This document shows positions 1 through 64,000 of a stretch of DNA of 64,000 nt, in pieces (position 1 is the first letter of the stretch; each line of letters begins with the position of its first letter). The DNA is from Selaginella moellendorffii (lineage: Eukaryota; Plantae; Lycopodiophyta). Below the pieces are notes generated by a model. The model did no database searches. It was not told the origin of the DNA and saw only the letters and a list, made by a program, of their open reading frames with translations. Both the position numbers and the translations under genes were made by a program. The DNA is taken from the NCBI RefSeq assembly GCF_000143415.4, contig NW_003314337.1, positions 751,771-815,770 on the forward strand, written 5' to 3'.

Positions 1-591
1 ATGCCTCAACCACTTAAATTCCCAAGTAAATAAAGCTGTTTCTATTTTTGGTACAGGTAAACTTTATAGCGTGTGGGCTCATGCAATTTTGAACCCAAAA
101 ATGCACCAAAAAATGCTCGACTAGCATTATTCTTTGAATGGCGTGTGGCCTTATATTGCCATAAATGGACGTACACACACAACATAATTATTCCTTTACA
201 CGGCGAATAATCTTGGCGCGGATCACTGACATGGCATGGCAAAGTTCGAATCACTAACATGGCACAGCTGGATCGAGGCAAGGACATGATGTGACAAAGT
301 TCAACCTCCGACAGCAAAGTCTAGAAGCTACTCAGTTTGAAATTTGTCAGAGGAATCATAAGATCTGGTTTGTCAGAGGATTTGATGTGACGTTCAAGCG
401 TGTGTTATTTTTGAATTCTCGAACTCATTCCTAGGTCTATCATTTTTGTGCGCCGTGTTCTTGGTTCCGCTGAGCGCAGTGAGCGCTGCTTGTGTAAACG
501 GCGTTGTGAGCTGTGGTTTATGCGTCTACGAGCGGTTGCAGCATTGCAAGCGCCATTGCGAGCGGCAGTTTATGCGACTGGCAGTTTGTGT

Positions 592-660
592 GAGCGGCGC
601 TACGAGCAGTTGCGGTGTTGCGAGCGGCGCTACGAGTAGTTGCGGTGTTGCGAGCGGCAC
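592..660 (+). repeat. 30-bp tandem repeat (GAGCGGCGCTACGAGYAGTTGCGGTGTTGC, ~2.3 copies)
   Basis: Directly visible duplication upstream of the transposase. Confidence 0.8.
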
Positions 661-753
661 TGTCTTTGGTGTGGCTACCGCTTCCTCTTGATATTCGGCA
701 CTTGTGCTTCCTGGTATGTTCACCATGGAATGGCTTAGGACCACATTTAGAAA

Positions 754-3700
754 TGGCATGAGGCCACATGCCATCTTGGGCCCTTGCAATTTCATGGCTA
801 GCGTATTGTCATGTATGTTTTTACTTGCCTGCAGCTGTGTGTATATCAAGATGGCATGAGGCCTCATGCCAATTTTGTGAATGTGAAATTTCACGTGGGT
901 GTCAATAGCATGTTTGAATAATGGCATGTGGCCTCATGCTATTGAGGTTGTTTGGTATATTATGATTTAGGCCATTCTCCAATCATTTTTTGTATGGTCT
1001 TAACTTCTTTTCTGCACTTTCAGAATGGCCTCCGCAAGTGCGACGCATGTTCCCTCCGTGGATCTTAAGAACCGTGCTACATGGATTCAGGCAAAGGTGT
1101 TTCTAAACAACCCCAAGGGGGAGGTGGTAGCTGAGGGCTTAGCCACAGTTGTCGATCCAAGAGATGCGGTTGCTAATCAAGAATTGGGCTGGGATGATAT
1201 TGGAGTTGCGATTTTAGAGGTTGTTGACACAGAAGAAAACAGTCTGACTATTGGAAGCATTGTGCGGTGGAAATTGAGGCACTTAGTGTTTGAGAATGTG
1301 AAGGATTCACAATCAAACACCACTACAACTGATGACAGAACATCTCTTCATGGGAAAAGAAAGTACACCTTCCTAAAGCGCAGCCAAAGGGATCTGAGCA
1401 ACGAACCGGAAAGGCAGAAAATGGCGATGGAGGTTCGAATGGTCTCAATAGTTGCTTGTTGCAAGAGGAGGTGCTGTCAACATGCTGATTGGGATGCTAT
1501 TGAAGAGGAGAGAGCAAGATACAAGACATTGTCCTGGAAGGCAGCTCGCAATTTTGTGTATGAGGCATTACGGTCATCTGTTGATGCTTCAGAACATCAG
1601 GTGGGGGGCATGGTCTTCCAGAGGGGTTTGGTCTGCATGAAGGCATGGAGAATCATTTATGGAGTCCCTTGAACCACATTCTACAAAATCAAAACTGAGT
1701 TCGAGGAACAAAGGGTTCAACAAGCAGTCCATGGGAACGACGGTACTCACATAACCAGGGGTCATGTTGTATATGGAGAGGCAATCTTCAAGAGGTTTGT
1801 CGAGACATGTAGCGAGCAACAACCACATAAAACCCACCTCTTGGAAGATGGAACTCGAGACACCCAACGAGTTCTCCCTTCCATGTATACCAAGGGGGCC
1901 ATATTGGAAGATGTGAATCGGGAACTCCAGAGTAATGGCTATAGGAAGCTGAGCCAATCTAGATTTAGTAGATTGTGGAGCAACAGGTTCAGGGATGTGA
2001 GTATAGGAAAGTACTCCAGCTTTTCAAAGTGTGACGAGTGCACTGCTATCAAAATGGCTTTGTCGAAGAATTCTTGCAGCGCTCAAGAGCGAGAGACGTT
2101 GGTTAGAAGGCGGCTCGACCACAACATCGAGCAGAGAAGCTGCAGGACTGCATATTATCATAACAGGATTCTCTCCATGGAGAGACCTGACTCTTACCTC
2201 TGCATCATCCACGACAAAATGGACCAGAAAAAGACGTGCTTACCTCGACTCAATCCTGCCCCCAAGGCAATCTCTTCATCCATGCAGCTGCCTGTGTCTC
2301 TGTTTGGCATAATCGCTCATGGGCATGGTGCCCAGAACTATGGGAACTTCTTTGTACCTCTATGGGGTGGTGGGGGTGCAAACATGATGATTGCGTCCCT
2401 AGGAAAACACTTAAGGTCTCTGCAAAGTGCGCAGACTGAGCTGAACGGCCAACCCTTGCATAAGGCCCTTATCGATCGAACCCCATACAGGGTTCAGCTG
2501 GAGGAGGAGCAAAGGCTTGCAGTATCGCGTGGGGCCCCATGCCATCCCAGTGAATATGTTGGCCGTCAGATTGTAGGGTTATCACGTGAGGCCTCATGCC
2601 ATTCCGATGAGGCTGGTCGCCCGGTGAATGCACAGCCTCATCCAAACGAAGCAGAATCTCAAGGAAGTTCTTGCGGCCGTCCACCCCATCTTCTACTCCA
2701 AACAGACAATGCTGGCAGTGAGAACAAAAACATGTACGTCTTCGCGTACTTGGCGATGCTTGTTGCCAAAGGCATATTTGAAACGGTTACACTTGGCTTT
2801 CTCATGGTTGGGCACACTCATGAAGACGTCGATGCCATGTTCAGTCACCTGGCAGAGTCCCTCCGGCGATCCAATGTCCTCACCCTCCCACAACTCTACG
2901 ATGAATTCCAAAATTGCATCAAAGGCACTGTTGATGCTGCACTTGTGACAGAGGTTCCAGACTTTAAGGGGTTTGTAAGAAGCTACATCAGGGACGGATC
3001 CTAAACGCTGATTGGCCACTCCAAGCCTCTTCAGTTTCATTTCAGCATGCGTGACGGTGCTCCAGTGATGAGGTACAAGATGAGAGAATGGGACACAGTG
3101 TGGCTGCTAGTGGACGGCATTGAACTCTTCAAGAGAGATCCCATAACTGGGGAACCTATGATTCCTCAGGGTTCCCCACGGCCGATGCACCCGGATGGAC
3201 TCAAAGACCAGGAAAGTATAGTGGCCGGGATTAGACAGCATATTGCCTTCTGGAAGAGGGGGTTGGTGTTTGGTGGAGAATCCTATTTTCAGAGGTGCAA
3301 GCCTTTGATCGAATACTGGGAGAAGATTATATCTGCTATCCAAAATGGGCCGGTTGTATATGAAGAATTGGAAAAGTCCTTTTGGCCAGAACCCAGAGCA
3401 CCAGATAGTAGCGGAACAATGTCCTCTGGAAATGCAGTCACAGATAATGATGTTGAGGATCACTATTGTGGGCCAAGGAACAAGAAGCTAGATTCAGCAT
3501 TCAATCTAGTACAGGTCTGCAAAGGAATGGTCGTGCTTGTCAGACCCAGTAATAAAAAACAAATGATATGGGTGGGGCGCTGCATCACTGATGCAGAGGA
3601 GGACGCGGAAACTAACTCCTTCAATATAACTGTGGAGTGGTTCAAGCCAAGTTCCGGATATACGAAGGATTGCCTAGAAAAGAGATGGGTGCTGAATCCA

Positions 3701-4929
3701 AGGGATCCCAGCATGAGCATATCGGTGGATAATGTTGTGCATGGTTGGATGCGGAAGCAGAGTGCCACCATCACCTTGCTAGACCATGCAAGAGATGCAG
3801 CAAGAGCATTCATAACCCGGGTTCAAGGTGAGATTCATTAATATTCCTTTACTAAGTTTCTAATGTATTTTATTTCAAGGTGAACAATCCGAATCTGAAT
3901 CAGAGGAGGCGTGATGGCATGTGGCCTTACGCCATTCCTAGGTGAGATGATACAAATAACAAGTATAAATTCTTAGTTGTTCTAGCAAATCTTACTTAAA
4001 GTTCAAGGTGAACAAGCCGAATATGAATTCATCGGATTGTTATAACAAATTGCGAGGTGATGGCATGAGGCGATACGCCATTTGAGAGTGGTAGCCATTC
4101 CTATATGAGGTGAGTAAAATATTTATTAGAAATACCTCATTCAATTGTGCACTTCTAAGTCTTGGTCCACTCAGTACTGTTTGCATGTTTTTATTTTAAT
4201 TCTTTCTCTAAAATGTTATTTAGCATGTGGCTTCATGCCATTGCTCTCCACAATCATGCATTGAATTTTTCTATCCTTGCATAATACTTCTCCATATATA
4301 TAGCATGTGCGCACATGTGATATGGTTCATTAGGCCTGATATAGTGTGTGAGGTAAAACAAAGATGATGTGACATATGCATTTACCAATCACACGTGCAT
4401 AAATCTAATAATATGGCGTGTGGCTCATATTAATGGCACATAAACCCATATTGTGGGCTTACGTGCTTTATGTACCATCATTCCCTTGCAGCGTGTGTGT
4501 TGGTTTCCTTTTATAACACAACGAACTCCATATTTTAGGGTGAAGAGCGTTCTCATGGCAAGCACAAAATTTGTAAGTGAGGCAGAAAAGGAGACGGAGA
4601 AGGAGATAGGTGAAGATGTAGAATATATAAGTCTTCCAAACTCCCCGTACTATACTCCAGGTGATCATTTTTCTGAACAAACGGCAACATTAACAACTAT
4701 CGAGAACGCCCTAGTAATGTCAGAGACAACAATCCAAAGCAAAACAACTGACCCGGAGAAGGATGATAGTACCGCTGAGAGTACCAAAAAGGAGGTGTCC
4801 ACTAGCGTTTAGGCTTATAATGGCATGTGCCCTCATGCCATTTACTTGATCACCAAATACCTTTTTCCCTTTGCACTAGTATATCTTAATACCGGTCTGA
4901 GAAATAGAATGGCATGTGCCCTCAGGCCT
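754..4929. repeat. Dispersed 20-bp palindrome TGGCATGWGGCCTCATGCCA around the transposase
   Basis: Copies at 754, 852 (perfect), 922, ~2585, 3915, 4061, 4221, 4414, 4821 and 4910, with weaker copies near 70 and 140. Confidence 0.85.
1025..3914 (+). pseudogene. DUF7869 / Sola-like DDD transposase with two in-frame nonsense codons and a probable terminal 52-nt intron (3828-3879)
   Basis: ORFs 1025, 1841 and 3047 share one frame, broken only by TGA 1670-72 and TAA 3002-04. Motifs: FSKCDEC, IIHDKMDQKKT, LQTDNAGSENKN, FLMVGHTHEDVDAMFS. Polypyrimidine/CAG acceptor just before the ATG. Removing GTGAGA..AAG 3828-3879 gives a terminal GEQSESESEEA*. Confidence 0.75.
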
Positions 4930-5624
4930 TTTACTAAATCACCTTTGAAAGAAATGCAAGCCTCTATGTCGTAAAAAAAAGGTACTAGAGAAATTCCTTA
5001 ATAATATGAATGTTATTTAGTTTCATGAAAATACACTAAGGGTCAAATGAGTTAAATGACTTCTCCAAACTAGCAATGCCTCTTGCTACACCTTCACAAT
5101 TAGATTCGTTAGAAAAAGATAACATTGAATAATATCTAAATGTTCTCACCATTAAGTTATATGTCTGGCTAATAGGAATGACGTTCATCTTGGAAAGCTC
5201 ACCACACGCTCAATGAACAAACAAATAGTGTGTGCGCGCATGCCATCGCTCTTCTTTAGCTTCAGATTCGGCTTGTTCACCTTGACAATGAGATTTATTA
5301 TACAACCAGATGGACTCAGTCTGGACACAAAGTCACCGCGCTAGTCACCATGCCCCAGATATGTCTAGCCCCTAGACAAAAAACATATAATTTCACATCA
5401 TTTTCAAATACTTGAAAATTTGTACCTAGTCCCATTTTACTGAATAAATCCCACTTTAACGAAATAGAGCATTTAGACTGGCATTGATTCAGATTGTGGA
5501 GAAATGAAATAAGGCTAACCTATATATACTATAGGTTGATGAAGCTCCACCACTCTTGGATCGAGGACGGCCTAAATATAGCTGAGGTCGAGGAGGCGCC
5601 ACATCAATATCAGGAATGTGGCTC

Positions 5625-5780
5625 GAGACTCAGGAATCGGGAAGTGTCTGGAGAGTCAGGAATAGGGAAGTGTCTCGAGAGTCAGGAATAGGGAAGTGTC
5701 TCGAGAGTCAGGAATAGGGAAGTGTCTCGAGAATCAGGAATGTGGTCTGCAAGTCAGGAATCCGGCGAGAGTCAGGAATG
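5625..5780 (+). repeat. 26-bp minisatellite GAGAGTCAGGAATAGGGAAGTGTCTC, ~4-5 copies
   Basis: Directly visible tandem units, degenerating at the 3' end. Confidence 0.85.
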
Positions 5781-5809
5781 TGGCAAGAATTGGGGGATTC
5801 CTAACAGGA

Positions 5810-8130
5810 TTATGAGAATTTGTGTTGAGGTGAACCTATGTGAAGTAATAGGTAGGAGGAAGTTGGTTGAGTCTTAAAAGTTTGCATTCCTAAATTGAGA
5901 GTCATTCTTTCTCTAGGATGAAAAAATTTCCACAAATTTTCTTAGACTTTTCCAAAAGTTGATCTATTGATCACTTTGCTCGGAAACCATTCCGTTTTCA
6001 TAAGCCAGTACAAACTAATGAAAGGGTTGGAGTTGGCTTCGGTTGGTTTAAACCCTAGTAGGTAAGTTGTATGATGCAACCCGAAAGGGATGTTGACTTT
6101 TAGGGCTAAAGCAATTGAGTTGAATAGAGTTTGGAGTTAGCGTAGAAAAGTGGCCGTTGCACTTTTCTAAGAAAGGTGACCCTTGTGCTTTTCTTCTATA
6201 GCGTTCTGCTTGGTAGGTTGCACTTTGCATTTTATTAGACTCTATGAGAGTAGTGAACCCTCACTTATCTTGACTTAGTCTTGGTAACCCTGCGCTTTGG
6301 CTGAGGATGGTGATGTTGAGATGTTGGTACCTGTATTATAGTTTTGTCTATGAGGAGGTTGTGTACCAATATGAGTCCATCTCATAGTCTTCACTTTAGT
6401 TTCAACTAAGTGTTGATCATGCTTAACTAGCCTCTTCAAGGCATGCTTAGAGCTAATGGCTAAATGCATTAGTGAGCTTATTGCGGTTGAGTTGGATTCA
6501 CGTGGTCATTTAGTTTATGCTTATCTATGAATCTTTATCTCATGCTTGGGATATTATGTTCATGTTAGCCAAGCATATAACTCAATGGCACGAGTTTGGT
6601 GTTTGGTTCTTGTGAAAGCAAGTTGAAGAGTGATTGTTAGTTGTTTTGCGACTAGTGATTTCTTGTAGACTTCGTCAAGGATTGTTAACACTTGCTTCAC
6701 TTGATGAAGATTTAGCAATGATGGGTTTGCTTTACCGGATGGTGTTTTAGAGGAACGTGTTGTTAAACTTACATGGGTTTTCCATGTTAGTGTGTTAACT
6801 CTACCTTTGTCAATATCATTTGGTTGTATTTAGTTCGTAGTGTTGAATTTCATTGAGTCTTGGATGTGGTGAATCACTCCTTGATGTAGTGTTATCTGTA
6901 GCTGAGTATTGTTGAAGGATTAATCTTGGATACTGACTAAAGTATCTTTAACTTTGGTTAGCTTAGTTGCTAAAAAGCTTTGAGTGGTGATTCACTTTTG
7001 CTTTCTTCTAGCTTTGTTATGTTGCTGATGGTATTGAAGTGATGCCTTGTCATTGACATTATTGATGTTGAGATTTAAGTGAAATGAGATCTCTCTGTAA
7101 GATTAATATTGAGTTTCATTAGTCTCGATGCCAATAGTGTTGATACTTGGGCTGTAACTTTGTGTTGTTAACATTCGTGCATTTGCTAGTTAGCAATTAT
7201 ATTAATATTTAAATGAATTGAGTGGCAAGTTAAGTTAATTGTGTTCTAGACGAGATTGTTTAGTAGGGGTTGAGGTTTAAGCTTTTCCTTGAAAAGTGAT
7301 TCAATCATGGACTATGCTACCTTTACGAGATGAACAGTTAGTGATTAATATTGGAATGTTTGAATCTTTATTGGATTTGAGTTGGGATATATCAATCATT
7401 GATAATTTTTCTTGTGCTCGTTATGAAATGAATTACGTTTTGCTATAGATAGATTTATAGAGGATCAATTAAATGATCACTTGTTGAGCATAACTTTATT
7501 GTGCTTAGCTTTTGGATTGATGCAGACATGCTCTCCATTAGCTTTGTATTATGAAGTTTAGCTTATAAATGTGTTGAGAAGGATATTATAGGTTGTACCA
7601 TGATTTCTTCTTTAGCATTGAAGTTAGTTCATGCAAAACTTGTGATTATTCTTAGGCAAAACTTGGCTATAGACTTTTTAAAGCTTTTGGTTCTTTGAGT
7701 TTTATGCTCATTGTTTTATGTGTTAGAAGTTGTTGGGGAAGGCATTTTAGCTTACTAGCTTCAATGTTGAAGTTGGCTTTTGCATCTAACAATCATTGGT
7801 GATGATTAACTATTATTTAGAGTAATTAATCATCCTTGTTGAAGGTTTTGTTTGATTGTTGTTGATATAGAATGATTTGCTATTCTTCGAGATTGTGGAT
7901 TCCTTTTTTGACAATGATTATGCATCTCTCTATTGATGGGATGATTTATAGTCTTTAATGATAATTAATTGTTCTCTTTGATGGCTTTTGGCTTTTCACA
8001 ATACCATATTCTTTGTGGTTTGCTCTGATCAAGTCATTGTGATTATTATAATGTGATAGTGAGCAATGTGTTTACGAAGTTAATTGGTTAAGCAATGATC
8101 AACCCTAAAGTGGTTGATGGTAAAGCTAGT
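5810..8130 (+). mobile_element. Fragment of the internal region of non-autonomous LTR family A
   Basis: Colinear with 39147-41370, then jumps to a segment matching 38546-38660; no ORFs. Confidence 0.85.
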
Positions 8131-9510
8131 TGTGAGACACAAAATCCCTAGGCCCCAAAGTGGAGCCAAAAGGGTGCCATGTGGTAATGGCTGAAGCGAA
8201 AGCCAAACAAGCGTAACACGTTTGGATTAAAAGCTCCGACTTAAAAGGTCAAGAGCGGGAGTGGAACTCCCAACGAAGTGCTCGAGGAACAAGCACGAAG
8301 AAAGCAATAAGTGAGTCCTTAGAAAAGGGACCCAAGATGGACCTAAGATGGAGTCCGAGATGAAGTCCGAGATGGACCCGAGATGGAGTCCGAGATGGAC
8401 CCAAGATGGATCCGAGATGGACCCAAGATGAAGTCTAAGATGGACCCGGTTTAGATGGAGTCCGAGATGGACCCGAAATAGAGTCTGAGATGGAGTCCGA
8501 AATGGACCCGAGATGGAGTTCAAGATGGACCCGAGATGGAGTCTGAGATGGAGTCCAAGATGGACCCGAGATGGAGTTCGAGATGGACCCCAGCGGGCTC
8601 TAGTTCCCCTGGGAGATTGAATGGTCGATGCTCCCAGTCCAAGTGTGGGTGGCACTATCTACTTGGATACCTGGTGTGGCTCAACGGAACCTCACTCTAA
8701 GACCATGGCTAGAGCACCCAAAGGTGATAGGTGGGAAGAGTACCCAGGAGGCTTGTGTAAGGCCACAGTGTTCCAAAATGTTGTCCCAAAGTCCCAAAAT
8801 GTAGAAAGGAAGAGGAGCAATCCTCTGGTGTGGTGACCAAGGATGCGGTCCTGTGGTGAGGAAGTCCCAAAGGATAGTGGGATTTAGTGATCAAGCTTGT
8901 GGGCCTTGTCCCAACGGCAATGTTGGCAAACACGGCTATGGACAGAAAAGGGACTTGGTGAGGACTGTAAAAGGGATATTGGGGAAGGTTGTTCCCCATG
9001 TCTGCGGGCATCCTAAGGATGCTAAAAAGTGGATCTGGGATTACCACTCATGGACGGATGACCCAGTCTTTGAGAAATGGGATTGTGATGCTGGTGGTGT
9101 TAGACCACAGGTATGACCAAGGTGAATGGGCATGGCCTTAGCATAATGGGCTGGTATGTCGGTGGTACCTTGAGGTGTCGATCATGGGATCGAACATGTG
9201 GAGCACTTGGACCAAGTGCAAAAGTTGAGTGGCATGAATGCCATCCTCAGGACTGGCAAGCCCTAAGTCCTAAATTGGATTTATGGAGGTTATGAAGGAG
9301 ACTCCTCCAAATGGTCGGAGGTGTGGTTAAGTGACTAAAGTACAATGGAAAAATTAGTCACTTAGAATTTGGTATCAGAGTTGTTCCTTAATCTGACTCT
9401 TATTGGTGGCCAAATATATCATCACTTGTGTTGGAATTGGAAAGTCCTGAGTATGGACCTATCTTCAAGGAGTAGCATGTCGAGAGGACATGGCTCCCCA
9501 CTCTAGTTCA
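8131..9510 (+). mobile_element. Family B LTR (8131-9366, internally deleted) with PBS and start of internal region
   Basis: Starts TGTGAGACAC like 33341/46335/49207, carries the GAGATGGAGTCC array, PBS TGGTATCAGAG at 9370. Confidence 0.85.
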
Positions 9511-9511
9511 A

Positions 9512-11090
9512 CAATCCTCCATGAATCCATCTATAGCAACACATAATTTACTTCATAACAAGCACAAGAAGAATCATCAATGATTGATATATTCCAACTC
9601 AAACCCAATAAGGATTCAAACATTCCAATATTGATCACTAACTCTTCCACTTGTAAAGTTAGTATAGTCCACTACTGAATCACTTTTCAAGGAAAAGCCA
9701 AAGCTCAACCCTTACTAAATAATCTCATTTAAAATGCAACTAACTCAAATCTGCCACTCAGCTCATTTGAACGCTAACATAGTTGCTAACTAGCAAATAC
9801 ACGAATGCCAATAACATAAAGCTATAGCCAAATCATCAACACTATCATCATCGAGACTAATAAAACTCGACATCAATCTTTTGAAGAGACCTCTCATTTC
9901 ACTTAAAACTCAACATCAACAATATCAATGACAAGGCATCACTTCAATGCCATCAACACCATAACAAAGCTAGAAGTAAGCACAAGTCAATCACCACTCA
10001 AAACTCCCTAGCAATTAAGCTAACCAAGGTCGAAGATAATTTACTTAGTATCCGAGACCAATCCTTCAGTAAAACTTAGTTACAGATAACACTTCCTCAA
10101 GGAGTGAATCACCACATCCAAGACTCCATGAAATCCAATACTACAAACTAAACGTATCCAAATGATATCGATAGGAGTCCACATGCCAACATGGAAAACC
10201 TATATAAGTTTAACGACACAATCCTCTGCAACACCATCCGGTAAAGTAAATCCATCACTGATAAATCTTCATCAAGTGAAGCAAGTGTCAATAGTCCTTG
10301 ACAAAGTCTACAAGTAATCATTAGTTTGCAAAGCAACTAATAATCACTTTTCAACTTGCCTTCACAAAACCCAAACACTAAACTCATGCCATTGAGTTAT
10401 ATATACTTGTCCAACATGAACATAATATCCCAAGCATGAGATAAAGGTTCATGGACAAGCATAAACTAAATGACCACTCGATTCCAACTCAACCGCAATA
10501 AACTCACTAATGCATTTAACCAACAGCTCTGAACATGTCTTGAAGAGGCTAGCTATGCATGATCAACACTCAGTCAAAACTAAAGTGAAGACCATGAGAT
10601 GAACTCATATTGGTACACAACCTCCTTATAGACAAAGCTATAGTATAGGTATCAACATTTCAACTATAAACAACTAAGTTGGACATCACTATCCTCAGCC
10701 AAGGTGCAAAGCTTCAAGATCAGTGAAAGCTTACTACTCTCATAGAGTCTAACAAAATGCAAAGTGCAACATGCCACCAAGCATAACGCTACAGAAAAAA
10801 AGCACAAGGGTTACCCTTCTTAAAAAAGTGCAACAACCATTTTTCTACACCAACTCCAGACTCTATCCAACTCAATTGCCTTAGCCCCAAAAGCTAGCAT
10901 CCCTTTCTGGTTGCATTATACAAACTGCCTACTAAAGTGTAAGCTAACTAAAGTCAACTTTAACCACCTTCACTAGTTTGTATTGGCTTACGAAAACGGA
11001 ATGGTTTTCGGGCAAAGTGATCAACAAATCAGCCATTGGAAAAGTCTAAAAAAATTTGTGGAAAAAATTTCCATCTTAGAGAAAGAGACC
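9512..11090 (-). mobile_element. Inverted fragment of family A internal region
   Basis: Reverse complement matches 5905-7465 and ~39240-40825. Confidence 0.85.
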
Positions 11091-11149
11091 TAACGTTTAG
11101 TCTGTAGTGTTGCTTAGACAACAGAACAAAATGCATTTGGGTTTGAACA

Positions 11150-12510
11150 TCTATTGGGTTTGAGATATCAATAGGATGTTACTGGCACTTGTTTAGAAAA
11201 CTCTGGTTCTTTGGTATTATTGACTGGGATTTATTCAGATTGGCTAAGTGCAATAGTTGGCATGAATGAATGTTTATTAGTCTTATTTTATTCATTCTAT
11301 TCTGTCGATTGTTGCTTGAGTTCATTTTGACAGGTTGGGATGTTATTTCCTTTGAGTGATACATTTGCAAGCATTGTGCTTGTTAGTCAATGATACTTTG
11401 TGTTCTTTGAGTTATCTTTCGTAAATTGTTTGGCATTCTATCTGCAATATTTGATAATTAAGTTTTATCATTGAGTTTTTTTGATGATACGTTGACTATT
11501 GAATTTTGTTGGATAGTGAATCCTATCTTTTCCAATCATGCTAATCTTGGTGGTTCCTGTACTATAATACTGGTTTATCGGATACCATCTATTGATCTTT
11601 GATTTTGGGCCAGTATAGGTAGATTGGCTTTAGCACTTTATGTGCATGGTGAAATCTTTAGTTATGGGGTAGCTACTGTTGACTGGTCACATCACCTGCC
11701 TCTCTGTCGATATTCCTTTTGTCATTTGAAAAGGGCGTGACTGTGTAAACAACTCTAACTACCTATTTACAGTACTCTATTTAAACCTTACCGACAAGTT
11801 TGGTTTCTTTGCTCAGGAGGTTTGGAACCTCTGGCTTTTCTCTCTATATCCCTATGGGTAGGGGCGTATCACACTTTTGTAAGCTGGATGACACCCAGAG
11901 TAGCAAGGGTGGCTAACTCCGTTGGTCATTTCCTTATTGACAACGGTCGGAAGGTGTCTGAGCTAGTAGTGCATCCACGTTAGATAAAGAGGTTGTCTTC
12001 TAACTCATTTAAGTTAGTGCATTTCTCACATAGTGCGATCACCGTGAACTTTTTCTGGAGTTGTTACCTTGCCAGTGGTCTAGAATCGAGTATGCATCAA
12101 CGAGGACGTTGATCTTCCCTAGGGGGGGAGAGTGTCGCGAATGTGACTTCAGGTATCGAAAGTTACCTATCGGCTAGTCCTTTCGGATATTCTTTCCTTA
12201 TTGCCATGACGGCAGGAGGTCGGTATTGCTGGACTAATTATCAGTCTCCATCTAAACTAGTTGAGAAACTGGTCTTCGCGTGTGCACTTGACCAAATGAG
12301 TATAAGGACAGAATTCCTAAGTGCTATTAGTCAAGCATACTTGACTTGGTTAGAGAAACTCATTCGTTCGCTTGCACTTATTAGTGTTAGGAACCCCCAT
12401 GATATTAAGCTTAGTCCCTCAATATCGCTAAATGATAACTTACCGTGTTTGCCAAACACCCTCGCTATCATACCCTTTGTGTTAGTCTCATTTCAGTCCT
12501 AAATGCTAAA
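11150..12510 (+). mobile_element. 3' end of family A internal region, PPT and truncated 3' LTR
   Basis: Matches ~41380-42830; PPT AGGGGGGGAGAG followed by TGTCGCGAATG at 12133. Confidence 0.85.
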
Positions 12511-14178
12511 TGAAGACAAATATAACAAAAACTACTATACAAAAAACAAGACTAGCGATACAACCAAAACAACTACAAACTACAGAATATCACTTAGATA
12601 TATAAAATGAATTAGCTCTCACCACTAAAAATCAAGAATTCAAACTTCATGTAAATATTAATGAAGACATTGAAGAATTAAATCTAGGGGTTCTCTCAAA
12701 TCCACAAAACGTCTTAATAGCTACACAACTCAACAAACCTTTTAGATTTGATGCTACTATACTCCTTACTAAATATAAAGATATCTTTGCTTGGTCATAT
12801 AAAGACCTCAAAGGTATACCACCTAATTTATATACACATCGGATCGAATTACTTCTAGGCATTTGACACATTAAACAAATTGCTTACCGGATGAATCCCA
12901 CATTCACTAAAAAAGTAAAAGCTGAAATCAACAAACTCTTTGAAGAAATATTTATATATCCAACACAAATGCCCAATGGCTGTCACCTTTAGTCATTGTA
13001 CCCAAGAAAAATGGGAAATTATGCATCTGTGTGAACTACAAGAAGTTAAATGATGCCACTACAAAAGATGCCTTTCCCATCCCATTTTCAAATAAAATAC
13101 TCAATGCCGTAGCAAGTTATTAGATGTACTCATTTCTTGACGGTTTTTCAAGCTACAATGAAGTACACATAGCTGTCGAAGATCAACATAAAACAGCTTT
13201 CATAAGTCCTTGGGGAGCATATGCATACATGCGAATGCCATTTGGATTAACCAATGCCCCATTTACTTTTCAACGGATCATTACTGATACTTTCCAAGAT
13301 TATCTCACAGATTTCATGCAAGCCTTTATGGATGACTTTTGTGTCTTTGGACCTAAAAACAAACACCTTGAATATCTTAAGAAATATTTTATCAAATGCA
13401 AATAAAACTAAGTTGCTTTTAATCCTGAAAAATGTACTTTCTTTGTTAAATCAGGAATACTACTTGGCCACATGTTTCCACTCAAGGCATTCAAATCAAT
13501 AAAGCTAAAACCGATGTCATTATGAAAATGCAACCACTTCATGATCTCAAAAGTTTGCGAAGTTTTCTGGGCAAGATGGGTCACCATAGAAGATTTATTA
13601 AGGATTATGCCAAAGTTGCTAAACCCTTAACTGATTTACTCAAGAAAGACAAGTTCTATCACTAGACTCAAGAATGTCAGCAAGCATTCTTGTTACTCAA
13701 AGATCAACTTATACAAGCACCAATTCTTGTCCAAACAATCTAGACTCAAGAATTTCTCATACAAGTTGATGCCTCTGACTATGTGCTAGGAGCAATTCTT
13801 TGCTAAAGAAAAGACGATCATTATGATCACCCCATATATTATGCAAGTCAACGACTTTCTCCACCAGAAATGAATTATACAACTACAAAGAAAGAAGCCT
13901 TAAGCATGATACAAATTCTGACACTATTTACTTTCCAACAAAGTCAAAATATGTTGATCATCAAGCATTGATTCATCTACTCAACAAACCCATCTTTAAC
14001 ATATGAATAGCAAGATGGTTTTTGTTATTACAAGAATTAAATTTTGAAATAGTTCACAAACTTGGCAAATAACATGAACAAGCTGATCATCTTAACAGAA
14101 TTACAACCAGGGAAAATATACAAGACCCCAACAATAACTTACCTAATTCACCTCTTTTTAAGATTACCACCCACGATA
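12510..14178 (+). pseudogene. Decayed Ty3/gypsy pol (RT-RNaseH), Athila/Tat-like
   Basis: YSFLDGFSSYN, RMPFGLTNAPFTFQR, FMDDF and VDASDY motifs with many stops and frameshifts. Confidence 0.85.
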
Positions 14179-14199
14179 CACTGTTGTTTTGTTGTTTTG

Positions 14200-15575
14200 T
14201 TGGGATGTTATTTCCTTTGAGTGATACATTTGCAAGCATTGTGCTTGTTAGTCAATGATACTTTGTGTTCTTTGAGTTATCTTTCGTAAATTGTTTGGCA
14301 TTCTATCTGCAATATTTGATAATTAAGTTTTATCATTGAGTTTTTTTGATGATACGTTGACTATTGAATTTTGTTGGATAGTGAATCCTATCTTTTCCAA
14401 TCATGCTAATCTTGGTGGTTCCTGTACTATAATACTGGTTTATCGGATACCATCTATTGATCTTTGATTTTGGGCCAGTATAGGTAGATTGGCTTTAGCA
14501 CTTTATGTGCATGGTGAAATCTTTAGTTATGGGGTAGCTACTGTTGACTGGTCACATCACCTGCCTCTCTGTCGATATTCCTTTTGTCATTTGAAAAGGG
14601 CGTGACTGTGTAAACAACTCTAACTACCTATTTACAGTACTCTATTTAAACCTTACCGACAAGTTTGGTTTCTTTGCTCAGGAGGTTTGGAACCTCTGGC
14701 TTTTCTCTCTATATCCCTATGGGTAGGGGCGTATCACACTTTTGTAAGCTGGATGACACCCAGAGTAGCAAGGGTGGCTAACTCCGTTGGTCATTTCCTT
14801 ATTGACAACGGTCGGAAGGTGTCTGAGCTAGTAGTGCATCCACGTTAGATAAAGAGGTTGTCTTCTAACTCATTTAAGTTAGTGCATTTCTCACATAGTG
14901 TGATCACCGTGAACTTTTTCTGGAGTTGTTACCTTGCCAGTGGTCTAGAATCGAGTATGCATCAACGAGGACGTTGATCTTCCCTAGGGGGGGAGAGTGT
15001 CGCGAATGTGACTTCAGGTATCGAAAGTTACCTATCGGCTAGTCCTTTCGGATATTCTTTCCTTATTGCCATGACGGCAGGAGGTCGGTATTGCTGGACT
15101 AATTATCAGTCTCCATCTAAACTAGTTGAGAAACTGGTCTTCGCGTGTGCACTTGACCAAATGAGTATAAGGACAGAATTCCTAAGTGCTATTAGTCAAA
15201 CATACTTGACTTGGTTAGAGAAACTCATTCGTTCGCTTGCACTTATTAGTGTTAGGAACCCCCATGATATTAAGCTTAGTCCCTCAATATCGCTAAATGA
15301 TAACTTACCGTGTTTGCCAAACACCCTCACTATCATACCCTTTGTGTTAGTCTCATTTCAGTCCTAAATGCTAAATGAAGACAAATATAACAAAAACTAC
15401 TATACAAAAAACAAGACTAGCGATACAACCAAAACAACTACAAACTACAAAATATCATTTAGATATATAAAATGAATTAGCTCTCACCACTAAAAATCAA
15501 GAATTCAAACTTCATGTAAATATTAATGAAGACATTGAAGAATTAAATCTAGGGGTTCTCTCAAATCCACAAGAC
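14200..15575 (+). repeat. Near-identical direct duplicate of 11335-12710 (offset 2865 bp)
   Basis: Only a few substitutions over ~1.38 kb; ORFs 12143 and 15008 are almost identical. Confidence 0.9.
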
Positions 15576-15659
15576 GTCACCAGCTTTGTTGTTTTGTTTT
15601 GACAGCAGTGACGATCACCAGCTGAGGTCACCAGCTTCAATAGATGGTGGAATTAAGGT

Positions 15660-15902
15660 TTGCCATTGGGGGCATACTCTGAGTTGAAGCACTCCCACCG
15701 TACCCACCGACTGCATGGGAGGATGCTGACCTCCCAAGTAGGTGGGTTTTGCCCCCATTGGGGGCATATACTGGGGACACGAGAAGTGTACATCCCACCG
15801 ACTACATAGGAGGATGCCAACCTCCTAAGTCGGTGGGACGGAAATCATTCCTGAGTCACTGCTGACTGAAGGAGTTGGTGATATCAATTCCAGTCGGTGG
15901 GA
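15660..15902. repeat. Two direct repeats, each containing a nested hairpin (CCCACCGACT...AGTMGGTGGG)
   Basis: Hairpins at 15702-15747 and 15793-15838; partial third arm at 15891-15902. Confidence 0.75.
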
Positions 15903-16159
15903 GGAGAAGGTGAGGCTGAAAAAGATTAAGGGATCTGAGAGGGAGGAAAGGCTGAGTGTGGGCTGATGGAGGTTTGAGGATATGAGGCTGACAGTGCTTC
16001 ATGGATCTGACTCATAAATTTGTAAGTTGAAGGACGCGAGGCACGGCCTTGACATATCTTCTGCTGGAGGGGCGGCGACCATGAGGCGGAATGCAGAGGA
16101 AGTCCATGATGCTGATCTCACCTCTTGCGCTTCAAACAAGCTCCTCGCTCTGAACAACC

Positions 16160-16457
16160 GACATTTCACTGGACCTTATCTCAATGTTAAAAGAATGTTA
16201 AATGCAAAACTACATCAGAGTCAATATTTAAAAATATTATTCTATTAGAAATAAAATTATACTAGTTGAGTTTACAATTACTATAAACTACTAAACTCCA
16301 TAAAGTTTACCAAGAAAAGATAACATAGCAATATTTAATAATTGATATATTTGTATTTCTAGTAGAATAATATTTTAAAATATTGACTCCAATGTAGTAT
16401 TACATTTAACATTCTTTTAATATTGGGGTTTCTTGAGATAGGGTCCAATGAAATGTC
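16160..16457. repeat. AT-rich foldback / MITE-like inverted repeat with ~100-bp arms
   Basis: GACATTTCACTGGACCTTATCTCAA...TATTCTATTAGAAATA (16160-16260) is the imperfect reverse complement of 16346-16457. Confidence 0.8.
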
Positions 16458-17710
16458 AGATTTTTAAAAAACAAATTTGTAAATGATGATTTTTAAATTG
16501 TAACGGATAGATTAACAAATTCTAAGAAAGGGAATACGGGACATTAATGGTGGGCAATCAGTAAGATGCCGTGCTGGAATGTGTGTTTTGCATTATTGCA
16601 CGTTGCATCTTGCATGAAACATTAAACATTCACATTGCACGGAATAAACATTTCTGTTACATTAGTCCGAAATTCTTGTGGTTCTGGAAGAGGACATGGC
16701 CACGATCTGCCAAAGAATGTTGAGTAAGTATCTTAAAGAAGATGAAGATGGATTTGTTTTTGTTTTTGACAATGATTTGCGCATGGAATTATCGGTTTCT
16801 TCGTCTAAGGATTATAAGTTGTTGCAAATGATAGAACGTGATGGAGTGGGATGGAAGGAGGAGATTTTGTCATCTGCTTTGCAATGGTCTGGAGAGGCAA
16901 ATTTTACAAATTGGTTTCATCGCTGGGACCATTCTTTCGTCTTGTTTGCTCTGCCAGACGAAATTGATCGGTTGTCTTACTTGAGAAGCTGGTCAGATGC
17001 CACATAGGGTGAGAACTCATTTGTTGTTCCACCCTGAATCTGGTAAAAAGAAGTTTCACAGAATTGTAAAAGGGATGTGATCTACGAACTGCCACCACTC
17101 ACTGGACGCACAGGGAAGTACTTGGGAATGAATTATAAAGACAGCAGTCAGTATTGGTCACATGAGAGAACAACACATTGACAGGTTGAAGCAAGGGTGA
17201 GCAAAAGTAGCTGAATTGGTCATTTGTAATGTGTGAATACGAGTTGTATGTTTTTAACAAGGAATATTGAGAAGAATGAATTTCATTTCAGGGGCATTCT
17301 TCAAAAACCACCAGACAACCTACTAGCGTTGGTGGAAGGAATGGACTGCACATATTGTGAAAAACCGTCAATATTGCAAATGATGTGCGGTGCTAACAAC
17401 TACTTTATTCTTCCCAACAATGATATATTGATGAAATTATTTGTGCACAAGGGACAGCATGTGCATTCAGTTCCGAAAATTAGAGTTTCTTCAGCAAGTA
17501 GAAAACGAGCTAGAGAGGTCCTTGAATCTGTGGTCAAGACAAGTCCAAGAGTCAACCAGAGAGTGCTTGAGTTTGAAGCAGCACTCAGACTCATACTTGT
17601 TTCCCTTTTCTCATTAACAGAACATGTAAAAGAGGTTGATTATGACAAATTCCTATTGCAGTTAAAACCACTTACATAATACTGCAGGTATGTGTTTGTC
17701 TGGCATCATA

Positions 17711-17810
17711 NNNNNNNNNNNNNNNNNNNNNNNNNNNNNNNNNNNNNNNNNNNNNNNNNNNNNNNNNNNNNNNNNNNNNNNNNNNNNNNNNNNNNNNNNN
17801 NNNNNNNNNN
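17711..17810. other. Assembly gap (100 N)
   Basis: Run of n. Confidence 1.
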
Positions 17811-18351
17811 ATGCGGGATAAGAGAAAGAATGGATACATAGACTCAAATACATGAACAACATTTTCGAAATACAAAGGATTGTTTAAACTGGAAAAAAAC
17901 TTTTCCCATCCCATTCATCCATTGTATTCACATTCCCAACATGGATTTAGATCTAACTTCATTTGCTTGCGTTTTTTTTTTTTGATGAAAACAAGTTGGA
18001 ACGAAAAGGAAAGCAAGGGAGGGTGCTGAAGAACATTGATTTTAAAAATGAATGTCGATGGTTGCGGTTCTGGCGTTGAGTATATTAGAAGATGTTAGCC
18101 GGGATGAGATCTGGAAAAGCAGTGGCTTGTACTTGATCACACACATTAAATTCCAGAAAGGGCAACCATTAGAGTACATATTTACATTTAGTTGACAATA
18201 ATTAATAACCTTACTTTTATTGATTGCAGGCTTCAAGTTTGCTGGTTTTATGTCAGACGAGTCTGGTTAGCGTTGCACAGCGTTTTTAACAACAGTGAGA
18301 AAATGAAAAGGTGAGAGCGTTCTTGTCTGTTCCATTATATGCAAACCGTAA

Positions 18352-21300
18352 TGTTATAATCCGGCGCAAAAAGACAAAGATCTAGTTGCTCTAGACTATG
18401 CTATGCCACCTCTTGAGGTTCCTCACCACCCAACCACCCCCGAGCTACCTCAAAAGCTCCATTGCGCCGCCGCTCCACTGTGAGCCCTAGGGTAGGTTAA
18501 GTCCCTTACCCTAACATGCCTTAATATACCCTTGAGCCTCCCTTTGACCGACGTTGACCACGTAGTCAAAGCTGGCGCCTAACAATTCTTCCCCCCCAAC
18601 AAAGTCCTTGTCCCAAGGATGAGTTGTACCGGTGATCACCTTTTCTGGGGAATCCTGCTCAAGCTCCTGGTCCATCTTCCACAGCCGTATACATCAAGGA
18701 GGTATTGGGCCCGTCACTCCAAGATAGTACACTTTTCAACTGGCTGACATAAAATACCGGATGAATTTTCACCCCAGCTGGTAGCCGCACTCGATAAGCC
18801 GCTTTACCAATGCGCTCCAGCACTTCATATGGACCAGCATATCGATGGGAGAGTTTATCACTCTTCCCTGTCCGTAAAGGCACCAAGGTGTTCCGTCGCT
18901 CACTTGACAGAAAGATCACTCGCACAAAGACGAGATCACCCACCTTATATTCCCAGAATTGGTGATGCTCATTGGCAAACTTCTCCGTTCTATCCTGAGC
19001 TACTTGCAAATTCCGTCTACACACCACCAGAATCTCATCAAGTTCTGTGGCCAGATTAGTTGCCTCGGAATCAAGCTTATCTTGAACGTCCTTACTCAAA
19101 TGCAATCCCAACTCCACCGCTGTTCGAGGATGCCTTCCAAACATGGCAAAGTAAGGACTTAACTTGGTTCCACTGTGTTGGCTATTGTTGTAAGCAAATT
19201 GCACCAACAGAAGATATAGATCCCACTATCCTTGCCTTTGACCAATGCTACAACGTAGCATATCCTCCACCACCTGATTGACACACTCAGTTTGCCCATC
19301 CGTCTGAGGATGATCTCCACTCGAGAGTTTTAAAGTCACTTGCATAGCCTTTGCAAAGCTTTTCCAAAATCCACTAGTGAACTTTGAATCTCAATCACTA
19401 ATGATGTCCTCTGGCAAACCAAAATCAGGAAAAACCTTCTCCAAATAAACCGCAACCAAGTCTGAAGCAGTGACAGTCTTCTAAAGAGCCAACAACTGCA
19501 CATACTTCGTCAACCGATCCACTATGACCCATACTTGCTCCTTTTGCCTCTGTGTTCGTGGCAAACAAGTGATGAAGTCCATAGAGATACTACACCAACG
19601 GCTATGAGGAATAGGTAAAGGTTGCAAAAGTCCCCCCGGCTTCTCCTGTGGCAGCTTAACCTACTGACAAAGCTTGCATGATTTACAGTACTTGAGAATA
19701 TCAGCCTTCATATTCCTCCAATAAAAGTTGCGCTTAATCAACTCATACGTCTTCTTCCCCCCAAAATGACCGGCCTCTGAACGATCATGATAGTGGAATA
19801 AAACTTGAGTAATTAACACATCCACCTGTGGCAAATATACACGGCCATTGTAGTAGAGAATCCCATCCACCAATGAGAAAGGGGCTTCCATTTGGGCTCG
19901 CAAAGAGGCCACCTCAGCATCCTGAGCCTGAGCATGCTCAACCAACTGCCCAAACTCGCTGACCACCTTACTCAAATGATGACAAAATCGTGTTCGTAAC
20001 GTCGTCACATGACGAACACGAGATAAAGCATCCGCCACCACATTTGATTTTCCCGGACGATACTCAATAGGAAACTCCCCAAACTCCATGAGTTTGACCA
20101 TCCAACGAGCTTGCCTAGTGTTCAACTCCTTCTGTGTGAAAAGATACACAAGTGGTTTGTGATCTGTCAACACCACGAACACTACACCATAAAGATAGTG
20201 CCGCCACGTCTGCAAAGCATGAACAATAGAGAGTAACTCTTGCTCATATGTGGAATAGCGTTGCTCCACGGAATTCAAAGTTCGACTCTCATATGCAATA
20301 GGCTGTCCCTCTTGCATGAGAACTCCTCCCAGTGCATAACCACTTGCATCGCATGTCACCTCGTAAGGTTTCGATGGATCAGCAATGTGAAGCACTGGAG
20401 TTTCGCTCAACAATCGTTTCAGCGCCACAAAACTCTCCTCTTGTGGCTTCTTCCACTCGAATGGCACATTCTTGCGTAACAACCACGTCAAAGGAATAGC
20501 CACCTCTAAAAACTTATGCTGGAAACGTCGGTAGTAACTAGCCATACCAAGAAAACTGCGCAACTCGGCCATTGTAGTCGGTGTAGGCCAGTTTTCCACC
20601 ACAGCCACCTTCCTTGGATCCATCTTGACACCCTTAGATGTCACAATATGCCTAGATATTCCACCTCCGACTTTGCAAATTCACATTTGCTCTTCTTCGC
20701 ATAAAGTTTGCTATCTCGAAATAACAAAAGAACTTTGCGCAAATGCACCCTATGCTCCTCCATATTCTTGCTAAAAACAAGAATATCGTCCAAGAAAATC
20801 TCCACAAACTCATGAAGATAACGCCCAAATACCTCCGTTATCAACCGAGTAAATGTGGCCGGTGCATTCGTCAAACCAAATGGCATAACTGTAAACTCAA
20901 AATGTCCGAAGCTTGTGTTGAATGCCGTCTTGGAGATAGATGCATCATCCATTGCAATCTGATGATATCCACTCCTCAGATCAATCTTGGTAAACACTCG
21001 CACTTCACCAAGTTTGTCCAGGATATCATCCACACATGGCATCGGCATCTTATCCTTCACTGTCTTCTTGTTTAAAGCATGGTAGTCAATACACATCCGC
21101 ATTGAACCGTCCTTCTTCTTCACAAGCAAAACCGGAGCACCAAACGGAGACTTATTTGGCTGAATAAATCCAAACTCAAGTAACTCCTTGACTTGTCATT
21201 GAACTTCTTGCTCCTCCGCATAACTTAACCAAAATGGACGCCGGTAAATTGGCCGCGTCCTCGGCTCCAATGTAATCCCATGCTCCATACCTCGTAATGG

Positions 21301-23254
21301 AGGCAATCCATGAGGAAGTTTAGATGGAAAAACATCAGAAAACTCATCAAGTACATCCCGTACTGCTGCTTCTCCCCCACACGTGCCTTGGTCCCCCAAG
21401 TCACGAACAAACAGCAAGTAACTTGAAAGTGCTTTTCCATTACGACAAGCCCACTTCAAAGATGTAGCAGAGAGTATAACAATTGGTGGTTGAACGCCCT
21501 CGCCAAACCACACATCTTTAACGCCACCATACTCCAGTGAGATACGCTTAATGCTCCACTTTATCTTTGGATCCACCGTCACCAACCATAGCATCCCAAG
21601 AATGAGATTCACACGATGAATATCCGCAAGATAAAAAGTCTCCACACGTGTGGTTTTGCCAACCAACACTTCCAGCCCCTCGACACAAGCATCAAAATGT
21701 TGAGTAGAGGTGGCTGCACCTTCCACTGTGTATGGAAGAACTCCACATGTGACCAGGCCATGCTCCACAACAAACTTTGCCGAAACAAAGTTGTCATCGC
21801 TCTCACTATCCAGTAAAATCTGCATTGGATCGCCACGGAACACGCCCTTTAGCATTAAAGTTGATTCACGCGTATCCTCGAGCTCCATCTTGTTCCACAC
21901 ACAGTTGAGCTGACGAGCAACGATCGAAAGTCGCTTCCTCCGACCGGAATGGTCGTTCTCCTCATCCTCACACTGCAAAGTTTGCAACTTTTTAGTATCG
22001 GACTTACCGTGAGAAGAAGATTGGCCATTCTTCTTGTCCTGCTGCTTGTTCTTCAACTGCGGACAATCAACCTTGTAGTGTCCAAGTTCGCCGCAATGAT
22101 GACAACCCTGTCTATAATTCTTCACAAAGAACTTCTGCTTCTTGGACCCCTTTGCATCTGAAGTAGTCACCACCAACTTCAACTTGTGATGCTTATTCCC
22201 ATCCTTGTGTCCACGGCGATCATCATGACAATTCTCAACAGAAGGACTCCGCGAACGTTTGCGAGACTTGTGCTTGTCATTGTCAAGTCAACGAGCTGCA
22301 TCAAAGAGCTCCTCCAAACTCTTTGTAAGTTGAGAATGACGCAAGTGTTGCCGCATGCTCTCACTATGTAGGCCATCAATGAAGTAGGACTTGTTCTGAT
22401 CTGGATCCTTCGTTGGAACACGACTAATCAAGCGAGTAAGCTTCTCAATATAATCCCCGAGCATCATTTTCCCTTGCTGGAAATGGTGAAGTTCTGTACA
22501 AGCATTCTCCACGTCGTAATGAGGGGCAAAACGTAAACGGAAAGCAGCCTCAAACTCATCCATGGTAGACACTGGTGGTTTCTTATCCGCAACACAGGAC
22601 TCCTCAAGCCAATTCCACCATTGAAGACCCGCATCACGCAAAACCATCGGAATAGCCACTAAAGCCTTTGCATCTGGAGTTCTTCTAGCAGCCAAGAACT
22701 TCTTCACATTGGCTAGCCAAGCGAGACACTCGTCCACACCACCATCACCGGAAAAGGTTGGAATCTTGAGTCGATCTACCAAAGAAGGCTTACTTGGAGC
22801 GCTACCCCGTCCAGCCTCGAGTGCCTCAACACGCCCACGCATGGTATCCATCATGCCATGCATCTCGTCTTGCATCTCTTGCTGATTTTGATTAAGGGCT
22901 TGCAGCTCATGAACCACATCTTGAATGGTCCAAATCTCCGCAGCTTCGTCGGCACCACCATCGACAATAGGATTCCAGTGTTCAGCTTGGTCGGCCATCG
23001 CAACCAATCCTCTGATACCAATGTTATGATCCGGCGCAAAAAGACAAAGATCTAGTTGCCCTAGACTATGCTATGCCACCTCTTGAAGTTCCTCACCACC
23101 CAACCACCCCCGAGCTACCTCAAAAGCTCCACTGCGCCGCTGCTCCACTGTGAGCCCTAGGGTAGGTTAAGTCCCTTACCCTAACATGCCTTAATATACC
23201 CTTGAGCCTCCCTTTGACCGACATTGACCACGTAGTCAAAGCTGGCACCTAACA
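18352..23254 (-). mobile_element. Full-length Ty3/gypsy LTR retrotransposon D (4903 bp), mildly decayed
   Basis: 233-bp LTRs at 18352-18584 and 23022-23254 (TG...CA, 7 transitions), TSD CGTAA at 18347 and 23255, PBS (iMet) at 23010-23020, PPT at ~18585-18598. Confidence 0.95.
18659..23007 (-). pseudogene. gag-pol of element D (gag, Zn knuckle, protease, RT, RNaseH, integrase) with stops and frameshifts
   Basis: CHHCGELGHYKVDC, LLDSE, IDLRSGYHQI, FLDDIL, CDASG, HPQTDGQTE, YAGPYEV. Confidence 0.92.
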
Positions 23255-24019
23255 CGTAAGGCAAGTGACGACCAAAAAATTCATCATGAACGAACATCAA
23301 CATGAACATACAGAGCAGGCGAGATCAATGCCCGTGGCATTGAGAGGGAGGTTGCATTGGCGAAGTTAGAATCATTCTAGATAGGACATGAGCGGGTTGT
23401 GCCAAAGCGGGGCCGCTTTCTGGTCGTAGAGTTCCTCGCCATGGTTTTCTGAAGATGTAGTTTGGCCTTTTTAAGTGTGTCCCAAACACGAGCAGACTTG
23501 CATGATCTCCCAAACCGGCCAGTGGGAGGCTTTTCCCATCCATGTAGCATGAACCCTGCCTCGGTATTGTGTTTCCTTCGTGTGGAAGGCGATAGGAAGG
23601 TTGTGGATCTGTCCAAGGAGCATTTCCCGTTTCCGAAGTCTGAGTGTAAAGCTGATTGGGCAGTGGTCCGGTATGTACACTCTTTGGACTAAGCATGAGA
23701 TCCTGAATCAGTTCGGGCTCTGAGTGGCTGACTAGCACAATATCACTAGTGCTTCTTTCACCATTGTGTGAGAAGCATGTATGACCTTCTGTGAGCGGCC
23801 ATTGTCTAGAGCTGTTAAGAACTAATAGGTGGGATGTTGTGCAGAATGTGAGAACTTTGCTCGTTGTGTCGAAAAGACGGTCTTGTCATGATCGTATTCA
23901 CGTAGTTCGTTTGTGGAGGTGCTGTGCTAGAGTGCTTGCGAGTTCTCAGTTCTGGCGTTGAAATCGCCGAGCCATCACATACGCATATCTGGCAAAAAAT
24001 CCACACCATATTACCCACA

Positions 24020-25800
24020 AGGGAATTGTCAGGTTGAATCTACTAATAAATTTTTTAAAAATATCTTCAAAAAGATTGTGAAGGACAATACAAAAAACTG
24101 GGATGAGAAAACTTGAGATGCTTTATAAGCTTATAGGACTGCATATAAAGTATCCATTCTTTCTTTGCATATTGCAATTAAAAATAGCTTAGATGTAAAA
24201 GAAGCTTTTAAACAAAGACTTGCCAAAATAAAAAATTTAAACAAACTTAAGCTTAGAACAATTTGGACCTTGTATGCAATTCAAAAAGCCAGAAATGTTA
24301 GACATGACAAACAATTGAAAATCTTTTGCGAAATTAAATCAAGAGATAAGGTTCTTTGGTTTCAAGATAAAATAGATGCTCTTGGAAATAAATTCGAGAG
24401 AAAATGGAATAGTCCATTTATTTTGTCTAAGATATCAGCTCCAGGAATGGCTAAAGTGCACACCTTAAATGGGGACGATATTGCAATAGTAAATTTAAAC
24501 CATTTAAGGAAGTACCATGGAGATATAAGCATAAATACTATACAAGGAAAAAAAAAATTCCACAATACGTTTGCATACAAAAGTAAACAAAGGCAAGAGG
24601 ATAAAGATTAGGACGTAGTAAGGTAGGACAATTTAGGTAACTTAGAGGTGGCTAAGGAGCTTCTTTTTCTTTTTCGCTCTTTCCCTTTCACTTACTCTAT
24701 ACTTACACCTTTGCCAAGATGCACCAACACTCTAAGCTTAGCTCTAAAGTAATGTATGGCAACTTAAACGCTGCCTAAAGTTACGCAATAGCAAAAGCCA
24801 TTGTTGCCACCTACTGGGTTGAGCACACTCTTGATTTGGTAGAGCAGATTTGTCCCCATGCCACCGCCACAAGCCCTCAACTCCACTCTTGCATTGTTGA
24901 CACTTCTGTTGGCACCACACTCCGTCTCATGGTCGAGTATGTGGAGGAAATTTCATCTAGTGATGAGGAGTTAGATTTTGGCCAAGTAAAGCTCTCTAGG
25001 GAGCTTGTGCTTTCTCCTTATGATAACTTTTGGGTTAATGCCTTTGGGTTACTCGCATATGTGGAGCTGTTCGAAGGAGAAATAGTGGTCAAACAGAGGA
25101 TCAAGCTTATGTAGAAATGGTACCCAAAGGAGCATGCTTTTCTTTTCTGTGGGCAAGTCCATCCCTTTGGACTCACCTAGTTTGCTCAGATTTTGTGCCT
25201 AGACAACAAAGGCAAAATAATTACAATGAGTAAAAAGGATCGCATGCCTGAACAATACATCCTTCCAAACTACACATCCAGACAAATAAGCAACTTCACC
25301 TATTTGAAGCCCGACTATCATACTAGGCTTAAGGTGTTGTGTGCCATCATCGACGGGAGGACGATTGCATAATATGCTACCATCAAGATAGCCTGTCTTT
25401 TAGAAGCTATCAAGACTGGATGGCAAATAAACATAGCCCATTTTGCTTACAATGGATTTGTGGCTGAAATGAAAATATTGCCATATAGGTAGGCAAGGAA
25501 GTGAAGATGAAAGTCTTCATCTTTTTGTGGCACATCTACGAGCATTACACCACTCAAGTGGATACCATGCCTCACTTTGCCATTGAGCCACCACTTCCAG
25601 TATCTCCTTGAAGGGAGATAGCAAAGGATGTGGAAATGGAGGAGAATCCCAACAATATAGATTCAAGTGAAGAAAATTCTCCCCTTAAAAAGAAACTCCA
25701 CCTAGATCTGAAAATCCAAGCTATGAGACATCCAAGGTTTGTTCTGCAAAAATCCAATGGTTGAGTATACCCCAGAAAAGTTGGACGCAACAAGTATGGT
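24020..25800 (+). pseudogene. Decayed integrase C-terminus of an Athila/Tat-like gypsy plus remnants of a downstream extra ORF
   Basis: QVESTNK, WDEK..AYRTAYK and KFERKWNSPF..VNLNHLRKY, followed by degenerate coding-like sequence at 24860-25800. Confidence 0.65.
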
Positions 25801-26775
25801 GATAAAACGCCATGCCCGGATCAATAACAAAGTCACGACTCAAATATATCTATAGAGACAAAAATGTTCCCTAGAGGGAATATTCAAAGAATCACTCTGC
25901 TCCAAGATGCAATAAGATGAACCACAAGAATATTTTAAGAATATTCTATGGCCTATGGGATTTAAAGGCATAACACCTTAAGGGTTAAGAGGTTGGCATA
26001 GGGTTCACTCCCTTGTTCATTTCAATATGGGTCCAATAAAATTCTTGGCAAGGATTGTTTTTAATAAAGTCATATGAACCTAGCTTCTATAAAATAGTGG
26101 CTTACAATTTCAATTTTATGTCTTTATAGTTATAAAAAGAAAGTCATATTTAAAGATGTTGTCATAGAGAACAGCATCATGGACAATGATTAAGAGAATG
26201 CAGAACTGATATAAATTGTACTAAAGGAGTTTCAATACTTTAGTATATCATTTCATTAGCATCCTTACAAATATATATTGTGGTATATTTTCTATTAAAA
26301 GTAACATTCTATTCATTAAGATTATTATTTTATGAGATTAAATTATATCTAATTAGATAAATATAGAAACGAGACATGTAAACAATTGATGATAAAAAAG
26401 TTATTGCAGAGTTTTATCACTTTCAAGATAAAACATGGAGAAGAAGACTGTCAAATAGGTTTGAAGAGACTACCATTTCTCAGTGGAGGTCCACTTCCAG
26501 CTTCTGGAAGGCAATGCATCGTTTCCAGTCTCATTGAGCTCCACATTCTCTCCATTCGAAGTATACCAATCGACCAGGTACTCTAAGAACTCCAGCCTTA
26601 CGTGGCATCGAGCTCTTAAACACTACATCAGTCCAGGACTGCTTACATGATTGTGTGCTCCAAACGAGCTTGCCAATCTTTTGACATTAGCCAACGCCTA
26701 CCCCAACGTTATGTAGAATGTGCATATCTCTGTTGTAACCCTAGGAGCTTCATTGTGCCCTAAACGGGAGTCAAC

Positions 26776-27894
26776 ATGGTGCCGGCGCCTGTGTCTCTCG
26801 TTGGCCTGCTCGTCTCCCAATTGAAGCTCGATCTTGAGCTTTGGTCTCTGCGTACGGGCCGTAGCTTCCAGGCTATGGACCTTGCTTTGTCTAGGTTTGA
26901 AGCCCTTGCGAACATGGATAAGTTGCTCTTGGCGTTTGAATGGGAAGCCATCGTCACCTGGGTCACAGACGAGCTCGCATTTGCACATCGCACACTCCAG
27001 CCACTGTCACTGGTCGACCCAAAGAGCGCAGCCGTCTTTACTCGGAAACTGGACGCCATCATCTTGAGTTTTTTCCCGGCCGTGTGTAAGCAGCAGCTCA
27101 GGATCCAGGCGCTCGCAATTTCTCAGGGCGAGATTGTGCTGCAGAGGCAGCTTGGGAGTGGCGGACAAGGATCGGTTTACCTGGGACAGTGGCAACGCCA
27201 CGGGAAAGTGGCAGTCAAGTGCTTCCGTTCGCCAAGCCTTTGGCGGACGGAGGTTAAGGCTCTTGCGCTCTTGCAGAGCCGGACGTCGGCGCATATCCTC
27301 CATCCCTATGGTGTGCTAGACGGCAGCATCGTTTTTCCTGTGATGGAGTGTCATCTCCAGAAGCTTATTGACGATGTTCCAACGATTCCAGAGCCTGAGC
27401 GACTGAAATGGTCTTACCGGTTCCTATCTATACTCGTGCAGGCGGCCAAGGGAGTTGCTACGATGCATTCACATGGAATTCCTCACAGAGATTTGAAGCC
27501 AGACAACATCTTGATTCTGGACGCGGTGGGGATTTGCCTGGCCAAGGTAGCTGACATGGGCCACGCGAAAATCGGGTTCCATTCGGGCCCTAACTCGGGC
27601 GGCACGTCGCACCTGTTCTACACTCCCCCGGAGCTCAGGCAGCCCAAGGGCGGGGCTACCGGAATGAAACCCTGGTATTCCAAGCAGAGTTTCGACTGCT
27701 ATGCGCTGGGAGCTGTCGTGAAAAGTTGCATCAATACAGGAATTTTTGAATGCCACCCTCGAGCAACTGACCACCTTAAAAGCATTGTAGAAGACTGCTG
27801 CCAAGCAGCACCTGGAGGTAGACCCTCGGCCAAAGATGTGGTAGCCAGGCTCACGGAAGTTCTCAAGGCATACTTTCTCGAGATTGAAGGTTGA
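26776..27894 (+). CDS. Intronless Ser/Thr(-Tyr) protein kinase with a ~105-aa N-terminal helical domain (372 aa)
   Basis: GSGGQG, VAVK, alphaC Glu (TEVKAL), HRDLKPDN, DMG, YTPPE, DCYALG, RPSA; uninterrupted ORF. Confidence 0.9.
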   Translation: MVPAPVSLVGLLVSQLKLDLELWSLRTGRSFQAMDLALSRFEALANMDKLLLAFEWEAIVTWVTDELAFAHRTLQPLSLVDPKSAAVFTRKLDAIILSFFPAVCKQQLRIQALAISQGEIVLQRQLGSGGQGSVYLGQWQRHGKVAVKCFRSPSLWRTEVKALALLQSRTSAHILHPYGVLDGSIVFPVMECHLQKLIDDVPTIPEPERLKWSYRFLSILVQAAKGVATMHSHGIPHRDLKPDNILILDAVGICLAKVADMGHAKIGFHSGPNSGGTSHLFYTPPELRQPKGGATGMKPWYSKQSFDCYALGAVVKSCINTGIFECHPRATDHLKSIVEDCCQAAPGGRPSAKDVVARLTEVLKAYFLEIEG

Positions 27895-28550
27895 TTTATA
27901 AACACACATAGTATGTATTCTGTATTAATGACCACGCTTTCCAAAAGTTGAGATCGTTGCTTGACTGCTAGCTCCACCACGTTGGCCAGTGACTTCACAG
28001 CGACAATGAACATAAAGTATACCAACTACCAATGGCATGGAATTCTTGTCCAAAAAATCTTGTTTGTGGTAGTGAAGCCAATTAAAATTTAAATTTGATT
28101 CTTTTTACTTGGACATGCTCCAAAGAAAAATGTATATTCACCATCTGTTCAGCCTCAACCCTGAAAAGAAGCTATTGCCCCTTTAAACTCCAACAATTAC
28201 CATTCTTATGAGAGACCAATCTGGATGACAAATAAGTATACATTTATGTAAACAAATTGGGAGCCTGGGAGTGGATGGCATTTTTGCTGTTCTCAAGAGT
28301 GAATGAAATTAAAATGAAATCATTACCCACACTGCAGCAATTTTGATCTGTAAACACCATGCCTGGGCCCCGAGGAGAAAAAAGAAAGAATAGCAAACCT
28401 GAATAACAAGCAGCCTCATGAGAAGAATTGCCAACTTCTTCAAATAGAATCCATGACGAGGAAACCGACTCATACACTGACACAGAGAGACCTTATAAGA
28501 GAAAGCATGTGCCTTATAAGAAAATGTTTTGGTTCATACGGCAAAAAATG

Positions 28551-29315
28551 TCACATCAATTTTACAGCCACAAGAGTGAGATTATCATTTGTCCCAGCCT
28601 TAAGTGCTGTGTCTATCACTTTTGAAGGAATCCCCTGGCATGTTCCATTCCTAATTGCATTGCCAACGACTTTACAAACACCCTGATATCTCAGCTTTTC
28701 AAAAATCCCATCAGATCCAACCAAAAGGTAAAGAGGTCTTGGCCTGTGTTGCCTCAGGTCATGTACTGTGAATTCTGGCACTGCGCTCATCCCAAACGCC
28801 TTGAGATCACGATCACCTATAGCTCTCGACACCTCAAACTCACCAAACAGCTTCCCGTTGCTGTGAATGCTTCCACCAGCTTCCTCAATCCGTTTTCTCT
28901 CGTCCTCCCAATACGGATGATGGTCACGCGTCAGCCTTACACAATCCTCAGGTTCCATACCACATAGGATAGCCCTAGAGTCTCCAACATTCAAGACCAC
29001 AAGGGTGTGGCCGGTGACAGCTGCTACGCAGGCTGTGGTTCCTGCGACAATTCCATGCTTCTCTGATTCCTTAAGGAAGGCATCCTCCACGTCTGAGACT
29101 GCCGAGGACAGAGCGGCCATTAGCAATTGGGTGTTGTCGTTGCTTTTGTTCAAGTGATAGTTGAATCTTTCATAGAACCAGGTCACTGCAAAATCGCTTG
29201 CCTGTGATCCGCGATGGCCATCAAACACTGCAAACAGTCCAACCTTTCCTGGGATCGCCAACAACCTGTCCTCCTGGTACGCTCTGCGCCCCATGTGACT
29301 CGCTGCCTCCCACAT
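28551..29315 (-). CDS. Intronless PP2C/PPM family protein phosphatase (254 aa from ATG 29315)
   Basis: RRAYQEDR, FAVFDGH, GTTA, NVGDSRA, LTRDHHP..ERKRI, VSRAIGD, GSDGIF and DNLT all present. Confidence 0.93.
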   Translation of the reverse strand: MWEAASHMGRRAYQEDRLLAIPGKVGLFAVFDGHRGSQASDFAVTWFYERFNYHLNKSNDNTQLLMAALSSAVSDVEDAFLKESEKHGIVAGTTACVAAVTGHTLVVLNVGDSRAILCGMEPEDCVRLTRDHHPYWEDERKRIEEAGGSIHSNGKLFGEFEVSRAIGDRDLKAFGMSAVPEFTVHDLRQHRPRPLYLLVGSDGIFEKLRYQGVCKVVGNAIRNGTCQGIPSKVIDTALKAGTNDNLTLVAVKLM

Positions 29316-31269
29316 CACGCTTCCCTTTCCCGTCTAGCCCTAAAAAGTTATGCGAATATCTTAGGATATAGTTTATTTGGTTTCCATTTGGTTTTATATG
29401 GTTATCCCTGTAGTGGCTATAGAAGGGGTGCTTATGTCGAAAATTCTTCTCATGAGAATCAAAGCTTATGCTTCTCACCACAGACTCATGCACAAGTATC
29501 ATGAACATTTAAACTCGATTCCAGATATTCCAACTTCACTCTGGAAAAAACGACAAACAAACAAACAAACAAGAGAACATACCTTTTGCCTCATTACTAT
29601 CTGTTGAAGACATAGTCCACCATTTGGCTAAGCCAAAAACTAAGTTGATGGCCAATTTATAATTTATAAACTGTATCATTGTCAATGTGGACGTGGCCCC
29701 AACTTATTGGAATCCCAAGTGTGTGACCCCAGAAGGCAACTCTTCCACCAATGGATCGACTTGACAGATTCCTGCACTAACGTGAGGGCATGCTATGGAC
29801 GCTCCAGTCCTGATGTGGAAGTCAGAGAACACACGGCAGCTAAATCTTTGTTAAAAACAGGTGTTATGAAGCTGGACTATGCTACTAAAAACCGACATTG
29901 GGCTGACCTTGAGAATGTTTAGAGAGAAAGGTGAGTGACAGGCCTTTGTATGTGAAGTCATGTTGCTTGAGCTGCAAAATGTTTCTAGCCGAAATAAGAG
30001 GCCTAAAAAGAAAGATATACACAAGAGATATCTTTTAATTCACTATATATGAAATTCAAATAAATTTTTGTAGATTTTTGAAAAATCACAATAGATTTAC
30101 TTATAAAATATCAACTTATAACCTCTTGTCATTTCTTTGCATATTAAATTCAAATGTTTTTAATTGTAAATTCATATGGAATTTAAAATGCCTTGCCACC
30201 TCAACAATGCAACATAAGCAATTCCACATCATTATATACATGTCACATCAACAAGAAATCAAGATTATTGTTTCAATAGAAATCTAAACCATAAAATTAA
30301 ATACCCCATGTTCTGTTTTTCTATGAGATTTTTCTCGTTTCTTCCTCTTTGACCTTGCAAGGCACTTTATGCTTGCGAGGTGCTTTGTGAGTGTTGGCCT
30401 CTGGCTCTTCATCTAAATCGATTAGAACCATGTTAAGCTGTTACTGATCAATTGCCATTCTTGTGGATTCCAATCTAGCTCCTGGGCAGCTGTTCTCTGC
30501 TTCCATTGAGTCTATGTGCCAATCTTGGCTATAAATTCTTCAGCCATGTGGATGGTGTTCATGGGGAATTTTCTGCAATCTTTTCCAGTGGTGCTTCTAG
30601 AATTTTTGGAATTCAAATTCAAAAAATTTGGAAGAAGACTTTGGCGGTCTTGCAGTGCCAGGGCAGCCTGAGGATTGGCCAGGGCAGGAGGACGACATTG
30701 TTGCTTCTGTGGTTCTACTGTTTGAGGCACGTGCATTGGCGTCACACTTGTCGAGGGCATCTGCTGTGCTTGTGATCCATGGTGCCAGAGGTGTTGGTTT
30801 TGCCTTTTTAGGGCGCGGTGTGGGCATCTGTTTCGGAGCTGAAAGGGTGTGGGCATTTGGGGCCTATTTGACAACATAAGCTATGAAAAAGAAACGGCAC
30901 AAGCTCATAAATAACAAGAGCCCATTGTTTTGTGGAGCCTCCCGTTTTGGCTGTAGGCCGTGACGCTCGACGTCCACAATATCACATTCTTGTCTGGCTG
31001 GCTTGCCAACTGCATGACGTCTTTGTAGGCAATGTCCAGGGCTTAATTTCGTGTGCCTGTCTTGGAGCTCTTGTGATGGATCTCCAGCAATATGAAGTGC
31101 AGTACCTTGAACTATAGCCACTTGTATCTCCTGTTGTCAGTTGGGTTGGGTGAACAAATGGTAAATAACGAAAATCGTTGTAGCCATCTTAAAACCGACC
31201 CTCCTCTCCACCAATGAAATCAGCATTGGAGGAGCATGGAATTCTAAGAAACCTCAGCAGCCATCAGCA

Positions 31270-31368
31270 GCAAAATCGCTTGCCTATGGCCATTACACAC
31301 TGCAAACAGTCCACACCAATTGATAGAGGTCTGGGAGATAAAGCCTGACTCTTCCATCTTGGCACCAC
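31270..31368 (-). pseudogene. Short degenerate PP2C N-terminal fragment
   Basis: 31270-31313 closely matches 29188-29242 and translates to KMEE...GLFAVCNGH. Confidence 0.6.
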
Positions 31369-31739
31369 CACTACTACTTGGAATTAAAACGTATCCTTTT
31401 TGGTTTTAATTCTGTGCTGCTGGATAAATCCTCCAGCACAGTTTTCTTATTTTCCCATGTGATTCTACTCATACCAAGTGCTTCACAAAGCTTGCCTGAC
31501 TAAAAACACAGCTTGGAAAGCATATCTTTCCTGAATTCCCCTGTGCACGGCGAACCTGCATGTCACCCTTGTTGTCTTGATCTTACCTGAGTGATGTGTG
31601 GAGCTGGAAGTGCCCAAGAAACATGAACTGGGAAGATATCTGTGAGCCCAAGTGTCCAAATCTCAAGAAAGATCGTCAAAGAGATCTTGCACTACTGATG
31701 GTAGGCTGGGAAACGTGGAAGAGTTTGAGAAGCTGATCA

Positions 31740-31890
31740 AGAGGAACCACTCTTGAATGCAGCAACTGCCCAGAAAGGGCATTGCAAGGGGGCATTAGTG
31801 ACCTTTGTGAGTGATCATGCAAAAGACGGTAGTTTTCTCGGCAGCAACGTGCTCTTGAGCACAGCACTCATCAACATGTATAGAAAGTGG
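31740..31890 (+). pseudogene. PPR gene fragment
   Basis: SNVLLSTALINMYRK resembles the PLS-class PPR motif xxVxxxTALINMYxKC. Confidence 0.45.
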
Positions 31891-32199
31891 CTCAAACTTG
31901 GTGCTTGTCAATTGGCTGATTCATCTCTACAGCACCTTTGAGTGGGCGATGGATGCATGAATTTGCTGGTGGTTGCTCCAGAACCTATATCTAGATATGT
32001 GAAATCTAAGAGCCCATGTAGTCTAGTGGTGCACAATCCTGGGACAAGGAACAGCACAGACGGAACAAGACATGAAGGAGCTTGGCATTTGCCCAGAAGC
32101 ATTAGGCATTGGAGTTTTATGTGTTCTTTATTGCCTTGACACATGATGGAGACAGTAGTCACAGAGTTGGTGGCATGTTGGGGCGGGCAAAGGGAGCTA

Positions 32200-33340
32200 A
32201 ACAATCACTTTAGGGGTGACTTGGAGCAGCTAGGAATTAAAAAAGTTCCCAACCTCTAAAGTCTCTTAGAAATACTATGCATGGTATCTTGCTATGATGG
32301 TGATTGGGATGGAAGGGCTTTTAGATCAGGTGGCAAGGATTGTTGCCACGATTGGGACTAATGGTATACAGAGGTGAATTCCCTATGGCAAGGCTAGAAA
32401 AAGAAATATAAGAAATTTCAAGAAAGAATGGCAAGAAGTTAAAAAGTTTGTTGACATAGTCTAACAAGACCTTCAATAGTAGGAATTTGAAATAATTTCC
32501 AATTTATTTAACACACATGGTCTCACTATGGCATGGTCCATCCAGCTATTAGAGTGCCCTTCCAGATATACATCCACATCATAGTTCTCACCTTCTTAAG
32601 AGTTGTCCTCAACACCAGCCAGATTGAGACAAGATACCAAATATGAGGGAGGATGACACTCTTTGCTACCACCCTCCCTGGAAGTCTGAGTTTTCTTGGT
32701 GCCCAACTTTGCACTACTGTTCTGACTGGCTTGTGTCCTGAAGCATTGTGCTGAATGTGACTCCCACCTATATCCCAAGGTATCTTGTGTCCTCCCCTGG
32801 TTTCAACCCAATTTCTTGCTCCCACCATTCAGTTCTCAACTTACCTCAGTTGATCATATTGAATTATTCCAACTGATGGCATCCCAGATTGCCAGATTAA
32901 ACATTTCCAGTTTTCCTTCACCTCGTCCAGGTTCTTGGTGTGGCCAGGAGGAGTGTTAGCTGCAAAGGTGCCATCTAGGAGCTCTTGCACCACTTCTGCT
33001 GTCCTTGGAAGTTGTTGTCTCATGCTAGGGATTTTGATGCCTTTCACTTTCTTGTCTTCTGCCATGAATGCTCAGAGTGCCTCCACCACTAACAGGAATA
33101 AATATGGGGGCACCCTTGACTCACTTACCTCCCAAGCTAGAAACTTGGGCCCAACTCCCCATTTATTGCAACTTGGCTTGTCACCCCCTGAAAAAGCAGT
33201 CAAATGTGCAAGACCATTAGCGCCAGAATGCCAACCTTGGTCATGCACTCCTTGAAGAATGCCAATCCATTCAGCTGTAGGCCTTCCCAAAGTCAAGTGG
33301 CCACACTGGAATTTGTTGCTTTGTGATCTCCATCCAACTG
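32200..33340 (-). mobile_element. Decayed L1-type non-LTR retrotransposon ORF2 (RT 3' part)
   Basis: PPYLFLLVVEAL, GIKIP, LPGRVVAKSVILPHIWYLVSIW, YIWKG; truncated by the family B insertion. Confidence 0.7.
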
Positions 33341-33539
33341 TGTGAGACACAAATCCCTAAGCCCCAAAGTGGAGTCGAAAGGATGCCACGTGGTAGTGGC
33401 CGAAGCAAAAGCTAAATGAGCGTAACACGTTTGGAGTAAATGCTCTGACTTGCTCGAGAGCGGGAGTGGAACTCCCAACAAAGTGCTCAAGGAACAAGCA
33501 CAAAGCAAGCAATAAGTGAGTTTTTAGAAAAGGGACACA

Positions 33540-34120
33540 AGAGGAGTTCGAGATGGACCGAGACGGAGTCTGAGATGGATTCCGAGATGGACCTCAGATG
33601 GAGTCTGAGATAGAGTCCGAGATAGAGTCCGAGATGGAGTCCGAGATGGACCTGAGATGGAGTCCGAGATGGAGTCCAAGATGGAGTCCAAGATGGAGTC
33701 CGAGATGGACTGAGATGGAGTCCGAGATGGACCCGAGATGGAGTCCAAGATGGAGTCTGAGATGGACCGAGATGGAGTTCAAGATGGACCAAGGATGGAG
33801 TTTGAGATGGACCTGAGATGGAGTTCGAGATGGACCGAGATAGAGTCCGAGATGGACCCGAGATGGAGTCTGACATGGAGTCTGAGATAGACCAAGATGG
33901 AGTTCGAGATGGACCCAAGATGGAATCTGAGATGGAGTCTGAGAAGGACCCGAGATGGACCCGAGATGGACCCGAGATGGAATCCTAGATGGAGTTTGAG
34001 AAGGACCCAAGATGGAGTCCGAGGTCGAGACCGAGACCGGGGCCGAGACCGAGACCAAGATTGGGATTGAGACCGAGACCAAGGCTGAGACCGAGTCTAA
34101 GTTCAAGTCCAAGTCCGAGG
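33540..34120 (+). repeat. 11/12-bp GAGATGGAGTCC / GAGATGGACCC tandem array inside family B LTRs
   Basis: The same array occurs at 8335-8590, 46540-47180 and 49440-49960 with different copy numbers. Confidence 0.95.
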
Positions 34121-36349
34121 GTGAAAGCCCAAAGCATTTGTCTCTCAGACCCTGGGGGGTTTGGTGAGCTCCAAAAGTATAGTAGAGGGAAGACTCCAAT
34201 GGAGCTAGCTTGGTCAGGAAAGGCTAGTTTGGCCTAGGAAGGCTGTGCCCAGGTGTTGGGTGATGGGATAACCACTGGGAAGTCCAAGGCTAGAGTGAAT
34301 ATGGATTGACAAGTGGGGTAGCTTGGTGAAGTGTTCAAGAGTTGGCTATAGTTCCCCCGGGAGATCGAATGGCCAATGCTCCCAGTCCAAGTGTGGGTGG
34401 CACTACCTACTTGGATGCCTGGCGTGGCTCAATGGAACTTTGCTCTAAGCCCATGGCTAGAGAACCAAAAGGAAGAAGGTGGGGAGAGTACCCATGAGGC
34501 TTACGTAAAGCCCCGGTGTTCCGCAATATTGTCCCAAAGTCCCAGACTGTGAAAAGGAAGAAGAGCAATCCTCTAGTGCAGTGATTAAGGATATGGTCAC
34601 ATGATAAAGAGGTCCCAAAGGACAGTGGGAATTAGAGGTCAAGCCCAAGGGCCTTGTTCTAGTGGCAGTGTTGGTGAACATAGCCATGGACAGAAAGGGA
34701 TTTGGTGAGGACTGGAAAAGGGATATTGGAGAAGGCTGTTCCCCATGTCTGCGGACATCTTAAGGATGTTAAAGAGTGGATGTAGGATGACCACTCATAG
34801 ACGAATGGCTTAGTCTTGGAGAGATAGAACTGTGATCCAGGTGATATTCGACCACTAGTGCGGCAAAGGTGATGGGGCATGGCCTTAGCGTAATGGGCTG
34901 ATATGTTGGTGGCACCTTTGAGTGTCAGTCATGGGATCGGACACGTGAAGCACTTGGACCAAATGCAAAGGTTGAGTGGCAGAGATGCCATTCTCGAGGC
35001 TAACAAGCCCCAAGTTCAGAATAAGACTTATGGAGGTTGTGAGTGAGACTTCTCCAAATAGTCGGAGGTGTGGTTAAGTGACTAAAGTGGAATGGAAAAT
35101 TTAGTTGCTTACAACTTGGTATCAGAGTTGTTCCTTAGTATGACTCTTATTGGTGGCCAAGTATATCATCACTTGTATTGGAATTAAAAGGTCCTAGATA
35201 TAAACCTATCTTTGAGGAGTAGCATGTCGAGAGGACATGGCTCTCCACTCAAGTTCATGAGTGAAATGTGGTGGAGAGAAAAGGGGCAGTAAAGGAATGA
35301 CTTTGGGATCTTGGGAACAGTATAAAGTTTTCCTCAAAGAGTTGAGGATATGATCCAAATGAGCATTTGACTCAGCAAACTTGCTAATATAGTTGTGGTA
35401 AACAAATATAGTTGGGATCATGGGAAAGATAGAGACTCCAAAACAATAAAGGAGTCATAAGATTATCCTCATATGGTTGAGGTTGGTGCTCATGAATTTG
35501 AAACCAAAATTAATGATCGTGAGAGGTCAAATACGGAAGAGGACACAAGTCTTTGAAATAGTAGTTGGGGCTACCCTTAATAAATGCTAAAACAACCCAA
35601 GGGATTAGGGGTGTATTTAGAGGATGGATTAGTATTCTCATCACATGGACAAATAGTCCTAAGGGGCAAAAGTAGCCCATATAGAACAAAGAATAATCAA
35701 GTGTCAGAGTAACACTTGCAAGAATGGTCTTTATAGGTAGGATATAAATACAAAAAGTTGTATTCTAACAAATTGACACCTCAAAAATGGGACCTTATAG
35801 GTTGTCAAATTAGTGAAGTTCAAAAATGCTAAGGGATTGGAAAAAAAGTTTAGATTAAGGTGTATTGTGCCCCACGAAGGATGGGGAGGATCTTAAGATC
35901 CAAGTATGAGAATAGTGGGTATCTTATTGGTGGCAGAGTGTGCTATGCTAAAGTCATGGGAAAAAGTTTCTTGGAAGAAAACAACTTTAACACAAAGTTG
36001 TGCGTAAACTCAATGGTGTAGTGCTAATGGATAGTTAGCATAAAAGACAATTGTAGTGGTCTTGGCAAAGACCTAAACACAAGTAAGAAGTGTCATAGAG
36101 GTAAGCTCGTGGAGCCGATGGTGTGCAAACACCGAATATGCTAAGGCATGATGCCTTGAGGTCAAGTTGGTGGGTTCATAAAAACCACTTCTAAAGGAAT
36201 CCCAATGGAAATGGGAATGGCATACCCTAAGTTGGATGATATGTGGTTAAAGTGTGGTGACCTAAATAATGATGGAGGTGTGGAAGCATCAGCAATTAGT
36301 TGTAGAACTTAACAACTATGAGGCAACTAAGCAAAAGGTGCATAACTAC

Positions 36350-39300
36350 TGTCGCGAATGTGACTTTGGGTATCGAAAGTTACCTGTCGGCTAGTCCTTT
36401 CGGATACTCTTACCTTACTGCCACGATGGTAGGAGGTCAGTATTGCTGGACCCGTTATCAGTCTCCACCTAAGCTAGTTGAGAAACTGGTCCTCGCGTGT
36501 GCACTTGACCAGATGAGCATAAGGACGGAATTCCTACGTGCTATTTGTCAAGCATACTTGACCTGGTTAGAGAAACTCATTCTTTGACTTGCACTTGCTA
36601 GTGTTGGGAACCCCCACGATATTGAGCTTGGTCCCTCAATATTGCTAGATGATAGCTTACCGTGTCTGCCAAACACCCTCGCTATCATACCCTTTGTGTT
36701 AGTCTCATTCCGGTCCCAGATGCTATTTATGGAAAGTGCTCATTTGGCATATCTACGGAATGTAGAGATCGGTCTGAACACAATGGTGTTCGTCCCGTGT
36801 CCAAATTCGCATTCTAGCGCCATTCCATATTTAGTAAGTTTCGAGCTTGTCCCAGAGACTAACTCCTGGTACTAAAGGTAGGCTTGGGTGAAAGCCCAAA
36901 GCGTGTGTTCCTCAAGGGGGGGGGGGGCTATAGGGGGTTCCAAATGTATAGTAGGGATAGTGGGTAGGTCGGGCATGGCCGACCAACCTGAGGCATAATC
37001 TAGCTCCCGCTTGCGTGCCTGTCCTTGTTCTGCGTCCGGCTTGGGTCTAAGCCCAAGCTCCATTCCATGCTAGTTGGTGGAGTACCCATGTCCTCGCGTT
37101 AGGCCACCGGTATGCCAAAATAGCGCCACACTCCGTTTGGCTCCATTTTGCGTGCTAGTCCTGGCATTGGGATGCTGGTTACTCTAGGACTGTTCCAAGT
37201 CGCTCCGGGCCCCTGTCCCTTCGCTCCTTGGGCTTTATGCTCGGGAGTTGCTCCGTGGTTCAGTTCCATCACTCCTTGGCTCCATGCTTGGGAGTTTGGC
37301 ACCGTTCCTTCGTTCAGTGGCCCAAGGCCCTGAACCTCGGGTTCCTATGGACACGTGGCATGTGACACATGGCATCTGTCATGTGGCACAAAGAGGGTTT
37401 AGGTTCCGCTTCGTGGTGTTATCCCATGGTAAATCACCATAGGATAAAGGGTCAAAACCACGTGTGCTACATTTGGTATCAGAGATATGAGTCTCAGCGA
37501 GTACTATTCAATGAGATTGGGCAACTAGTCTCGTTGCATACGCAGAGATGAAAACGATGATCCGAGTGGGTACACGTTTGGTGCAAAGGGTTCACATTGG
37601 TTCCTTAGGTATGGATATTGTTGCCTTGTTGTACCTTATGATGTGAGCTTACGCTTGGGCTCATAGGATGGATTGGAGATGTTCCGTTTGCACGAGCTAG
37701 TGCTTGGGCTCATGAGTGAGGCACATTAGCAACTCAAGGTTACACTTTGAGTTGGCAAGATTAATGTTAGCCTATCGGTGGCTCCATGAGTTGTTCTAAT
37801 GGTTCCATAAGTTGTTCCTTGCACTATAGGTGAAAGTAAACTTTCCTTGGGTTTGCTGTGAGTGGCAAATAGGCTGGTCTGTAGCTGTTTAGCACGGCAC
37901 TAGTGGATCCTTCTTAGGCATGATTACAAGTGGATCAATCAAGACTGTAGGGATAAGTCTATTGATTTCAAGTAATTGTTGCTGTGCTCTCTCATAAACT
38001 TTTCTTAGATTGGACTGAAGGCAATGCGAAAGCAAGCTTGAGGTTTGGTCAAAGATGAGACCGAAAAGAGAGTTATCGGAGGATCAAATACGTAAATCAT
38101 TTATCTCCTTGGAGAAATGATTTGTAACGAGGTGTGACTCATTGCTCGTGTTCACATTATGCAATCAAGAGTCCCTATCTTGATGCATGTTGGGATGATG
38201 GTCTTACAATGGTGAGTTGTGGGATGGATAGCGGTGAAGCGCTATACCATTTTATCTAGGCTTGCTATTGGAAGACTTGGGTTGCAATGCTCAATTCTTT
38301 TCTGGGGAACCTTGCTATTGCTCCTTGAGTAGCTTGGTGTTGGATTAGTTTTGAGTTTGGTCGGAAAGAGAGTGGCATAAGCTTGTCCGTGTTGTGAACA
38401 AAAGTTAGTGGTGTTGAGTGTTGTAAATCTCTATCGGTGGGGTGTGGCATTTATGTTGCATTTTGTCGAATCGAGTTGACACTTGATACTCACATAAACC
38501 TTTGTAGTAGTGACATAGGCATTGCTCATAGTGTTGCTTGATTGATGATCAAGTCATTGTGATACTTATATCATATCCATGTGATAGTGAGCGATGTGTT
38601 TACGAAGTTGCTTGGGTAAACGATGATCAACCCTAAAGTGGTTGATGGTGAAGCTAGTCTATTTGCACGAAGTAGTATTGTAGTAGCTTTGACTAGATTC
38701 TCAAAGGTGGTCCATTATGCTAAGCTTGAGTTGGTACCTTGTTTCTTTGAGGGTTTGCCCATAAGGTGTTGGAAAGGGTTGTAGTATTCATTTGCTATAA
38801 CTCATCAGTTGGTCCGTTAACACTTGGAGTAGATTGTTGGATAGAGACGATGTGTAGTTGAGGCATTGACATTGCTAGCACTTGTGTTAATGGAAGTGGC
38901 ATTGTTATTTTCAAGTGATGGGAATTTTCCTTAGAGCTTGATTTTCTATGTCATTTTTCTTGTTAGTGTTTGGCCTTCACATTGGATCTTGAAGGTGGTT
39001 GAAGAAGAGTGTTAGTGCAATGTGGATATCTGGAGATGTGGTCTTCGTGATTAAGCCTTGGATGTTCACTTTGCATTTGCGGATGTCGGTGTTGGATGTC
39101 GGAAGAATGGGCAAAAAGATGTTCGAGGCTTAAGCATACTATGGGTCATGAGAATTGGTGTCAAAGTGAACCTATGTGAAGTTGTTAGTAGGAGGAAGTT
39201 GGTTGAGTCTTGAAAGTTTGTATTCCTAGACTGAGAGTCATTCTTTCTCTAGGATGGAAAATTTTCCACAAATTTTCTTAGACTTCTCCAATGGCTGATC

Positions 39301-42300
39301 TGTTGATCACTTTTCTGAAAACCATTCCGTTTTTGTAAGCCAGTACAAACTAGTGAAAGGGTGGAGTTGACTTAGGTTAGCTTAGACCTTAGTAGGTAGT
39401 TTGCATCATGCGACCCGAAAGGGATGCTGACTTTTGGGGCTAAGGCAATTGAGTTGGATAGAGTTTGGAGTTGATGTAGAAAAGTGGCCGTCACACTTTT
39501 CTAAGAAAAATGACCCTTGTGCCTTTCTTCTGTAGCGTTGTGCTTGGTGGCAGGTTGCACCCTGCATTTCGTTAAACTCTATGAGAGTAGTGAGCTCTCA
39601 CTAATCTTGACTTGGTCTTGGTAGCCTGCGCCTAGGCTGAGGATGGTGATGTCCAACTTAGTTGTTTGTGGTTGAGATGTTGGTACCTGTACTATAGCTT
39701 TGTCTATGAGGAGGTTGTGTACCGATATAAGTCCATCTCATGGTCTTCACTTTAGTTTCGACTAAGTGTTGATCATGCATAGCTAGCCTCTTCAAGGCAT
39801 GCTCAGAGCTAGTGGCTAAATGCATTAGTGAGCTTATTGCGATTGAGTTGGATTCGAGTGGTCATTTAGTTTGTGCTTGTCTATGAACTTTTATCTCATA
39901 CCTGGGGTATTATGTTCATGTTGGACAAGTATGTGACTCGATGACATGAGTTGGTGTTCGGGTCTTGTGAAGGCAAGTTGAAGGGTGATTGTTAGTTGCT
40001 TTGCGACTAGTGATTACTTATAGACTTTGTCAAAAGACTATTGATACTTGCTTCGCTCGATGATGATTTAGCAGTGATGGGCTTGCTTTACCGGATGGTA
40101 TTGCGGAGGATCGTGTTGTTAGACTTACATGGGTTTTTCATGTTAGCATGTCGATTTTACCTTTGTCGATATCATTTGGTTGCGTTTAAGTTCGTAGTGT
40201 TAGATTTCATTGAATCTTGGACGTGGTGAATCACTCCTTGATGAAGTGTTGTCTGTAGCTGAGTAATGTTGAAGGTTTAGTCTCGGATACTAAGTAAAGT
40301 ATCTTCGACTTTGGTTAGCTTAGTTGCTAAAGAGTTTTGAGTGGTGATTCACTCGTGCTTTCTTTTAGCTTTGTTATGGTGTTGATGACATTGAAGTGCT
40401 GCCTTGTCGTTGACAATATTGATGTTGAGATTCAAGTGAAATGAGATGTCTCTCTCTCGATTGATATTGAGTTTCATTAGTCTTGATAGAGATAGTGTTG
40501 ATGATTTGGTTATAGCTTTGTGTTATTAGCATTCGTGCATTTGCTAGTTAGCAACTATGTTGATGTTCAAATGAACTGAGTGGCAAGTTTGAGTTAGTTG
40601 TGTTCTAGACGAGATTATTTAGTAGGGGTTAAGCTTTGGCTTTTCCTTGAAAAGTGATTCAGTCGTGGACTATGCTAACTCTACAAGCGGAAGAGTTAGT
40701 GATCGATATTGGAAAGTTTGAATCCTTATTGGATTTGAGTTGGAATATATCAATCATTGATGAGTCTTCTTGTGCTTGTTATGCAGTGAGTTACGTCTTG
40801 CTATAGATGGATTCATGGAGGATCGTTTAGTGATCACTGTCGAGCATAGCTTCGTTATGCTTAGCTTTTGGATTAACTTCATTAGCTTTGCATTATGAAA
40901 TTTAGCTTATGGATGTGTTGAAGAGAATATTGTGGGTTGTACCATGATTTCTTCTTTGGCATTGAAATTAATTTATGCAAGACTTGTGATCATTGCTAGG
41001 CACGACTTGGCTATAGGCTTCTTCGAGCTTTTGGTTCTTTGAGTTTTATGCTCATTGTTCCATTTGTTAGGAGCCGTTGGGGAAGGCATTTTGGCTCATT
41101 AGTTTCGATGTTGAAGTTAGCTTTGCATCTGGCAATCATTGGTGCTAAATTGACTATCATCTAGGATAGTTAATTATCCTTGTCAAAAGGTTTTGCTTGA
41201 TTATTGTTGGTGTAGGATGATTTGCCGTTCTTCGGGATGGTAGATTGTTTCTTCCATAATAATTATGCATCTCTTTATTGGTGGGATGATTGATGATCTT
41301 TTATGATGGTTAGTTATTCTCTTTGATGGCTTTTGGCTTTTTGCAATACCACATGTTCCTTGTGGTTTGCTCTGGATTGGTCTGTTGGGTTTGAGACATC
41401 AAAAGGGATGTTGCTAACACTTGCTTAGGCAACTTGAGTTCCTTGGTGTTGTTGGCTGGGGTCTATTCGGATTGGCTAGTGTGATAGTTGGCATGAATGG
41501 GTGTTTGTTGGTCTTACCGCATTCATTCTGTTCTGTTGATTATTGCTCGAGTTAGTTCTGATAGGTTGGGATGTTATTTCCTTCGGGTGATACATTCGCG
41601 AGCATTGTGCTTGTCAGTCAATGATACTTTGTGTTCGTTGAGTTATCTCTAGTAAGTTGTTAGCTTACTGTCTACTATCTTCGGTAGTTAAGTTTCAGCA
41701 TTGAGTTTACTTGATGGTATACTTGCTATTGAATTTTGTTGGATGGTAAATCCTGTGTTTACCAATTTTGATGATCTTGGTGGTTCCTATACTATACTAC
41801 TAGTTTATCGGATGATACCTTACTTGGAATACTTTTGTGTTCTAATCTAAGATATATTCATTGATAATTAAGACTCTAAGATATCATTGTCTCTGACTTT
41901 GATATTGTCCATCTATTGATCTTTGAGTTTGGGCCAGTAAAGGGCAGACTGGCTTCGGCACTTCGTGTGCATGTTGAAATCTCTAGTCATGGGGTAGCTA
42001 CTGTCGACTGGTCACATAACCCGCCTCTTTGTCGATGTTCCTTATTCTGTTAAAAGGGCGTGACCGTGTAAACAACTCTAACTGCCTGTTTACAATAGTC
42101 TATCTAAACCTTACCGACGGGTTTGGTTTCTTTGCTCAGGAGGGTTGGGGCCTCTGGCTTCTCTCTCTATGTCCCTGCGGGCAGGGGCATATCACACTTT
42201 TGTAAGCTGGGTGACTCCCAGAGCAGCAAGGGTGGCTGACTCCGTTGGTCATTTCCTTGTCGGCGACAGCCGGACGGTGTCTGAGCTGGTAGCGCATTTG

Positions 42301-43586
42301 CGTTAGACAAAGAGGTTGCCCCCTAACTCATTTAAGTTGGTGCATTTCTCATATAGTGTGAGTACCGTGAACTTTTTCTGGAGTTGTTTCCTTGGCGGTA
42401 TTCTAGACTCGAGTATGCATCGACGAGGACGTCGATCTTCCCTAGGGGGGGAGAGTGTCGCGAATGTGACTTTCTGTATCGAAAGTTACCTGTCGGCTAG
42501 TCCTTTCGGATACTCTTACCTTACTGCCATGATGGCAGGAGGTCGGTATTGCTGGACCCGTTATCAGTCTCCGCCTAAGCTAGTTGAGAAACTGGTCCTC
42601 GCGTGTGCACTTGACCAGATGAGCATAAGGACGGAATTCCTACGTGCTATTTGTCAAGCATACTTGACCTGGTTAGAGAAACTCATTCGTTGACTTGCAC
42701 TTGCTAGTGTTGGGAACCCCCACGATATTGAGCTTGGTCCCTCAATATCGCTAGATGATAGCTTACCGTGTCTGCCAAACACCCTCGCTATCATACCCTT
42801 TGTGTTAGTCTCATTCCGGTCCTAGATGCTATTTATGGAAAGTGTCCAGATTTGCTCATTTGGCATATCTACGGAATGTAGAGATCGGTCTGAACACAAT
42901 GGTGTTCGTCCTGTGTCCAAATTCGCATTCTAGCGCCATTCCATATTTAGTAAGTTTCGAGCTTGTCCCAGAGACTAACTCCTGGTACTAAGGGTAGGCT
43001 TGGGTGAAAGCCCAAAGCGTGTGTTCCTCAAGGGGGGGGGGGCTATGGGGGGTTCCAAATGTATAGTAGGGATAGTGGGTAGGTCGGGCATGGCCGACCA
43101 ACCTGAGGCATAGTTTAGCTCCCGCTTGCGTGCCTGTCCTTGTTCTGCGTCCGGCTTGGGTCTAAGCCCAAGCTCCATTCCATGCTAGTTGGTGGAGTAC
43201 CCATGTCCTCGCGTTAGGCCACCGGTATGCCGAAATAGCACCAGACTCCGTTTGGCTCCGTTTTGCGTGCTAGTCCTGGCATTGGGATGCTAGTTACTCT
43301 AGGACTGTTCCAAGTCGCTCCGGGCCCCTGTCCCTTCGCTTCTTGGGCTTTATGCTCGGGAGTTGCTCCGTGGTTCAGTTCCATCACTCCTTGGCTCCAT
43401 GCTTGGGAGTTTGGCACCGTTCCTTCGTTCAGTGGCCCAAGGCCCTGAACCTCGGGTTCCTATGGACACGTGGCATGTGACACGTGGCATCTGTCACGTG
43501 GCACAAAGAGGGTTTAGGTTCCGCTTCGTGGTGTTATCCCATGGTAAATCACCATAGGATAAAGGGTCAAAACCACATGCGCTACA
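36350..43586 (+). mobile_element. Complete non-autonomous LTR element A (7237 bp)
   Basis: Highly similar LTRs 36350-37471 and 42456-43586, TSD ACTAC (36345, 43587), PBS TGGTATCAGAG at 37474, PPT AGGGGGGGAGAG at 42444-42455; ~5-kb interior has no credible protein-coding ORF. Confidence 0.95.
43467..43502 (+). promoter_or_regulatory. Three G-box/ABRE motifs (CACGTGGC) at 14-bp spacing in LTR A
   Basis: CACGTGGC at 43467, 43481 and 43495; CpG-decayed variants in the other A LTRs. Confidence 0.55.
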
Positions 43587-46500
43587 ACTACCTAAGACTT
43601 TTTATTGGGATAAAGAAGTTAAATATACCCTTATGAAGGATAAATTATGCGATATAGTAAGTCAATGTCATAAAGGGAATGTTCATTGTCAAAGATGCCA
43701 TCATTAGGACACCCAAGCACTCTAGAACACCAAGAGGTGGTGTTTGGTGTCAGGAGGGCAATGGATAAAGCCCAAGGGACAAAGTCCTTAGCGAATGATG
43801 GATAGGAGGTGCTATCTAAATATCCAAGATTGTGGAGATGGGAGAAGTCCATCTACTTGAATTGAATAATGCTAAAGAGGGATTTTGGCAAAGTTAAAGA
43901 TGGGCATATAAAGGCCCATAAATAGCAATGTTAATCCCAGTGTCTGGGATTACAAGGTGAGCATACCCGAATTGAAGAACCACTCCCTAAACTGTCAGGT
44001 AAGTTCATCCCTATAAATACTTGCTAAGGCATAGTAGAAAGTGCAAAACTATCCTCCTAGTCTAGAGGAGAATAACCAAAGGAAACATATAAGGCTAAAA
44101 AGCAAGTAGTAAAAGGATATAACTAAACCATAGGAATCAAAGGGCATAACCAAAGGTGGTTATGCAAGATGGAAGTGGAGAATCAAGTGGGTGCTCGAGC
44201 ATGTAGTTACTAACAACCGTGATGTCATAGAGAGTATAAAGCATGGAATTGTCCATGTTAGACCATATAACAATTAGAAAGTTTGCAAAATGAGAGGCTC
44301 TAACAAGCTAAGGGACAGAGTTCTTTCAAGGTTCCCAAAGACAATTTTATGTAGTTTAATACCTAGAAAGCTAAGTGTAAATGGTTCATAGAATGCGCGA
44401 AATCAAAGTGGCACAGCAAAAGCGTGGTTTTGAAGTTTAAGGCAAGGCTATCAAGGTTGGGGAAGTAGTTCCCAAGTGGTCAAAAAGATGGCTTTGAACA
44501 AAAGTTAATGGTTAAGGACTTTCACACTTATGCATGCAACCATGTTACGTTGGTCGGATGACTTACTATGCGAGATTGGCAAGTTAGAGGAATAAATCCC
44601 CTAGTTAAAGGTGCTAACTTCAAAAGGGGTGGCCCATGGGGCCAAACATGGAAGAGTCTATACATGATTACAGACTTGTCAAGTGAGAGGACTTGGTAGT
44701 GCGGAGGAACAAGGTTCCTATGCTATGATTTGTAATGCACTTTAAAGTATAAGTTAGTGCACCAACGTGGGGAGTCATACCAGGCATCCTGGGTGATGCC
44801 ATCCATAGATGTATATATGGAGGTTAGGTTTGAGTCCCAATCCTCTAGTGCTTGGGTTCGAGTCTCAACTCACTAGGGCACGGTGATGGTTTGAAATATG
44901 AGGACACTCATTTTTCGGTGGTCATGGACTCTTAGTAAGGAGATTGGCTTAGGCACACTGCCAAGCAGAGGATGCTCTAGAGTCATAATATATGGTTAGA
45001 TTGCTTAATGTGAAAGCTCGGCATATCTAACTTGAACACTTTAGTGCAAGTGGCACCAAAGATGTGGTGAATGAGATGGAGACACCCAGTCTTAGTTGCT
45101 ATGGACCCTTGGCCGAAAGGGCTGGTTTGGGTGCATCACTGAGTGTGGGGGATGCCCCCAGGGCTATGATGAACAACTTAAAGATTTGGAAGACTAGTAC
45201 CTATTGGCAAATTTGTTAAGTTGCCAAGGTTAGATCACTTATGGCTAAAATGAGGACAAAGTTCTTGTGAGGTTAAAGAATAAAGTTTCTAGTTCAAACT
45301 GTTGATTTGAACTATTGAGGATGGTGTGGCTTGGTCAAAGTGACCAAGTGGGAAGAACACCTAAGGGAAATGAATGGTGATAATGCGATGGCATAGTGAG
45401 TCCAAACAAAGTAGTCTTTATAAAAAACCCATGGGAGGGTCACAAAGTTGGGCCGTAGATAGAGCCCACAGCAGAAAATGCTAAAGAGACATACTAGGGG
45501 TAAACACCCTTTGGACTTGGCAAAACAAAGTCTTTGTTATAGAACCGAAAGAATACCTCGAGAATAGAGGTAGTGATTCTATGTTACTTGGCACAACAAT
45601 CAATAGATAGGAGCAAAGACTAGTGGCCAAGTTTGGGCCATGAAATTCATTAGGAAAAATCCAAATGGAAAAGTTAGACAAGAAACACTCATAAGTTTGG
45701 TACTAACAAATTGTGGAAAAGGAAATATATTTCTAAGGATGGATTTCTAAATGCTCAAATTTGGTGAAGTGAATGCTCTAAGGTAGGGAGTGGCAAAGTA
45801 GCCAAATTATGGGGCCGTAAATAGTCTTAGCATGAATTATGGAAAAATGGAACATAGTGCCTAGAGTGGCATGAAATAGGAAAGAGGGTGATGAAGGCCC
45901 TCAAGTAAAGAACTTCCTAGGATGGGAAAGTGGAGTTTGCATAATATGTGCAATACAAGGTGTTGAAAACACCCAGGAAATTGACTTTGAGAAGTCAAAA
46001 TTAAGAATTCCAAAGTGTAGAGGTTATACTGATAAAAATTGAGACTATTTGAGAATGAATAGTGGGATTGAGATAGAGAAGGTGTCTTTAAAGGGTTTAG
46101 TGAGAACTAAATCAATAAAAGGAGAGAACTACCACAAATGGTTGAATGAGTCTCTAAATTGGAGAGATTATACTCTTTAAAAGATGGACAAGGCATGGTG
46201 AGCCTTCGGTGTTAAACTATTGATGAATATTGGTTAGGTGCCAAAGATGGAAAGGGTAATACATGCTAGTATTACTTTATAAAATGGTTTATCGTTCGAT
46301 GAGGACATCAAACTTCATCTATGGGTGGTGGAGTTGTGAGACATAAATCCCTATGCCCCAAAGTGGAGCTGAAAGGATGCCACATGGTAGTGGCCAAAGT
46401 GAAAGCTAAATGAGCGTAACACGTTTGGGGTAAAAGCTCTGACTTGAAAAGTCAAGAGCGGGAGTGGAACTCCCAACGAAGTGCTCAAGGAACAAGCACG

Positions 46501-47852
46501 AAGTGAGCAATAAGTGAGTCTCTAAAAATGGGACACAAGAGGAGTCCGAGATGGACCGAGACAAAGTCTGAGATGGAGTCCGAGATGGACTCGAGATGGA
46601 GTCCGAGATGGAGTGCAAGATGGACCCCAGATGGAGTCTAAGATGGAGTCCGAGATGGACCGAGATGGAGTCCAAGATGGAGTTCGAGATGGACCGAGAT
46701 GGAGTCCAAAATGGACCTGAGATAGAGTCCGAGATGGAGTTCGAGATGGACCGAGATGGAGTCTGAGATGGACCTGAGATAGAGTCCGAGATGGAGTTCG
46801 AGATGGACCGAGATGGAGTCTGAGATGGACCTGAGATGGAGTCCGAGATGGACTGAGATGGAGTCCAAAATGGACTTGAGATGGAGTTTGAGATGGAGTT
46901 TGAGATGGACCGAGATGGAGTCCGAGATGGACCCGAGATGAAGTCCGAGATGAACCCAAGATGGAGTCTGAGATGGACTTGAGATGGAACCCGAGATGGA
47001 GTCCGAGAAGGACCCAAGATGGAGTCTAAGGTCGAGACCGAGACCGAGACCAGGACCGAGACCGGGACTGGGACCGAGACCAAGACCGAGATCAGACCGA
47101 GACCAAGACTGAGGCCAAGGCTGAGACCGAGGCTGAGTCCAAGTCTGAGTTCGAATCCGAGTCTGAGTCCGAGTCCGAGGGTAAAAGCCTAATGCATTTG
47201 TCTCCCAGACCCTAGGGGATTTGGTGAGCTCCAAAAGTATAGTAGGGGGAGGACTCCAATGGAGCCAGCTTGGCCAGGAAAGGCCAAGTTTGCCAGGATA
47301 GGCCAGTTTGGCCTAGGAGGGCTGTGCCCAGGTGTTGGGTGATGGGATAACCACTGGGAAGTCCAAACTAGAGTGAATACAAATTGACAAGTGGGGTAGC
47401 TTAGTGAAGTGTTTAAGAGCCGGCTCTAGTTCCCTCAGGAGATCGAATGGCCAATGCTCCCAGTCCAAGTGTGGGTCGCACTACCTACTTGGATACCTGG
47501 CGTGGCTCAACGGAACCTTGCTCTAAGCCCATGGCTAGAGCACCAAAAGGCAGAAGGTGGGGAGAGTACCCATGAGGCTTGCGTAAGGCTACGGTGTTCT
47601 GAAATATTGTCCCAAAGTCCCAAACTGTGAAAAGGAAGAGGAACAATCCTCTAGTGCAGTGATTAAGGATATGGTCGCATGATAAGGAGGTCCCAAAGGA
47701 TAGTGGGAATTAGAGGTTGGGCTTGTGGGCCTTGTTATAGTGGTAGTGTTGGTGAACACAGCCATGGACAAAAAGGGACTTGGTGGGGACTGGAAAAGGG
47801 ATATTGGGGAAGGCTGTTCCCCATGTCTGTAGACATCCTAAGGATGCTAAGG

Positions 47853-49206
47853 TGTCATGAATGTGACTTTGGGTATCAAAAGTTACCTGTCGGCTAGTCC
47901 TTACGGACACTCTTACCTTACTACCACAATGGCAGGAGGTCGGTATTGCTGGACCCGTTATCAGTCTCCGCCTAAGCTAGTTGAAAAACTGGTCATCACA
48001 TTTGCACTTAGACCGGAAGGGCACTAAGTAAGGAAATCCTAAGTTGTCATTTCATCAAGCAGACTTGACACGGTGATGAGAAACTCATGATGTTGGCTTG
48101 CACTTGCTAGTGTTGGGAACCCCCGTGATATTGAGCTTGGTCCCTCAATATCGCTAGATGATAGTTTACCGTGTCTGCCACACATCCTCACTATCATACC
48201 CTTTGTGTTAGTCTCATTTCGGTCCCAAATGCTATTTATGGAAAGTGTCCAGATTTGCTCATTTGGCATATCTACGGAATGTAGAGATTATCCTGAACAC
48301 AATGGTGTCCGTCCTGTGTCCAAATTTGCAATCTAGGGACATTTTATATTTAGTAAGTTTCAAGCTTGTCCCAGACACTAACTCCTGGTACTAAGGGAGG
48401 CTTGGGGTGAAAGCCCAAAGCGTGTGTTCCTCAAAAAAGGGGGGGGGGGCTGCAGGGGGTTCCAAATATATAATAGGGAGATAGTGGGTAGGTCGGGTAT
48501 GGCCGACCAACCTGAGGCATAGTCTAGCTCCGCTTGCGTGCCTGTCCTTGTTTTGCATCCGGCTTGGGTCTAAGCCCAAGTGCCATTCCATGCTAGCTGG
48601 TGGAGTACCCATGTCCTCGCGTAAGGCCACCGGTATGCCGAAATAGCGCCAGACTGCATTTGGCTCTGTTTTGCGTGCTGGTCCTGGCATTGGGATGCTG
48701 GTTACTCTAGGACTGTTCCAAGTCCCTCCGGGCTCCTGTTCCTTCGCTCCTTGGGCTGTATGCTCGGGAGTTGCTCCATGAACCGGTTCCATCACTCCTT
48801 GGCTCCACGCTTGGGAGTTTGGCACCGTTCCTTCGTTCAGTGGCCCAAGGCCCTGAACCTCGGGTTTCTATGGACACGTGGCATGTGACACGTGGCATCT
48901 GTCACATGGCACAAAGAGGGTTTAGGTTCCGCTTCGTGGTGTTATCCTATGGTAAATCACCATAGGATAAAGGGTAAAAACCACGTGCGCTACATTTGGT
49001 ATCAGAGGATGAGTCTCAGCGAGTACTATTCAATGAGATTGGGCAACTAGTCTCGTTGCATACGCAGAGATGAAAGAGATGAAAATGATGATCTGAGTGG
49101 GTACACATTTGGGTGCAAAGGCTTCGCAATCGTTCCTTGGGTATGGATTTGGTTACCTTGTTGTACCATATTTTGTGAGCTTGAGCTTGGGCTCACAAGA
49201 GGGATT
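47853..49206 (+). mobile_element. Second family A element (A'): 5' LTR 47853-48994, PBS and start of interior, inserted in the B 3' LTR
   Basis: TGTCATGAATGTGAC...GCTACA then TTTGGTATCAGAG. Confidence 0.9.
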
Positions 49207-52200
49207 TGTGAGACACAAAATCCCTAGGCCCCAAAGTGGAGCTGGAAGGGTGCCATGTGGTGGTGGCCGAAGCAAAAACCAAACGAGCGTAACACGTTTG
49301 GACTAAAAGCTCCGACTTGAAAGGTTGAGAGCGGGAGTGGAACTCCCAACAAAGTGCTCGAGGAACGAGCACGAAGCGAGCAATAAGCGAGGCTCCAAAA
49401 AGGGACCCAAAAGGACCAACACATGACATGTGGAAGTGTTCGAGATGGACCCGAGTTGGAGTCCGAAGTGGAGTCCGAGAAGGACCCCGAGATGGAGTCC
49501 GAGGTGGAGTCCGAGATGGACCTGAGATGGAGTCCGAGATGGACCCAAGATGGACACGAGATGGGGTCCGAGATGGAGTCCGAGGTGGAGTCCGAGGTGG
49601 ACCCGAGATGGACCCAAAATGGAGTCCGAGATGGAGTCCGAGATGGACCCGAGATGGAGTCCGAGATGGACCCGAGATGGACCCAAAATGGAGTCCGAGA
49701 TGGAGTCCGAGATGGACCTGAAATGGAGTCCGAGATGGACCCGAGATGGAGTCCGAGATGGAGTCCGAGATGGACCCGAGATGGAGTCCGAAGTCGAGAC
49801 CAAGACCGAGACCGAGACCGGGACAGAGACCGGGACCGAGACCGAGACCGAGATCGGGACCGAGACCGAGACCAAGGCTGAGGCCGAGACCGAGCCCGAG
49901 TTCGAGTCCGAGTCCGAGTCCGAGTCCGAGTCCGAGTGCGAGTCCGAGTGCGAGTTCGAGTCTAAGAGGGTGAAAGCCCAAAGCGTTTGTCTCCCAGACC
50001 CCGGGGGGTTTGGTGAGCTCCAACAGTATAGTAAGGGGGAGGACTGCAGTGGAGCCAGTTTGGCCAGGAAAGGCCAGTTTGGCCCAGGAAGGCCAGACCC
50101 AGTGTTGGGTGAGGAGCTGCCCACTGGGAAGTCCAAGACTAGAGTGAACAAAAGCCGACAAGCGGGGTAGCTTGGTGAAGTGTTCAAGAGCCAGCTCTAG
50201 TTCCCCCAGGAGATCAACTGGCCGATGCTCCCAGTCCAAGTGTGGGTGGCACTACCTACTTGGATACCTAGTGTGGCTCAATGGAACCTCGCTCTAAGCC
50301 CATGGCTAGAGCACCCAAATGCAGAAGGCGAGGAGAGTACCCATGAGGCCCGCGTAGGGCCACGGTGTTCCGAAATGTTGTCCCAAAGTCCCAGACTGTG
50401 GAAAGGAAGAGGAGTAGCCCTCTAATGTGGTGACAAGGGACACAGTCACACAGTGAGGAAGTCCTAGAGGACAGTTGGACTTGGTGGTCGGGCCTGTGGG
50501 CCTTGATCCAGTGGCAGTGTTGGTGAACATGGCCATGGACAGGAAGGGACTTGGTGGGGACTGGAAAGGAGATATTGGGGAAGGCTATTCCCCATGTCTG
50601 CAGGCATCCTAAGGATGCTAAGGAGTGGATCTGGGATGATCACTCATGGATGGATGGCCTAGTCTATGAGAGACAGGATTGCAATGTGGGTGGTGTTGGA
50701 CCACCGGTATGACCAAGGTGAATAGGTATGGCCTTAGCGTAACGGGCCGATATGTCGGTGATACCTTGGGGTGTTGATCATGGGATCGGACACGGGGAGC
50801 ACTTGGACCAAGTGCTAAGGTTGAGTGGCATGGATGCCATTCTCGGAGCTAGCAAGCCCCAAGTCCTAAGTTGGACTTATGGAGGTTGTGAATGAGACTC
50901 CTCCAAGTGGTCGGAGATGTGGTTAAGTGACTAAAGTAGAATGGAAAAATTAGTCACTTACAACTTGGTATCGGAGCTGTTCCTTAGTCCGACTTTTATT
51001 GGTGCTCAAGTATATCATCACTTGTGTTGGCATCGGAAGGTCCGAGGAGTGGGCCTATCCTTGCGGAGTAGCAGGTCGGGAAGACATGGCTCTCCATTAC
51101 AGTTCATGTGTGAACTTGTAAACAAAGTGGTGGATAGAAAAGGGCCAATAATGGAACGACTTTGGGATCTTGGGAACAGTATAAGGGTTTCCTCAGAGAG
51201 TTGAGGATGTGATCCAAATGAGCGTTTGACACAGCAAACGGGCTAACGTAGTTGTGGTAAACAACTATAGTTGGGATCATGGGGAAGATGTAGACTCCAA
51301 AACAATAAAGGAGTCACAAGATTACCCTTATATGGTTGAGGCTGGTACTCATAAATTTGAGACCGGAATTGTTGACCGTGGGAGGTCAAATACAGAAGAG
51401 GACACCAGTCCTTGAAATGGTAGCCGGGGCTACCTCTAATAAATGCTGGAACAACCCAAGGAGTTGGGGGTGTACTTAAAGATGAGTTGCTATTCTCATC
51501 ACATGGACAAGTAATCCTAAGGGGCAAAGGTTAGCCCCAAGAAAATCATCAAGTGTCAGAGTAACACTTGCAAAGATTATCCTTGTGAGTAGGACATGAA
51601 TACAAGAAGTTGTATTCCAGTGAGTTGGCACCTCTAAGACTAAGACCTCGCAGGTTGTTGGATTAGCAAAGTCCAAAATGCTGAATGACTCAAGCGGAGT
51701 CAGGGAATGGTCCTAAGGGATTGGTTGGAGCATTTGGACTGAGGTGTATGGGGCCCCATGAGGTATGGGGAGGATCATAAGATCCAAGTATAAGAACAGT
51801 GAGTATCTCATTGATGGCAGAATGTGCCATACTAAAGTTGTGGGAAAGATGTTCCCAAAAGAAAGCAACTTTGGCCCAGAGTTGGGTGCAAACACTATGG
51901 TGCGGTGCTAACGGATAGTTAGCATGAGGAACAACTATATTGGTCTTGGCAAAGACCTAGACACTAATAAGTAGTGTCATAACGGTAGGCTCGTGGGGCT
52001 GATGGTGTGGAGACACCAAATGTGCCAAGGTGTGATACCTTGAGGTTATGATGATGGGTTCATAAGAACCCCTTGCCAAGGGAATCCCAACGGAAGCAGG
52101 AATGGCATGGCCTAAGCTGGAAGGCATGCGGTTGGAGTGTGGTGACCTAGATAATGATGGAGGTGTGGAAGCACCAAGCAATGAGTTGTAGGACTTGACA

Positions 52201-52689
52201 ACTATGGGGCAACTAAGCAAGAGGTGCGAGGTAATTGGTTAAATGGGTAGAAGGTAGCTACCCAAGACTTCTTAATGGCATAAGGAAGTTAGATATACCC
52301 TTACAGGGGATAAATTGCTTATGTTGCGATATAGTAAGTCAATGTCGTAAACGGAAATGCTCATTGTCAGGAGGCCATCATTGAGACACCCAAACACTCT
52401 AGAACACCAGGAGGTGGTGTTTCGTGTCGCAAGGGCAATAGATAAGGCCCAAGGGACTAAGTCCCTAGCGAATGATGGATAGAAGGTGCTATCCAAATGT
52501 CCAAGGTTGCGGAGACAAGAGAAGACTGTCTAACCGAATTGGATAAAGCCAAAAATGGAATTTTGGCAAGGCTAGTGATGGGCATGTAAAGGCTCATAAG
52601 CAGCAACGTTAATCCCGATGTGTGGGATTATAAGGTGAGCATGCCCAAGATTGAGGAACCACTCCCTAGGCTATCGGGTAGGTTCATCC
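49207..52689 (+). mobile_element. Family B element (B''): 5' LTR 49207-50962, PBS and interior, inserted in A'
   Basis: TGTGAGACAC...CTTACA, PBS TGGTATCGGAGC; interior colinear with 35114-36349 + 43592-44010. Confidence 0.9.
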
Positions 52690-53858
52690 TGTAAGGAACC
52701 AACTCGCCGAGGTGTCGTAGGCTAAAGGAACCCCGAAAGCATGACCAAAATGACAAAGAGTTCATCGGATGGGACCAAGTCAAAGATCGAGTCCAAGACC
52801 GACTCTAGGACCGAGTTCGAGATAGAGTCCGGAATCGAGTCCAAGACCGACTCGGGGACCGAGTTCGAGTCCGAGTTCGAGACCGAGTTCGAGACGGAGT
52901 CCGAGATCCGAAATCGGGTCCGAGACCGAGTCCGAAATCGAGTCCGAGGTCGGGCCCGAGATCGGGTCCGAGATCGAGTCCGCGATCGAGTCCGAGACCG
53001 AATCCGAAGTTGGATCTGAAATCGGATCCGAGATCGAGCCAGAGACTAAGTCCAAATACTAATACGGGTCAAGGGGTGAAAGCCCAAAGCGTGCGTCCCC
53101 CAGGGGGGGGGGGCTGCAGGGGGTTCCAAAAGTATAGTAGGGATAGTGAGGTCCAGGAACCAGTTTTGAAGGGACTCTCCAGTTGGGCTTCCAAACTGAC
53201 TTGAGGTTGGGACTGGGACCGAGGGGCCTTGGGTGGGAGTGAGCATGGACTTGGCTGGTGCCGGAGGGGCCATCCGAGGAAGTGCTCAAGAGCAGCTCCC
53301 ACTCCCGAAAGGGAAACCGATTGCGGTGCTCCCGGCTCATGTGGAGTGGTGCCCCACTTGAGTACCATGCGGCTCATTGGTCCTCGCCCTTCCTAGGGGC
53401 TTGGGCCTTCCTTCGGGATGGAAGTGGGGGGCGAGAGGTACCCATACCGGGCCAGTGTTGCACTCAAGACTTGGGATTTAGAGGGTCCCATGATCAAGTC
53501 TTGTGGTACCAAGGGATGTTAGGAACCTGGAAGCTTGGTGTGCTTGGCTGCTTGTGCTTGCGGGGAGTGTAGCCGAACCTTAGTCCAGTCTAACCCGGGG
53601 AGGGGGATTGGGAGTGATTTGGGAATCCGTGGAAGGATGGCTAACACTCCATTGCTCGTGCAGTGAGTAGCTGAAACCAAGTAGGAGCTGGTACCATAGG
53701 CGAGAACCTTGGTGAGGGAACTTAGAAAAAGCCAAGGCAGTGTTGGACGGATAGACGAGGTAAGCTGGCAAATTGGAAAAGAAAAATTTGTGGCTTACAA
53801 TTTGGTATCGGAGCCTTTATCTCAGTTCTAGCGAAGGATAGAGGCGGATTGCTGGGAG

Positions 53859-56800
53859 ATGGCAAGGGCAACGCGTAAGCGAACCCAGGCGGAGACGGAA
53901 CCTCCGCCGGAGCTGGAGCCTCCGGTCGAACAAGAGGCTATGGATGAGGAATCCTTGCATGAGGAGGACTCTAGTGAGGAAACTTCCAAACAGGAGTCCG
54001 GTGGCGAGGTTCGGTCGTCCAAGGCTCGATTGGACGTGCTAGAAGGACAGTTGGCACAGACCAATGCCCTGCTGGAAACTCTCGTACGCAAGCTAAAGCG
54101 TGACGAGAGGCGGAAGAAAAAGAAAAAGACTGCGGATGCTGGCAGCGCAGAAGGTGCGGATCTTTCGGCCGGGACTGAGGCAAAACCAGACAAGGTCGAA
54201 CAGACCGAAGTAGAATCAGTCCCTCAGGCAGTTCCCAAGTACAAACCAAAGCCCCCACCGGTCTTCAAGGGAGTGAACGACTATAAAGTGGTGGAGGATT
54301 GGTTTTACGATATGGAGGACTACTTCCGAGCGTTGCGATTACCGAGCTCGGAGAAGGTCCCATGTGCAAAACCATACTTGGCAGATAATGCCAAGTCTTG
54401 GTGGAGAACGACGGAGGCCAACGAAGGACCAGTGGCCACTTGGGACATGATGAAGGCGAGGATCCGCGCAACATACGTTCCTCCGAATGCCACTCTGCAT
54501 CTGAGAGATGAGCTGAGTAGGCTAAAGCAGACTGGAACCATCCAGGAATATGTGAATGGGTTCATGGCAAAGAGGATACTTGTCACGGACATGGCGGATA
54601 TGGATGCGTTCCATGCCTTCATATCAGGTTTGCAAACCTGGGCTCGCGGTGAGGTGATGCGGTGGAACCCGACCAACTACAAGGAAGCGTTGGATGCGGC
54701 CATCAAGGTGCATTTCAACGATAATCTGCGAAAGGGGAACACGACGGGGTCGGGATCCACGTTTAGCAAAGGGGCCAAACCAAGGGGAACGTATAGCAAG
54801 GGGAAATTCAAAAAGAGTTTCTCTAAGAATGAGTCCTCGGGGTTCCGGAAAGGCAAATCTGGTGGCCAGCGAGCGAGTACGTGGGGGAGTCAAGCGAAAA
54901 AAGACAAGCCCACGGATAAGAAGGTCAAGTCGTATAGCAGCGTGGGAAACAACATATGCTACAACTGCGGCGAAGCGGGACACTTCTCGAGGGAATGTCC
55001 CTACCCGAAGAAGGCCAGAGCCAATATGGCCATCAAGTCGGGTGAAGTCCAAACTGAGGTATGTGATCCAGTCCCTAACTCAAAGTTACTCATTACACGA
55101 GCAACTTTGGTAGAGAGTCGTTCGCGACATCTACTAGCCCTCCGAGGGAAGCTCGGAGGTAGCTTTGTTAAGATCCTTATTGACACGGGTGCTTCGGATA
55201 ATTTTGTGGCTGCAGACATAGTCCGGCAAGCCGGACTAACGGTGCAGCGGCTAGGCGAACCAAGGACTATAGAGTTTGTTCAGGGTAGCCAAAGCACCGA
55301 TGAGGTACTTCGACAAGCGAGAGTCGAAGTGGGGACATGGAAAGTGGACATGGATTTCACCGTCTTGGACATGGCGGGATTTGACGTGATCTTCGGAATG
55401 GATTGGTTTAATCGGTTCGTGGTAGCCCTGCATGGACAAGGTAGGAACCTTGTGGTATTGGCGAATGCCCAAGGAAGAAGATCTAGGGTGGAGGCCCAGG
55501 ATCTAAAGGTAGGGCAAAGCAAGGCCAAAGAGTCATGCTTAAACCTGGTGTCCACGAGAGGACAACTCACTAAAGGAACTAAAGCAGCCTTTTTGTGCTT
55601 ACTCTCGGTGAAGAGTGACAAAAAGACAAGAACGGAAGAAGTACCTTTAGTGATCCAGCAGGTGCTGGACCAATTCCAGGATACCATGCCGGAGGAGCTA
55701 CCGGCGGGGTTGCCCCCCGCACGACCGATAGAACATAAGATTGAGCTGGTCGAGGGTGCTGAGGCGGTGGTTCGTCCACCCTATCGATTGAACGAAAAAG
55801 AACTCAAGGAGCTCAAGAGCCAACTAGAGGAGTTGGTGGACAAAGGGTATGTTAGGTTGAGCAAGTCACCGTATGGGGCGCCGGTGCTATTCGTGAAAAA
55901 GAAAGATGGATCTATGCGCATGTGCATAGACTACCGGTTGCTCAACAAATATACCAAGAAGAACAAGTACCCTTTGCCAAGGATTGAGGACCTGTTCGAT
56001 AGGTTGGGAAAGGCAAAATACTTCTCGAGGATTGACCTAAGGTCAGGATACTACCAGATCAGGGTAGCTGAGGAAGATGTCGAGAAGACAACCTATCGAA
56101 CGAGGTATGGGAGCTTTGAGTTTTTGGTGATGCCCTTTGGGCTGTGCAATGCGCCGGCAACGTTTTCGGCGTTGATGAACCACGTCTTTGTACCCTATCT
56201 GGATCACTTCGTGGTCGTCTATATTGACGACATCCTGATCTATAGCGAGACGCTAGAGGAGCATGCCGAACACTTGGCGAAGGTGTTTGAGAAACTAAGG
56301 GAACACAAGCTGTATGCTAAAGAGAGCAAATGTGACTTTGCTCAACAAGAGGTAAAGTTTCTCGGGCATGTGGTGGGCCAGGACGGGCTCAAAGTGGACC
56401 CGGAGAAGGTCCAAGCGATCCAGGAATGGGAGCGACCATCGAATGTACATGAGTTGAGGGCGTTCCTGGGGCTATGCAACTACTATCGAAAGTTTATCAG
56501 ACACTATTCGAGAGTAGCCCTGCCCTTAACGGATCAAACAGGAAAAGGGAAGATGGTATGGACAGCGGAATGCGAGGCGGCATTCGTCCACCTCAAAGGG
56601 AAGTTGAGGAAGGCTCCGGTGTTGGCATTACCAGACTTTGGTAAGGACTTTGAGGTAGACACGGATGCTTCGGACTTTGCGTTGGGCGCAGTTTTGAAGC
56701 AAGACAACCATCCAGTAGCGTTCTTCTCGAAGAAGCTGGACAAGGCTCAACGGAAGTGGCCTGCCCACGAGAAGGAATTGTTTGCGGTGGTCAAGGCGCT

Positions 56801-58631
56801 CAAGGAGTGGCGACACTACCTTGGGAGACACTTCAAGGTTTACACGGACAATGTGGCAACGAAACACTTCTTGTCACAGCCCGACCTAAGGGGAAAACAA
56901 GGTCGGTGGGCCAATGCTTTGGCCGAGTTTGATTGCGAGATCCTGTACAAGCCTGGGAAGAGCAACATCGTGGCAGATGCGCTAAGTCGAAAAGCGAGCT
57001 TGAAGTTGGCGATATCTAGCGCGACAGCAACCTTTTGGGACGATGTGCGGACCGCATACGAGAGTGATGGTCTAGCACAAGAAGTGTTGCTGAGGAATCT
57101 GGAGGCGCGGGAAGCTCACCAGAGAGGTGAGCTGCCAACGGAAGAGAAAACGGGCTATGCGGAACGCAACGGACTCATATATTACAAGCAAACGAGGGTG
57201 TATGTTCCAGAAGGGGAACTAAGGAAGGTAGCCTTGGAAGAGTGTCATGACGGACCTCTTGCGGGACACGGCGGAGTGCCCAAGACGATGGGCTTACTCA
57301 AAAGGAAGTACCATTGGCCAGATATGGCTAAGGACGTCCAAGACTATGTAAAGACATGCCCAATATGTCAGCAAGTCAAAGCCGTGACGAAGGCTAGTGG
57401 GGGCTTGTTGCAAAGCATCCCCATTCCAGATCGTCCGTGGAAATGTCTCACGATGGACTTCATCACGGGACTACCCCCAAGCGAGGGGTTCGATGCGATA
57501 TTCGTGGTGGTGGACCGATTTTCAAAGATGGCACATTTCATACCCACCACAACGGATGTGGATGCGGAAGGTGTGGCGAAGCTGTTCTTCGAACAAGTGG
57601 TTCGAGTGCGGGGAAGGCCGGAAGAGATTATCTCAGATCGAGATAAGATCTTCACCAGTAGGTTCTGGAGGACACTCCTAGAACAGTATCGCACCAAGTT
57701 GAAATTCAGTACGGCCTATCACCCACAGACAGGTAATGGGTATTGAGTCAAGATTGATGGCACTAACACTTCTTGACAGACGGACAAACGGAAAGGGTGA
57801 ATAGGCAGCTGGAGGATTATTTGCGATGCTATGTCTCGGGAGACCAGACCGACTGGGTAAGTCATTTGGGACTTGCGGAAATGTGTTATAACAACTCACC
57901 ACATTCGAGCATCGGGGTGAGTCCATGGGAAGTCATCAATGGGCGAGCTATTGAAGGTCCTGTGGAACTCGGCGTGGCCGAGTATCATGGAGAGTTACCC
58001 GCAGTGGAGGCATTCACGGCGGAAAGACTCAACATTTGGAATCTAGTGAGGGATTCCTTGGAACGGGCTCAACAAAGGCAAACTAAGTACGCGAACCAAA
58101 AGCGTCGGGATGTGGAGTTCCAAGCTGGGGAGAAGGTGTTGCTGAACACCAAGAACCTCAGGCTACCAAGTGGGATCAGCCGGAAGTTGACCCAAAGGTA
58201 AAAATGCATGTATTCCTGTAAATGAATTGATCTTGAGTTCCTTAAGCAGGTTCGCGGGGCCTTACGAGATTGAGGCTCGAATCGGTAAAGTGGCTTACCG
58301 TCTCCGACTTCCTCGAGAGATGGGGAAGATGCATCCCGTGTTCCACGTGAACTTACTCAAGCCGTATTTTGAGGATCCGCTTCGCAAGGACCAAGTAAGA
58401 CCTTTACCTGAGGTTATCCAAGGGGAGGAGGAATACGAAGTCGAGGCCATCCTCAATGCGCGCAAGAGCAAGCGACAAGGACGCGAGGTGAGAGAGTTCC
58501 ATGTGAAGTGGAAAGGATTTCCACACTGCGAAGCAACATGGGAACCGGAGGAGAACCTAGCGAACGCGCGAGATCTAGTGGAGGAATTTCTGCATGGCAG
58601 AACTCTATGTACTTATGCAAAGTTCAATTAA
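53859..58631 (+). CDS. Gag-Pol polyprotein with chromodomain; spliced model join(53859..57732,57780..58197,58250..58631), 1557 aa
   Basis: [51 protein letters not shown], and a group I-like chromodomain (YEVEAIL..VKWKGF..TWEP). Two GT-AG segments must be removed to join the frames. Confidence 0.9.
57733..57779 (+). other. 47-nt spliceosomal-type intron in the integrase core
   Basis: AG|GTAATG...CACTAAC...TTCTTGACAG|; removal restores [12 protein letters not shown]. Confidence 0.88.
58198..58249 (+). other. 52-nt spliceosomal-type intron before the GPY/F motif
   Basis: AG|GTAAAA...TTGAT...CCTTAAGCAG|G, AT-rich; removal restores [13 protein letters not shown]. Confidence 0.88.
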
Positions 58632-59033
58632 AAGTATCAATTTGAGAAGTTGAGCAATGGCATATGTTGGGACCCGAAGGCGCGCCGAAGGTAAGCTAAT
58701 TAGCATGGGTTAGCTAGGTCGACCAGGCGTAGGGAGCTACGCCCGACTCCCTGCGGGGATGTCGAAACCGTAGACGTATTCTACGGAGGTTGGGTTCGAG
58801 TCCCAACCCCCTAGTAAAGCAAGGCTGGGTTCAAGTCCCGACCCTATACTAGGACGTGGTGAGGGGAGGAGTATAGGGACACCTATATTCCGTTGTCATG
58901 GGCTCTTGGCCGAGGAGGCTAACTTAGGCACACCGCTAAGTGGGGGGATGCCCCCGGAGACATGGTCAACAAGTCGTAGGATAAAACGAGACGTTCGATG
59001 TGGGCATCGAACTTCTTCTATGGGTGGTGGAGT

Positions 59034-62000
59034 TGTAAGGAACCAACTCACCGAGGTGTCGTAGGCTAAAGGAACCCCGAAAGCATGACCAAAATGACAA
59101 AGAGTTCATCGGATGGGACCAAGTCGAAGATCGAGTCCAAGACCGACTCTAGGACCGAGTTCGAGATAGAGTCCGGAATCGAGTCCGAGACCGACTCGGG
59201 GACCGAGTTCGAGTCCGAGTTCGAGACCGAGTTCGAGACGGAGTCCGAGATCCGAAATCGGGTCCGAGACCGAGTCCGAGGTCTAGTCCGAGGTCGGGTC
59301 CGAGATCGGGTCCGAGATCGAGTCCGTGATCGAGTCCGAACCCGAATCCGAAGTCGGATCTGAAATCGGGTCCGAGATCGAGCCAGAGACTAAGTCCAAA
59401 TACTAATACGGGTCAAGGGGTGAAAGCCCAAAGCGTGCGTCTCCCAGGGGGGGGGGGGCTGCAGGGGGTTCCAAAAGTATAGTAGGGATAGTGAGGTCCA
59501 GGAACCAGTTTAGAAGGGACTCTCCAGTTGGGCTTCCAAACTGACTTGAGGTTGGGACTGGGACCGAGGGGCCTTGGGTGGGAGTGAGCATGGACTTGCC
59601 TGGTGCCGGAGGGGCCATCCAAGGAAGTGCTCAAGAGCAGCTCCCACTCCCGAAAGGGAAACCGATTGCGGTGCTCCCGGCTCATGTGGAGTGGTGCCCC
59701 ACTTGAGTACCATGCGGCTCATTGGTCCTCGCCCTTCCTAGGGGCTTGGGCCTTCCTTCGGGATGGAAGTGGGGGGCGAGAGGTACCCATACCGGGCCGC
59801 TAGGCCACGGTGTTTCGCCCCGGCATCCCGAAGCAAGTGTTGCACTCAAGACTTGGGATTTAGAGGGTCCCATGATCAAGTCTTGTGGTACCAAGGGAAG
59901 TTAGGAACCTGGAAGCTTGGTGTGCTTGGCTGCTTGTGCTTGCGGGGAGTGTAGCCGAACCTTAAGTCCAGTCTAACCCGGGGAGGGGGATTGGGAGTGA
60001 TTTGGGAATCCGTAGATGGATGGCTAACACTCCATTGCTCGTGCAGTAAGTAGCTGAGACCAAGTAGGAGCTGGTACCATAGGCGAGAACCTTGGCGAGG
60101 GAACTTAGCAAAGGCCAAGGCGGTGTTGGACGGATAGACGAGGTAAGCTGGCAAATTGGAAAGGAAAAATTTGTGGCTTACAATTTGGTATCGGAGCCTT
60201 TTCCTCAGTTCTAGCGAAGGATAGAGGCGGATTGCTGGGAGATGGCAAGGGCAGGGCGTAAGCGAACCCAAGCGGAGACGGAACCTCCGCCAGAGCTGGA
60301 GCCTCCGGTCGAACAAGAGGCTATGGATGAGGAATCCTTGCATGAGGAGGACTCTAGTGAGGAAACTTCCAAACAGGAGTCCGGTGGCGAGGTTCGGTCG
60401 TCCAAGGCTCGATTGGACGTTCTAGAAGGTCAATTGGCGCAGACTAATGCCCTGCTGGAGACTCTCGTACGCAAGCTAAAGCGTGACGAGAAGCGGAAGA
60501 AAAGGCGAAAGACTGCGGATGCTGGCAGCGCAGAAGGTGCGGACCCTTCGGCGGGGACTGAGGCAAAACCAGACAAGGTCGAACAGACTGAAGTGGAATC
60601 AGTCCCTCAGGCAGTTCCCAAGTACAAACCAAAGCCCCCACCGGTCTTCAAGGGAGTGAATGACTATAAGGTGGTGGAGGATTGGTTTTACGATATGGAG
60701 GACTACTTCCGAGCGTTGCGGTTACCAAGCTCGGAGAAGGTCCCATGTGCAAAACCATACTTGGCAGATAATGCCAAGTCTTGGTGGAGAACAACGGAGG
60801 CCAACGAAGGACCGGTGGTCACTTGGGACATGATGAAGGCGAGGATCCGCGCAACATACGTTCCTCCGAATGCCACTCTGCATCTGAGGGATGAACTGAG
60901 TAGGCTGAAGCAGACTGGAACCATCCAGGAATATGTGAATGGGTTCATGGCAAAGAGGATACTTGTCACGGACATGGGGGATATGGATGCGTTCCATGCC
61001 TTCATATCAGGTTTGCAAACCTGGGCTCGCGGTGAGGTGATGCGCTGGAACCCGACCAACTACAAGGAAGCGTTGGATGCGGCCATCAAGGTGCATTTCA
61101 ACGATAACCTGCGAAAGGGGAACACGACGGGGTCGGGATCCACGTTTCACAAAGGGGCCAAACCAAGGGGAACATATAGCAGGGGGAAATTCAAGAAGAG
61201 TTTCTCTAAGAATGAGTCCTCGGGGTTCCGGAAAGGCAAATCCGGTGGCCAGCGAGCGAGTACGTGGGGGAGTCAAGCGAAAAGAGACAAACCCACGGAT
61301 AAGAAGGTCAAGTCATATAGCAGCGTGGGAAACAACGTATGCTACAACTGCGGTGAAGCGGGACACTTCTCAAGGGAATGTCCCTACCCGAAGAAGGCCA
61401 GAGCCAATATGGCCATCAAGTCGGGTGAAGTCCAAACTGAGGTATGTGATCCAGTCCCTAACTCAAAGTTGCTCATTACACGAGCAACTTTGGTAGAGAG
61501 TCGTTCGCGACATCTACTAGCCCTCCGAGGGAAGCTCGGAGGTAGCTTTGTTAAGATCCTTATTGACACGGGTGCTTCGGATAATTTTGTGGCTGCAGAC
61601 ATAGTCCGGCAAGCCGGACTAACGGTGCAGCGGCTAGGCGAACCAAGGACTATAGAGTTTGTTCAAGGTAGCCAAAGCACCGATGAGGTACTTCGACAAG
61701 CGAGAGTCGAAGTGGGGACATGGAAAGTGGACATGGATTTCACCGTCTTGGATATGGCGGGATTTGACGTGATCTTCGGAATGGATTGGTTTAATCGGTT
61801 CGTGGTAGCCTTACATGGACAAGGTAGGAACCTTGTGGTATTGGCGAATGCCCAAGGAAGAAGATCTAGGGTGGAGGCCCAGGATCTAAAGGTAGGGCAA
61901 AGCAAGGCCAAAGAGTCATGCTTAAACCTGGTGTCCACGAGAGGACAACTCACTAAAGGAACTAAGGCAGCCTTTTTGTGCTTACTCTCGGTGAAGAGTG

Positions 62001-64000
62001 ACAAAAAGACAAGAACGGAAGAAGTGCCTTTAGTGATCCAGCGAGTGTTGGACCAATTCCAGGATACCATGCCGGAGGAGCTACCGGCGGGGTTGCCCCC
62101 CGCACGACCGATAGAACATAAGATTGAGCTGGTCGAGGGCGCTGAGGCGGTGGTTCGTCCACCCTATCGTTTGAACGAAAAAGAACTCAAGGAGCTCAAG
62201 TGCCAACTAGAGGAGTTGGTGGACAAAGGGTATGTTAGGTTGAGCAAGTCGCTGTATGGGGCGCCGGTATTATTTGTGAAAAAGAAAGATGGATCTATGC
62301 GCATGTGCATAGATTACCGGTTGCTCAACAAGTATACCAAGAAGAACAAGTACCCTTTGCCAAGGATTGAGGACCTGTTCGATAGGTTGGGAAAGGCAAA
62401 ATACTTCTCGAGGATTGACCTAAGGTCAGGATACTACCAGATCAGGGTAGCCGAGGAAGATGTCGAGAAGACAACCTGTCGAACGAGGTATGGGAGCTTT
62501 GAGTTTTTGGTGATGCCCTTTGGGCTGTGCAATGCGCCGGCAACGTTTTCGGCGTTGATGAACCACGTCTTTGTACCCTATCTGGATCACTTTGTGGTCG
62601 TCTATATTGACGACATCCTAATCTATAGCGAGACGCTGAAGGAGCATGCCGAACACTTGGCGAAGGTGTTTGAGAAACTAAGGGAACACAAACTGTATGC
62701 TAAAGAGAGCAAATGTGACTTTGCTCAACAAGAGGTAAAGTTTCTCGGGCATGTGGTGGGCCAGGACGGGCTCAAGGTGGACCCGGAGAAGGTCCAAGCG
62801 ATCCAGGAATGGGAACGACCATCGAATGTACATGAGTTGAGGGCGTTCCTGGGGCTATGCAACTACTATCGAAAGTTTATCAGACACTATTCGAGAGTAG
62901 CCCTGCCCTTAACGGACCAAACAGGAAAAGGGAAGATGGTATGGACAGCGGAATGCGAGGCGGCATTCGTCCACCTCAAAGGGAAGTTGAGGAAGGCTCC
63001 GGTGTTGGCATTACCAGACTTTGGTAAGGACTTTGAGGTAGACACGGATGCTTCGGACTTTGCGTTGGGCGCAGTTTTGAAGCAAGACAACCATCCAGTA
63101 GCGTTCTTCTCGAAGAAGCTGGACAAGGCTCAACGGAAGTGGCCTGCCCACGAGAAGGAATTGTTTGCGGTGGTCAAGGCGCTCAAGGAGTGGCGACACT
63201 ACCTTGGGAGACACTTCAAGGTTTACACGGACAATGTGGCAACGAAACACTTCTTGTCACAGCCCGACCTAAGGGGAAAACAAGGTCGGTGGGCCAATGC
63301 TTTGGCCGAGTTTGATTGCGAGATCCTGTACAAGCCTGGGAAGAGCAACATCGTGGCAAATGCGCTAAGTCGAAAAGCGAGCTTGAAGTTGGCGATATCT
63401 AGCGCGACAGCAACCTTTTGGGACGATGTGCGGACCGCATACGAGAGTGATGGTCTAGCACAAGAAGTGTTGCTGAGGAATCTGGAGGCGCGGGAAGCTC
63501 ACCAGAGAGGTGAGCTGCCAACGGAAGAGAAAACGGGCTATGCGGAACGCAACGGACTCATATATTACAAGCAAACGAGGGTGTATGTTCCAGAAGGGGA
63601 ACTAAGGAAAGTAGCCTTGGAAGAGTGTCATGACGGACCTCTTGCGGGACACGGCGGAGTGCCCAAGACGATGGGCTTACTCAAAAGGAAGTATCACTGG
63701 CCAGATATGGCTAAGGACGTCCAAGACTATGTAAAGACATGTCCAACATGTCAGCAGGTCAAAGCCGTGACGAAGGCTAGTGGGGGCTTGTTGCAAAGCA
63801 TCCCCATTCCAGATCGTCCGTGGAAATGTCTCACGATGGACTTCATCACGGGACTACCCCCAAGCGAGGGGTTCGATGCGATATTCGTGGTGGTGGACCG
63901 ATTTTCAAAGATGGCACATTTCATACCCACCACAACGGATGTGGATGCGGAAGGTGTGGCGAAACTGTTCTTCGAACAAGTGGTTCGAGTGCGGGGAAAG
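59034..64000 (+). mobile_element. Chromovirus C, unit 2, sharing the central LTR (runs off the window)
   Basis: The LTR is followed directly by PBS (60186) and a second gag-pol nearly identical to unit 1. Confidence 0.95.
60242..64000 (+). CDS. Gag-Pol of unit 2 (partial, open to the window end)
   Basis: ATG at 60242; colinear with 53859-57617; no stop seen. Confidence 0.9.

What the first reader, a model, noticed from the sequence alone, without database searches (positions are those of the whole stretch)
57733..58249. LTR retrotransposon whose integrase is split by two short spliceosomal-type introns
Seen: the otherwise pristine 1295-codon gag-pol stops mid-integrase and continues in two further frames. 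The breaks are 47 nt (57733-57779, AG|GTAATG..CTAAC..CAG|) and 52 nt (58198-58249, AG|GTAAAA..GCAG|G). Both are more AT-rich than the exons, are not multiples of 3, and contain stops. Precise GT-AG removal restores [12 protein letters not shown] and [12 protein letters not shown]. Element D in this window has both motifs contiguous (HPQTDGQTE, KLSHRYAGPYEV), an internal control. Known: LTR elements copy through RNA and normally lack CDS introns; the described splicing cases (copia Gag subgenomic RNA, Ogre PR-RT intron) are not inside integrase. Inference: intron 1 lies between the second Asp and the catalytic Glu of the DDE triad, so unspliced RNA encodes a dead integrase without a chromodomain. 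Splicing would gate integration competence while unspliced RNA is the replicated genome.
Basis: partly seen in the sequence, partly recalled or inferred. Interest (0 to 1): 0.95.

Follow-up and report, generated by a model that had tools for sequence, protein, structure and literature searches.

The report
Spikemoss jumping gene with spliced integrase introns
A young LTR retrotransposon of a spikemoss (probably Selaginella moellendorffii) carries two tiny true introns inside its integrase gene, so it can make a complete integrase only from spliced RNA while it copies itself from unspliced RNA, which is very unusual for elements that replicate through RNA.

Summary
A 1295-codon gag-pol ORF (53859-57746) stops inside the integrase. 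Two GT..AG segments, 47 nt (57733-57779) and 52 nt (58198-58249), separate it from two further coding pieces that hold the catalytic Glu, the SH3-like domain and the chromodomain.

RNA data support splicing. In run X1 one 1083-nt contig lacks exactly both segments, and no contig there covers them. One raw RNA-Seq read from another study shows the 47-nt junction. Run X3 holds the unspliced form.

Differences between copies are mostly synonymous in the frames that only splicing creates. Six relatives have no break at either position: one element in this window and five public loci.

A third intron (53760-53825), also absent in X1, removes the end of U5 and the whole primer-binding site. Leader-spliced mRNA therefore should not be copied back, which would explain how the introns persist. 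A fourth, alternative intron (55059-55215) would give a Gag-only mRNA; support for it is weak.

The closest known case is Ogre, which has one intron between protease and RT. I rate this a new variant of a known kind.

The scan met this family before on other DNA: several first-reader notes and one follow-up, s1-337385. I could not run a genome-wide census of copies or check other Selaginella species.

The parts
52690..53799 (+). 5' LTR (about 1110 bp, TGTAAG...CTTACA)
   Evidence: It repeats at 59034 onward with 96-98% identity. The termini are read. It lacks 37 nt after 53453 that the second LTR and an X3 contig carry.
53760..53825 (+). Leader intron, 66 nt (GTAAGC...CTCAG). It covers the last 40 nt of U5 and the whole PBS.
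   Evidence: X1 contig record 1 joins 53757>53824, GT..AG with the cut 2 places further right. The X1 depth in this bin fits zero cover of the intron. Donor, PBS and acceptor are identical in unit 2.
53803..53815 (+). Primer-binding site TGGTATCGGAGCC, of the initiator-tRNA-Met type with one G:U position
   Evidence: It lies 3 nt after the LTR end. The 12-mer occurs 3 times in the window against 0 expected, each time at the end of an LTR. The tRNA assignment rests on general knowledge of plant LTR elements.
53859..57732 (+). Coding exon 1: gag (CCHC), protease, RT, RNase H, integrase HHCC and core up to ...HPQT
55059..55215 (+). Candidate alternative intron, 157 nt (GTATGT...GCAG). Its removal puts a stop two codons after the junction, giving a Gag-only product of about 401 aa.
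   Evidence: One X3 contig joins 55056>55214, but only 28 nt lie on one side. X1 and X3 contigs both begin at 55214. The sequence is, and the sites are conserved in unit 2. Support is weak.
57733..57779 (+). Integrase intron 1, 47 nt (GTAATG..CTAAC..CAG), between the second Asp and the catalytic Glu
   Evidence: X1 contig record 5 skips exactly these 47 nt, and one raw RNA read of X17 does too. X3 contig record 13 keeps them.
57780..58197 (+). Coding exon 2: the rest of the integrase core (catalytic Glu) and the start of the SH3-like domain
   Evidence: It reads in frame only after splicing. It is 29-47% identical to the integrases of relatives, which are contiguous on both sides. Three of the 5 listed differences from the X1 contig are synonymous.
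58198..58249 (+). Integrase intron 2, 52 nt (GTAAAA...GCAG), inside the SH3-like (GPY/F) domain
   Evidence: X1 contig record 5 skips exactly these 52 nt. The Pfam SH3_Tf2-1 match of exon 3 starts at profile position 24.
58250..58631 (+). Coding exon 3: the rest of the SH3-like domain, the chromodomain, and the stop at 58629-58631
   Evidence: All 6 listed differences from the X1 contig are synonymous in this frame.
59020..59033 (+). Putative polypurine tract (GGGTGGTGGAG) just before the next LTR
   Evidence: Sequence. The assignment is by position only.
59034..60182 (+). Second LTR, shared with unit 2 of a tandem LTR-internal-LTR-internal array
   Evidence: The PBS follows again at 60186.
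60242..64000 (+). Unit 2 gag-pol. It is open as far as the window goes and ends before the integrase introns.
   Evidence: It is 97.7% identical to unit 1. There are 82 differences in 3757 nt, 58 of them at third codon positions, 60 synonymous against 22 not, and no stop.

Best explanation
The two segments are genuine U2-type spliceosomal introns that belong to a young, multi-copy chromodomain-bearing Ty3/gypsy LTR retrotransposon of a spikemoss.

Unspliced RNA is the form that is reverse-transcribed, which is why the DNA copy keeps the introns. Its reading frame yields Gag-PR-RT-RNase H and an integrase stump without the catalytic Glu, the SH3-like domain and the chromodomain. Only mRNA from which the host spliceosome has removed both introns encodes the full integrase, which must then act in trans.

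A third intron in the leader removes the end of U5 and the primer-binding site. Leader-spliced mRNA therefore cannot prime reverse transcription, which would keep spliced, intron-less copies from arising.

Shown: the anatomy, the precise junctions in RNA-derived data, selection on the downstream frames, and the absence of the introns in relatives.

Inferred: that spliced and unspliced RNAs divide the roles of translation and replication, that leader and integrase splicing happen on the same molecules, and that the arrangement benefits the element.
For: Anatomy.

Splicing: X1 record 5 (1083 nt) lies on 57407-57727, 57775-58195 and 58248-58588, that is, it lacks exactly both GT..AG segments. X1 record 1 lacks 53760-53825.

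X1 bin depths fit zero cover of all three introns (my arithmetic): 9.36 x 140/187 = 7.01, 9.36 x 135/187 = 6.76 and 8.91 x 137/187 = 6.53. X1 therefore holds only the spliced form, and this argues against genomic DNA as its source.

X17, labelled TRANSCRIPTOMIC RNA-Seq raw reads from another study, gives one read across the 47-nt junction with 41 nt on its shorter side. X3 holds the unspliced leader and intron 1, so both forms exist.

Selection: 9 of the 11 listed X1-versus-window differences in exons 2 and 3 are synonymous in the frames that only splicing creates. Unit 1 against unit 2 shows 60 synonymous and 22 non-synonymous differences.

Controls: element D in the window and five public relatives at 40-50% identity over the integrase pieces (L001, L002, L012-L014) are uninterrupted at both positions.

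[quoted passage not shown] From general knowledge that cluster means very short introns, so 47-66 nt fits this host.

PBS inside the leader intron.
Against: RNA support is thin. X1 is labelled only 'RNA? (a guess)', there is a single raw spliced read, expression in X17 and X18 is very low, and I had only one read-laying run and no DNA-run control.

I could not survey other genomic copies. The protein collections hold no member of the family. That most young copies keep the introns therefore rests on unchecked first-reader notes.

Short contigs cannot show that leader and integrase splicing occur on one molecule. Nothing shows that truncated and full-length proteins are made, or that the element is active now.
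Confidence: 0.8

Rival explanations
1. The introns are real and are spliced, but they have no regulatory role. On this reading they arose by chance in a host with very short, efficiently recognised introns. They persist only because packaging takes unspliced RNA, and enough spliced mRNA exists to supply integrase.
For: Relatives lack them, so they are a recent, lineage-specific gain. Short flanking repeats at both junctions (GACAG, AGGT) fit gain at proto-splice sites. No data show regulated splicing.
Against: The element has two further spliced or spliceable sites with plausible functions, a leader intron that contains the PBS and a Gag-only alternative intron. This suggests a systematic use of splicing. 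X1 and X3 show opposite all-or-none splicing states.
Confidence: 0.3
2. The segments are inactivating insertions in a non-autonomous lineage. The 'spliced' contig and read would then come from transcripts or DNA of intron-less autonomous relatives of the same family.
For: The X1 contig differs from this copy at 29 of 1083 positions, so it comes from another copy. I could not check the genome for intron-less copies.
Against: - Two independent insertions would both have to carry exact GT..AG ends with extended consensus.
- X1 also lacks the leader segment that holds the PBS, which no functional master copy could lack.
- X1 shows no intron-bearing contig, although intron-bearing DNA copies exist.
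- Exons 2 and 3 of this intron-bearing copy differ from the X1 contig mainly at synonymous sites, and its ORFs are intact.
Confidence: 0.07
3. It is a domesticated host gene derived from a retrotransposon. It would have acquired introns like any host gene and would no longer be a mobile element.
For: It has canonical host-like introns and an intact ORF under purifying selection.
Against: It has full LTRs with TG..CA ends, a PBS, a putative PPT, and a second 97.7% identical unit in tandem. Many further loci are reported by the scan (unchecked).
Confidence: 0.03

Closest known systems
Ogre (Tat/Ogre lineage, Ty3/gypsy) of pea and Medicago
   Same: It is a plant LTR retrotransposon whose polyprotein coding region is interrupted by an intron. 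[quoted passage not shown]
   Different: Ogre has one intron, between gag-protease and RT-RH-INT; the two ORFs lie on average 274 bp apart. It is a large non-chromovirus element of legumes. Here there are two introns of 47 and 52 nt inside the integrase of a 6.4-kb chromovirus of a lycophyte, plus a leader intron over the PBS.
copia / EVADE / BARE Gag-only subgenomic RNA by alternative splicing (Ty1/copia)
   Same: They use host splicing to set protein ratios from a single gag-pol ORF (PMC5580714 and PMC3735527, listed; PMC12786077). The candidate 157-nt intron 55059-55215 would work the same way.
   Different: There, splicing removes pol to make extra Gag, and the full-length RNA encodes everything. 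Here the full-length RNA cannot encode a complete integrase. The superfamily is also different.
Retroviruses: splice donor in the leader, and foamy-virus Pol from a spliced mRNA
   Same: Unspliced RNA is the genome and spliced RNAs serve only as messengers. Sequences needed for replication or packaging lie in what splicing removes. This comparison rests on general knowledge and the titles listed.
   Different: Retroviral introns are long and span whole genes. No retrovirus I know of splits its integrase domain with small constitutive-type introns.
Chromoviruses of Selaginella (SM-Tcn1, and 'unclassified chromoviruses' of Neumann et al. 2019)
   Same: Same host genus, a chromodomain at the integrase C-terminus, and the same Ty3/gypsy domain order (PMC2864245; PMC6317226).
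   Different: The passages of those papers that mention introns say nothing about introns in these elements. Most Tcn1 elements lack a tRNA-type PBS and are predicted to self-prime, whereas this element has a tRNA-type PBS. I did not determine its clade.

Membership tests
Ty3/gypsy chromovirus LTR retrotransposon | Long terminal repeats with TG...CA ends flanking an internal region | tested here: met
   52690-53799 and 59034-60182 are 96-98% identical, with TGTAAG...CTTACA ends.
Ty3/gypsy chromovirus LTR retrotransposon | PBS next to the 5' LTR and a purine tract before the 3' LTR | tested here: met
   TGGTATCGGAGCC lies 3 nt after the LTR. GGGTGGTGGAG lies before 59034 (by position only).
Ty3/gypsy chromovirus LTR retrotransposon | Domain order gag-PR-RT-RNase H-IN with a C-terminal chromodomain | tested here: met
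   Pfam hits appear in this order. Chromo scores E 2e-16 in exon 3.
Ty3/gypsy chromovirus LTR retrotransposon | Multiple dispersed copies with target-site duplications | tested here: inconclusive
   The window holds two tandem units. Other loci are known only from unchecked scan notes. I did not examine target-site duplications, and the array runs off the window.
U2-type spliceosomal intron | GT...AG ends with extended donor and acceptor consensus and a branch-site-like motif | tested here: met
   The ends read AG|GTAATG..CTAAC..CAG| and AG|GTAAAA..TTGAT..GCAG|.
U2-type spliceosomal intron | Precise removal from RNA | tested here: met
   An X1 contig lacks exactly both segments, and one X17 raw RNA read shows junction 1. 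Caveat: the RNA label of X1 is a guess, though the depth arithmetic argues against DNA.
U2-type spliceosomal intron | Removal restores an open frame and homology | tested here: met
   The relatives are contiguous there.
U2-type spliceosomal intron | Size and composition typical of the host's introns | tested here: inconclusive
   GC is 0.33-0.40 against 0.52 in exons. The host's intron length distribution clusters with that of most fungi (PMC6157073). I measured no host introns here.
Ogre lineage (intron-bearing Tat/Ogre elements) | Intron between gag-protease and RT-RH-INT ORFs; non-chromovirus | tested here: not met
   The constitutive introns lie in the integrase, and the element has a chromodomain. 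It works like Ogre but is not a member.
Tcn1 clade of chromoviruses | Most members lack a tRNA-complementary PBS and self-prime; close to fungal Tcn1 | tested here: inconclusive
   A tRNA-type PBS is present. The best public relatives are Closterium and Planoprotostelium proteins at about 50% identity. I built no clade tree.

The most novel reading that the evidence does not exclude
This retroelement family has made host splicing an obligatory switch between two RNA fates. Fully spliced RNA loses its primer-binding site and can only be translated; it alone encodes a working integrase with its chromodomain. Unspliced RNA is the only replicable form and encodes a dead integrase. Integration competence must therefore be supplied in trans, and the introns can never be lost by retrotransposition. 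It would be the first LTR retrotransposon known with small constitutive-type introns inside a catalytic domain.
Probability: 0.5. Interest if true: 0.8.

Novelty: new variant of a known kind. Interest (0 to 1): 0.72.

Why it matters
Elements that copy themselves through RNA are expected to lose introns. That loss is the classic proof of retrotransposition. A 2025 review says plant LTR retrotransposons generally lack introns, with Ogre and EVADE as the notable exceptions (PMC12786077).

This family keeps two minimal introns inside its integrase and a third over its own primer-binding site. That gives a compact natural system for three questions: how a retroelement separates messenger RNA from genomic RNA, how introns are gained and kept in mobile DNA, and whether splicing helps an element look like a host gene to silencing and export machinery.

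It also matters in practice. Annotation pipelines that expect uninterrupted pol ORFs would score such copies as defective.

Tried and rejected
Family members in protein collections:
- The ORF1 integrase part found only relatives at 54% identity or less.
- Exon 2 against proteins of similar length found nothing.
- Exon 2 against 1.8 billion representatives reached at most about 51% identity.
- An exact look-up of ORF1 found nothing on record.
So I could not make a census of copies or compare other Selaginella species.

Other searches:
- A metagenome scan with exon 2 gave only distant hits.
- Rfam and ARAGORN found nothing in the element.
- The Ogre splicing paper is not held. Its result is cited through PMC6317226.
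- Literature searches for introns in LTR-element integrase or pol found nothing beyond Ogre.

Limits on read evidence: only one read-laying run was allowed, so I have no DNA-run control and no test of runs X4-X10.

Rejected readings:
- GT..AG by chance alone. It is too common to count as evidence on its own and was not used as such.
- A frameshift or readthrough reading. Stops lie in both segments, and RNA junctions were seen.

I built no joined or consensus sequence of the element. The pieces were searched apart.

Full report
**What is there.** The window's last 11 kb hold a tandem array, LTR-internal-LTR-internal, of one Ty3/gypsy family.

Unit 1 has these parts:
- A 1.1-kb LTR at 52690-53799, with TGTAAG...CTTACA ends.
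- A primer-binding site TGGTATCGGAGCC at 53803-53815. This 12-mer occurs three times in the window against none expected, each time at an LTR end.
- A 1295-codon ORF at 53859-57746.

Pfam finds gag, zinc knuckle, protease, RT, RNase H, the integrase HHCC finger and the integrase core up to its last profile position in that ORF. The ORF ends ...[10 protein letters not shown]. Two further ORFs follow in the other frames. The last one holds the rest of an SH3_Tf2-1 domain, from profile position 24, and a chromodomain. The next LTR starts at 59034, after a purine-rich stretch.

Notes of earlier agents name the organism as Selaginella moellendorffii. I did not test that.

**Check of the observation.** The breaks are exactly as described: 57733-57779 (47 nt, AG|GTAATG..CTAAC..CAG|) and 58198-58249 (52 nt, AG|GTAAAA..GCAG|).
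- Both lengths are not multiples of 3, and both segments meet an in-frame stop within 12 nt.
- GC is 0.40 and 0.33, against 0.51-0.52 in the exons.
- Read across these boundaries, the codons continue the conserved integrase motifs.
- Element D in the same window (minus strand, about 18700-22800) has HPQTDGQTE and KLSHRYAGPYEV uninterrupted.

GT..AG pairs at 40-80 nt spacing are frequent here, 928 in the coding region, so the dinucleotides by themselves are no evidence. The exact coincidence with the frame and homology breaks is.

**RNA evidence.**
- In run X1 (Logan contigs, transcriptome-sized, kind guessed as RNA), contig record 5 (1083 nt, depth 9.4) lies on 57407-57727, 57775-58195 and 58248-58588. 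It lacks precisely both segments, with GT..AG ends once the 5- and 2-letter ambiguity is allowed for.
- The X1 bin depths equal what is expected if nothing covers the introns: 9.36 x 140/187 = 7.01 and 9.36 x 135/187 = 6.76. X1 therefore holds only the joined form. This argues against genomic DNA, in which intron-bearing copies exist.
- Run X17, labelled TRANSCRIPTOMIC RNA-Seq raw reads and from a different study, has very few reads on the element. One of them crosses the 47-nt junction with 41 nt on its shorter side.
- Run X3 has a contig that runs straight through intron 1 (57594-58202) and through the leader, so the unspliced form also exists in sequence data.

**Selection.**
- Of the listed differences between the X1 contigs and this copy, 9 of 11 in exons 2 and 3 are synonymous in the frames that only splicing creates. 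The figure for exon 1 is also 9 of 11. Caveat: one search lists only its best-supported differences.
- Units 1 and 2 differ at 82 of 3757 ORF positions. Of these, 58 are at third codon positions and 60 are synonymous against 22 not. Unit 2 is open as far as the window reaches.
- The copies therefore descend from lineages that were under protein-level selection, including on the parts downstream of the introns.

**Relatives.** No public protein is closer than about 50% identity. Five relatives whose DNA I fetched are contiguous at both positions: two Closterium loci, one Logan contig, and two loci of assembly GCA_030144725.1. The introns are therefore a derived feature of this Selaginella lineage.

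[quoted passage not shown] By general knowledge that cluster means very short introns, so 47-66 nt fits this host.

- X1 record 1 joins 53757 to 53824. That is a 66-nt GT..AG intron at 53760-53825, and the bin depth 8.91 x 137/187 = 6.53 again fits zero cover. It removes the last 40 nt of the LTR (U5) and the whole PBS. Donor, PBS and acceptor are identical in unit 2. An mRNA spliced there cannot prime minus-strand synthesis.
- X3 has one contig that joins 55056 to 55214 (157 nt, GTATGT...GCAG, only 28 nt on one side). Contigs of both X1 and X3 begin at 55214. Removal puts a stop two codons after the junction, giving a Gag-only message of about 401 codons. The sites are conserved in unit 2. 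This is weakly supported.

**How it most likely works.**
- The DNA copy keeps the introns, so the template of reverse transcription is unspliced RNA. That RNA encodes Gag-PR-RT-RNase H and an integrase stump without the catalytic Glu, the SH3-like domain and the chromodomain.
- Complete integrase comes only from spliced mRNA and must act in trans.
- If leader and integrase introns are removed from the same molecules, spliced mRNAs are translation-only. X1 has all three out and X3 has the leader and intron 1 in, which is suggestive, but the contigs are too short to prove it. Translation-only mRNAs would explain why the introns are not lost.
- Whether this is an adaptive control or a tolerated accident in a host with very efficient short-intron splicing is open. 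An adaptive role could be integrase dosage, a host-gene-like look to export and silencing machinery, or separation of RNA pools as in BARE.

**Comparison with what is known.**
- A 2025 review says plant LTR retrotransposons generally lack introns, with Ogre and EVADE as the notable exceptions (PMC12786077).
[quoted passage not shown] The principle is thus known.
- What differs here is that the introns are small and multiple, that they sit inside a catalytic domain of a chromovirus in a lycophyte, and that a leader intron covers the PBS.
- Papers on Selaginella chromoviruses do not report introns in the passages I read (PMC2864245; PMC6317226). Full-text searches found no report of integrase introns in LTR elements.
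- I file it as a new variant of a known kind.

**Earlier scan notes.** The scan noted the same family at many other places of this genome. One follow-up (s1-337385) reached the same reading for intron 2 on another copy. These are leads, not independent evidence.

**Limits.**
- There is no genome-wide census and no cross-species comparison.
- There is one raw spliced read, and the RNA label of X1 is a guess.
- There is no protein evidence.
The pieces were searched apart.

Noticed in passing
window 53760-53825: A 66-nt GT..AG leader intron covers the U5 end and the whole primer-binding site. It is removed in the X1 transcript contig.
   Followed up: yes
window 55059-55215: A candidate 157-nt alternative intron (GTATGT...GCAG) at the gag/protease border. 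Splicing gives a stop two codons later, hence a Gag-only mRNA as in copia, EVADE and BARE. Support is one X3 contig with a 28-nt side, plus X1 and X3 contigs that both start at 55214.
   Followed up: partly
window 52690-64000: Two units of the element lie in tandem and share the middle LTR (LTR-internal-LTR-internal). They are 97.7% identical, and the differences are mostly synonymous. They look like two once-active lineages joined by recombination or nested integration, not a simple duplication.
   Followed up: partly
window 53453/53454 versus 59799-59832: The first LTR lacks about 37 nt that the second LTR carries. An X3 contig has 37 extra letters at the same place.
   Followed up: no
window 58690-58870: The 3' untranslated region folds into a row of hairpins (-78 kcal/mol, z -3.1). 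Two of them carry tRNA T-arm-like motifs (GGGTTCGAGTCCCAACC, GGGTTCAAGTCCCGACC). ARAGORN and Rfam find nothing there.
   Followed up: partly
window 49474-50977: A related LTR with the same kind of 12-nt tandem repeats ends in CTTACA and is followed by the identical PBS 12-mer at 50966. No gag-pol follows it before 52690, so it may be a truncated or non-autonomous relative. Its leader lacks the GTAAGC donor at the aligned position.
   Followed up: partly
window 12953-14069 (+) and 18700-22800 (-): Two other gypsy-type elements. The second (element D) has an uninterrupted integrase and served as the internal control.
   Followed up: partly
beyond the window end: Unit 2's integrase introns are expected about 116 nt past the window end (offset 6383). 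The scan's note on them (s1-419442) sits 1822 nt past the end.
   Followed up: no
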